NCBI RefSeq assembly: GCF_006345805.1
Contig: NC_042998.1
Location: 2,666,001-2,730,000 of the forward strand
From: Octopus sinensis
Lineage: Eukaryota
Reading direction: 5' to 3'
Length of the DNA stretch: 64,000 bases
The position numbers and the translations under genes were made by a program. Numbering within the stretch: position 1 is the stretch's first letter; every line of letters begins with the position of its first letter. The notes below the pieces were generated by a model. It was not told where the DNA came from and ran no database searches. It saw nothing but the letters and a program-made list of their open reading frames with translations. This document shows, in pieces, positions 1 through 64,000 of this stretch.

Positions 1-109
1 TCTTTGCTAAACAACAGTCTAAAATATTTATTGCACAGTGACAGCACAACCCAAACAGGTTAGCAGGATACAAAAAGGGAGTCAGAATAATCAATCTTAA
101 AGTCATTTC

Positions 110-600
110 GAGTGATGGACCTCACGGAGGCAAAGTGGCTGAGGTCCTTTCGAACACGCCTAACAGAGGTGAGGTGGCTGAGTACCTTTCGAATGGGCCT
201 TACAGAGGCGAAGTGGCCAAGTTCCTTTTGAACAGAACTCACGGAAATGAGGTGGCTGAGTTATTTTCAAGCGTTGGGCCTTGCTTGTGGAGGCATAGTG
301 GCTGAGCTCCCTCTGAGTGTTGGGCCTTATGTTGTGCTTGGGAAGAGGACCTATCAAGCCAAGCAAGATTGAAATTATGGCAGATACCGATGTCAAGCAA
401 ATGGCATCCATACCGGTGGCACATAAAAGCACCCATTACACTCTCGTAATGGTTGGCATTAGGAAGGGCATCCAGCTGTAGAAAACCATGTCAAATCAGA
501 CTGGAACCTGGCACAGCCTGCCAGTGTGCCAGCCCAGTCAAACCCTCCAACCCATGACAGCATGGACAACGGATGTTAAATGATGACGATGATGAAGATG
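110..600 (+). mobile_element. RTE-LINE-derived 3' end with a 39-bp minisatellite head and degenerate (GAT)n tail
   Basis: gtggctgag recurs at 135, 174, 213, 252; then ORF-end remnant (gtgcttgggaagaggacc...caagccaag), conserved 3' UTR and gatgacgatgatgaagat tail. Confidence 0.7.
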
Positions 601-1053
601 GGTCAGAATAAGTGATCAGCACTGAAATATTTTCTCACACCTAAGTGGAAACCTTGTCTTTAGGATCCTGTTTTGGCAATGTTACATATGAGGTCACCAA
701 GGGGCATCGTTAATGAATATTTGCATGCCAATGATACCAAATTGTCAAACTCCCCAGTATGATGCAAATTTTTCAATCGCCAAAGAGTCATCACTGTCAT
801 GAAATATTCTAATGGTTGAGAGACTCAGGATACATTAAAAAAACCACTCATTCTTCACAGAATAAACAGAATATTTCCTCATACAGAATTAACTAGAAAC
901 TGATCAGTGTTTGCTAGATGAAAAATAAAGAATTATATGTTTGGGTTTTCCTTTTTCTTTGAGTTTTTTTGTTGTTGTGTAGTGTCCCATTTCAGAATAA
1001 ACATGCAGATTCATCGCTTTAAAACAATTATAATAAATATTATCAACTCTTAC

Positions 1054-1127
1054 CTTGGATTTGCTCAGTTTTGAACAAGGAGGAATATGTTCTTTACAGG
1101 AACTTTCATGAACATTGATAAGACAGT
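1054..1127 (-). CDS. Coding exon: (N)CLINVHESSCKEHIPPCSKLSKSK, C-terminal part of the C1 domain
   Basis: tttatttcag acceptor, AAG|gtaaga donor, 74 bp, phase 1 to 0; A+AC gives Asn and completes C-x2-C-x4-H-x3-C-x6-C. Confidence 0.9.
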
Positions 1128-1609
1128 CTGAAATAAAGAAAGAAAAATTTGGCTAAAATGAAATTGGACAGGACAAATATACCAATTAACAACTGAAATA
1201 CATAATTAAATCAATATAAATGATCATATAGGAAATCAGTATTATTCAATTAGAGAAAGTGAAACAGTTTTATCAAATCCTATGAAGGTTATTATTGTTT
1301 TAATGGTTTCAGTTGCCAGGCTGCGGCCAGGCTGGAGCACCGTCTTAATTTCTTTCTTTTTTTTTTAAAGTTTTGCGGTCACATTATGATTGAAAGTTGG
1401 TTGATGATCAAGTTTGTAGTTGCTGATCTCCCCTCAGTGTATCGTTGAATAGTTGGTTAGTCCAGTATTGTCGTTAGGAGTTCATCCAACAGTTTTTTTG
1501 AAAGTTTCAGTAGAGGTCTCTTTTATATTTCTCATCTCTTCGGGTAAAATAGTTCAATACTTGAGGACTTCTGAATATTAGACAGGTACAGTAGAGGGTT
1601 TTTGTTTGT

Positions 1610-2990
1610 GAGTTTGAAGAAGGTATATGTGGAAGCTGACGGTACCTACCAGTTTGAGCATTAAAATTCACTTTAATACAGATGTTCGGAACCTGCCCCT
1701 CCACGATCTTCCATACATACATAATAGTATATCTTTCTCTTTGGTGTTCAAGAGAGTAGAGGAACAGAGCTTTCAGGCATTCCTAATAATTAAGGCCATT
1801 AACCAAAGTTATTTTACTGGTCAATGTTCTTTGTAACCCTTCAGTTTCTTCTATGAAACCAGGTGAATTTGGTGACCAAAGCTGTGAGCGGTAATCCAAT
1901 CTGCTCAGAACTAAGGTTTTCCATAAAGTTAGCATAACCACGGGTTCTCTTGTCATGAAGGTTCGTAGGATCCATCCTGTGAGATGTCTGCATTTAGAGG
2001 TCAGTTTGGTGATGTGACTGATGAAAGATGCATCATTTGACATGATTATTTTTAAATCAGGTTTATCATGAGTGCTCCGACACCAAATATTGGGATTTAT
2101 GTCTATTCCCCCCATAATGAAGGGCCTGAAATTTTGATGTATTAAATTTCATATTTTTATCCACTCATTGATAAATGATATTCGGGTCATTTTGGAGTGT
2201 GATGGCATCCTCTGGAGTTTGGACAGCCATTGATATTTTTGTGTCACTGGCATAACTCATTAGGTTTGCCGATTGCACTTGTGAGCCCATGTTTGATAGG
2301 GTTATAGTAAATAACAATGGTCTTAGAACTGTACTCTGAGGTATACCACTTATTACGGGTGACTTTGCTGAGAGATTATTGCTTGCAGCAAGATTAATTC
2401 CTATCCTGTAGGAAGTCAAAGAGCCATTCTCCAAGTTCTCCTATGATACCAAGATCCCTTATCATATGACAGATGATTCCATGATCAATCTTGGCAAAAT
2501 CAAGGTATATGCAGTCAGAGTCCTGTCCATTCAGGAAATTTTTAAGGATAGTGCTATGGTGTGGTAATAGTTGTGTCAGGCAACCATGTCCAGTTTGAAA
2601 ACCATGCTGTGTATTATCTGAGTGGGTTTTCCTCAAGATACACAGTTATTCTTTTTCAGACAATGTGTTCTACAATTTTAGATGTGTGAGAAACAGGTCT
2701 GTAATTTTTTAGCTTCTGCCCTGCTACCTCCTTTATGGATAGGTGCTACTGTTGCTTCTTTCAATAGTTCTGGGAATATGCCGGTTTGAAGCGACTTTTG
2801 AAATAGCAACTTTAATGGCTTGGCAAGACTGTTTCTGCAGGTTTTCAATAGTATGGCTGGGAGACCATCTGGTCCTGGTGCTGAATTTGAATCTAAATCA
2901 TTAATAGCTGTAATTATGTCTTCTCCCATAATATCTAAAATCTCTAGATGTGTCAGTTGAATTCTCGGGATCAAAAGATGTGAAGAAAGG
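1610..2990 (-). mobile_element. Degraded CR1-group LINE reverse transcriptase region
   Basis: ORF fragments SAPGPDGLPAILLK, QHGFQTGHGCLTQLL, CIYLDFAK, SGIPQSTVLRPLLF, SYASDTK (YADD-like), YVWKIVEG; frameshifted. Confidence 0.9.
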
Positions 2991-3704
2991 AGATAATAAT
3001 CAAACTTGGGTCAAGGTGACCTACATTGTATTGACTAGTGACCTACATTGTATTGACTAGTAATGACTAGTAACCAAAGACAACAGCTGAAGCAACACTT
3101 ATTAAATATCAATCTTTAACCCTCCAGTAGCTTAGAGAGAATGTGGTTGGCATAAGGTTAAGGAGAAGAATACACTATCCAAACAGGCTTTAAGACTACG
3201 CCAAGCCAGGGAGTGCTTCCAACCAGAATCTTAAAGAAGTTAACACAGATGAAAGAAACAATGCAACTAGGGACAAGCCAATTCATTTCTTATTGCTGTA
3301 TTGCATAGTCCAGTCAGGAATTTTTTCAAAGATGAGGAACTATCAAAGTCATTAGTCAAAAGACAAGCAGAAATTGTATTCCAACTGATGCAGACAAATG
3401 CAGCAGTGTGATGCACTTGTTCACCAGCAGTACATTTGATTTTAAATGTTATAAGTGACTCAGCACCTTTCACTCAGTGTTCATATTATTAGCTATGTTT
3501 AGCAGATAATCCACAGAAGCCAGAGAGAAAGGCAGGAGAAAACTGATGTGATTTCAAAGCATCGTCTCTTAGAGAGCATCAAAGGATATTTCTATCAACC
3601 AGATTTGAACCAGACCTTGGCAACAACATAGTCACTAATGGCTGGTCATCTGAAATAGGAGTTGGCACAAAATCAATGCAGTCGCAAATCTTTCATGTGA
3701 AGGA

Positions 3705-4095
3705 TCATCATCATCGTTTAACGTCTGTTTTCCATGCTAGCATGGGTTGGACGGTTTGACCGGGGTTTGGGAATCCAGGAGGCTGCACCAGGCTCCAGTT
3801 TGATCTGGCAGTGTTTCTACAGCTGGATGCCCTTCCTAATGCCAACCACTCTGTGAGTGTAGTGGGTGCTTTTTACGTGCCACCGGCACGGAGACCAGAC
3901 GGGGCTGGCAAACGGCCACGATCGGTTGGTGCTTTTTACATGCCACCAGCACGGAAGCCAGTCAAGGTGGAGCTGGCATCAGCCACGTTCGGATGGTGCT
4001 TTTTACATGCCACCGGCACAGGGATCACAACTACAATTTCCATTTGATTTTTTGATGTTGATGTACTTGACTCAATAGGTCACCTCAAGCGCAGT
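3705..4095 (-). mobile_element. RTE-LINE 3' UTR fragment with internal tandem units
   Basis: (tca)n tail, cgtttaacgtc...gctagcatgggttggacgg, repeated ggtgctttttac(g/a)tgccacc units. Confidence 0.8.
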
Positions 4096-4974
4096 GTGTG
4101 TTTTGCAATTTTTAGGTTTGAGCTAAAACTTCATTAATATTCAAATTATAGAGTAAAAGCATTTATCTTTACTCTAAATATGCAGAATAGGCAGAGCACA
4201 CTCAAAATCTGCTTCAGTCATAATGATAATATCAAACGAAAACAAGAAGATAATAGTCAAGATGAAAGAATTACAAAAAGAAATATTCTATGTATTTGAG
4301 AAATGGTGAAATTTAAAAAATAATAACAGAGAAAATATTTCTCTAGAATTTCCAGAAAGAAGCAAAATACATCATTTCATTTATAAATGTAACTAGGAAT
4401 GACAATTGATATGAATTCTATTCAGTCAAACGTAATAAAGAAAATAAATTTAGATACTAAAAATATTTTAAATAATTCTTTTTTTTCTTTTTATGGCTAT
4501 GAATGGTTTGTAAGAATAATATCAAGAACAATCTGACAGCACTAGTTAGTACTATTAAAATATCCCAAAATGTTATGATTCACTGACAATAATTAAATAT
4601 ATATATATGAACACATTGAGGGAAACTCTATTTTGTGAGTAGAGAACTGGAATTTCAAAGATACACAAGTGAAAAAATTAGAGAATTTCCATTCTTTTGT
4701 CAACATCATTTACAAATAGAAAATACCTTTTAACTTAAAAAATATTAATTCTAATTTCAATTGAAGCTAAACACTAGTTCATCAAAGTTTCTAATGAGAT
4801 GCTCACACACTTAGAAAGTATCATGACCCAAAATAGTTAAAATCCACAAAACAAAACAAAAAAAAAAATAATAATAATAATTGAAATAGCTAATTGAATA
4901 GAAATTCCAGTAATTCAATGAGAGACTGGGTAGAGATATATCAAATGTACAGCTAAAAAATACACCATACATAT

Positions 4975-5700
4975 ATCATGATCATCATCATTATCATTAT
5001 CATAAATGTTTAACGTCTGCTTTCCATGCTAGCATGGGTTGGATGATTTCACTGAAGAATGGCAAACCAGATGGCTGCACCAGGCTCCAATCTTGATGTG
5101 GCAGAGTTTCTACAGCTGGATGGCCTTCTTAACACCAACCACTCCTAGTGTAGTGGGTGCATTTATGTGCCACCAGCACGAGGGCCAGTCAGGCGGTACT
5201 GGCAATGGCCACACTCAAATGGTGTTTTTTACATGCCACCTGCACAGGAGCCAGTCAAGCGGCACTGGCAACGACCTCACTTGAATGTTTTTTTCACGTG
5301 CCAGTAACGCAATGATCACGCTCGAATGCTGCTTTTTATGTGCCACCAGCACAGAAGCCAGTCAGCTGCTCTGGCAACGATCACGCTGGGATGGTGCTCT
5401 TAGCGCTCCACTAGCACAGATGCCAGTCAACAAATTTGATTTCAACTTTGAGTTCACTTGCCTCAACAGGTCTTCGCAAGCAGTGTTTAATGTCCAATGA
5501 AGGAAAGGTACGCATAAGTGGGCTGGTTACACCCCTGGCATAGGCCATGGGTTATGGTCTCACTTGGCTTGCCGGGTCTTCTCAAGCACAGCATATTTCC
5601 AAAGGTCTCAGTCACTAGTCATTGCCTCTGTGAAGCCTAATGTTCAAAGGTCGTGCTTCACTACCTCATCCCAGGTCTTCCTGGGTCTACCTCTTCCCTC
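4975..5700 (-). mobile_element. RTE-LINE 3' end including the ORF C-terminus
   Basis: Minus-strand GRGRPRKTWDEVVKHDL*TLGFTEAMTSD*DLWKYAVLEKTRQAK* followed by the UTR and (GAT)n tail; this anchors the identity of all the shorter (GAT)n-tailed copies. Confidence 0.85.
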
Positions 5701-7689
5701 AACCGCTAGGGTGTGGCACTTTTTCATTACACAAACACACACACACACACACACACACCAGACTATCGCTAGGACCACATTTTATGTGCCCTTACTTCCT
5801 TTTTGAGATGATGGAGGTACAACTTCAGGGAGACTCTGGCTGTTATTTCTAGTAAGAGAGGTACCTTACTTAGATATTTTACTGCATCCCACTTCAATCT
5901 TTTTACCTTTACATACATATCAGTTGAGTAACTTTACCTTGTTATGAAAACCAATTTTAGGCCAGAAACTTTGATAATGAAGCCTACAGTTTAAGCTTTA
6001 AATAAGACAAACAACTACCTCTCCAATATAGTGTACACATTAAATCTTGGAGAGTAATTAGAAACATTATTTACAGAAATAGCCAATGCACTTAATAAAT
6101 TCTGGCTGATGAGGCATGTTGAAACAACAATGGTACCTCAGTATCCCAGGAACCAAGTGTGTTATGAACACACTGTCATCACAAAAGGGAGAAGTTGCCC
6201 ACCTGTGACATACATAGCAATGACAAGCAAATTTGTGTTTGAATTTGCCAGGATATAATATTAAGAATAAATATGCAAATCCTTGCTTAATTGATCCTAT
6301 TTACAATTTTCTCTTAAATCCTTAAAATCCTTTAAAATGTTTTAGCCCGAACGCCGCGGCCATGCTGGGGCACCAATTTACACAAAGATAATTTAAATTA
6401 GATTAAAACTTTTTTTTCCAGTGTACTTCCCCCATATTGGAAATTTTGACATCTACAGCTGTTTGTCTTGTTATAAATGTGATTTTATAAAACTAATTTG
6501 AAATAAAATGTCAATAGATGATTAAATTTCTGTTATCTCATTCATGTGATTGTACAGTTCACAAAATATCAATTACAATACCATAAGCATTTTTTACCAT
6601 TTTACCAAATAAATTGTAATGGGATGCTAAGATGAGTGGATTCAAAACATGAGACAGAGATCTTATGCATTATGTTATAAATTCAAACCAACTTTTACAC
6701 TTCAACCAGTGACAAACTATGAAAAATCTTAACTTGTAAAACAGCTGTGATTATGACCTTAGTCAGACGTTTAGAAAAATAATTCATGTAATGACAAATG
6801 AAACTATGTAGAATGCAAGAAAATGTCACTGAATCACCGAGGTGGCTCTAATAATTCTGGTACTAAACAGGTCATAAAACAGGAACTCTAATTGAAATCA
6901 AAATAACTGTAATTGTGTGTTGTACTAATATTTGTACTGAAGAGATATATTTAGTGACATTAATATCAATATTGCTTTTTTTTCTTTTTGTATATTTCAT
7001 CTCAGACCTCATAAACATTTGCACAATCAATTTACAGAACATTACTTAAGTACAAGATCCTAAAACTTGTCAACTAAACTAGATCTTAGAAGATGGTTGT
7101 TTTTCTTATCAATAAACATTACCTGACAGAGGCGACCTACTTGATTATACCATATCAGTAACACCAGTTTAGGAAGGCGCCTCGGTAATTTATTCTATAA
7201 ACAATGTAAGTTTCCTGTGTCAGTCACGGGTACTTTCTTGTACACTTGTGAGGTATGCAGTGTCGATGTAAGGGATCTGCCAATGTCTTTACAGGGTAGA
7301 TCATCTGCTATCTGCTTCCACCTAGCCTCCAGCTTTAGCCTGTGGCTCTACTCTCTGCATGCAGTAATGAGCTGCCACCCGGGTAATGGCATTGGTAGAT
7401 CAGCTCAACTAGGTTCAGGGTAATCATGAGTTTTAAACTGTCTGTGAAATATTTTATAGGCTTGTCACCCTAAGAATGTGAAGAACTGATTTTCAGCAGA
7501 TTGCATGGGGGAAACCTAACCATCAGTAATCAAGTGTAAATAAGTAGAAAAACAATATCCAGCAATTTCCCTGAGGGTGTAAGTTCATGGAACAGGATGA
7601 GACAAAATAGACCACCCTGTTCATCCCACTGCACCTCTGATATAGCTCCAGTCAACTCAACCCCCTTGTCACTAGTCCAGGGAGTCAGC

Positions 7690-8100
7690 TGATGAGAAGA
7701 AGATTGAAACTGGTCATCTTGGGCATGGATTCACTGAAGCTCCGGCCTCTGGCGATGGACTTGGTAAACACCCACAAAGTTATCAACCACCTCACCAACA
7801 ACAACACTGAACACCTTTTTGATCTCCATGTATCCAACACACGTGGACATGCCTACAAAGTCAGAAAACAGCACAGCTCCCATGACTTTCGGAAACATTT
7901 TTTCACGCTCAGAGTTGCTGAAGCATGGAACAAACTGCCTGCGTCAGTTGTTGACTACCATGACACTGCATCCTTTAAGGCCCTCATGCTTTCCGAAATC
8001 CGCCGAAACTACACCTGATTATACATACACTTTAGATGAGTTGTAGTGCACCTGAGCACTGTACACAATGTTTTATTATCATTATTATTATTATTATTAT
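7690..8100 (+). mobile_element. CR1-group LINE 3' end with (ATT)n tail
   Basis: ORF ...NTRGHAYKVRKQHSSHDFRKHFFTLRVAEAWNKLPASVV, the typical CR1 C-terminus; ttattattatta tail. Confidence 0.85.
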
Positions 8101-9587
8101 CCTTTACTATGATCCAAATTCAGCAGAAGTTGACACCCAACCTTCTCCAAAACTTCAGACAGACAGACAGACAACAGACTTATTGTTGCAGTGACCAGGT
8201 ATTGCACAGGACTACATCAAATGAAAAATTGCCACTTTCATAGTTTCAATACTCAGAAGGTGTAACATAAGAAGTCATCTGCACAGCTGTTGTTGATATT
8301 CTTTCACATGTGATGTCAATATATAAGAGATATGGTCTCGGTCACCTACGAGGATGAACAACAAACAAATATGAATAATTCATGGTAAACCTCCAATCAA
8401 CACTTCAGCCTGAATAGTAGTAGTTTATACTTTGTTGAAAAGGTGATACTAAGACCAAAGCAGGTCTAAATTTTTTTCCCCTTACTCACAGAAATAATTT
8501 TTCTATCTGACATTTTGAGGTTCCTTGCATTACATACGTTAACACTTACATAACAATGTGAACTGACTAGAATTGTATATCAGCTGACAGTCTGTACAAG
8601 TGTCTGAAGTTCTTTATTCAACAGTTAGTAAATGACGATAACACACACACACATACATACATACATACACACTAGTTTAATAAAATTTGGGTAAAAATCT
8701 TGTAGAATGCTATGCAAAGCTCATCCACAGTTATTGGCTACCTGATGTCACCATACAATGATACAGTGAAAATGCTCCTGCCACTGGATATACATCAGGA
8801 GTTTCATAGTAACCGTAGAGTTTATGATCACTATAATTGTTTTGACACATTTTTACACCTGTAGTACATTGGTAAGATGTTGTGTAATCATTATCAGGCA
8901 TTCATGGTGTAAAATGCATTTGTATATATTGGTGTAACCACTGATTCATTCAAACAGCAATACCGGCACCACACGGCATCATTTAAAAACATTAACAAGA
9001 GACACTGCATGTAACTTGCTGACCTGGTTAAAAAAAATAGCATTAAACTAATACTATGTGTGTGTGCATGTGCGCATATGCATCTTTGTGTCTGTGTTTG
9101 TCCCCCACCACAACACGACAACCAGTGTTGGTGAGTTTAAATCCCCATAACTTAGTAGTGCAGCAAAAGAGACTGATAGAATAGAATAAGTACCGGGCTT
9201 TAAAAAAATAAGTACTAGGATCAATTTGTGTGACTAAAATAATTGAAGGTGGTACCCCAGCACAACAACAATTTAAGGACCGAAAGAAACAAAGGATACA
9301 GATTTCTTATAATTTAAACTTCACAATAAAAGATATTCCTGTTTGTAACATTTTTTCTTCAGTCCTTTCTTCTCAGACCAGCAACCTTTCATAATCCAAT
9401 TCTAACCCCCTATTTTTTTCTGATATTCAAAGGGGACCTTAACTACATCAATCTCACCAGCCGGAGAGCATCTTCAAAAGTTATGGGCATTGATTCTCTT
9501 CAAATAACTAACATTACAAAAACATGCTTACTTAATGGAGCAGCTCAGCTAGCAGAAAATACATTTCTAAATCTTACAAAGATATAA

Positions 9588-9750
9588 GTGGAGGAGCATG
9601 GCGTAGTGGTTAGGGTGTTGAACTCATGATTGTAAGATTGTGGTTTCGATTCCTAGACCAGGAGCAAAACACTTAATTTCCCATTGCTCCAGAAATATAG
9701 GTGCCAGAGAAACTACGAAACCGGTCCTATGCTCCTTATGGAGTAATGTG
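9588..9750 (+). mobile_element. tRNA-derived SINE (family D), internally deleted
   Basis: A box tggcgtagtgg, B-box-like ggtttcgattcct; similar to the 47226 copy. Confidence 0.6.
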
Positions 9751-10204
9751 GACTAACCACAAAATACAAACTTAAAATCTGTTTTAACTGATTATTAAAT
9801 AGCATATATACTTAAAGATGTCATATTATTATAATTACAATAACTGGTAAAAATTATACAATCACCATACTAGGAAACAGTGTACCCAAAATGTTTGTTC
9901 TTTTCTTCTTCAAAGCAAATAAGTAAATCATAGATGAGACAGGATAATTTTTGTCTGAAAGCTGAACATCCAGGTTTCATGAAACATATCTCTAATGAAT
10001 TACAGTTAATTATGTTAATTAATGGTTTATTTTTCTATAGATCAAATAGAGAAAAAATTATGGAATAACTTGATTACAGGTTATACAATCACCATGTGGT
10101 TTGTATTTCTAAAGCAAGAACTGGCATAAACACAAATTAGTCTGCAGTTAAAAGAGAGTACTTGAGGACCTTAATAAGTGCAGGACTTAACTGATTGAAA
10201 GGAA

Positions 10205-10960
10205 ACATGGTCCCCACATGAGAGCTGTCAACTGAAACACTAGAAAAGATTGTAAAACTCCCTCAAGAAGGAACTTCAACAATGTGAAAGATAACAGATG
10301 GTTCCAGTCAGATGTGTGCAAGTATAAACCAGATGGAAAGGTTAGAAAAGGAAAATTCATGGCTAGACCACAGAAGATGACAAAGCATCGAGACAGAAAA
10401 CTCAAATCAATATGTCTTGAAAATATAGCATGATGCAAATGGAAAACAAACAGTTGGAGACAAGAATGCTGTGAAAACATCATGGTAAACCATCTGAAAT
10501 AAATGGGATTTATCTACAGAAAGACCAAATGAAAACCAACACTAACACCTAGACAGAAAAAAACAAGGTTACAATTGGCTAACAAGAAGCATCAGTGAGT
10601 GCAGATAATTGGGTGAAAGTGATAATCAGCAAGGTATCACAAATCTGCACTGGAGATAATGCAGGTGTCATTCTAGAAAAGGTGTGAAGAAAAATTCATC
10701 CACTCATTTGTGACAGTACCTGTAACCCATAGGTCTTTCTTAGCTTAATTTTCATTTAGAGAAGTGCAGCTTGCCTGATGATGAGCGATGTCTCATGCAA
10801 CTAATTCACTCCTCAAAAAAGATTGCTCATGCCTGGTTTATGATATGGGGTTGAATGTCAAGTAAAGGACCAGGAGAAAAGGCAATTGTTACCTTAAGAG
10901 TCAATGCACAAGTGTATGTTGAAAGTTTAGATACTTTTCTAATACATCAGTGTCATGTCA
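10205..10960 (+). mobile_element. Decayed Tc1-family transposase
   Basis: Manual translation across stops: ELSTETLEKIVKL, KYKPDGKVRKGKFMARPQKMTKHRDRKLKSICLEN, MGFIYRKTK*KPTLTPRQKKTRLQ, FMIWG*MSSKGPGE, VNAQVYVESLDTFL. Confidence 0.75.
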
Positions 10961-11172
10961 AAGTCATTTTTCACAGAGTAAAGAGCATTAAAGCTTTCTT
11001 TTAATAAAGTCGTATCAATTCTATTATATGGCCAACAGTCTGGATTTAAATTATTTATTTTAAATTGTCCACAAAAAGAATCTGTCTGATAAGTGGATCT
11101 GTCAGCCATTATTTGAAAAATTTGGGACCAACATGAGGCAAAATATAGCTTTTTATTAGAGAAGTCTATGCT

Positions 11173-11395
11173 TTAAGTCTTTAGCAGTTGGATTACTCTG
11201 TCAAATGTAATGCTTATTTATTCATATTGTTTTGAACTAATAATACAACACCTTGCAGCTTTGAAATGTTGATGATGATTGTAAATTTTCAGACTGACAC
11301 TGCAGAGTAGGTGTTAAAGGCTGACTGGCCAGTTTGAACAGAAAACCAGTAGAATATTTGGCCCAGGTATGACTAGCTTAAATGCTAAGGGGTAA
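11173..11395. mobile_element. piggyBac-like (TTAA) MITE, degenerate
   Basis: Ends ttaagtctttagca / tgctaaggggtaa; homologous to the copies at 14615, 28726 and 52834. Confidence 0.6.
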
Positions 11396-12284
11396 AAAGA
11401 ATTTACGTTGTTACAAAACCCATGAAGAAGCAACAAAGTCCTAATTGGTATGTTTTCCTTTTCATGCATGATATTTTCCTGTCTTGATTTGGAGAAAAAT
11501 ATAATTTATTTTAATTTGCTTGAAGAGTTTTTGATAAAGCCAGAATGCTAAGCTGTTAAACAAAAGTTGTTTTGTGTCAAATATGTTATTTGTCTATTTG
11601 TTGTGTAGTAACAAAAGCTAGATAAACATTATTCAAATAAGGTGATGTTTATAATTTTTTGTTAGGTACTGTAAATACACAGGAAAACAAAGAAGTTTTA
11701 AACTAGTGTTTTGAAGATTACTAACGGTCATATGACATTATATTGAATTCAATCTATTGATTATTTTAATAACATTTGTTCACTAGCTAAGAACACTTGA
11801 AGTGTCATCAACTTGTTACATAACAAGTTGATGATTAAACAGTCTTAGCAAGTATTATGAAACACCCAATGTCATCTTGAGGAAACATTTAGAAAGAAGA
11901 GAACTTAAGCTCCAAAGAACCACGCTTTACATGGTAATTCCAACAAAAACTAATCCTTAACTGAAAGAGCTATTCAACAAATGAATCCTTACAATCATAC
12001 TTTCAGGACTAAATTTTCAAAGCTAGTCTTCCGATCATATAGAGAAACAAATTTATAATTAAATTGCAACTGTTTTTCATGTAAAATAAATACAAGACGT
12101 TATAAGCATCAATTTTGAGGAAGCAAAGAGAAACAGGATCACTGACAGGACTGATGCTCCTTCCTGTCTCAAATTCATACTTATCATCTCTCTAATACCA
12201 TTTTACATACATGGTATTGTTTAGTCACAAACCAGTCCTGACCGAGTAGAACTACAATGTTAAAAAATAAAGTGTTACAACTCT

Positions 12285-12672
12285 CTCTCTTTTACTTGTT
12301 TCAGTCATTTGACTGCGGCCATGCTGGAGCACCGCTTTTAGTCGAGCAACTCGACCCTGGGACTTATTCTTTTGTAAGCCCAGTACTTATTCTATCGGTC
12401 TCTTTTGCCGAACCGCTAAGTGACGGGGACATAAACACACCAGCATCGGTTGTCAAGCAATGCTAGGGGACAAACACAGACACACACACATATATATATA
12501 TATACATATATACAACGGGCTTCTTTCAGTTTCCGTCTACCAAATCCACTCACAAGGCATTGGTCGGCCCGGGGCTATAGTAGAAGACACTTGCCCAAGG
12601 TGCCACGCAGTGGGACTGAACCCTGAACCATGTGGTTGGTTAGCAAGCTACTTACCACACAGCCACTCCTGC
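12285..12672 (-). mobile_element. tRNA-derived SINE (family B, about 400 bp, central (TA)n(TG)n)
   Basis: Minus-strand head gcaggagtggctgtgtgg (A box) ... gggttcagtccc (B box); tail aacaagtaaaagag. Confidence 0.85.
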
Positions 12673-13101
12673 AACCATTACATTTTGTTTTTTTTTATTA
12701 TCTACACTTTGTACATCCAGAACCACATTATCCAAGTGTTTTAATTTCATGATAGAAAATAGTGATCCAAAGGATATTTGGCTTCTAGTTTTAATAGATC
12801 AAACACTGTTGGTGCAAGAGTTCTACTGATGTATGATTTTCCTAACCAATACCACTATTTCACTTAATTGTGAAATGGTGGTATTGGTTCCAGAGTTTAG
12901 CACAGTAATGTCATTTATTTACCAGCAATATTAAAATGCAGCCAAGGGTGGTGGAATAACAAAACTTAATAATAACAGTATTTAGCTTCATTACTCTACA
13001 AAACTGATTTTACATTTCATCACTGCAGAGTCAATAAGCATCAGTTATATAATGAATGTCTATTACTGTAAACCATGATGTTATTGCCGAAAAGTGTGTA
13101 T

Positions 13102-13469
13102 GTAGTGGTAGTGACACGCTCACCCTCATAGATGCTAAGAAAGACACATGGAATGAAAACAACTTACGGAAGGAGACCTACTCCAAGTAGACCTAACTGA
13201 GTGGTCATCAATTGAGGTTGACAGCTATATGGCCAAAATGGCCATAAATATATGAAAGCAGACAAACAACAGAACCATCAGAGATATTTGCCAAGATGCT
13301 GATAACAATTGGCATTAGGCAGTTCCAAAATGCAAAACCTATTTTCTTGTCAACCTCAATTGATGATCACTCAGTTAGGTCTACTTGGAGTAGGTCTCCT
13401 TCCGTAATTTATTTTCATTCCATGTGTCTTTCTTAGCATCTATGAGAGTGAGTGTGTCACTACCACTAC
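13102..13469. repeat. Inverted repeat: 122-bp arms (13102-13223, 13348-13469), 124-bp spacer
   Basis: Arms are reverse complements with only a few mismatches. Confidence 0.95.
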
Positions 13470-13725
13470 CCCGTGGCGGTGGCATGTAAAAAGCACTACC
13501 CGTCCGTGGCCGTTGCCAGCCTCATCTGGCCCCTGTGCCGGTGGCACGTAAAAAGCAGCCACTACACTCACGGAGTGGTTGGCGTTTGGAAGAACATACA
13601 GCCGTAGAAACACTGCCAGATCAGACTGGGCCTGGTGCAGCCTTCTGGCTTCCCAGACCCCAGTTGAACCGTCCAACCCATGCTAGCATGGAAAGCGGAT
13701 GCTAAATGATGATGATGATGATGAT
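13470..13725 (+). mobile_element. RTE-LINE 3' UTR fragment, (GAT)n tail
   Basis: Conserved UTR and gatgatgatgat tail. Confidence 0.85.
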
Positions 13726-14643
13726 TTTCCAGGTTACAGGAAAGTTAATAAGCAAAGAAGTCAATGGAAAAATACATTTCCCATTAAGAATTCCATGTTT
13801 GTTACAGCAAATTTATTTTCCTGAAGTGCAATGCTTTGGTCAGCCGAAATAAAAGAGATCTATAATCAAAAGTGTTACAGGTATGACAATTTCTTTTATT
13901 TCAGCATAGTATATTTACGAGTATATTATCCAATGTGTTATTTTTTAAGTGGGTAACTTGTTATTTAAGATTTAGTTGCCGTTTCTAACAAATTGAATCA
14001 CCAAGTAGAAATTGTCATTGACTTCAGCTAAGTTGATAAAGTAGAAACTAAATTTCTGTATCATTAATTAAGGAATCTAACAATTTACATCAGAGGGAGG
14101 AGGATCAATGCTACCAAGCTGGAACAGAGCTTTTTACATGAAAGAAGTTAAAAATTTACATTATCGAAAAATAAGTTTCCAAACAAAAACTGATCCAAAA
14201 GGAAATCACACAATTTGTAAACACTATGTACATTCCGACTGAAACTTTAAACATAAGCTAACTTCAGTAAATCTAGTCTATGTCCTTAACAATTGAATGT
14301 CTTAATGTAGTTGAACAATTGGATATATACATAAAAGTACTGAAAATTACAAGGAAAATACATTATTTATAAACTTAAGTTTTTAATATACTGCTTAATT
14401 GTCCATGTTTTTAATGCTACACTGCAAAATAAAGGATAAAAAGCATAGCTTTTAGGTCAGGAATTTTTACATTTTGCAGTTTGTGAGAAAAAAACTATGA
14501 ATATAGAACAAAACTTCAATTGTTAAATGTACAGTAAATACCTAATTTGAATCCTTATAATGAATGAATATTAAAGAATTGCAGTTGAATTTGTCATGAA
14601 AGCTGTGAAAAGATTTAACCTTTTAGTATTGAGGCTAGTTGTG

Positions 14644-14716
14644 GGGCTTGTGGCGCAATGGATAATGCGTCTGACTACGGATCAGAAGATTCCAGGTTCG
14701 AATTCTGGCAAGCTCG
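14644..14716 (+). tRNA. tRNA-Arg(ACG), full 73-nt cloverleaf, probably a retroposed pseudogene
   Basis: Acceptor stem GGGCTTG/CAAGCTC, anticodon stem TCTGA/TCAGA, loop CT-ACG-GA; near-identical to the canonical eukaryotic tRNA-Arg-ACG but with C23T and C61T; fused to an RTE 3' fragment. Confidence 0.85.
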
Positions 14717-14726
14717 CAAATGCTTT

Positions 14727-14902
14727 ACTACACTCACGGAGTGGTTGGCGTTAGGAAGGGCATCCAGCTGTAGAAACATTGCCAGATAAGATCGGAGCCT
14801 GGTGCAGCCTTCTGGCTTCCCAGATCCCCGGTCGAACCGTCCAACCCATGCTAGCATGGAGAACGGACGTTAAACGATGATGATGATGATGATGATGATG
14901 AT
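14727..14902 (+). mobile_element. RTE-LINE 3' UTR fragment with long (GAT)n tail, joined to tRNA-Arg
   Basis: actacactcacggagtggttggcg...cgttaaacgatgatgat..., nearly identical to the copies at 21170 and 55550. Confidence 0.9.
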
Positions 14903-15145
14903 GCTAACCTTATCAAATGTAATGCTTATTTAATCACACTGTTTTCAATTAATCAGCATTATCTTGTAGCTTTGAGATTTTGATGATATGACTGCTTACT
15001 TTTAGTATGACATTGTAGGCTAGGTGAGAGAGCCTGGATATGGCTAGTTTGCGCATAAAACAAGTAGAATATCCGGGCCAGATATAGCTGATCTAAATGT
15101 TAGAGGGCTGAGATGTGTGAAATGTGAAAATCAAATGAGACTTAC

Positions 15146-15278
15146 TCTCACACTGGACAGCTGCTTTATTTGCCATGCTCTTGTTACATACATGACACAG
15201 TGAAGTATTACTTATCGAGAGAGACACAAACTGGTGGGCATTTTTATGTTTGTTCTCTTTCTCTTTGCCATCTTTTCC
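15146..15278 (-). CDS. Coding exon: GKDGKEKENKHKNAHQFVSLSISNTSLCHVCNKSMANKAAVQCE, N-terminal part of a C1 zinc finger of Lbc-family RhoGEF type (AKAP13/ARHGEF2/18/28-like)
   Basis: ttttgcag acceptor, A|gtaagt donor, 133 bp, phase 0 to 1; H-x12-C-x2-C-x11-C motif; resembles the GEF-H1 C1 start (recalled as [20 protein letters not shown]). DH-PH domains are not in the window, so no symbol is assigned. Confidence 0.9.
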
Positions 15279-15326
15279 CTGCAAAATAAAAAAAAACAAA
15301 TAAGTTATTTTTTTTTTATTAAATAA

Positions 15327-16093
15327 TTTCAAATAAACAAGAAAAAGAGAAAATCTAATCCAGATAACAAAACATTCTGCTCTTTCCAGTACCTGAACTG
15401 TTTTAATTCTGTTAGCTTAGCAGCAGTTACATGAGCCAAACCAAAACTAAAACAGATAATTTATCCAGCAACATGAAAATACATCTAGCACAACCATCGT
15501 TATATGATCAACTAGCAGTATCGCCCGGCGTTGCTCGGGTTTGTAAGGGAAATAACTATATAAGCATTTTTAGAGAGTTATAGCCAAAAAATAGCAAAAA
15601 AATGCATTAAAATGGGGGAAAATTATGGTAAATTTTTTTTTAAATTGTTGACTCATCGTAGACATTTTTAGAGAGTTACTTCCCTTATATAATAGCGAAA
15701 AAAATGCATTGAAATGGGGAAAATGGTGGTAAATTTTTTTTTAAATCGTAGACTCATTGTAGACGCGCGCTAATACACAGAAGGGCCCAATATGAATCAC
15801 GACTATAAGATACCCGGTTTTGGTTAAACTGCACCGCAAAATGTGGGAGTAGTTAGGAATCTAAATCATAGGAGACAGACACACAACTTGACTTTTATAT
15901 ATAAAGATTTCAAATAAACCAGAAAAAGAGAAAATCTAGTCCAGATAACAAAACATTCTGCTCTTTCCAGTACCTGAACTGTTTTAATTCTGTTAGCTTA
16001 GCTGCAGTTAACATGAACCAAACCAAAACTAAAACAGATCATTTATCCAGCAACATGAAAATACATCCATCACAACCATCGTTGTATGATCAA
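15327..16093. repeat. Direct duplication of about 185 bp (15327-15511 and 15908-16093) flanking the Helitron
   Basis: tttcaaataaac...tgatcaa occurs twice, with about 9 differences. Confidence 0.95.
15512..15907 (-). mobile_element. Non-autonomous Helitron (396 bp)
   Basis: Minus strand: A|TCTTTATATATAAAAG 5' end, subterminal hairpin CCCGAGCAACGCCGGG, CTAG|T 3' end; internal approximately 100-bp duplication. Confidence 0.8.
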
Positions 16094-16244
16094 TTTTTTC
16101 TTAAAGTGCACCAGGATGCAAGTCCTACATTCTAGAACAACTCCTCTGAGAAGGTGGCAGTTAAAATGAGAACAATTACAATCATGTAGAATCTAGATGA
16201 GTGGGTCTCAACCAGAGTCCATATAGAAGATCTTACTCTCACTC

Positions 16245-16638
16245 TCTCTTTACTCTTTTAGTTGTTTCAGTTATTTGACTGTGGTCATGCTGGAGCACCG
16301 CCTTTAGTCGAGCAAATCAGCCCCAGGACTTATTCTTTGTAAGCCTAGTACTTATTCTATCGGTCTCTTTTGCTGAACCGCTAAGTGACGGGGACGTAAA
16401 CACACCAACATCGGTTGTCAAGCGATGGTAGGGGGACAAATACAGACACACAAACATATATATATATATACATATATACGACGGGCTTCTTTCAGTTTCC
16501 ATCTACCAAATCCACTCACAAGGCTTTGGTCGACCCGAGACTATAGAAGACACTTGCCCAAAGTGCCACGCAGTGGGACTGAACCCGGGACCATGTGGTT
16601 GGTAAACAAGCTACTTACCACACAGCCACTCCTGCACC
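16245..16638 (-). mobile_element. tRNA-derived SINE family B
   Basis: Full-length match to the other family B copies. Confidence 0.85.
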
Positions 16639-18140
16639 TATTGTTTTATTTTTAGAATATTGTAAGGTAAGTGTGAGAGGTTAGATCTGGTCAGTTTGAA
16701 CATAAAACCAGCAGAACATTTTGGCCAGATATGGCTGATTTAAATGCTAAAGGGTTGAACAGTAAGAAGAGAAACATTTTTTTATCTTTATGAAGTAGAA
16801 AATAACATTTTAATGCCAATGTCTAACTTGCAGCTGAGGGTCACCCTGCCACCTGGTCTGTTGGGTGCCGCTAGCCATGTTGACTTTGCTGCAAGCGCTG
16901 ACAATTAGACACAAAGTTCCAACTCCAACCAAGATTCCACACTGCAGACACTGATATATCCAGCAGTCCAAATTGGATATAGACAACATCAGTTTCACTT
17001 GTGTGTGGGGACCTGCAACTATTATGGGCCCTGTTCCTCTTCTCCTGACTAACTCATAAATAAAAAAAAAAGTAGAAATTAGAAGCAGATCGCTCAAAAT
17101 ATTAAGAACATAAATGACATTAAACGTAACCTTGCACACAAATAGAAATTTTCTCCTCTTCTCACACTTTCTTCCACTCTCTCTCTCTCTCTTCCTCCCT
17201 TTGTGTGTGTGTGTGTGTGTGTGTAGACATGCACACATTTACATATTAAGTAAGATTTATGACACTAAAAGTATAATACTTAAATAAAACCATACTAATT
17301 CCCCAATAACATAAATACTGTAATAGAAGCCCTACTTAAAATTATTATAATAGCTTACTTAGATTTGGATACTAGCATATTTTGTCAAATTTAACAATGC
17401 GTGTGTGTGTGTGTGTGTGTGTGTGTATTTATAGACATGTGTATTGCATCTGCATATTGTATACGTGTTTGTTTTTCACCCCCATTCTGTATGTTCTCAC
17501 CAAATTCACCGAAGAATTTTAGAAAAGAAGAAAGAGGAAAAAAGTAATTTTAAACAACTAGGTTACAGCAGAGAATTGTTTCAGAGCACACAACAATAAA
17601 ACGACTACAAAGTATAAAGAAAAGAAAATTATAGTCAGATAATAAATAAAAATACAATTTTTGATAAAGCAATACAAATGTATGACATGCTGATGCAAAG
17701 TACGTTAAACACCCACCTAACGTGAAATGAATACATTATATATGACAGTCTAAAAGTATCATTTTTTTTTTTAACGGAAAGAAGAAGAAAAAATACATAA
17801 TGCAGAACCAACTACTGGACATTTCTCATTCCTCAGTTCTAACATATCCCATTCTGACCTTCATAGCCTCGAGACTGCTTTCTCGGTGATAAATCTTGAA
17901 TTTGTTTTCGTTTTATTTTTCATTCTTAGAGAACTTTTCAAAATGCATTCTATGTCTCAAGAAGAAAAAAAAACATAAAAAATATATTTCTTTATTAACT
18001 GTTTTCTTTCTCTTTCAAAAGAAACTAACGAAATCATGGAACTGTCTTCAAAAAGTTTGGAAGTGTTAAATCTATCAGATGCCACAAAGAGGTTTTAACG
18101 TATTTCATTATAACCAAGACCTTGTTTTGAGAAAATTCTA

Positions 18141-18800
18141 GGCGCAGGAGTGACTGTGAGGTAAGTAGCTTGCTAACCAACCACATGGTTCCGGGTTCAG
18201 TCCCACTGCGTGGCATCTTGAGCAAGTGTCTTCTGCTATAGCCCCGGGCCGACCAATGCCTTGTGAGTGGATTTGATAGACGGAAACTGAAAGAAGCCTG
18301 TCGTATATATGTATATATATATATACTAAGCAATAAAGGGTTTAGCAACGAATTGCCTTACCACATACCGAATTTAGAAATAGCAGTGACTGCTATTTCT
18401 AAATTCGGTATGTGGTAAGGCAATTCGTTGCTAAACCCTTTATTGCTTAGTATTACTTAAATTTTCCTCGAATGAGGCTTTTACATGCCGAAGACTACTT
18501 GGTGTAATTGATAATTATTCCAAATTAATTAATTTCACCCTTCATTATTACGGATAACCATATATATATATATATATATATGTATATGTGTGTGTCTGTG
18601 TTTGTCCCCCTAGCATTGCTTGACAACCGATGCTGGTGTGTTTACGTCCCCATCACTTAGCGATTCGGCAAAAAGAGACCAATAGAATAAGTACTAGGCT
18701 TACAAAGAATAAGTCCTGGGGTCGATTTGCTTGACTAAAGGCGGTACTCCAGCATGGCTGCAGTCAAAATGACTGAAACAAGTAAAAGAGTAAAAGAGTA
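18141..18800 (+). mobile_element. SINE family B split by an approximately 240-bp insert in its (TA)n tract
   Basis: 5' half 18141-18322, 3' half about 18560-18800. Confidence 0.85.
18323..18453. repeat. Perfect palindrome, 65-bp arms around a single central base (18388)
   Basis: atactaagc...aatagcagt-g-actgctatt...gcttagtat, no mismatches found by eye. Confidence 0.95.
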
Positions 18801-18832
18801 ATTCCCTATTAAGAGGGAATTTTTCCCCATAG

Positions 18833-19330
18833 GATCATCATCATCATCATTTAAGAACCATTTTCAATGCCAGCAAGGGTTAGACAGTTTGATGGGAGCT
18901 ACATCAGGCGCCAATTATCTGTTTTGGCTTGGTTTCTACAGCTGGATGTCCTTCCTAATACCAACCACTTTACAGAGTGTACAGAGTGTTCTTTTGACAT
19001 GTCACTGCATGGGTGCTTTTTACATGCCATCAGCACAGGTTCCCTTTCCATATTAACAGCACAGGTGCCCTTTACATGTCAACAGCACAGGTGCCCTTTA
19101 CATGTCAACAGCACAGGTGCCCTTTATGTGTCACCGGCACAGGTACCCTATACATGTACTGGCAATGATCCTGATTAACTTAACAGGATGTGTCTTTTCA
19201 AGCACAACAAACCAGCAGAAGTCTCAGTCATTTTTCATTGCCTCCATGAGGCTCAACAACCAAAGATCATATTTCACCACCTCACCACATGTCTTCTTGT
19301 GCCAACCCCTTCCACAAGTTCCTCATTGTG
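18833..19330 (-). mobile_element. Older RTE-LINE 3' end with ORF C-terminus and 26-bp tandem units
   Basis: Minus-strand KKTCGEVVKYDLWLLSLMEAMKND*DFCWFVVLEKTH; aacagcacaggtgccctttacatgtc repeats. Confidence 0.7.
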
Positions 19331-20245
19331 CATATCAGAACACTCCCTTTATAGTAAGTTATCATCTCCAAAATCTGAAGTTTCAGTTTACATGGAATTT
19401 ACTCTCTCTACTATATCTACTTGGAAATCAACAGTAAAACCTTCCAGTTACTCTGGCAGTAAAGTCTCACTTCATAACTCATCTGGATTTTTGGGCTGAT
19501 TTATTGCTTTCCAAACATAATCATAGGCAGCTACAAAATCACATGCTCTGCTTTAACCTTATTTAAAAAATGGGCTGAATGCATCACTTCAAGAAATTAT
19601 ATATTTCTTCCCCTTATTTTTTTGAAATTCAGATATTTATTAATTATATGCAGAAGAGCCAGTGACCTTCATCTCCGAAATGATTGAGAGCCCTCTGTCT
19701 AACCTCTCTAGCTTTCTCTATAAAGTTGTCATTAGCAGTAACCTCAAAGTCTATTTTCCCCCCTACAGAAACCTAAACTTTCATTCCCCTCTCTCATCAA
19801 GTTAACCAATACTTGAATCTTTCTTTTGATTTATAGTACATACACTAATAAAATTTTTCTGTTACTGCCTCCACGAAAGTATATCCACTCACACTGTATA
19901 TACAATCCTCCCATTATTGTCGCCACGAAAGTATATATATTCATATAACAACACATACATGCATTCAATCCTCCTACCACTGCCTCTTTAAAAGCATCAT
20001 TCAACACCAACCTCTTAGCACACTTAATGACCATTTAAATTAGCTGATTAGTTAAGCCCTCGCTGCTTTTGATTACTAAATGTCAATTAATTCAAAACCA
20101 CTAAAATAACTAACACAAGCAACCCCCAAGTATGAACACAAGATCACATCTTTTTTTTTTCTGCCATATTATCTCTTTCAACTTACTTTGATCCCTCTTT
20201 ACCTTCCACATCTAAACACAATTCAACTTTGGAAGCAAAAGTCCA

Positions 20246-20414
20246 GGCGCAGAAGTGGCTGTGCGGTAAGTAGCTTGCTTACCAACCACATGGCTCCGGG
20301 TTCAGTCCCACTGCGTGGTACCTTGGGCAAATGTCTTCTACTATAGCCTCAGGCCGACCAAAGCCTTGTGAGTGGATTTGGTAGATGGAAACTCAAAGAA
20401 GACCATCATATATA

Positions 20415-20462
<48 letters not shown>

Positions 20463-20663
20463 TGAGTGTCTGTGCTTGTCCCCCCACCATCGCTTGACAA
20501 CCAATGCTGGTGAGTTTACGTCCCTGTAACTTAGTTGTTCAGCAAAAGAGACCGATAGAATAAGTACTAGGCTTACAAAGAATAAGCCATGGGGTCGATT
20601 TGCTCGACTAAAGGTGGTGCTCCAGCATGGCCTCAGTCAAATGACTGAAACAAGTAAAAGAGT
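20246..20663 (+). mobile_element. tRNA-derived SINE family B
   Basis: ggcgcagaagtggctgtgcgg head, central microsatellite, aagtaaaagag tail. Confidence 0.85.
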
Positions 20664-21029
20664 AATTAACAAACAGACAAACACACACACACAATCATTT
20701 TAATGTACACTTTTGCATACTAACATAGCTCAGATTGGATTTGTTGAGGGAGATTTTCTGTGGTGAAATGCTCTTCCTGTTGCCAACCATCAGCTGATTG
20801 TAAGCAAGGTAATATTTCCCTAGTCCAGGTGTTTTTATTGAAGACTGCACACAAACATCACCATATCATGACAGTCAAGATTGTTTTGGCAATAAGCACA
20901 CGATACCAAGACAAGAACATAAACATGCACACAATAATATCTTGGACAAGTTTTCATGGAACACTGCAAACAAATATCACTGCTTCCATGGGAACATTTC
21001 TTTCATACAAATTGTAGTTGTGATACCTT

Positions 21030-21320
21030 TGCCGGTGGCACGTAAAAAGCACCATCCGAATGTGGCCGATGCCAGTGCTGTCTTGACTGGCTTCTGTGCC
21101 GGTGGCACATAAAAAGCACCAACCTATCGTGGCACCTGTGCCACATAAAAAGTACCCACTACACTCACGGAGTGGTTGGCGTTAGGAAGGGCTTCCAGCT
21201 GTAGAAACACTGCCAGATCAGACTGGAGCCTGGTGCAGCCTCCTGGCTTCCCAGACCCCGGTCGAACCATCCAACCCATGCTAGCACGGAAAACGGACGT
21301 TAAACGATGATGATGATGAA
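21030..21320 (+). mobile_element. RTE-LINE 3' UTR fragment
   Basis: Conserved UTR, (GAT)n tail. Confidence 0.85.
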
Positions 21321-21896
21321 TTAGTATATGATGTCAAGAAAAAAAGATAAGCGTGCATGCACATGCACACAATAGTTAGAGCATTGCACTCAAAAGTGCA
21401 ATATCATGGTTTTTATTCGCAGCCTGGCAGTGCATTGTATTCTCAAGCAAAACACTTCATTTTATATTGCTCCAGTCCACTCAGCTGTAAACAGGTAATT
21501 CTGCAACAGACTGGCATCATATGAAAGCTTAAAGAAATGAGAGGAAGTGCACTGTGACCAGCAGTGTATAACAATGTCCGATAGATTGGTGGATAGTCAC
21601 ACATACACACACAATGGTCTTCTTTCTTTAGTTTCCATGACTCACAAAATTGACTCACAAAACTACAGTTGGCCTGGAGCTATAGAAGTCACCTGCCTAA
21701 AGATCCACAGAGTCAAATTGAACCCAAAACCATGTAGGTGAGAAGCAAACTTCTTAAATAGAATGTCACACCTGCACCTATATTATAACCACCAGTCACA
21801 TATGTTGCACCTATACATGTGTGTGCATACATGCTTATTCACCGGTCTAAGAAAGTTTTGATAAAAAAGAAAAGGAAAAAACTAAAGAAAACTATA

Positions 21897-22312
21897 GACG
21901 CAGGAGTGGCTGTGTGGTAAGTAGCTTGCTTACCAACCACATGGTTCCGGGTTCAGTCCCACTGTGTGGCATCTTGGGCAAGTGTCTTCTGCTATAGCCC
22001 CGGGCCGACCAATGCCTTGTGAGTGGATTTGGTAGACGGAAACTGAAAGAAGCCTGTCGTATATATGTATATATATATATATGTATATGTGTGTGTGTGT
22101 GTGTGTGTTTGTGTATCTGTGTTTGTCCCCCTAGCATTGCTTGACAACCGATGCTGGTGTGTTTACGTCCCCGTCACTTAGCAGTTCGGCAAAAGAGACC
22201 GATAGAATAAGTACTGGGCTTACAAAGAATAAGTCCCGGGGTCGAGTTGCTCAACTAAAGGCGGTGCTCCAGCATGGCCGCAGTCAAATGACTGAAACAA
22301 GTAAAAGAGAAA
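21897..22312 (+). mobile_element. SINE family B, young copy
   Basis: Near-consensus; A-rich TSD-like aaaactaaagaaaa on both sides. Confidence 0.9.
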
Positions 22313-24267
22313 AGAAGAAAACTAAAGAAAAGCAAGAGGAAAAGAAGTTAGGAGTATGGATCTCTCTCAGACTAACAAACAGGAAATTTTAGGTACAACT
22401 TTTATTGAAGCAATTCAAAATAAACAGAATTTTGGATGATACCAAGAATATTCCTGCTGTTGAGAATTATGTTAGCTCTGATCACGAGACAGGAACAGGG
22501 ATGCTAACAGAAAATTACCGTCTTCCTAACCGGAAGCATCAGAAATAAAACATTTCCTACCATAACATCGATGACGACAGACTGGAGTGTAGCAAATCTG
22601 ACAAGGTACCTAGCACGCATGATAATAGAATTGCCTAATGCTAATGATAAATATGCTTTCCTATAGGTCAGTTCATTGTTATGTGCATTACAACTAGCAT
22701 TGAATTCTTGACATTATGTATGTCTAGTATTGTTAGAAACATGGAATGTTACTAATTTGTTATATATAATAGAAAAAAATTCTGCGCCAACAAACCATAA
22801 CTAGTTTTGTTATGGGGTCATATCTCTCACTTTCACATCGTAGAGGAAAATGCTCGAGGAAATTTAAAACAAAAAAATTTAAAAAAAAAAAGATAGATGT
22901 GAAAAAAAAAAAACTAGCCAAAACCAGAAGTTGTAAGTGATTTCCTGCAATTGTTGACAGAAAAACAAAATATGTCTAAAAATATATTGAGATGTTAATG
23001 TACAAAAATGTTTTTCAAAATAATTTCTTTATTATTGCTACAAAGAACAAAGCCAACATATGAGGGGAAATTACAAGCACAGGTTACAAAAGTGTGTTGG
23101 ACCAGACAGAAGTGCCGTAAAGGCGACAGAAAGCCAATGGTTTCTGATTAAGGCACAAAGCCAGTAATTTTAGAGTGAAGTGGTTAGCCAATACCATTGT
23201 CCCCAGTACTTGATGGCTACTTTATGAAATTTACCCTGTAAGAATGAAAGACAAAGTTGACCTCAGCAGGATTTGAAGTCAAGAACTGGAACAGATTCTG
23301 CAAGTTATTCTTCCCAAGCTCTAAGAACCCAGCCAACAATGAGAGGTTACAAACGTGTGATGGACTACACAGAAATGAAATGAAAAAAAAGAACAATGGT
23401 ATTCTCTACACCTAGTTGACGACACTTCCTTGCATGTGAAGCAGTAATGTACCCTGGTGACATTGCTAGATCACATTTTTCCAGAAATTATCCATAGTAG
23501 CTGGACTATAAGCCCTCCAGAACAGACCAACCAGTTGATTATTAGTGATGCCTGCACTTCTCTATTACTAGGCTTCTATAGAAAACTACCACAGAAAATT
23601 TCAGCAGGATATGAATGCTTCCCAACATTCCACATACCAGATGCCCAGTCTTGGAGTTTGTCTCACTCAGGATTGCAGTTCCATCAAAAGCAGAGAAACA
23701 GATGTGCTTGACAAATGGCAACAGCACCTACTTGGCATCCAGGATTGTCTGCAGCTGCAGAGGATGTTGGCAGCAGATGGCTTACCTGACCAGAGGAGTG
23801 TGCCCTTGATAGAAGAAGAGTAGACGCTCCTCACATAAGTGCAAATAATTCATAGTGTTGACAGAAAGTATTTTTGCCTATCCCACTACAACAATGAATA
23901 ACAACAAGTAGTGATAACCCCACAACACTTACAGACATGTGTTTATCAAGAAATATGTCTCCAAAATCCCTAAACCCCATAAAGATAGAATTTTTGAGCA
24001 TTTTTGAATCATTATCATCAACATTAATTAGAATAATAATAATCCTTTCTACAATACGAAAAAGGCCTTAAATTTTGAGAGGTGGATTACAGGGAGTCCA
24101 GTGTTCAACTGATACTTATTTTATTGATCCTCAAAGGATGAACGGCAAAGTCGTCCGCGGCAGAATTTGAACTCAGAATGTAAAGATGGACGACATGCCA
24201 CTAAGCATTTTGTTTCCAACCAAACATATGAAAACATAAGTGAATACAAATTAGTAGACTCCAGTTA

Positions 24268-24660
24268 CTCTCTCTTTTACTTGTTTCAGTCATTTGACTG
24301 CGGCCATGCTGGAGCACCGCCTTTAGTCGAGCAAATCAACCCCAGGACTTATTCTTTGTAAGTCTAGTACTTATTCTATCAGTCTCTTTTGCTGAACCGC
24401 TAAGTTACATGGACGTAAACACACCAGCATCGGTTGTCAAGCAAGCAATGGTGGGGGGACAAATAGACACACAAATATACACACACACATATATACAACG
24501 GGCTTCTTTCATTTTCCATCAAACAAATCTACTCACAAGGCTTTGGTTGGCTCGAAGCTAGAGTAGTAGACATTTGCCCAAGGTGCCATGCAGTGGGAAT
24601 GAACCTGGAACCATGTGGTTGGTAAGCAAGCTACTTACCACACAGCCACTCCTGTGCCTA
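24268..24660 (-). mobile_element. SINE family B
   Basis: Full-length, moderately diverged. Confidence 0.8.
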
Positions 24661-25299
24661 TAGTTATTGACTATTTTTGACATATTTTTACTAAAATATA
24701 CTGACCCCTGAAGGAAGAAAATCCGTTCGGCAGGATTTTAAATATTAATGTAAATAGATACATTTATAAGATGTGGAAATTTTAGTTTGATACACATTTT
24801 TATATACTCCCTCACACTTCATTCAAACTCTCTCTCTCTCTCTCTCTATGTCACTATCTTTCTGTCACATGCTATCTCTTTCTCTCTAGTACACACTGTA
24901 AAGTGGTTGGCATTAGAAAGGGCATCCAGCCACAGAAACCATGCCAAAACAAACAACAGAGCCCAGGCAGCTCTTCAGCTCCTGCCAAACTGTCCAACTC
25001 ATGATAGTATGGAAAACAGGCATTAAATGATGATGATGATCGAACAAGCATTTCATTGAGCTTGGAATTGATATCCATCCATTTTTCTACCCCCTATTCC
25101 TGGGAGGATCACGGGGGCAGAGTCCTCAGTCATCTCTTCCATGGGGTCCTATTAGAAGCAACTTAGATGTCTTGCAAATAACTTGCACATGCAAGTGCTA
25201 CCAGTTAAAAGCTCCGTATACCGGAAGCTAGCAAGTTTATGGGGTCATCAGGAGAGAATGCGCGCCATTTCAGGGCCTACCTCTCGACGGCATCAATGA

Positions 25300-25640
25300 G
25301 CACCAGCCCCGCTCACTGATATGAGGCCCTGCTTGCTAGATCAGCTGGTTATGAAGAACTCAATATACTTCTAGCTATCGCTCGTCTCTTTTTAACCAAA
25401 TCCAGTGGCTAGCCTTCTCCACTGTAGATTGGATATCAGTCATATATCTCATTGGACTTTCCAGCTGATCCCATGCATGACTAACATCATGTATATCCCA
25501 ACCATCTCATTCCTGGTCTCCTAAAAGTTGGCTCAGCTTGAAGAATCTGTCTTGTGACTCTTTCCTGTAACATTCTAATCACATGTCCATAGTATCAAAG
25601 AGGGGATCTCTCAATGCATGTGGTCGGTCAATCTAGAGAC
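25300..25640 (-). mobile_element. RTE-type LINE ORF C-terminal remnant (second family)
   Basis: Minus-strand YYGHVIRMLQERVTRQILQAEPTFRRPGMRW. Confidence 0.65.
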
Positions 25641-25677
25641 TCCCTGATCTCAAAGCTATGCTGGAAATTAAGATTAT

Positions 25678-26065
25678 TCTTTTACTTGCTTCAGTCATGG
25701 AACACCACCTTTTAGTCAAATAAATCAACCCCAGGACTTATCTTTTTTCAAGCCTGGTACTTATTCTATTGGTCTCTTTTGTCAAACCGCTAAGCTACAG
25801 GGATACAAACACACCAACACTGGTTGTCAAGCAGAAATAAGGAGGGGGAAGTTAAACACAGACACACAGAGAAATATATATATATATATATACACATACA
25901 CACACACACACAACAGGCTCCTCTCAATTTCTGTCTACCAAATCCACTCACAAGGCTGATAGTTGGCCCAACACCAGAGTAGAAGAAACTTGCCCAAGGT
26001 GCCACACAGTGGGACTGAACCCAGAACCATGTGGTTGGGAAGCAAGTTTCTTAGCATACTGCCAC
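25678..26065 (-). mobile_element. SINE family B, diverged
   Basis: Recognisable head, core and tail. Confidence 0.75.
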
Positions 26066-28251
26066 CCCCACCATATAAAATAGCAGCAACGGCAAGAAGT
26101 GTATTACAGATAGTGTCAAGTTTTTTAAAAAAAAAGTGATGTCTATGTTAAACAAAAACTTTCTTTTATGAATTCTGCCACTAACATATGTGTGACACAT
26201 CAGTATTACTATGTCTAATCTGACCATCAAAAAACATTAGAAGATGAGAAAAAGTCTATTTTGGGCAGACACCTCTCTAATGAAGGGCTTTAAACCAGGC
26301 AGTGAGATTGTAGTCATGGATGACGCTGGTATTATGTAAATGGCACTTGTGCTAGTGGCATGTAAAAAGCACCCACTACACTCTTGGAGTGGTTGGTGTT
26401 AGGAAGGGAATCCAGTCAGAGAAACCATACCAAATCAGATTGGAACCTGGTGGAGCTTTCAGTCAAACTGTCAAACCCATGCCAGCACAGAAAACAGACA
26501 GTTAATGATGATGATTTGAAGTGTTTATATTCATTGATTACTAACATAGATCATCACAAATTCTCTCAAGATTTTACTGTTACTTTCATATTTGTGGATT
26601 TGGTACAGAAATTCTACCCCTTTAGAAAGATATACCCAAGACAAGGCACAACACAAACACGTAACAGACAAAATAGTTTTGCCTCATAGAAGATACGTTT
26701 TGTTTTTTGTTTTTTTCTTTAACAAGTTACTGTCAATATATTTATCTAAACAGCTGTGTCTAATAGCAGGTATGAGAAATATGACCAACTTGTACAAACA
26801 CACATTAAAATTATGCATTTTCAACACAGCAGATTCTTTTCCTAAAAACAAAAAGAAAAATCTGTCAAAAACAAATATTTAGAAATTTTGATGGCTTCCC
26901 ATCCATCATGTGACTAATTTCAACAACGAAAATTGAAAATCTATTTTTTTTAAAAAAAAAGCCGAGACCTTGTGAACATCAATTTATATCATGCGACTAA
27001 ATTTCCTGTTCTTCAGAATCTGTGTCAACACCTCCTGCCTCATCCTGCTCCTCCACTTTGACTGTCCTAGGCTGCTACCACTCCCAGACTTATGTTACTA
27101 TAGGATATGGTTGCATATAAGTAGAACCATTTCAACAATAGTGACAAACTTAATCCTACAAATCATCCAGTGTGTGTGTGTGTGTGTGTGAGGGGGGAGG
27201 GGGTATGGATGTATCCAGACAATGCTATGTGCTTCCAGGAGTCAAATCTGAACACACTTATAGACACTTAATTGCCTAGTTTACATGAGTAAACAATGTA
27301 AGACTTAAAAACCATTATTCATGTAATGTCCAACTTTCATTAATATTATTAATCACAGTAGCAGAGTCTAGTCTATTTGAGGCATTGTCTGATGCATATA
27401 ACTATTTTTATTCTTTTTTATAAAGCCAAAACAACGCAAGTTATAAGAAGTAATACCAGTCAATGGTTTGCACTTTTATCTCGTATCTCAGTATTTCAGG
27501 GTTAGGAACTCTTCTTCAAGAAATCTTTGTACAAATGGTGTTGTGAGTTGACTTCTAGCTCTCAACACCATTTCTCTGAAGATGTGTTTTATTCCTTATA
27601 AGTTGCATTGTTTTGGTTTTATAAAATTTTAGAAATTAATAGTAGTATTGTTGCAACACTTGCAAAGGCTGGATTACAATATTTCTAGTACTAACAACTT
27701 TCAAATATTTCCTCATTACATACGTTAAGTTACAACCTACCCAAAAAAACTGGTGGGGTGGAGACCCACTGCAAATGAAAGGTGTTACGTCACAATAACC
27801 AAATACAATCAAAAATTTAATTCAAATGTGATATAAAGAATGTACCAGTGACTACAAATAAAGTGATAGACTTAAAATAATTGAAGCATGTGAATGCTGC
27901 TATTCTATTTTCTGTTTTTAAATAAGAGTGACATTACAAATAAGGCTACAAACTACAGGTGTGTCAAAATAGGAAGAAAAAATACAATTTTTCCAAGCAG
28001 AATATGTGAGAGGAAATGACCCAGGAAAAGTTATAAAAGAGTTTTAAATGATTGGCCACAATGGAATGCTAATAAATTTAAGCAGAAGTAAACATTCGTG
28101 CATGAAGCAATCCTGAATGGTGGAACAGGTAATTCATTGCCCACTTTAAAACCCTTACATGGTCCTTAGGTACCTTTAGCAGGGTCCATTTTACAGCAAA
28201 CATTTAGGCCCTATTTTTTAATAACTTCCTCCGACCAGTTTTGGAAAAGGT

Positions 28252-28670
28252 CATCATCATCATCATCGTTTAACATCTGTTTTCCGCGCTAGCACGGGTT
28301 GGACAATTCGACCGGGGTCTGGGAAGCCAAGGCTGCACAGGCTCCAGTCTGATCTAGCAGTGTTTCTACAGCTGGATGCCCTTCCTAACGCCAACCACTC
28401 TGCGAGTGTAGTGGGTGCTTTTTACGTGCCACCTGCACAGGTGCCAGGGGGATCTGGCATCGGCCACGATCAGTTGGTGCTTTTAACGTGCCACCGGCAC
28501 GGAAGCCAGCCAAGGCGGCGCTGGCATCGGCCACGTTCAGATGGTGCTTTTTATGTGCCACCGGCACAGAAGCCAGTCGAGGCGGCGCTGGCATCGGCCA
28601 CGTTCAGATGGTGCTTTTTATGTGCCACCGGCACAGAAGCCAGTCGAGGCGGCGCTGGCATCGGTCATGT
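28252..28670 (-). mobile_element. RTE-LINE 3' UTR fragment with about three 67-bp tandem units
   Basis: gaagccag at 28502, 28569 and 28636. Confidence 0.85.
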
Positions 28671-28725
28671 ACAACTAAAATGCTTCTCTTTATTTCATTT
28701 TTTTCTCAACAATAATTAGAACACT

Positions 28726-28953
28726 TTCACTCTTGAGCATTTAAACCAGCCATATCTGGGCAAAATATTCTGCTTGTATTATGTTCAAACTGGCCAAGTC
28801 TGGTTTCACATATCAACCCTACAATATCATTAAAAAATTAATAGTTACCTTATCAAAATTTCATAGTTACAAGATAATTCATGATTAATTCAAAACAATG
28901 TTTTAAAAAAAAAAAGCATTACTTTTTATAGAATGTGACTGCTAAAGGATTAA
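28726..28953. mobile_element. piggyBac-like MITE (opposite orientation to the 11173 copy)
   Basis: Ends ...gctaaaggattaa; internal similarity to the other copies. Confidence 0.55.
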
Positions 28954-30424
28954 AAATACAGATTAAGGATTTTCAAGAAAACTGTACTCTGTAGTAACTA
29001 AAAAATTGCAAACTGAAAGGAAGTGCTATATATGCTAACTCTTTTGGTACCAACCCACCTGAAACCACCCCTGATTCTACAATGTAAACTTCCAGTTTTA
29101 AAGTAATCTAAATTTAAACTTTCTTGCCAGATCTGACTGGCCTGGTGCAGCCTTCGGGCTTGCCAGACCCCAGTTGAACCGTCCAACCCATGCTAGCATG
29201 GAAAGCGGACGTTAAACGATGATGATGATGATGATGATGAATAAATGCTCCAAACATTAGCTTAATTATAACAAACTTATTATATTAAAGTCTTCATTAT
29301 TTGCAAAATTAATTGAAATAGAAGCAGTATATTTCTACAGGAATATGGTAGTGAAAGAGTTAAAAGTTAGGTACTCCAAACTGAATTGGAAAGTGAGAAG
29401 TTCAATAATCAATCTTTTCTATTCATAAGAAAGTAGTTCTTTGAACTATATTAATTCATTTATATCAATTACAAGCTTTACAAGATATTTAGAGTAGAAT
29501 ATAAGAAGTAATACACCTAAAAGAGTACTTATTTCTTTGGCAGTACTATCAACAGTCAATAATTGTGTCTCAGTCATATCCTGCAACAATGTCATTTACT
29601 CATTCAACAAATAAATTTCTTCATGGTCTCGTTAGAAATAGAAGCTAAATCTCTTCTTTCAGATTAAGACATTGAGTGAAACAATTACAAATCAAACACA
29701 TTCTTTAGAGCCTTTTCATTGCTTATATCGATTAAGCCTGAGTTGTAATAACAGCTTAAGATACACCAATATATAATGAGCAAAAAGCAAAAAAAGAGCC
29801 TCTATGAGGTTATTCCAGCTGCTAGAGGTAGTAGCCAAATCCATTTCAAATAACAATGTACTGTCTTTAAAAAAAAGGGGGGGAAGAGAGGTCACATTGG
29901 ATAAAGTAGTCTGAGATACTCCTTTAAAAAATGGGATGGTTGCAATCGGAATGCTTTTGACCATAGGCCTGTTCAGAGATTTCCGACAACTAAATGATAA
30001 CATAATTTAAAGATATTTTACCAAACTTCTCCAAAAACTTGATTATACTGAAAATTAATAGCAACACCTAAGTTAGATCATCCATTATAAATATAATTAT
30101 GGAAAGATTAAATATAAGATAATGGTTTATTTTTTCTTCTCGTCATTCAACCAAAGTAAATGTTTTAAATATGACCAAATGAAAATGAACATGATCATAT
30201 ATGCTTGTATAAGAAGAAATATAAGCGGTTTCTATGGATTTTCTATTTATATTTGGGCGTATTACATCTTCAGTGTAATATTTTTCAATTACATTTTAAA
30301 TTTTCACTTTCAAGTTGTGAGAATTTAAAACAGCTGAAGATCTATGTCAAGTATTTTATATCCTATTATAGAATTATTTTTTTGTTTCCCATCTACCAAC
30401 ATACACAAAGATCAGGGAAATGAA

Positions 30425-30775
30425 TGGGCGTGACTGTGTTGTAAGAAGTTTGCTTCTCAACGCCAGAGTTCCGAGTTCAGTCCCACTGTGTGACATCTTG
30501 GGCAAATATCTATTATAGCCAAAGGTCAATCAAAGCACTGTGAGTAGATTTGGTAGATTGGAAACTAAAAGAAGCCCATTGTGTGTGGGTGTGTATGTGT
30601 ATATCTGTGTTTGTCTCCTCCACCGCTTGACAACTAGTGTTAATTTCTTTATATCCCTGTAACTCAGCAGTTAGGCAAAAAGAGACCGATAGAATAAGTA
30701 TCAGGCTTAAAAGGCTCAACCCTTCAAAGCAGTATCCCAGCATGACCACAGTCCAATGAGTGAAACAAACAAGAG
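30425..30775 (+). mobile_element. SINE family B, old copy
   Basis: Degenerate A/B boxes and core. Confidence 0.7.
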
Positions 30776-32522
30776 AAAAAAATCTCTAGCACTTTATTCA
30801 GTTCCTTGTTTCATTCATGCTATCATGAAGCACAGAAAGCTCTTAAGATTCATGGAGAACCTCTCTGTAACTATGCATCAATTTTACTGAAACAGCTCGT
30901 AATAAAAGGGACAGCCTTTAAACCTTTTGATATCAACCTGCTTCAGACTGTCCTTGTATTTATGCCCTAAATTCATTGGTGCTGCTGTCACATAAAAAGC
31001 ACCCAGTACACTCTGTAAAAAGTGTGCTTTTAAGAAGGGCATCCAGCTGTAGAAACCATGGCAAAACAGACAATGAAGCCTGGGGCATCCACCAGCATAG
31101 AAAGCGGACATCAAATGATGATGACCACTGTTTTTAGATGATATAAATTAAAATCTTCCATCATAATTTCTGTCCCGAACACCAGCGATAATGCAGTTAT
31201 TTTACTAAATTCTTCATTATTTTCGAAAGTAGATGAAACAAAAGCAATATATTTCAACAGAAATTTGGTAACAAATGGGTTAATAACACCCCCCCCCCAA
31301 ATAAATCTATAGGTTAGGAATAAATGACATAAAACGAATTTTTAAAAAGTTACAGAATCAGCCTCTGTCATTTAAAATATGAAATTAACATAACTTCCCA
31401 AAAATTCAGACAATGTTCAGAATCTTGACAAGAATGCTAGCCTCCGTGAAATGATACCAATCACCTAACAGCGAGACTCTACCTGTTTACTGTTACAATT
31501 ACATAAGCAGTTCATGTTAACTCTATACATTACAATTAGGTGACAGGCCAAACATACTGTCCCAGTTTAATACAACCACTTTCACCTTGGACACTGTTAG
31601 CAGAGTTCACTTTGTTGGGAGCATTCAGATGAGATCCCTGATCCCATCTCCGTGTAGCGTTTGCATGTTTTCCTTATTTTAAATGACAATTCCAGTGATT
31701 TTAGATTGATTTTATAATGCCATCACCCCCACAATCACTACAACTATTACTTGAACAACAGATAAAATACTCTAAATAAATGATTTGAGAAGGTAATCTG
31801 AAATCAATTTCAAATTACCTAGTGGTATCTAGAGTTCTTTATTTACACTAAAGACTAGTCACTAAGGATCTGTGGTCATAGGCACTGATCCTCTTAGGTT
31901 AACTTATTTTTACAAAAACAAAAAAAAAAAGAGAGAGAGCAATAAAGCAATATATTTATGATTTTCTTGGGCAAGGGATTTTCACTGTGGCCTTGGGCCG
32001 ACCAATGCCTTGTGAATGGATTTGGTAGGCGGAAACTGTAATAAACCTATCGTGTAAAGGTGTGTCGTGTCTCCCATCACTGCTTGACAACTGGTGTAGG
32101 TTTGTATACGTCCAAGTAATCTAGTGGTTCGGCAAAACAGATCGATAGAATAAGTACCAAGCATAAAAAAATTTCTGGGGTCCATTCGTTCGACTAAAAC
32201 CGTTTCAAGGCTGCAGTCCAATGACTGAAGCAAGTCAAAGATGGATATTGTCAAACATTATTACGTCATTATTCAATTGACATTTAACATCTAATAAAAA
32301 GAATTTTAAAAATAAAAGAAGCTTTGAACAGTTAACAAAAGTTTTAACAACAAAAGCAGTGAAGCACAGTAACTATGTCCATAGCTCTCGCCCAGCTCCA
32401 CCACTTAATATCAGGGTTTTAAGCATTATATATAATAATATCCTTAAATATGATGCAACAAACCAAACCGCAATTTGACACAAACTAATATATTTGTATA
32501 GCAGTAACACATAAAAATACTT

Positions 32523-32932
32523 GGATCTCTTCGGTTTGAACGGCAGTTTTTTCTAGCGGTGTCATATGAAATTGTCACCCATAATTATGACCCTAGTATC
32601 GATCTATTGCATTTCAATCTGTTTTAGGGTTAGGGGTGGGAGAAGGGTATCTTTTTTTCTTCAGAAATGTAAATAAACCCAATCTGTTTCTTAAACGAGG
32701 GACATATTCATACGGCACAGAATGTTTTCACCTCATTAGACGTCATTGATTGGTTGAAATTGCAGAAATTGAAGGAAAATAACAACAAATATCTTACAAA
32801 CTATAGAATTTTCTCAATAAAGCCAAGAGAAAAAGAAGTTTTATAAACACATTCTACCAGTATACGAAGTTTAAAATTTTTTAGTTACGTGGAAATTATT
32901 TTAAAAAACTGCCGTTCAAACCAAAAAGATCC
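32523..32932. mobile_element. 410-bp MITE with about 30-bp TIRs and 8-bp TSD (aaatactt)
   Basis: GGATCTCTTCGGTTTGAACGGCAGTTTTTT ... AAAAAACTGCCGTTCAAACCAAAAAGATCC; TSD at 32515-32522 and 32933-32940. Confidence 0.9.
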
Positions 32933-35900
32933 AAATACTTAATAAGTGCAATGTAAAAATAAAAGCTAAAATAAATTGTCTTTCTAAAGGACGGACACAC
33001 GGACACACACACTGATGAGACTTGTCATAAAGGCAGAATCAAGAGATTACGTAAACCATAAAAATACCATATTGAATTCTGAAATACTGAGGGCTACATT
33101 AATCATAGATAGGGAGTCTGACACTTCTGGTTTAAGGAAGCAACTCAAACCAAATAGCTAATTGTTAAGAACTAGCAACAACAAGAACAAAATGAGAGTG
33201 AATTGTGTAGCCCTAAACAAAAGAATTTTACATTAAATACAACTGAAGCCACATTTAAGTAATACTTAATAAGTGTTGTTAATAGTTAAGGTCTTCGATT
33301 GTAAGAAAAAGAAACATGATCTGTTTGAAAATGCCACTTCTGTGAGTCACCTAATGTTTTTAAATAAATCCTGCAGGCAATATTTGGACCACTCTATTCT
33401 TCACAGCAAACCATTATAAATGCCACACATGGGTTCCTTGCTTCACGAATGTTAGTCAATATTACAAACAAATAATTATTGTAGATTATAAATGTCAAAC
33501 TTTACCGCATGGAGACAAAGGAAGTAGGAATATTTATAGTAAACACTGAGTTTGGATAACAAGGAGGCCTTTTTGGACAACATTAATATACATAACAATC
33601 AATGCCTGACGTAAGTAGTCATTGAAAGTCAGGTTGAAATAAAATTCCTTTCAGGATAAAAACTGTCCATTTCAGCATCAACTTCAAGCAGAGAAAAAAA
33701 ATGGTAATAATAACTAATTTCCCATTTTATAGTTTCAGAAACAAGTAAAGCAAAGAAATTGATATAGAAAAGAGATAAACGTGAAATAGCCCTTAAGTGG
33801 TTCATAAATAGGGGATACAAAAGAGTATAGATTTTTAGATAAGTGGATCTCACAGGATTAGGTAAGACATGGAACTATATAGGATTAGGTAATTTAATTG
33901 ATTCCCCCATCCCGTTAATGTTAAAAGTATGAAAACAAATATTAAATACCATACCCATTTGGAGAAAAACTTTACATATGCATAACTTTCCAACAGAAAA
34001 AAATTCTATTTTGAGTGTTTGTACCACCAGGTAAGTATCAAAGTGGAATCCAAAACTTTTGAATTTTATTTTTTTGTCCTCTTTTAAACTATGATCCAAA
34101 GATGTGGTTCTTCAAAATTGCTATAGTTTAGAGGGGTTTTTTTTTTAATTCAAACGTTTTTAAATATATATATAATATAAATTAGAGATAAAACCATTAT
34201 TATGCAACTCAAACAGTGATAGACATAAACCAAAACCTAAATAACAAATAATATATATTTTTATAGAACATAATAACTAGATCTCAGAAAGTAGAAAAAT
34301 GAATGACCAACATTATTATTATATACCAACAATGATCACCAAGTGAAGGCAGCTTTCTTGTTTTCTAAAAATCATAAAGCGTCTGTCTGTGATCCATAAA
34401 ATAATCTTCCTAACAAGGATCAACATATAGATTGCCAATTCCAAATGTGGCAGCGGAGTTGGAAAATATGGATAGTCTCTAGTTTATGGAGAATTATGTA
34501 ATCAAGAGAAATAATCAGAGATTCTAAACCAATTTAATGCAGCACAAAAACACAGATAAGTTGGAAATCATTTCCCCCATAAATTATTATTTTTCTGTCC
34601 TGTGTTGAGTATATGACAAGAAAAACGGTTAACCGGATGGAAACCTAAAGAATAATGTGATAAAAGAAGAATAATGTGATAAAAGAAGTAAAATTCTTTT
34701 TAAAAACTTGCCAACATTTTCCCAAAAGTCACAAAAGTATAAAAGAAAAAAACTAAGAGAAACTATAGATTATGGTTGAAGATCCATGAACGTTGAAAAA
34801 AGACATCTAGTTTTAAAAAAGAATGGCATTTATCACTTAACAAGACCGAAATAATACATGTTTCGTCTTTCAAAAGTGGTTCTATGAGGGAAAATGTCCG
34901 ACATCGTTTCGAGAAAACATTATGGAAATATCAGAGAGGAGTCTAAAGAAATACTATTAGCAATTTTGTTTTCGTTTTTTACGATGAACAAACAAAACGA
35001 GTGGAATATATTTTAGACTAACGTGGTCAGACGAATGCAGAATGGTGTTTGTTTTGTTATGAGAAGAAGAAGAAAAAGTGTCATTACGAAATCTGCTCCA
35101 ATTCCATGTGTGAAAAAAAGTGAGGCAGCTGGAAATGGAGTTAAAGACTTGCAACTAAATTGATTGGATGAAAGAAGAAGAATTGCTAAAGATAGATCCA
35201 CCTTGCTTCATTTTCCTTTTTCCCTCCTCTTCATAATAAAACTGATCTATAAAAAGAAATGGAATACTAGATTGGCCCAGGGTGGGGGGAAAAAAACGTG
35301 TGTTAAAAACGACCAAAACAAACTTTTTATTAGTCAGAGACTTTTGCCTTGTAATCTTTATTTTCCTTTTAATATTCCAGTCAGGAACTAGATACACCAC
35401 CACAATTAAAAATCGAACCTAATAACTAGCTGAACACCAGTAAATTATTTTATAAAACTAGCAGCTTTATTCCAGGCCAAGAAGAAAAGAAAAAACTATT
35501 TGTTTTAAGAGAGAGATTTACTTTTGCCAGCCAGCAAGGTGGTTTCCCCTAATTTTCTGGTGTATGTTGCTAATTGCCAATTAACATCCATGTGTGTTTA
35601 CTTAAGGGACAGAAATATAATGACCACAAGGACAAGAAGCTAAATATTTAACTGGTAGTAATTATTCAAACTTTGTCAAATTAATAGCAGTATTAATATT
35701 AGTTACCAACTGACAAAGAAAAGGTAAATAAAGTTGAAAAATCAATAGACACATGGCAACGACTGCAAGTAGAAAATAAACTTGAAACCAAAATAACCTG
35801 TCCTCTTAGGTCGTTGTTTTCTTCCTCCCTTCTTTCCTGTTTATTTTTACTAACGATCTGGTGTTTATGAGTAAGTCACACGACACATTGCAGAGACAGA

Positions 35901-38895
35901 CTTCCGATTTTTTTCAAAGTCTAAATAAGTGAGTCGTCCCGTCTTCTTCTTCTTCTTCTTCTTAAGTGAATGAAAGAAGGGCAGAAGAAATAGCAGCAGC
36001 CAAACCCAACAGTAGGAGCAGAGTTTCCTCCTGAACAAGAAATAATAATATATGTAAAGGGAGGTAGCAGCAAAAACAACCTAAAAGCTAAAAAAAACCC
36101 CACTCAGCTATGATAAGGGAATTCTTTTTAGTTTCCAGAAGTCTGAATATCCGATTACAGCAACCAATAAGGCTAACAACAATAGCAATAAAATTAATAA
36201 CTGCCATAGTACAATCTAGACTTGGTGACCACTTTTTAATAATATTAACGATGGGTTAATCGGTGCGTGTGTGTTATGTGAAGTGATTTCACAACTAAGG
36301 TGGGTTTTATTTTTAAAAATCTTACAGCGATTTTACACCAAGTGATCAGAGCTTTTTCTCGTGTTTTCTCTTTCTTTCGTCCGATTATCACATTAAAAAC
36401 GGTTTCATTATCGAGGGCCACTGATAAGAAATATCTATTTTGGACAGCTGTTGGATCTTATAAATATTTCCATCAACACCCAACCGATTCAATCAGCTAA
36501 CAAGACAGAAATGGCGAAATTAAGGAGATCCCATAAATTGTTTTTCTTTAAAAATGTAAGGAAACCGTTCATTAATCTGGGTAAGAAAGTTGAAACAGCA
36601 ACGTTTAATGATGTCATAAATCTTACAAGAAACTGAATTTATTGTTCTGTGTCAATAAAAACCATCACAACCTTCATCTAATAATTATCAAGTAAATTTC
36701 TATTCATTTTAAGAAAGAACACTGGATATATTTTTTGAAGAAGATTTAGGTCTTTACGAAACGTAAAAAGATAAAAATCCCGAATCAGTCATTGCTGAGA
36801 TTGTTGAGGACTAATTTACGAAGTGGAACACTTCAGACAGAAATAGGGTCGAATCGATCAAAACCTTTCTCTTATAAAAAGGAGCCGTGTGATTAAAGAC
36901 TAAATACTAATAACCATTAATATTAGGATTTCTTAAACAAACATAAAGCCACAAATAATGACTCCCTAATTACGTGTAAAGTATTATTAGATAAGGAATA
37001 GTTTTATTAAACGGAGCCAATATCTTAGTGGCACTTATTTTCATCAAGACATTAGCATTAAAACAAGGAAGAGTTTATAGGATAGCCGGGTAAGGTCAAA
37101 AGCTACAGAATCTATTTAATTTAAGGTTTTGGATTTTGCCCTTCGTCTGAGACTCAGAAAAAGTGGCACTGCTTGGGTAAGAAAGGACACCGAGAAAGAG
37201 AGAGAGAAAGCCTATGTTAAAATCATTTGTCTCTAATCAACACAGCAATTAAATGGTCGGTGGCAGACAGGGAGAGAGCATGGTTTACCGCAGATAACCA
37301 CCAGATTAATTACTGTCAACTTATCAAATTAAATGTACACCATTCGGGAGCGATAAGCTTAGCTGTAAACATTAGACAGTAGCACCAAATGTTAGCGAAA
37401 TAAGATTGCATGAGCGAACAATAGGTGGTTGTTATGTGGCGGGTATGTATCATATGGGTGACAGAAGGAGCTGACAACAATAGCAGCCAAGTTTCTTTCA
37501 ATCACCTCCGTTTTTAAGACTGAATAATGTAAGGACAAGATAGACAAGGCCTGAAATAAAATTCAAAATTTAAAAAAAAAAAAATGGTCAGAGTAAGAAG
37601 GAACTATTTTGATCATTCGCCTACTCATCAGATTTGACCAGGGGTTAAACAAAAGACCAGCGAGAAGGAAGATCCAATCAAGGGGAGGCTTTGTTGAAAC
37701 AAATTCATCCCTTACATCATCACAGCTGATACATCTTGTCCTCGTTTTCTTTATTAAAAGAAAATTAAATTCTCAGACGACAAAAAAAAAATCAGAACTA
37801 TCACAATAATTATCATACACTGCTAATTAATATATGAATAAATGTAATCATTAAAAAAATTGTTTTCTTACATAAGCATAACAAATATTTAGGATTAAAA
37901 AGTGCGTTGGTGGAGCTTAGAGTCCATCTGAAGCGACCAACATTACTTAAATCAACACTAATCACTAATATAATGAAGCTAATAAAGAAAGTACTCCCAC
38001 TAATGAGGGTGACACAAAGTACTCCTAACAGGACCGGTTTGTTCCAGGAGAACACTTGCCTATAAAAAGATTACATTATACACACTATACCGATATATTA
38101 TACATTATACACACAGGAGCTTCTATTATATAGAAGTTCTCTTTTTATGCTGACACACAGTGCTTACTCTGTTTTAATGCTGCAGCCCCATATCTCTGAT
38201 ATGAACAAGGGAAAATTCGCAATTTTGAATGAGGGGTTAGGTAGGGTATATCACATTTCATTTAAATACCATAAATAATAGTTGGAATACATTTACTTTT
38301 AAGTCGCTAATTAACAACAAATGCATGGCTAGTTCACGACAACACAATTTATATAATAATGGTATTATTACACGTCTGTGAAACAAAAAGATCAGGCTTT
38401 AAGTTCTATTTTAAGTGTTCTCTTAACTTTTTCTTCCTGCAACTTTTTTTTTTAACTGCATTCCTTTCAGTTATGGCTGTCTCTGTTTTTAAGATACATC
38501 TCTGGAGAAGTTAAGATATTACGAAGGAACAATGGGCCTCGCTAGAAATAGCAGCCAAATCGTCAAATCACACGACACTAGCATCTTGAAAAAGAAGCGA
38601 AAAACAATGATGGAAAGTACACAAAGTCTGAACTAAAGATACGATGATCATAGCTAAAGTGTCACTGATCATGTCTGTTCAATAAGGACCGATCTAAGGT
38701 TAAACATGTATTCGATCGATCGATAGATAACAGATAGATGGATCGATAGATAGATATAGATATATAGAGATACCTTGCTCCAGCTGGAAGTGCCCTAGTC
38801 TTCACCGAAACAAACTGAACAGTTAATGCAAAGCAGGCCGGTGCGTGTATAATATTATGTATTATATTTGCTACTGTTATGCTTGAGTGACAAAA

Positions 38896-38897
<2 letters not shown>

Positions 38898-38948
<51 letters not shown>
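38898..38948. repeat. (TA)n microsatellite
   Basis: Long uninterrupted TA run. Confidence 0.95.
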
Positions 38949-38950
<2 letters not shown>

Positions 38951-40029
38951 ATACATCAATCCATATCTGCCAGTGCGTTTTATTTATTCCTTTCTAATCC
39001 ACGGGGGCAAATATGAGGCTTCGCTTGGTATAAGCTTTTATATGTTATTGTTTTACTACCACTTAATAGCAATGGCACGATTGTCTAGCTTCGTTTTTAT
39101 ATATTTTGTTCTAATAACTGTTTACTTTAATATTCCCCTTCTGTACTAAAATCCAGACGGCAGACTCTAGAAGATTAAACAAATAACAACTGGCTCCCGA
39201 CCTCCCTACCATGGCAGTAGCATCGATGATGATGATGATTTCTTTTATTTGCCACAAGGGCGACGGATGAGGCGGGGAAGAATACAAAAACGGACATAAA
39301 ACTATTTACAAAGAAAGAAATGATTAAAAAAAGAAGTAGAAAGTAAACAATGTATACAAAAGAACAGATGTATATATATATATACATTACCAAAAAAAAA
39401 AAAAGGTGATAGTGAATAATAAGTTTTTCGCTATAGACAGAAAGGCCTGAGATGTTGTGAGGGGGTCAGGGTGGTCGATCGCACTGACCCACCATGACCC
39501 TCCACTGATACTTAATTTCAATCAACCCCCAGAAAAAGGCAAAGTTGACCTCGGCGGAAACAATAATGATGATGATGATGATAATAATAATTACCAGCAG
39601 GTGTCCATGACATTAAAAAAAAACAAAAGCAAAAGAAAAGCCAAGGTAAAATAGTCCAGCGAATGGTAAGGTAGTGAGAGCCAGACAGCAGCCACTTGGT
39701 TCCCTCTCTGGATGTAGCGAGATACGTGTGCCACAAACTGCCGCGACTTTCACACACACACACCCTCTCTCTTTGTCTCTTTCTATATGGGCCGTTTTTC
39801 ACCCTCCTACCACCTCATCTGCTTCTGCATGTCTCCACCACACACCCTCACACTCTTACTCTTTCCTTTTCCTCCCTTCCTCCCCTTCACCGTTGTTCTC
39901 TAAACTTAACAGCTTCTTTATTCAGTGACAGATGAGACAAAACAAATTACCTCCCTTGATACAGTTTTTACTATTTTTATTCTGCCTTTTTATAACTTTT
40001 TATTTCACACACAAATACATAAATCCATA

Positions 40030-40152
40030 TATATCTGTATTTATATATAAATATATGTGTGTGTGTGTGTGTATTTATATATATTTATGTGTGTGTGTGT
40101 GTGTGTATTTATATATATATATATATGTGTGTGTGTATTTATATATGTGTGT

Positions 40153-40208
<56 letters not shown>

Positions 40209-40385
40209 ATTTATATATATGTGTGTGTGTATTTATATATATATATGTGTGAGAGTGTTTTTATATATATATATGTGTGTGTGTATTTATATATATATGT
40301 GTGTGTGTGTGTGTATTTATATATATATATATGTATATATACACACACACATACATACATACAAACACACATACATCCACATACA
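40030..40385. repeat. Compound (TA)n/(TG)n higher-order microsatellite, about 350 bp
   Basis: Repeated blocks of atatat-gtgtgt-gtattt. Confidence 0.95.
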
Positions 40386-42017
40386 TTTCCTGTCGCCTCA
40401 CACTTATCTGGTGGAACACTAACTCCCTCTTACTATCCATTGTAAGACATGTGACGTACCACGGGGCTTCCTAGCATTTCGTGATGTCTATTTCTATTCT
40501 TCTAAGTTCAAATACTGAGATGTCAAGTTCACCTTTCACTCTTGCGGGTTTGATATAATAAAAGGGATCAGGGGGGAAATAGGTGAACAATCCAATCGTA
40601 TATAATACTTTCTCAAAACAAAATGTACTGAATTTTAGTTTTAGGTACATATAACTTGCATGATTACTTAGGAAACCAAAACAGTGCGGGGGGGGGGGGT
40701 ATTTGGGTGGCCCAAGTAAACAAAAAAAAGGTAAATTATTTTGGTGGTACGGATAGCAAAATTGGTGGCGCATCAAACAAAACTTGTGCCATTTATATTC
40801 AGTTCTGTCTTTTTACGTCGTAATTTTAAATTCCATCGACGATAAACACTACTTTTCATATTTCCGAGGTAGATAAAAATCAAAGTCAAGCACTATTGTC
40901 CATATAACCGAATGCAACCTTCCTGAAAAATTTAATAGCTATGTGTGTGTGTGCGTGTCCCCCACACAACATACTTTTGTAACTTGTCTTTGTAATGCCC
41001 CCCCTCGTCCGATGCCCTAATGGCAATGAAAGGCGGTGGATTGATAGAAAACCGTTAGAGAGTCGGACGAAATACTTAGTGGTATTTCTCCCGGCTTTCT
41101 ATATTCTAAGTTCAAATCCTATCGAAGTCAACTTAGTTTTTCATCACTTTGGGGTCTGTAAAGCAAAGTGAAAAAAACAGTCAAGTACTGGAGTCGATGA
41201 TGTCGACTAACAACACATGCTCTCTCCCCGCTAAAAATCGCTAGCCTTGTATTAGGAATAGAAAGAACTATTATTATTATTATCAGCGAGATTAATTAAG
41301 TCATCAAAAGCTGGAACTGACGAAGCCAATAATTGATTCGTTGATATTAATATAACAACTGATAAAAGTTCCTATTGCCGATATCAATTCAACTAATCCA
41401 GCCACCACGCAACAACACCACAATGGCTCGAATACATGTGTTCTGATATAGTTTTTTCGTCGTTGTTTTTTAAATACTATTGATCTTTACGAGACAGGGT
41501 GTTCTGTTTTAAACAGTTCTATTTTCAAATGCATTTCTAGCATGACTGGCGTGGCATAAACTTCAAAGAGAAAGAAGGGTGGTGGTGGTGAGAAAGCTAA
41601 AACAGAGAAGTAGGGCGGTGAGAGCTGCTGAAAGGAGTCAGATCTCATCGACGGGCAAATTACACACTACAAGCACTTTTGAACTGTCTGCTTTCCAAGT
41701 GAAAGGAAGGGTGGGAGAAATTATCTCCTTTAAAATGACTTCAGCCTGACATTATTTAGATGAAAATAAATATAAACCAATGATGTAAGGATAGCGAGCG
41801 GATTTATCAATGCGTTAATATACATCTTACAAAAGTTTAATAATCATTCATCCATTCATTATCAGATTTATTCATTTATATTACGTGGGCTTTTTTTATT
41901 TTTACCGAGATCGAAACCAGGTCGTGGACGCGGTCTTCAGAACAAATTTTCTCTTCTCTACTCTGAAATATTCTGAAGTTAATTAAACTTTTCTGTGTAC
42001 ACTACAATATGATTCTT

Positions 42018-42203
42018 TTATTTGTTTCAGTCATTTGACTGCGGCGATGCTGGAGCACCACCTTCAGTCGAACAAATCGGCCCCAAGACATTCTTTGTAA
42101 GCCTAGTACTTACCCTATCGGTTCCTTTTGCCGAACCGCTAAGTTACGGAGACGTAAACACGCCTGCATCGGTTGTTGAGCGATGTTGGGGAGACAAATA
42201 CAG

Positions 42204-42252
<49 letters not shown>

Positions 42253-42380
42253 CATACACGATGGGTTTGCTTCGGTTTCTGTCTACCAAATCCACTCACA
42301 AGGCTTTGGTCGGTGCTACGCAGTGGGACTGAACCCGTGACTATGTGGTTGGTAAGCAAGCTACTTACCACACAGCCACT
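42018..42380 (-). mobile_element. SINE family B with internal deletion
   Basis: Lacks the gaagacacttgcccaag segment present in other copies. Confidence 0.8.
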
Positions 42381-43384
42381 TCTCTCTCGAGCAATATATC
42401 AACAGCGAATATTATTTAGACGGGCCTCGCCAGCCAAACTTACCGAAGGGAAAAAAGAAATCGTGATTTTCATGTTTTGCCCAAGATATCTGCAAATTTG
42501 GGTTGTCGTTGGAAACATTAACATCTAAGGACTGTGCTTATATGGCTACGTTCTATAGAAAGCATTTGATCTAACAAACGAACGTGTGACACTGGAAACC
42601 CGTAGGGAAAGCGTGTTGCATGAGATGGGATAAGCGTTGAAGGACACTGTCAGAGTTCACATTTGCAGTTGAGTTTTCGTGATACATTTGTCTGACAGAT
42701 TGTTCTATGAGGCCTCAGTCCACTTTACTGTCGGCAACAGATATTAGATTAATCAGATTTCCAGCCTCAGACCAGACCAGAATCAATCGGTCAGCCTATA
42801 TTGTGACTGGATGCGAATTCCAGTTCTGATTCACAAGCTGCATTTGATTAAATGGTGTTTGCGCAACAGCCTACGCTGCATCAAAAGCGTCACGCAGAAG
42901 ACGTCTTCCATAGATACAGACTTGGCTGTGTTAGTATCACACACATCACCATGGTCACAAGCAGCAGCGGGTGGCAGTTCTATGTATGTCACCTGCCGCC
43001 TCACCAAGCCAATACACATGACACAGACAGCACGGGAGGATTTCAGCAAGAAACAAAGATTGTAAAGTCGGCGTTTACTTGCAAAGCGAATGCAATAATG
43101 TTTTATGCTCGTGAATTTGAAGAGCATTGATGGGTAAGCATCCGTCGTCGTTGTTGTTTAGCTCCAGGCTAGCCATGATCGAGCAAACCTATCATGGTTC
43201 CAAGAGTGTCCATCTCGTCTTTTCCTTTTTTTTTTCATTTTCTGCCCCCTTCAGACATAGTATAACCAAAAGTACGTTATCTAATGTGTTATTCCTAGAA
43301 ATAGAGGGAGAATTAGCTGCTCTTACTAACAGGTTGATCAACTGCTTTAGTTCATGCTAGTCTTGAATATATGTTGGACTCCCT

Positions 43385-43767
43385 TTTACTCTTTTACTTG
43401 TTTCAGTCATGTGACTGCGGCCATGTTGGAGCACCGCCTTTAGTGGAGCAAATCGACCCCAGGACTTATTCTTTGTAAGCCTAGTACTTATTCTATCGGT
43501 CTCTTTTGCCAAACCGCTAAGTTACAGGGAAGTAAACACACCAGCATCGGTGGTCAAGCAATGTTGGGGGGACAAACACAGACACACAAACATATATATA
43601 TATAACGGGCTTCTTTCAGTTTCCGTTTACCAAATCCACTCACAAGGCTTTGGCCGGCCCAAAGCTATAGTAGAAGACGCTTGCCTAAGTAGCTACGTAG
43701 TGGGACTGAATCCGGAACCATGTGGTTGGTAAGCAAGCTACTTACCACACAGCCACTCCTGCACCTA
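43385..43767 (-). mobile_element. SINE family B
   Basis: Full-length match. Confidence 0.85.
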
Positions 43768-43959
43768 TATTCATATGAAGGAAATGCATTTGAAAACATA
43801 CTGGCAGCACATAAATAGAAGACCATCATATTTATGATTAAGTCAATTCAAATAGTGTCACCAGTTTTATGTTTGGAAGAATCCCTCAATCCCAAAATCT
43901 CAGTAATGTGTTATGCTTTTCAATGACTGGTAGGTATAACTATCAATAATGATATCAAA

Positions 43960-44720
43960 GGGATTTGCACATATCTCAACAGTATCATTATCATTAGAAA
44001 AACTACAAAGGAGTAAAATGGGAACTTTGCTCAACTTAATGAAAAAAGATAACATTACATTGAACAATGACAAATTGACAATATGCAATGCGTTATTATA
44101 TTGAACAACCTCAGTCAAACATCCATTTGTTACCTAGGATACTACAACATTAATAATTCTCTGCAACCTGACCTGGAAAGACTGAAACCAGTCATTAATT
44201 ACCTGGTACCTGCTAATGCTAAATGATTAAAGCAACTACGAGGTTTATTTAGTTACCACTCTAAATGGGTGTTTCCTTTTGTCAAAACAAATTCAAACTT
44301 TACAAAATCCTCCTTTTTTTCCATTGCAGAAATACACTTAGGCAGTATTCATTCGTTTAAAACTTTGATAGCTAATGCCTCTCCCTTTTACCTGTCGAAC
44401 TGAAATTCCATTACAGGTTTCCAAATGATGAAGCTCCAGAGATTACAATTTGGGGGGTCCATTCACTGTAATAAATTTGTTGCCTTCTTCTCCAGAATTC
44501 ATTCTCACACTAAACGAAACCTTTTCTCATTTAGAAAAAGTGGTTACAGCTATTTCAATAAGTGTTAGGAAATGGCAAACTTTTCTACTTTACTTAAAGA
44601 GGAACTCATAGATCCACTGCTGCATTGCTCATCAAGGATTCAGAAAATACCAGAAAAACTAAATCTTTAAAAAGAAATTTGATTTCTCTTCGAGTTCTCT
44701 AATCAGACTGTTGCATCCAA
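43960..44720 (+). mobile_element. Heavily decayed Ty3/Gypsy RT-RNase H remnant
   Basis: Manual translation: ICTYLNSIII (YLDD-like), SICYLGY, LQPDLERLKPV, LKQLRGLFSYHSKW, AISISVRKWQTFLL. Confidence 0.55.
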
Positions 44721-46248
44721 TGTAATGTTTTTAATAATTAATATCCTCTGAGGAATTGGAACAACCCACTCCTCCGTCCTCTACCTCTTTACTCATAGAA
44801 TTGTTTGTCAGGGGATGAGGTTGTCCAGCAGGAGTTCACTACCAGGTAGAACAGAATCACCTCACTCATGTGTGGTGCCTCAGTAAGCTACTTTCATTTC
44901 CCTGCCATGCCATCCCATGGCTACTGACTTCCAGCTGGGCTTCTTTACACAGATGGAAACAGTGTTTAGTAGAAATAATTTCTTCCTCTGTTTCAACAGC
45001 TGTCTCCTAAACTTCTGAAAAGGTCACGAGTACTGCCCTCTCTCATTCAAATAAACCATAACATTTAAGAGGGGAAAAAGGACATTATCACAGCACTAAC
45101 ATATATTTGCTTTCAGTTGGTGGTGGTAACCCAGACAGGAGAAGGACGATTATGTTTCATAATGACTAGTTCAGTGCCTCACTATTGTGATTTCAAACCC
45201 TTAACTGGATCTTCTTCACTTTTCATTTTCTGAGTTTAATTAACTGAGTGTCAGTTCAATGTCTTATTAAAATTATGTTTATCAAATTTTCCATGAAGTG
45301 TTGGTTTCTTTTTCACAGGGCATAAATGTGTTACATTTCTGAGGAGGGGACTGTGACTTGCTATAAAATAGTAGTGTAGGTAACAAAAGAAAAACTTCAA
45401 CATGTCACCAGGTTATTTTAAGAAAGGCTTATATTTTCCTTTGTTTTGCTCTGTTAATATGGATTTCTTAAATAGATACAAATAATAGGGAGTAAAATTT
45501 AAACATTATATAGTGTCTGTACTTTTTCCAACCTATGACTGTTATATAATAAATGATACAGACTGGTTTCAATAAAGAACCCAAACTGATTAATATTTAT
45601 TTTTCTCTTTAATGATATAATCACATAAGATGGAAGGCAGTGCACAGGACCTTCTCAGAGACCAGCTGAAGGAAAGGAAGAGGTTATTCTTCAACCAGAG
45701 ACCTTGCTGAATGCTTTCCATAAAGTGGACTTCACTAAAGTCCTCCAAAGAACAGGTAGTAATGCAAACTGGGTGAGAGATTAAGCATCTGGCCCTAATT
45801 GAGAACTGATTTCTAGCTCTGCAGTTCATGCCACACTATTCCTTAAAATGTTAAAGCCAATAGTTTATAAATTACACCAAGTGATAAGGTGATTAAGCAG
45901 CTGTTTCAGTCATTATCATATTAATTTATTTCCAAGAATCTTTTATCTAAGATTTATACTTCTTTTTAAATGTGATTTGAGTAGAATTTATCTTTAAAAA
46001 AAAAAAAAGGAAAAACATTTTCAACACAGCATAAGCAATGAGACAGTAACAGACTGCATGCTTCCTAAAAGTGCCAGTGGGTGGAGGTGGTCATGGGAAG
46101 ATAAATGGGGCAAAACAGGGTAAAGGAGGGGTACAGTCCCCATGGCAGTGGCCACAATGACAGCAACAACAGGGTAATGGAGAGGAATTTGAAAGGGTAA
46201 GCAAAGAAACGAATGAATGAATGAACCTGCTGTTGGTAATAACACATA

Positions 46249-46849
46249 AAGGCGGCACGCTGGCAGAATCGTTAGCACGCCAGGCGAAATGCTTAGCAGT
46301 ATTTAGTCTGCTGCTACGTTCTGAGTTCAAATTCCGCCGAGGTCGACTTGGCCTTTCATCCTTTCGGGGTCGATACATTAAGTACCAGTTACGCACTGGG
46401 GTCGATGTAATCGACTTAATCCGTTTGTCTGTCCTTGTTTGTCCTCTCTGTGTTTAGCCCCTTGTGGATAGTAAAGAAATAGGTATTTCTTCTGCCTATA
46501 CGTTCTGAGTTCAAATTCCGCCGAGGTCGACTTGGCCTTTCATCCTTTCGGGGTCGATACATTAAGTACCAGTTACGCACTGGGGTCGATGTAATCGACT
46601 TAATCCGTTTGTCTGTCCTTGTTTGTCCTCTCTGTGTTTAGCCCCTTGTGGATAGTAAAGAAATAGGTATTTCTTCTGCCTATACGTTCTGAGTTCAAAT
46701 TCCGCCGAGGTCGACTTGGCCTTTCATCCTTTCGGGGTCGATAAATTAAGTACAAGTTATGCACTGGGGTCGATGTAATTGACTTAATCCGTTTGTCTGT
46801 CCTTGTTTGTCCCCTCTGTATTTAGCCCCTCGTGGGTAGTAAAGAAATA
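46249..46849 (+). mobile_element. tRNA-derived SINE family C with its 184-bp 3' part triplicated; 14-bp TSD
   Basis: cgttctgagttcaaattccgcc at 46317, 46501 and 46685; TSD ggtaataacacata at 46235-46248 and 46850-46863. Confidence 0.9.
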
Positions 46850-47225
46850 GGTAATAACACATACAGAAGAGCAGAGTGGATACATCCAAGCAAGCACAGT
46901 TCCTGCTGGACCACGAGACAGAGGGTGAGAACAGCAGCAAATGTAGGGGTACTCACAAGCAGAGGGACGAGCTGACTGTGGCAGAATAGCAAGAACTCAT
47001 CAACCGTATAGTGTCTCAAGGCATATATCCTCATCAACAAAGACAAAATAGAAGAGTGCAATGAGAATGACCCTTCCATGTCAACTTTGTGTCAACTCAA
47101 AAACGACATGCTGTTAGTGTCCAACCCTCACAGTAGCCCCCATTACATGGACCTTGTAATCAAAGATGCTCCAGCCTTCATCATCCCCTTTGTCATTTTA
47201 TACTTTGGAGCACAATGTAACTCGT

Positions 47226-47488
47226 GGAGGCGCGTGGCTTAGTGGTTAGGGTGTCAGCATCATGATCGTAAGATTGAGGTTTCGAATCCTGGACCGGGCG
47301 ATGCATTGTGTTCTTGAGCAAAACACTTCATTCCACGTTGCTCCAGTCCACTCAGCTGGCAAAAATGAGTAACGCTGTGATGGACTGGTGTCCTGTCCAG
47401 CTGGGGAACACATACGCCATAGAAACTGGGAAACCGGGCCCATGAGCCTGGCTAGGCTTTAAAAGGGCGCATTTATTTATTTATTTAA
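47226..47488 (+). mobile_element. tRNA-derived SINE family D with (ATTT)n tail
   Basis: A box tggcttagtgg, B box ggtttcgaatcc, core tgtgttcttgagcaaaacactt; probable TSD acaatgtaac. Confidence 0.85.
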
Positions 47489-47759
47489 TACAATGTAACC
47501 CAGGCTACATTGTCTAATGTGTCCTTATTTTTGTGTAATCAGTAGGGTATGATTTTTTTTAAAGAAATGCAGCTATTTCTGACTGATCAAGCAACAACTT
47601 AAAGGAAAAGTGCATAAATAGACTAAGATGAACTGCACACTGGTAACAGATGCATGCAATTTAATGAACCTAGGTCTGAATGTAGCTCATACTAAAGAGG
47701 ATTGATTTTCAGGCAGCAGGTTGATATTTTAAAAATTAAACGTTTTGTGTGTTTGTGTG

Positions 47760-47806
<47 letters not shown>

Positions 47807-48019
47807 ATGTATGTACGTGCGTGTGAGTATGTGTGTGTGTGTGTGTGTGTGTGCGTGCATGTGTACATACATGTGTGTGTGTATCAAGGCAGATATAGCT
47901 TTGCATAGACATACAAATGACAAAATCTGTATAAATATGTATTGGAAAGCCTGTTTTCTGCAAAAGTAGGAATGTATCAATAATAAAAAAAAAAATTCTA
48001 ACATAACTGAGTATTCCTA

Positions 48020-48050
<31 letters not shown>

Positions 48051-48554
48051 GGAGGGGGGTAGTAGAAAAGTAATAACAAAGTGCATATGTTGCTATTTAG
48101 CTCATGTCAGCCTGCAATGAGCAGTACTACGATCAAAGACATTCCAGCTGTGGCCTTCCTATCTTTATTCAAAACCACATTATCAGTGTCCTTTTCTCTT
48201 TTAAGACAGTATGGTATAATGGGAGAGAATTTCACTGCTATTTCTAGCAGTTTAAGCAACCTTGTAGAAGCACATTCTCAAATTGGTCAATGTCCTTTGA
48301 TGCTACTGCTGTTTAACTTCAAATCAGCCCCAATGAGGTATCACTATGATCAGAAGTTTTCCAACCATGACCATCTCACCCTTTTTAAAGGTATTTAGAA
48401 CTATTCTGTCTAAAGAGTATTTTCCTAAAGCAGCAGTGCATGATTTGGAGGGAATTTGGCTGCTATTTCTAGCAGAATCAGTGACTGGCTCAAAAATGTG
48501 TATGTTGTGTATGCATGCACACACACACAAACATACATATATATATATATATAT

Positions 48555-50722
48555 ATGTTAATAAAATAGAATATATGCATATATATAAACATATATGTAC
48601 GTACCTACCTCTACATGTACATATACACGCATATAAGTGTACAGGACACCAAAAAGACGTCGAACACATAGAGAGACGAAAAACATAGACACAAACCAAG
48701 GAACAAGACAAGCAAAAAAAGAGATACAGGACAATAAGCACAACGAAAAATCCCCTTCTTCAGTCGCTAAGGTTTCATCTACTAAACGTTTCGAAGGATA
48801 AAAGCGAGACGTATACTTCGAAGAAAACTTCCTTCCTGCGAAAAGCAAATCAATTAAAATTCTGAGATCTTTTCGCAGAGGGGTAAAAAAAGCAAGACGG
48901 TAACGACAGTACAAACATATAAACAGTAAAAAATATATATATAAACAGTGGAAAAATAAATATATAACAGTGAGAGACAGGACAAGGAGAACAAGATAAG
49001 AAGGGCTGTTAACGCCAGACGAAAAAAGTATTGCAAACGCTGGATTATAGTGGACGACGAGAGAGAAAAAATGTCGACCAGTAGCCTTAGAAGGCGGGCG
49101 AGAAAAGACAGGATAGCAGTTACGATGGAAGTATCGTCGCAGATGGACGACGGGAATGGGGGAGGAGGAGCAAGAGGAAGAGAGAGAAGAAGGGGAATGG
49201 TGCGAGGAGACCATGAAGAATGGTGAAAGGGAGAGAGAGAATGAAGAATGAGAGAGAGAGGAAGAGACAAGTTAAGTGAGGGAAAAAAGACGAAAAGGGA
49301 ATGGGAGAGAAAGAAAGAAAGATGCAGAGTCGCGTGAGAGTTAATATCAAGGCTAACTTGATAAACAGAACAATCTTACTTAATAGGGTGCGTGCGTTTA
49401 GTCGTATAATATGTTAATAAAATAGAACATATGCATATATATAAACATATATGTACGTACCTACCTCTACATGTACATATACACGCATATATATTTTTAC
49501 TGTTTATATGTTTGTACTGTCGTTACCGTCTTGCTTTTTTTTACCCCTCTGCGAAAAGATCTCAGAATTTTAATTGATTTGCTTTTCGCGGGAAGGAATT
49601 TTTCTTCGAAGTATACGTCTCGCTTTTATCCTTCGAAACGTTTAGTAGATGAAATCTTAGCGACTGAAGAAGGGGATTTTTCGTTGTGCTTATTGTCCTG
49701 TATCTCTCTTTTTTTTTTTGCTTGTCTTGTTCCTTGGTTTGTGTCTATGTGTTATGTGTTCGACGTCTTTTTGGTGTCCTGTACACATATATGCGTGTAT
49801 ATGTACATGTAGAGGTAGGTACGTACATATATGTTTATATATATGCATATGTTCTATTTTATTAACATATTATACGACTAAACGCACGCACCCTATTAAG
49901 TAAGATTGTTCTGTTTATCAAGTTAGCCTTGATATTAACTCTCACGCGACTCTGCATCTTTCTTTCTTTCTCTCCCATTCCCTTTTCGTTTTTTTTCCCT
50001 CACTTAACCTGTCTCTTCCTCTCTCTCTCATTCTTCATTCTCTCTCTCCCTTTCACCATTCTTCATGGTCTCCTCGCACCATTCCCCTTCTTCTCTCTCT
50101 TCCTCTTGCTCCTCCTCCCCCATTCCCGTCGTCCATCTGCGACGATACTTCCGTCGTAACTGCTATCCTGTCCTTTCTCGCCCGCCTTGTAAGGCTACTG
50201 GTCGACACATTTCCTCTCTCTCGTCGTCCACGATAATCCAGCGTTTGCAATACTTTTTTCGTCTGGCGTTAACAGCCCTTCTTATCTTGTTCTCCTTGTC
50301 CTGTCTCTCACTGTTATATATTTATTTTTCCACTGTTTATATATATATTTTTACTGTTTATATGTTTGTACTGTCGTTACCGTCTTGCTTTTTTTTACCC
50401 CTCTGCGAAAAGATCTCAGAATTTTAATTGATTTGCTTTTCGCGGGAAGGAATTTTTCTTCGAAGTATACGTCTCGCTTTTATCCTTCGAAACGTTTAGT
50501 AGATGAAATCTTAGCGACTGAAGAAGGGGATTTTTCGTTGTGCTTATTGTCCTGTATCTCTCTTTTTTTTTTGCTTGTCTTGTTCCTTGGTTTGTGTCTA
50601 TGTGTTATGTGTTCGACGTCTTTTTGGTGTCCTGTACACATATATGCGTGTATATGTACATGTAGAGGTAGGTACGTACATATATGTTTATATATATGCA
50701 TATGTTCTATCTTATTAACATA
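48555..50722. mobile_element. Tandem plus inverted array of an approximately 855-bp unit in a (TA)n tract (Penelope-like architecture)
   Basis: Left arm 48555 to about 49490 (period 856), right arm about 49490-50722 in the opposite orientation (period 854); no intact ORF. Confidence 0.7.
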
Positions 50723-51096
50723 TATATATATATATATATAATTTTTCACTTGTTCCAGTCATTAGACTGTGGCCAAGCTGGGGCACTGCCTTGAAGAATT
50801 TTAGTCGAAATTGACAACCCCAGTACTTATATTTTTTTTTTAATCTGGTACTTATTCTATCGGTCTCTTCTGCTGAACCACTAGGTCATGGGAGTGTAAA
50901 CACACCGACACCAGTTGCTAAGCAGTTGTAAAGTTAAACACAGAAACAAGCACACACATATATATATATATATAAATATATATGTATGTATACACAAAGG
51001 GCTTCTTTCAGTTTCTGTCTACCGAATCCTGTCACAAGGTCTTGGCCAGCCTGAGGCTATAGTAGAAGACACTTGCCCAAGGTGTCACAGTGGGAC

Positions 51097-51133
<37 letters not shown>

Positions 51134-51386
51134 TATCACTGCATCAGTCAGACTATTAGATGTTTACCTTGCTAGTTACAATGCACTTCCTTGCATTGTT
51201 TTAGCTTTCAAATGGTGCCACACCATTGGCCAGCCAGACAGCCCAACATTCCACTTGAACAGGACACACAAGTCCATCACAGGGTTACCCACTTGCAGCA
51301 CAGTGGACTGGAGCAACATGGGATGAAGTACCTTGCTCAAGAACACAATGCAAAAATGGTCTGGGAATCAAAAGGGATTAAATATA

Positions 51387-51548
51387 GGCGCAGGAGTGGC
51401 TGTGTGGTAAGTAGCTTGCTAACCAACCACATGGTTCCGGGTTCAGTCCCACTGCGTGGCATCTTGGGCGTCTTCTGCTATAGCCTCGGGCCGACCAATG
51501 CCTTGTGAGTGGATTTGGTAGACGGAAACTGAAAGAAGCCTGTCGTAC

Positions 51549-51606
<58 letters not shown>

Positions 51607-51808
51607 TTGTGTGTCTGTGTTTGTCCCCCTAGCATTGCTTGACAACCGATGCTGGTGTGTTTACGTCCCCGTCACTTAGCGGTTCAGCAAAAAGAGACTG
51701 ATAGAATAAGTACTGGGCTTACAAAGAATAAGTCCCGGGGTCGATTTGCTCGACTAAAGGCGGTGCTCCAGCATGGCCGCAGTCAAATGACTGAAACAAG
51801 TAAAAGAG
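51387..51808 (+). mobile_element. SINE family B, young copy
   Basis: Near-identical to the 21897 copy. Confidence 0.9.
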
Positions 51809-52194
51809 AAAAGAAGAAAAAAAACAAATTTGAAAGATCAAATTGAATGACCAAGTTTCAATTGAATCTGATAATATGATATATATTCAAATACGGTACT
51901 TTATATTAAAATTTTAATGAGTCTCTTTTAGGTTCATTGTAGACATGTACTGAAGAACACACACACAAACAGAATTTTCCAAATTTAACAAAGAAAGATA
52001 GGGAAAGCTAACAAGTGCACACAACATTTTCATTTCGTCAACAATGAACCAAAAATGCCTTCTATTTCACTTCTACACAATTAGCAAAATAACACAATTT
52101 TAATACCAAAAGGAAAAAAGAAAGAAAAAACATGGTATGTTAAAAACAAAAATAAAGTAAAGTACATACTTTAAATGTTCTTTTCTACTCTAGG

Positions 52195-52577
52195 AACAAG
52201 GCACAAAATTTTTGGGGAGGAGCCAGTCGATTAGATTGGCCCCCAGTACACAACTGGTACTTAATCTATTGACCCCAAAAGGGTGAAAGGTAAAGTTGAC
52301 CTCAGCAGAATTTGAACTCAGAATGTAAAGACAGACAAAATACTTATTTCTTTACTACCCACAAGGGGCTAAACACAGAGAGGACAAACAAGGACATACA
52401 GATGGATTAAGTCAATTATATCGACCCCAGTGCGTAACTGGTACTTATTTAATCGACCCCGAAAGGATGAAAGGCAAAGTCGACCTCAGCGGAATTTGAA
52501 CTCAGAACGTAGCGGCAGACGAAATACCGCTAAGCATTTTTCCCAGCATGCTCACGTTTCTGCCAGTTTGGTGCCTT
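52195..52577 (-). mobile_element. SINE family C, two-part (nested or tandem) copy
   Basis: Young-type 3' end joined at the same gtattt site as in the 46.3-46.8 kb array. Confidence 0.75.
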
Positions 52578-52833
52578 ACATACTTTAGATATTAATAGAG
52601 TTACTTCAGTGGCTAACACAGTTTTATCATACAGTCAAATACCAAGCATTCTAATTGGACAGAACAAAGTATATAATTGAATAATAACTTCCTCCAGCCT
52701 GCATTCTATCAACCGTGGTGTATTTCAGGGTTTATATCCTGTACAGTTAAAAAAATATCACCGTTACTTTAAATCTCACTTCTTTGCTAACAATACTACC
52801 TGGCACTCCTCCTTAACATGTACAGGTATCATC

Positions 52834-53064
52834 AAACCCTTTAGCACTCAGATTATACTGTCAAATGTAATGTTTGTTTATTCAATTTCTTTTGAATGAA
52901 CCATGTATATATATCTTGTAGCTTTGTAATTTTGATGATGTGATTGTTTATTTTAACAACAACATTACAGGGGGTGGTGTGAGAGGTTGGATCTGGCTGG
53001 TTCAAATATCAAACAGGTAGAATATTTGGGCCGGATATGGACTGTTTAAATGCCAAGTGTATAA
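52834..53064. mobile_element. piggyBac-like MITE
   Basis: aaccctttagca ... aaatgccaagtgtataa; homologous to the 11173 and 14615 copies. Confidence 0.6.
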
Positions 53065-53700
53065 GCTATCTATATATACTGCTCTTATTTCATTGAATCA
53101 CATCCAAACTACTTCATTGGTCTGGAATGGATTTATGCAAGCCTAAACCACAAAAATCTCAGAGACTGCAACTATTTTTCACTCAATTAAAACCCTCAAA
53201 GTTGTAACAATTGCCAGGCCAACAACTAATTTTGTGGTGACTATATTACCATCATTATTTTAATGTTCACTTTTCTTATGTTCATAGGGGTGGAACAGAA
53301 TTTGGTGAGGGTGATTTTTTTCAAACAGATATCTTCCTGTTGCCAACCCTGGCCTGCTTCAAAGTAAATAAAAAATTTCTCCATAGATGGACATGTTTCC
53401 ATTAGAAAATTGGAAATGAAAGATGCCAGCTATGATGATGGCACTCATCTACAATAATCAGGTGATGTCAAGTGATATCAGACATCCTTGTATGTATGTA
53501 TGTGTGTATGTATGTATGTAAGGTATGTAATGTATGTATGTATGTATTTAAAAATAGGATAAAATCTTTATAAGAATTTATCAAGTAGTTAGCGTGAAAA
53601 ACCTCATAAGAGAAAAATCCACCAATTATTTGACCTCGTGTGTACCGTTGGCAATTTTTTTTCCTCTGTCTTCCCTTCTCTGGATCTTTCCTTCTCCTAT

Positions 53701-53735
53701 GTTTCCAACGAAGAGCTCCGCTCGAAACGTTAAAC
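53701..53735 (+). ncRNA. Degenerate minimal type-I hammerhead ribozyme motif within a short Penelope-like repeat (about 53610-53835)
   Basis: GTTT-ccaacga-A-GAGC-tcc-GCTC-GAAAC-GTT-AAAC: stems I and II pair and ACGT is palindromic, but the core CUGANGA reads CCAACGA. Confidence 0.55.
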
Positions 53736-54535
53736 CCTCCTTCTTTCCTTCTTTCCTGAGCGTCCAATAATACTATATTTGTTCCACGTCCTCGCGTTGT
53801 GTTTTTTTGTGTTTTCTTGTTTGGATTAACTTTATATACATATATATCATCATCGTTTAGCGTCCACTTTCCATGCTAGCATGGGTTGGACGGGTCAACT
53901 GGGGGTCTGTGAAGCTGGAAGGCTTCGTCAGGCCCAGATGAAATTAACTGTGTAATAGTCAATACAAAAGGCATTCCATCCAATGAGTGCTCAAGACTAC
54001 TAAACATTTCAACTATGATGCTACTAATAGTTTCCCATACATTCATCAGGCAATTGATGCCTGGTGAATGTATGTGTGATAAGTACATGTAGCTGTAACA
54101 TTTAGTAATATGTGAGCATGCACACACACACACACACAAAATGGGCTCTTTTCAGTTTCCATCTACTAAATCCTACCACAAGGGTTCGATTTAGCTAAGT
54201 TACCAACCTTCTCAAGTCATACAGACTCATAAGGGACAACAGTTTCCCAGTTTCCATGGCGTAGAAATTCCCCACCTGGACATGACCCTGATCCGCTGCA
54301 GGATTACTCACTTTTGCCAGCTGAGTGGACTGGAGCAACGTGAAAATGAAGTGTTCTGCTCAAGAACATGATGTGTCACCTGGTCCAAGACACCCTGACC
54401 GTTAAGCCACATGTCTGCACAAGGCTTTGATTGGCTCACGGCTATACTTGAATACCCTTACCCAAACTGCCACACAATGGGACTGAACCTAGATTGGGAA
54501 GCAAGCTTCTAAACCACACAGCCATACCTGTGCCA

Positions 54536-54578
<43 letters not shown>

Positions 54579-54694
54579 GACACACACATACATACATCAG
54601 CAACAATTTAGATTTGAATGAATATGGTACTTAATTTAGATGCACCTGGATTTTGTATGGTGTTATCCATAAAAATTTTTGGGGTGATTATAAG

Positions 54695-55042
54695 CAAAAA
54701 TAAGCAACAAGAATGACTCTGGTAATTTGGTACAATCGTTTCGTACTACATCATTTTATTAAATGTTGTAAGTATTACAGCAGATTTAAGATGCTGAGTG
54801 CTCATCTGACTTCACAACCTAATGTTCTTAAAAGTTAAATCTACATCTTTATCTGTATATCTACCTTCTCTATAATGTTACTACTTGATTTGAAAGCTTT
54901 TGTATTATTGGAAAACCTATTTAATTGGCTGATGAGCACTCAGCATCTTAAATCTGTTGTAATACTTACAACATTTAAAAAAATGATGTAGTGCGAAACA
55001 ATTGTACCAAATTACCAGAGTCATTCTTGTTGCTTATTTTTG
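54695..55042. repeat. Inverted repeat: 112-bp arms (54695-54806, 54931-55042), 124-bp spacer
   Basis: Arms are reverse complements with a few mismatches. Confidence 0.95.
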
Positions 55043-55060
55043 ATAAATATATATATATAT

Positions 55061-55720
55061 AGCGCCGCCTCCACTGGCTTCTGTGCCGGTGGCACGTAAA
55101 ATACACCAATCTGACCGTACGACAGGCACCCATGCCAACCCCCTTGCTTGCGAAGACATGTTGGGGCAAGCGAAATCGAATCGAACCAGCCAGGTTCCCT
55201 GGTCTGGTGGTACGTAAAAAAGCACTATCCGACTCGTGGCCGATGCCAGTGCCGCCTCCGCTGGCTTCCGTGCCGGTGGCACGTAAAATACACCAATCTG
55301 ACCGTACAACAGGCACCCATGCCAACCCCCTTGCTTGCGAAGACATGTTGGGGCAAGCGAAATCGAAATCGAATTGAACCAGCCAGGATCCCTGGTCTGG
55401 TGGTACGTAAAAAGCACTATCCGACTCGTGGCCGATGCCAGCACCGCCTCGTCTGGCTTCCGTGCCAGTGGCACATAAAATACACCAATCCGACCGTGGC
55501 CGTTGCCAGCCTCGCCTGGCACCTGTGCAGGTGGCACGTAAAAAGCACCCACTACACTCACGGAGTGGTTGGCGTTGGGAAGGGCATCCAGCTGTAGAAA
55601 CATTGCCAAATTAGACTGGAGCCTGGTGCAGCCTTCTGGCTTCCCAGATCCCCGGTCGAACCGTCCAACCCATGCTAGCATGGAGAACGGACGTTAAACG
55701 ACGATGATGATGATGATGAT
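55061..55720 (+). mobile_element. RTE-LINE 3' UTR fragment with a 187-bp tandem duplication and (GAT)n tail
   Basis: gcacgtaaaatacacc at 55092 and 55279. Confidence 0.85.
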
Positions 55721-56100
55721 ATATATATCCATAACAATACTAAAACTGAATTCTAAATGCTAAGCACTTTTTCCAGAGCCTGAAACTATTTCAGCCTTGA
55801 CCAGTTCTTGATCCCACAAGAGTCCATGTCTCAGTCACATGGTTCAACCCCTCCTTTTTGAACTAAACAATAATTAAATAAAAACAAAATGAATTGAAAT
55901 TCAAAGTCCCAGACAAAAAAAACACAATGAATTAAATTGCATAGTCACACATATCTGGGATAGTTTTCCTATTACACATGCATAGGCATGCACACACACA
56001 CACACTCACACACACACTCACACATACACAAACACACACTAGATGACAGCTATAAATAGGCCCATGTGATGAACATTAATGCAAAGACATGCTACCTACT

Positions 56101-56143
<43 letters not shown>

Positions 56144-56624
56144 CATACCACTACTACAAAAGCTTCCGATTGTTTGAGCTACAAAGTCATGGACTGCCCT
56201 TATCTTTGGTCAACAAATGACCCAGTCTTGTAGTCTTTTATTATCCTTACTGTGTCTCTAAACCCTACACTAAATGCTTTTCTCATTTCTTATCCTTCTC
56301 TAGAACTCTTTTACTGCTGACATCACCCTCAGCAGGCACCAGAGCCCCAGAAGCTGACAGTTGGGGCCCTGGCTGATCTTAGACCACCCCAAACACATTT
56401 TTCCCCAACTCACTCATTTCTCCTCTTTTTGTTACCCATATTGTATCTCCACCACTTGCCTAGTTCTTCCTCTTCGGGTTTATATATAAACATGTGTTTA
56501 CATGCGCACACACACACACACAGACTATATACACTGTTATAGAAATTACTACTAGAACTGCCCTTAACACTTTCTTGGAAACATTTTAAAAGAAATTGTA
56601 CAGTTCTTATGTGTCAGCTGATAC

Positions 56625-56837
56625 TCTTTTTACTCTGTTACTTGTTTCAGTCATTTGACTGCGGCCATGCTGGAGCACCGCCTTTAGTCAAGCAAATCGA
56701 CCCCGGGACTTATTCTTTGTAAGCCCAGTACTTATTCGATTGGTCTCTTTTGCCAAACCGCTAAGTGACGGGGACGTAAACACACCAGCATCGGTTGTCA
56801 AGTGATGCTAGGGGGACAAACACAGACACACAAACAT

Positions 56838-56868
<31 letters not shown>

Positions 56869-57022
56869 CATATATACGACGGGCTTCTTTCAGTTTCCGT
56901 CTACCAAATCCACTCACAAGGCTATAGCAGAATACACTTGCCCAAGGTGCCACGCAGTGGGACTGAACCCAGAACCATGTGGTTGGTAAGCAAGCTACTT
57001 ATCCCACAGCCACTCCTGCGCC
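56625..57022 (-). mobile_element. SINE family B
   Basis: Full-length with a small internal deletion. Confidence 0.85.
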
Positions 57023-57469
57023 TGATCTTGAAAATAATTAAGAATTTGGATGGACTTAGTAAAATAACTAACTTGTTCATTAATTACTGTATTAAGCCAG
57101 TATTTGGAACATAACAATAAAAATACCAGTGTCAAATGATAATTGGTGGTTTTAAATTAAGTATGAATATCTTAAAGCAGACAGTTTTATATGATAGAGG
57201 AAGGAGCTGTCTGACACAGATCAGTATCAGAAGAGTTAATTCATACTCAACTACATTAAACCAAAAAAAGGTAATATTTGTTGATGTGATCTTAATGTAC
57301 AAAAGAAAATATGGAATGGTCATGGTTGGAACAACAGTGATCTCAGTTCTATTAAATCAGGACTGACTTGAGGCGAAACAACACTAACTCACAACACAGG
57401 AAGTTGAATCTAATATTATCATAAGGTGCAGCAATATCAGATGAAGGTCAACAGGGAAACTAGCTCTGG

Positions 57470-57825
57470 TATGTGGCTGAATTCCTTTTGAGCATTGGGC
57501 CTCCTGGAGGCAAACTGGCTGAGTTCCTTTCAAGGGTTGGGCTTCATGGAGGAAATGACCGAGTCCTTTGGCATTACGTGGTGCTTCAGAAGAAGACCCA
57601 TCAAGCCGAGCAAAATTGCAATCAAAGCAGATACCAGTGTCACACAAATGGCACCTGTGTTGGTGGCACATAAAAGCACCCTCTTGGAGTGGTTGGCATT
57701 AGGAAGGGCATTCAGCTGTAGAAAACCATGCCAAATCAGACTGGAGTTTTATGCAATGCCAGCCCAGTCAAACCATCCAACCAATGCCAGCATGGACAAT
57801 GGACATTAAATGATGATGATGAGGA
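57470..57825 (+). mobile_element. RTE-LINE-derived 3' end with about 40-bp repeat head
   Basis: LWHYVVLQKKTHQAE (RTE ORF end), UTR, gat tail; same repeat unit as at 110-335. Confidence 0.7.
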
Positions 57826-59029
57826 GGAGGATTTTCAAACGTTCAAATATAGTTATCTGGCTGTTGTATTTTTTTACCCTGTCCCCATTCATTAAATTGT
57901 GAAAATCACAATCAAAACAAATAAATATCAATAAGAGACACCCTGAAAAAGATGGCATTTATTTAAACACCCTAAGTACAAGCAGTTCTACTTCAGCTGA
58001 AATAACAGCAGAAGTTGCTGCTACTACTACTGTTCTTTCTGTTCAGCAGTGACTGGTACTTTTAAGATGAAAAAAAAACAGGCACTAAGAGAGTTATCCT
58101 TTCTTCCTTCCCCCCCCCTCCTACCACAAAACAGTCTACACTACACTAGTTGAGTTCCATTAGTAAATTCCTTCTTCTGACAATTGCATGCAAAATTGTA
58201 TTTAAAAGCAGCATCATTCATTGTGAGTGAATGAGTATGCATGAATGAGTGTATGCATGAATGAGTGAACGAATGATGATTATGATGGAACAATTATCAT
58301 CATCATTATTATTATTGCTGTTGTTATTGTTGCTGCTGCTGTTGTTGTTGTTGTTGTTGAGTTCTTCTATTAATATTATTTAGAAATGAATATAAATTGA
58401 CGGAGGGAGTCTGGGAGAATCAAATGAATTCTAAAGTAGGAACACTTTTGTAATCAATTCTAAAGAACTGATAAAAGATGATTCTAGATCCGAATGCCAT
58501 TTCTAAAATTACATTTCCAACCAGTCACTCACAAAACACATTTAACCATCAGATTGATTAAATTATTGGATATTACTCCAGAGTTGGAGGTTTCCATTTT
58601 TGTTGCTGTTGTTGTTATTAAAATCTTTAAGGTAGAATTATAGGGTTTATTTTAACCGATTCAAGAATATGTATATGTACAGGTGTAAGTTTGCATATAC
58701 ATGCATGTGTGCACATACATACATTATACACACACATATATAGACACCACACACATTATATATGAGTGTGTATGTATGTGTGTGTTATATATTTTTCTTG
58801 TATATACAGTAGTACCTCGGTTTTCAAGCACCTCTGATCAGATAAATTATGCTTTGTATTTATATATATATATATACATATATATACATATACATACACA
58901 TATACATATAATTTGACATGGGCGATTCTTTCTCGTCTTGGGATTCACGGTCAAACAACTGGGTAGAATTGCGCGAAAAATTACACAGATGTGTAGAATG
59001 ATCCGGTAGTGATGCTGGGTTTTGTATGT

Positions 59030-59700
59030 CGGTGGCACGTAAAAAGTACCCACTACAATCCCAGAGTGGTTGGCATTAGGAAAGGCATCCAGCTGTAGAA
59101 ACCTTGCCAGATCAGATTGGAGTCTTCATTCAAACCGTCCAACCCATATCAGCATAGAATGCGGATGCTAAATGACAATGATGATGATGATGACAGGCTT
59201 CTTTCAGTTTTCGTCTACCAAATCCACTCACAAGGTTATAATAGAAGACACTTGCCCAAGGTGCCATGCAGTGGGACTGAACCCTGGACCATGTGGTTGG
59301 GAAACAGGCTTCTTACCACGGTTCGACCGGGGTCTGGGAAGCCAGGGGCTGCACCAGGCTCCAGTCTGATCTGGCAGTGTTTCTACAGCTGGATGCCCTT
59401 CCTAATGCCAACCACTCCACGAGTGTAGTGGGTGCTTTTTACGTGCCACCTGCACAGGTGCCAGGGGAGTCTGGCATCGGCCACGATAGGTTGGTGCTTT
59501 TAATGTGCCACTGGCACGGAAGCCAGCCAAGGCGGAGCTGGCATCGGCCACGTTCGGATGGTGCTTTTTATGTACCACCGGCACAGAAGCCAGTCGAGGC
59601 GGCGCTGGCATCGGCCACGTTCGGATGGTGCTTTTTATGTGCCACCAGCACAGGTATCACAACTACTATTTCCATTGATATTTATTTCGATGTAATTGTA
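59030..59700. mobile_element. Cluster: RTE UTR (+, 59030-59192), SINE B fragment (-, 59195-59318), RTE UTR (-, 59320-59700)
   Basis: Abutting fragments recognisable from the other copies. Confidence 0.75.
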
Positions 59701-60044
59701 TGATAAAAAAAATACCTTACAACCATTGGAGTTGAACACACTAAGCATATTGATTTCAAATTGTGGCACAAGGTTAGGAAATCTGTCAATTACATTGACA
59801 CCAGTACTCAAATGGTACTTATTTTATCAATCCCAAAAGGATGAAAGTTGAAGTCAACCAAGGTGGAATTTGAACTCAGAATGTAAAGACAGACAAAACA
59901 CTGCTAAGTCGTTTGCCCAGTGTATTAAGGATTCTACCAGCTTCCCACCATGAACATACCAAGAATATTAGCAACAACAACAACAACAACAAAATGAACA
60001 CACACAATCACACACACTCACAGTGAAAAAGAAATGCCATTTAC

Positions 60045-60153
60045 CTTCTTAAATTTTTTCCGAGTACTCCCAAATTTGGCTAGAACATTGGATGACTTTT
60101 TCTTCTTTTCTTCAGTTTTATCTTTATCCTTATCATCTTTGAGGCTAGAATAA
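60045..60153 (-). CDS. Coding exon: YSSLKDDKDKDKTEEKKKKSSNVLAKFGSTRKKFKK (basic linker before C1 domain)
   Basis: ttcttgtag acceptor, AAG|gtaaat donor, 109 bp, phase 2 to 0, in frame with both neighbouring exons; K/D/E-rich like the pre-C1 linker of AKAP13-type GEFs. Confidence 0.85.
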
Positions 60154-61430
60154 CTACAAGAATACAAAAATAATAAGATGGATTCCGAATGAGCTTCCTA
60201 GTATCTTTGGTTTTTAACTGTAAAGAAAATAATGGGACAGCTCAAGAAAGCTGAAGCTAGAGAGAGTTAAAGCTAGGGGGTGTTGGGGCTGGGGATGAAG
60301 GAGAAATGGAGGGGGAGTCAAATTAGTCACATCCTCCACACATTAGCTCGATTTTCAGTGAAGTGTAGCAAATTAGATCAAACGAGATTAGCTCGAAGAT
60401 CATGAACAAGGAATTATTTTTAAATATTTTTCCAATATTATTCTAAAGTATAACAATAAGAAAGATTTATAGAAACTATGTCGGAGCAATGGATACCAAA
60501 TTTGAAGCTTAACTGACAAATGATGAAAATAATATTTTAATCCAAGCTAGCAGATATATTATATTTCATTTCCATTATGAAATCATCAAAAATGACAAAT
60601 TTGTTATGTTCTTTTTTTTTTTTTTTGCAATATAATTGCTTTTAGTAAAAGAAAAAAAAAAAAGGCAAATAAGAGGAATTTTTTTCTTTACCAAATATGA
60701 ATAAATGTGCTTACAAGCAGCACATGTTTGGCTGTGTGGTTAGTGAAACCAGATTAAAGATGTGTAATCTACATATAGTTCCTAATAGGAAACATTATTA
60801 AGTTGGTTCCCTATTTCGGTTTGCGCAAGACAAGTCCCAACCTAATCGAATTTGACATTTTTGAAAAAGCACATAAATAGAGTCAGGACATTCTACCATC
60901 TTAAGTGTTTCAGAAAATGTGTATTAGAACATATTGGTATAATAAACCAGGTGTTTATCGGTTGTTGGTATTTTACTGTATACTATTACTGATATTTAAA
61001 CAATATTTCAAACTCCAAGGAAGATGAGACCACACATTCTGTTTGGAAGACATTCAGTCTCCTAAGAGGGTTTGTGATTCATAAGACCACCATTTATTTA
61101 TATACTTATTTGAGAACTTTACAGATAATCCTATTTAATCCTTTTAATATAAACTTATCCAAGACTATGATACAAACTTCCTGTTTTAAAGAAATCTAAA
61201 TTAAAACCTTTCAAAATTTCAGATTGACTTAAGTTCCAGGCACCAGATGAATAATTCTTTCTAATTCGGCACAAGGCTAGTAATGTTCAAATTGTACTTA
61301 TTTTACTGAGCCCAAAACAAGGTGAACATTGGTAACATTTGAGCTCAGAAAGTAAAACAAGAGGAAATGCTGCTGAGCATTTTGCCCCGCATGCTAAGGA
61401 TTCTGCCAGCTTGCCACCCTAGATACTAGA

Positions 61431-61648
61431 TTAACTCTTTCGTTACCAACCCGGCTGAAACTGGCTTTGGCTCTGAGTACAAATGTCTTGTTTTCATAAG
61501 TTTTGAATTAAAATCTTCCACCAAACCTTAGTCAAAATTTATGTTCCTAACTGAATGATAACAAAGTTATTTTACTAAATTCTTTGTTATATTTAAAGTA
61601 ATTGAAACACAGAGCATCTCAACAGAAATACAGTAACGAAAGGGTTAA
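61431..61648. mobile_element. piggyBac-like MITE (second family) with TTAA ends
   Basis: TTAA-CTCTTTCGTTAC ... GTAACGAAAGGG-TTAA. Confidence 0.8.
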
Positions 61649-62469
61649 TAACGACAAAGTTATTTTACTAAATGTTTTCATTATTTTCGATATTATTTTC
61701 TACTCTAAGCACAAGGTTTGAAAGTTTTGGGGAGAGGGCCAGTCGATTAGATCAACCTCAGTATGTAACTGGTACTTAATTTATCAACCCCGAAAGGATG
61801 AAAGGCAAAGTCGACCTCAGCAGAATTTGAACATAAAGACAGACAGAATACTGCTAAGCATTTCACCCAGATTGCTTCCATGTCTGCCAGCTTGCTGCCT
61901 TTGAAAGAAGGCAATGCACTTCAACAGAAACATAGTAACGAAAGTGCATTGTATCTCATAACTCATGTATTCAAACTTCACACTAAATTGTGCCCTTCAT
62001 CAAACTGTATTGGTCTATTCTTGAGACTATTTAATAAGGTGACAGGGTTAATGGAATATGGAACAGAGAAGTTAATGAGAAAATAAAATATACATGGAAA
62101 ACTGGTGAAAGTGACACTCTTCAGCTAGTGTTTATACCAGAACTTGGGAACACATGTTGTATTTCTGAAGAAACAACTTCAAGAGAAGTTCTTTGCACTA
62201 GCTAACATGGAGAAAGCTTTTCTAGAGTAATCTGAAGAAAGCTGAAAAAAACTAAGTATAGACAATTGGCTTGTGCAAGCTTGTTCAAACCTTGTGCAAC
62301 ATTGCTGTAAGTAAGGATAGGATTAGCAGAAACTATACGATAAAACTGAGTTCCATGTAAACAAACAGTTGCTATGAAATCTTTGCATCTAAACCAGCTT
62401 TAGATATCTTTTTGCATTAAAATGTACAAAATTCCTAAATTTCATTATTTCATTAACGTTATTATTTAC

Positions 62470-62604
62470 CTGCTAGGAATTAACATAGGGTGGAAATTCT
62501 TCCCAAAATCCTTTTTATCACTGTTTTTACGAGGCTCTGCTGCTTCTTTATTGATTTCTGCAACCTCATCTATTTCTTCAAACTCCTGTTGCCGTCGAAA
62601 TTTT
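62470..62604 (-). CDS. Coding exon (first of 4 in window) of Lbc-family RhoGEF-like gene: KFRRQQEFEEIDEVAEINKEAAEPRKNSDKKDFGKNFHPMLIPS
   Basis: ttttccag acceptor, AG|gtaaat donor, 135 bp open frame, phase 2 to 2; the terminal AG joins the T of the next exon to give AGT (Ser). Confidence 0.8.
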
Positions 62605-64000
62605 CTGGAAAAATTTTAAGAATATTTCTTTTATATTCTTACACACATGTGGTATAGATGTGTATGCGTAAATTATACACATACATGTGCATATACAGGC
62701 TAACACACACATACATATAGTATCAAACAGTATTGTGAAATGTAGCAAACAAATAAAAGACATTTATGAAATGTGGGTACGAAGATATAAAAGTACAAAA
62801 GCTGCAGCAAAACCAGTGACTACATTAATAATTGATAGGAAAGAAACTTTAAATCTATTCTAGAACAAAATTCAATCCTGCAAGAAATGAAATGTTACAG
62901 GACTGTTCTTCAAAAACCCTAGAATGGAGAAAAGGAAAATCATAGAAAAAAAAATTAATTAATAGCATTTTTCTATTTTGTTGAATGTTTGGTTGGTAAA
63001 ATACCAACAAGACTACTTCTAGTGAGTATCCCAACATGCTAGAAATAGCAGTCGAATGTTTCTAAATCACAGTGTATTATCTTACAAAATAGCACGTATA
63101 TTTGCTGGTCTTCAATATTTAAAAAGGCAGGATGTTCACAATTGGAATGCTGTTGATCATAGGCCTAAACTACTAATACTGAACCTTGTACCGTTTGAGT
63201 ATCCAATTAACACAGAAATATGTCCACAAACTTCTATATCTCTTTGTAGACTTGAAAAATATAAAAATAGTTTTTAAACTGACACAATATAACAAGAAAC
63301 TATGTCGACATTATTCTAAAACTGAAGAGCCCTATATTTCCCAAAGCAAATGTTCCATAGGTAAATATAATGTAGCAATTAAAGATGAACTAATCAGGAC
63401 ACCACCACATAATCACTTGGTTGCTTGGAAATAACAGCATCTTAAATAAGGAAATAATGCCTCAGATAATATAATCCTCTTTAGTCGTAGAAGAGAATCT
63501 GGATTGCCTTTGATCACAGATCTGTTTCCTCTGAGAAGACTTTGGCCTAAAGAAAATCTACCAATTATGGATGTTGTAAAGTTTGTTGTGTTTTTCCCCC
63601 ACTAAAATATATATAATGTTAATTATAAAATTTTTAAAGTATATTAATTAATAAAATTATTCACAATGTTATTATTTCAGGCTAGCGTTTCCTCTTTATT
63701 TTGAGTATTCACTCTTGGAAAAAGATCTTTGCTGTAAAGAAATAAACCTAATGAATGCCAGTTTTAAACCTGCAGTACTTAAACCATACATTTTAATAAA
63801 TGTAATAACACTTATAATTCCATGAAACACACTTGATAATGCAACAGAAGTAAGTCTATTTGAAACCAAACTAGAAATCTCCCAGGTACCAGCTTCACAC
63901 TGAACTTTTAATATCATGACAGTCAGAAATCTGTATTTTTAAATAATTACAAAAAATAATTGCTTTCTTCCTCAATGCAAGAAAAAAGTATGTCTGTGAG

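Follow-up and report, generated by a model that had tools for sequence, protein, structure and literature searches.

Within a 64-kb window of the Octopus sinensis genome (the window being the whole stretch of DNA analyzed here, 64,000 nucleotides), we find a 265-bp insert (14638-14902) in which a complete tRNA-Arg(ACG), with a leader and a trailer of its own, is joined to the 3' end of an abundant LINE. The insert consists of leader, tRNA, trailer, LINE 3' end and (GAT)9, with GCTA immediately at either side, and it lies inside a MITE (Table 1). We are highly confident of this description taken jointly, that is of the anatomy itself, of insertion as a single unit, of a tail derived from a LINE, of a head derived from a pre-tRNA and of a similar divergence of the two halves. 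The origin that we favor, with a probability of roughly 0.45, is a single LINE-mediated retroposition in which the cDNA was made from two RNAs in turn and the chimera was formed at this site, as a one-off. Here we infer both the template switching and the absence of any progenitor copy.

Table 1. Coordinates of the insert, of the MITE that houses it and of the LINE copies that identify its tail
Feature	Position	Strand	Basis or remark
Left end of host MITE: TTAA (14615-14618), then terminal inverted repeat CCTTTTAG...	14615-14637		Alignment with four copies
TTTT stretch, P-13 to P-10 of the duplication	14621-14624	+	10-13 nt upstream of the first base of the duplication; single site only
GCTA, 5' copy of the target-site duplication	14634-14637	+	
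5' leader gttgtg	14638-14643	+	6 nt; neither MITE nor mature tRNA
tRNA-Arg(ACG), 73 nt, full cloverleaf	14644-14716	+	ARAGORN, Rfam RF00005, comparison with intact genes
3' trailer caaatgcttt	14717-14726	+	10 nt; TTT at its end, without CCA
End of LINE 3'UTR, 5'-truncated tail	14727-14875	+	Last 149 bp of the abundant LINE
(GAT)9 microsatellite, LINE 3' terminus	14876-14902	+	27 bp
GCTA, 3' copy of the target-site duplication	14903-14906	+	
Rest of host MITE, to right terminal repeat ...TTAGAGGG	14907-15107		Alignment with other copies
5'-truncated LINE copy: ORF C-terminus, 3'UTR, tail, microsatellite	4981-5697	-	Truncated just upstream of the ORF end (six-frame reading)
Second, diverged LINE copy with ORF end, 3'UTR and tail	18834-19313	-	Truncated just upstream of the ORF end (six-frame reading)
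Nearest relative of the insert tail: 5'-truncated LINE with ~60-bp tandem units, (GAT)6 and (AT)n flanks	55064-55720	+	96.6% over 149 bp

The insert and its host MITE

The right flank of the insert is part of a repeat that recurs in the window at 11201-11370, 28738-28930, 52861-53052 and 16646-16758. When the empty site was rebuilt with one GCTA, the resulting sequence was colinear over the junction with the first three of these copies, all full-length, and with a copy from Octopus vulgaris (L001, 940-1153), in which a single BLASTN HSP crosses the rebuilt junction. The Octopus vulgaris copy has the ends TTAA-CCCTTAAG...CTAACGGG-TTAA, and because these ends are flanked by TTAA we class the host MITE as an element of the piggyBac-like (TTAA) type. 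The copies of the MITE differ mutually by about 25%, and they are much older than the insert, which sits 19 nt inside the left MITE end.

The sequence-only reading had held that removal of the insert restores the MITE, and it had offered the GCTA pair as a possible short duplication of the target site. Both claims are borne out by the alignments. Without the insert and one GCTA, the locus is colinear with four other copies and its flanks are parts of one MITE, while a single 4-bp pair bounds the whole 265 bp. Because colinearity is restored in this way, we attribute the extra DNA to one insertion event with a 4-bp target duplication. With one GCTA kept, two conserved MITE motifs are 17 nt apart by hand count, where two of the other four copies have 16 nt, and the duplication is therefore 4, at most 5, bp long. 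None of the four aligned copies contains a tRNA. The tRNA at this locus is found 10 nt upstream of a LINE tail on the same strand, and the two exactly fill the extra DNA in the MITE, which is not a chance arrangement.

A longer duplication was also considered. The 7-bp repeat TAACCTT (14617-14623 and 14905-14911) is ruled out as the target duplication, since the intervening bases align with the terminal repeat of the MITE. In the neighboring DNA, a putative exon on the minus strand (15147-15282) encodes half a C1 domain; a word search found no homologue of it.

Head, tail and their divergence

ARAGORN reports a tRNA-Arg(ACG) at 14644-14717 as the sole tRNA in the 64-kb window, and the Rfam model RF00005 matches 14644-14716 from end to end with 51.9 bits (gathering score 29). 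For comparison we used three unrelated contigs (L002, L003 and L004) with intact genes for tRNA-Arg(ACG), which were reached through a protein-word search with the ORF that crosses the window tRNA, by way of tRNA-Arg(ACG) ORFs of other eukaryotes. The 73-nt gene is the same in all three (GGGCTTGTGGCGCAATGGATAACGCG...GGTTCGAATCCTGGCAAGCTCG) and scores 62.8 bits with the Rfam model, against 51.9 for the window copy. The window tRNA is identical to these genes at 71 of 73 positions, and its only differences are C23T and C61T, exactly the two substitutions that had been named beforehand, and the view taken of them there, as decay, is upheld. The first lies at a CpG and turns the G12-C23 pair into G12-U23. 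The second breaks the invariant G53-C61 pair (now G53-U61) together with the B box, GGTTCGAATTC, of which it is the single defect; the A box, TGGCGCAATGG, shows no difference from the intact genes. Going by the known B-box consensus, C61T should today cripple the binding of TFIIIC.

The intact genes have trailers of 7-9 nt followed by a run of 4-5 T. Within the insert there is no run of four T (TTT at 14724 only), and the first TTTT is at 14942, 226 nt past the 3' end of the tRNA. With its B box and G53-C61 pair broken, a G12-U23 pair and only TTT to close the trailer, the window copy thus differs from a functional tRNA-Arg(ACG) gene. Because CCA is lacking and TTT closes the trailer, the head must have been copied from a primary transcript of Pol III or from the gene itself and not from a mature tRNA, and the 6 nt that precede it, which start with a purine, would be the leader of the pre-tRNA. 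Leader, T-ending trailer and missing CCA together uphold the earlier suggestion of an unprocessed pre-tRNA as the source of the head. The composition given in the sequence-only reading was likewise correct in its elements and their coordinates, all of which are present; its length for the tail had to be revised, as what had been described as 175 bp plus a repeat tail is 149 bp of LINE and 27 bp of (GAT)9, or 176 bp in all.

The remainder of the insert is a common sequence. In a BLASTN comparison of the insert with the 64-kb window, positions 90-265 of the insert have about 15 further copies and positions 1-89 have none. The density of tails is thus ~16 per 64 kb, and ~10 more copies are present in the 20 kb of Octopus vulgaris L001. 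Identity to the closer copies in the window is 83-97%, falling to 70% for the most diverged. The closer copies begin to match at the same base, ACTACACTC..., and all but one of the 13 other tail copies examined are preceded not by a tRNA but by the motif '...GGTGGCACGTAAAAAGCACC(C)', which in longer LINE copies is part of tandem units of ~60 bp. All of the other copies end in (GAT)3-9.

That the tail is the 3' end of a LINE, as had been claimed, is confirmed by two 5'-truncated copies on the minus strand of the window (4981-5697 and 18834-19313). Both place the C-terminus of a LINE ORF, GRGRPRKTWDEVVKHDL*TLG..D*DLWKYAVLEKTRQAK*, before the same 3'UTR and tail, and because of this order we regard the tail as a genuine LINE 3' end. 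The two internal stops in this ORF end are TGA and may be decayed CGA codons. The 3'UTR is several hundred bp long and holds the tandem units, after which comes the tail. The window copies are for the most part LINEs that have lost their 5' portion to a varying extent, commonly down to a few hundred bases; both copies that carry the ORF end are truncated just upstream of the C-terminus, and an RT domain is absent beside every window copy. An HMMER search with the 45-aa C-terminus returned LINE-type proteins, mostly short fragments ending in the same motif (for example P0054, 80% identical), and one longer match, P0074, has an RVT_1 domain upstream of the C-terminal motif. A protein-word search for the tail retrieved one Octopus vulgaris ORF, which led to L001, from a database that hardly samples octopus repeats. 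As far as we know, the C-terminal motif is not specific to one clade of LINEs. The (GAT)n end and the T-stretch of the target are only compatible with the RTE clade named in the sequence-only reading, and such 3' ends are not exclusive to it. A 3' end formed by a trinucleotide microsatellite agrees with RTE (PMC9115989; PMC6007223), whereas a 3'UTR of several hundred bp is long and atypical for that clade.

Among the LINE copies, the tail of the insert shares three derived characters with the copy at 55551-55720 in an alignment of 13 tails, namely ACATTGCC, an extra T in AGATCCCC and GGAGAAC. Its private differences amount to 3 in 149 positions, and those of the tRNA to 2 in 73. Because the divergence of the two parts is similar (2/73 and 3/149), we consider head and tail to be of about the same age, and such equal divergence is about what is expected if both halves came together from sources that were current at the time. 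The distance of the tail to a bona fide LINE copy is no greater than the distance between that copy and the consensus.

Origin of the chimera

Under the one-off reading, the LINE enzyme would have nicked the MITE target ~10 nt downstream of the TTTT and primed on the (GAT)n end of its LINE RNA. It would then have copied 176 nt of the LINE 3' end and left this template just before the 3'-most 'GTAAAAAGCACCC' unit of the 3'UTR. The enzyme would have switched to a Pol III transcript of a tRNA-Arg(ACG) gene, still nascent and unprocessed, which it entered at the 3' end (...UGCUUU), and copying of this pre-tRNA to its 5' end would have added the trailer, the tRNA and the 6-nt leader. Second-strand synthesis would finally have given rise to the 4-bp GCTA duplication. 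A T-stretch near P-10 has been described for RTE-related retroposons (PMC6007223).

The position of the junction bears on the proposed switch. It lies 3 nt past the 3'-most GTAAAAAGCACCC unit, which the RT would have reached before any other, and AAAGCA within this unit of the LINE 3'UTR is the complement of UGCUUU, the six bases with which the trailer ends. The location of the junction at the boundary between units and tail would follow, because this AAAGCA site is in the first such unit met by the RT. When the 30-nt LINE stretch was shuffled, an anchored match of at least 6 nt arose in 1.3% of cases, and random windows of 30 nt gave 1.6%; the duplex of trailer and LINE is weak (-5.2 kcal/mol), and the complementarity, with a p of about 0.015, was noticed after the fact. 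The details of the junction fit a switch rather than an arbitrary truncation, and we treat the pairing as a lead, not as proof. Pol III transcripts that end in U's could generally pair with the A5 run of these units. We put forward only tentatively, at somewhat less than even odds, the fuller claim that this is a unique sense chimera made de novo from a whole unprocessed pre-tRNA and the tail of a non-L1 LINE, with the switch set by pairing of the U-trailer to the A-rich GTAAAAAGCA. Judging from its parts, the original product would have been competent as a proto-SINE, since it carried the A and B boxes, had no T4 within it and bore the LINE recognition end at its 3' terminus.

A stretch of identity between the 5' junction and the LINE 3'UTR, TAGTTGTG, was examined as a sign of a second template switch and is put down to chance, because the three LINE copies still have sequence in common upstream of that motif and its 'ta' is part of the duplicated target.

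Nearly as likely as a one-off, in our estimate, is that the insert is a copy of a young SINE family of low to moderate copy number, or the offspring of a single master locus. The unit of such a family would comprise leader, tRNA-Arg(ACG), trailer and LINE tail, with Pol III transcribing the progenitor and the LINE mobilizing it, and the progenitor could have stemmed from an earlier template switch or from insertion of a LINE fragment into a tRNA-Arg gene at its terminator. In its architecture the insert matches a simple tRNA-headed, LINE-tailed SINE exactly. It has an intact A box and a B box one mutation off, and with no T4 up to the end of the tail Pol III would reach the TTTT beyond it, while a leader of 6 nt would set the Pol III start at the first base of the element. 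Against the one-off reading it also counts that the complementarity of the trailer agrees just as well with a chimera already made in a progenitor, and that the 4-bp duplication at the insert is short against the 8-10 bp at two LINE copies (437-600 and 55064-55720). In favor of a family, the partner LINE is extremely abundant, and elements met in a random window are a priori more often family members than unique events; a family of ~1000 copies would be ~10 times likelier to appear in a random 64-kb window than ~100 scattered one-off chimeras.

Several observations count against a family. The head departs from the cellular tRNA only by two transitions, which resemble local decay, and nothing sets the tail apart from LINE copies of the same time. 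RNase P and RNase Z should also sever an intact cloverleaf from the tail behind it, and such a transcript would therefore make a poor SINE master. No second copy of the head or of the junction was found in 84 kb (the window plus L001), where the tail occurs about 25 times, and L001 contains no tRNA, although this absence excludes only very abundant families, with copies numbering at least several tens of thousands. A word search of proteins with the junction-crossing ORF returned only ordinary tRNA-Arg(ACG) genes of other eukaryotes; as octopus repeats are hardly sampled in these data, the result says nothing on copy number. Exact-pattern scans for the junction in metagenome contigs, and control scans for a conserved 23-mer of the tail in metagenome, prokaryote-genome and viral contigs, gave no match, and since the 23-mer must be very numerous in any octopus genome these scans are equally uninformative. 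A full-text search, whose reach did not extend to the octopus genome paper or to Ohshima and Okada 1994/1996, found no published description of this unit.

We consider it very improbable that the two halves arrived in separate events, the MITE first housing a tRNA-Arg gene or retropseudogene and later receiving, directly behind the T-run of that tRNA, a LINE fragment truncated at its 5' end. RTE-type LINEs do nick near T stretches (PMC6007223), and ATGCT, which is found in the trailer (caaATGCTtt) and again at the 3' end (gATGCTaacc), is readable as a duplication that bounds the tail only. However, the 'ATG' of the downstream ATGCT is part of the (GAT)n repeat, the four other MITE copies are without a tRNA, and between one GCTA pair the tRNA unit and the tail make up all of the extra DNA, with nothing over. 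A tailless pre-tRNA has no known route into the MITE, and with the tail removed the residual trailer (caaatgctaacctta...) has no T4 terminator before 14942. The equal divergence of the halves likewise speaks against two events. Least probable of all, and with nothing specific in its favor, is an assembly or read chimera, or the capture of filler DNA during double-strand break repair in place of retroposition, given the clean boundaries with a target duplication, a microsatellite end that abuts this duplication as at other LINE copies, a head that starts and ends like a Pol III primary transcript, and the shared orientation of head and tail.

Comparison with known SINEs and LINE chimeras

A tRNA head followed by a LINE tail is the standard plan of SINEs (PMC5786205; PMC6007223), and this plan, pointed out in the sequence-only reading, is found here. 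As in tRNA-derived SINEs, among them the RTE-tailed elements of Kojima 2018 (PMC5786205) and the Au-like elements (PMC6007223), a head with A and B boxes is joined directly to the 3' end of a LINE from the same genome, and the insert has a microsatellite terminus and a target-site duplication. In contrast to these SINEs, the head of the insert is a whole tRNA, 97% identical and still provided with a leader and a trailer, and there is no body or CORE domain. A family in SINEBase consists of many dispersed copies that descend from genomic SINEs and share substitutions absent from the cellular RNA gene (PMC3531059). The insert is represented by one copy in 84 kb.

Template switching onto Pol III RNAs is established for L1, in the form of U6/L1 chimeras (PMC4476161). 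Like these, the insert consists of a Pol III transcript with a U-tract end, in sense orientation, fused to the 5'-truncated 3' part of a LINE within one pair of duplications. The TTT of the trailer abuts the LINE position ACTACACTC, and the two are joined at the small RNA's own 3' end. The enzyme is a different one, that of a microsatellite-ended mollusc LINE and not of L1. Mammalian tRNA/L1 chimeras have been described at 21 loci, mostly with half-tRNAs in antisense (bioRxiv 10.1101/2025.02.02.635956). The octopus insert differs from them in holding a whole pre-tRNA in sense, the only arrangement able to found a SINE.

In its host group and its tRNA-derived head, the insert also resembles the octopus SINE families OK, OR1 and OR2. 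The heads of the OR families are derived from tRNA-Arg, and the three families were reportedly described by Ohshima and Okada in 1994. OR1 or OR2 is listed among the CORE-SINEs (PMC4758252, PMC4824008). Unlike a CORE-SINE, the insert has a trailer (14717-14726) that directly abuts the LINE tail (14727), with all bases accounted for. Membership in OR1 or OR2, families judged here by their published description, is accordingly rejected, as there is no room for a CORE domain.

SINEs are thought to originate when a Pol III transcript is fused by accident to a LINE 3' end. To our knowledge, nearly all known SINEs have been met long after this fusion, with their heads degraded. A locus that retains a whole pre-tRNA and a recognizable LINE tail shows the junction as it was made, and the pairing of a U-tail with an A-rich repeat of the LINE 3'UTR is a concrete and testable suggestion for the site of the switch. 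On either reading, this is a single locus of a known kind. If the insert belongs to a family, that family would be unusually young and have an intact tRNA head, and it would help in studying how RNAs of this kind avoid cleavage by RNase P and RNase Z. If the one-off reading is true, the locus captures the first step in the genesis of a SINE ahead of any amplification. Further junctions of this sort, whether they involve this tRNA or another, would if present give the rate of SINE 'attempts' for an extremely prolific LINE.

Host element and relatives of the tRNA head

The element interrupted by the insert belongs to a MITE family of about 210 bp, which is piggyBac-like, flanked by TTAA and bounded by the ends CCCTTTAG...CTAAAGGG. 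Further copies lie in the window and in L001, a stretch of Octopus vulgaris DNA (OX597840.1), and the family members diverge by about 25%. The inferred ancestor of the insert's head is identical to the tRNA-Arg(ACG) gene on L003 (1-2466), a eukaryotic contig from an ENA metagenome (PRJEB7840). This contig carries eight tRNA genes within 2.5 kb: five for Pro and single genes for Met, Arg and Lys.

Junctions and other settings of the LINE tail

Two LINE copies in the window have recognisable target duplications, and both duplications exceed the 4 bp of the insert. At the 5' junction of the insert (window 14635-14642) we found an 8-mer, TAGTTGTG, that three truncated copies of the LINE 3' UTR, at about 21020, 4070 and 59700, also carry close to their 5' end, in the context ...aaattgTAGTTGTGatacc... 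We considered whether this identity between junction and 3' UTR was meaningful and judged it to be due to chance, since the similarity among the three LINE copies continues further upstream.

The tail also occurs as a satellite in O. vulgaris (L001 3682-4496), where a 137-bp unit, made up of tail positions from about 34 to 148 plus the microsatellite, is repeated head to tail in 5.9 copies that are 97% alike.

Other repeats in the window

A second, very abundant tRNA-like SINE bears ...GGTTCAGTCCCACTGCGTGGCACCTTGGGCAAGTGTCTTCTACTATAGCC... and has a centre that looks like the CORE type; it may be the OR-type family of the literature. One copy interrupts a LINE tail at 59318. A different LINE has left a degenerate fragment at 1507-2974 (-), not joined to the (GAT)n tail; its ORFs are broken into a series, resemble RVT_1 weakly (E 0.069) and include the motif LDYRSQLWSP. 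The window also contains a large, nearly perfect inverted duplication (48537-50739), comprising several arm pairs of 118-434 nt that are 96-98% complementary, with the same long spurious ORFs on either strand.

Coordinates of features in the window and in L001
Feature	Position	Strand	Detail
LINE copy with target duplication	window 437-600	+	10 bp, GTCAGAATAA
LINE copy with target duplication	window 55064-55720	+	at least 8 bp, (AT)n
MITE family copies	window 11201-11370, 28738-28930, 52861-53052, 16646-16758; L001 940-1153
tRNA-like SINE copy	window 59318	-
tRNA-like SINE, example copies	window 16560-16650, 21892-22137, 51378-51635
Inverted duplication, example arm pair	window 49059-49492 with 49787-50220
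Putative exon	window 15147-15282	-	ttttgcag/GGAAAAG...GTGAGA/gtaagt

A putative exon beside the insert

The putative exon encodes GKDGKEKENKHKNAHQFVSLSISNTSLCHVCNKSMANKAAVQCE. This peptide corresponds to the first half of a C1 domain, with a Pfam C1_1 match (E 0.0023) below the cut-off, and had no match among the proteins of the word-indexed database. If the exon is real, the adjacent intron contains the insert in antisense orientation.
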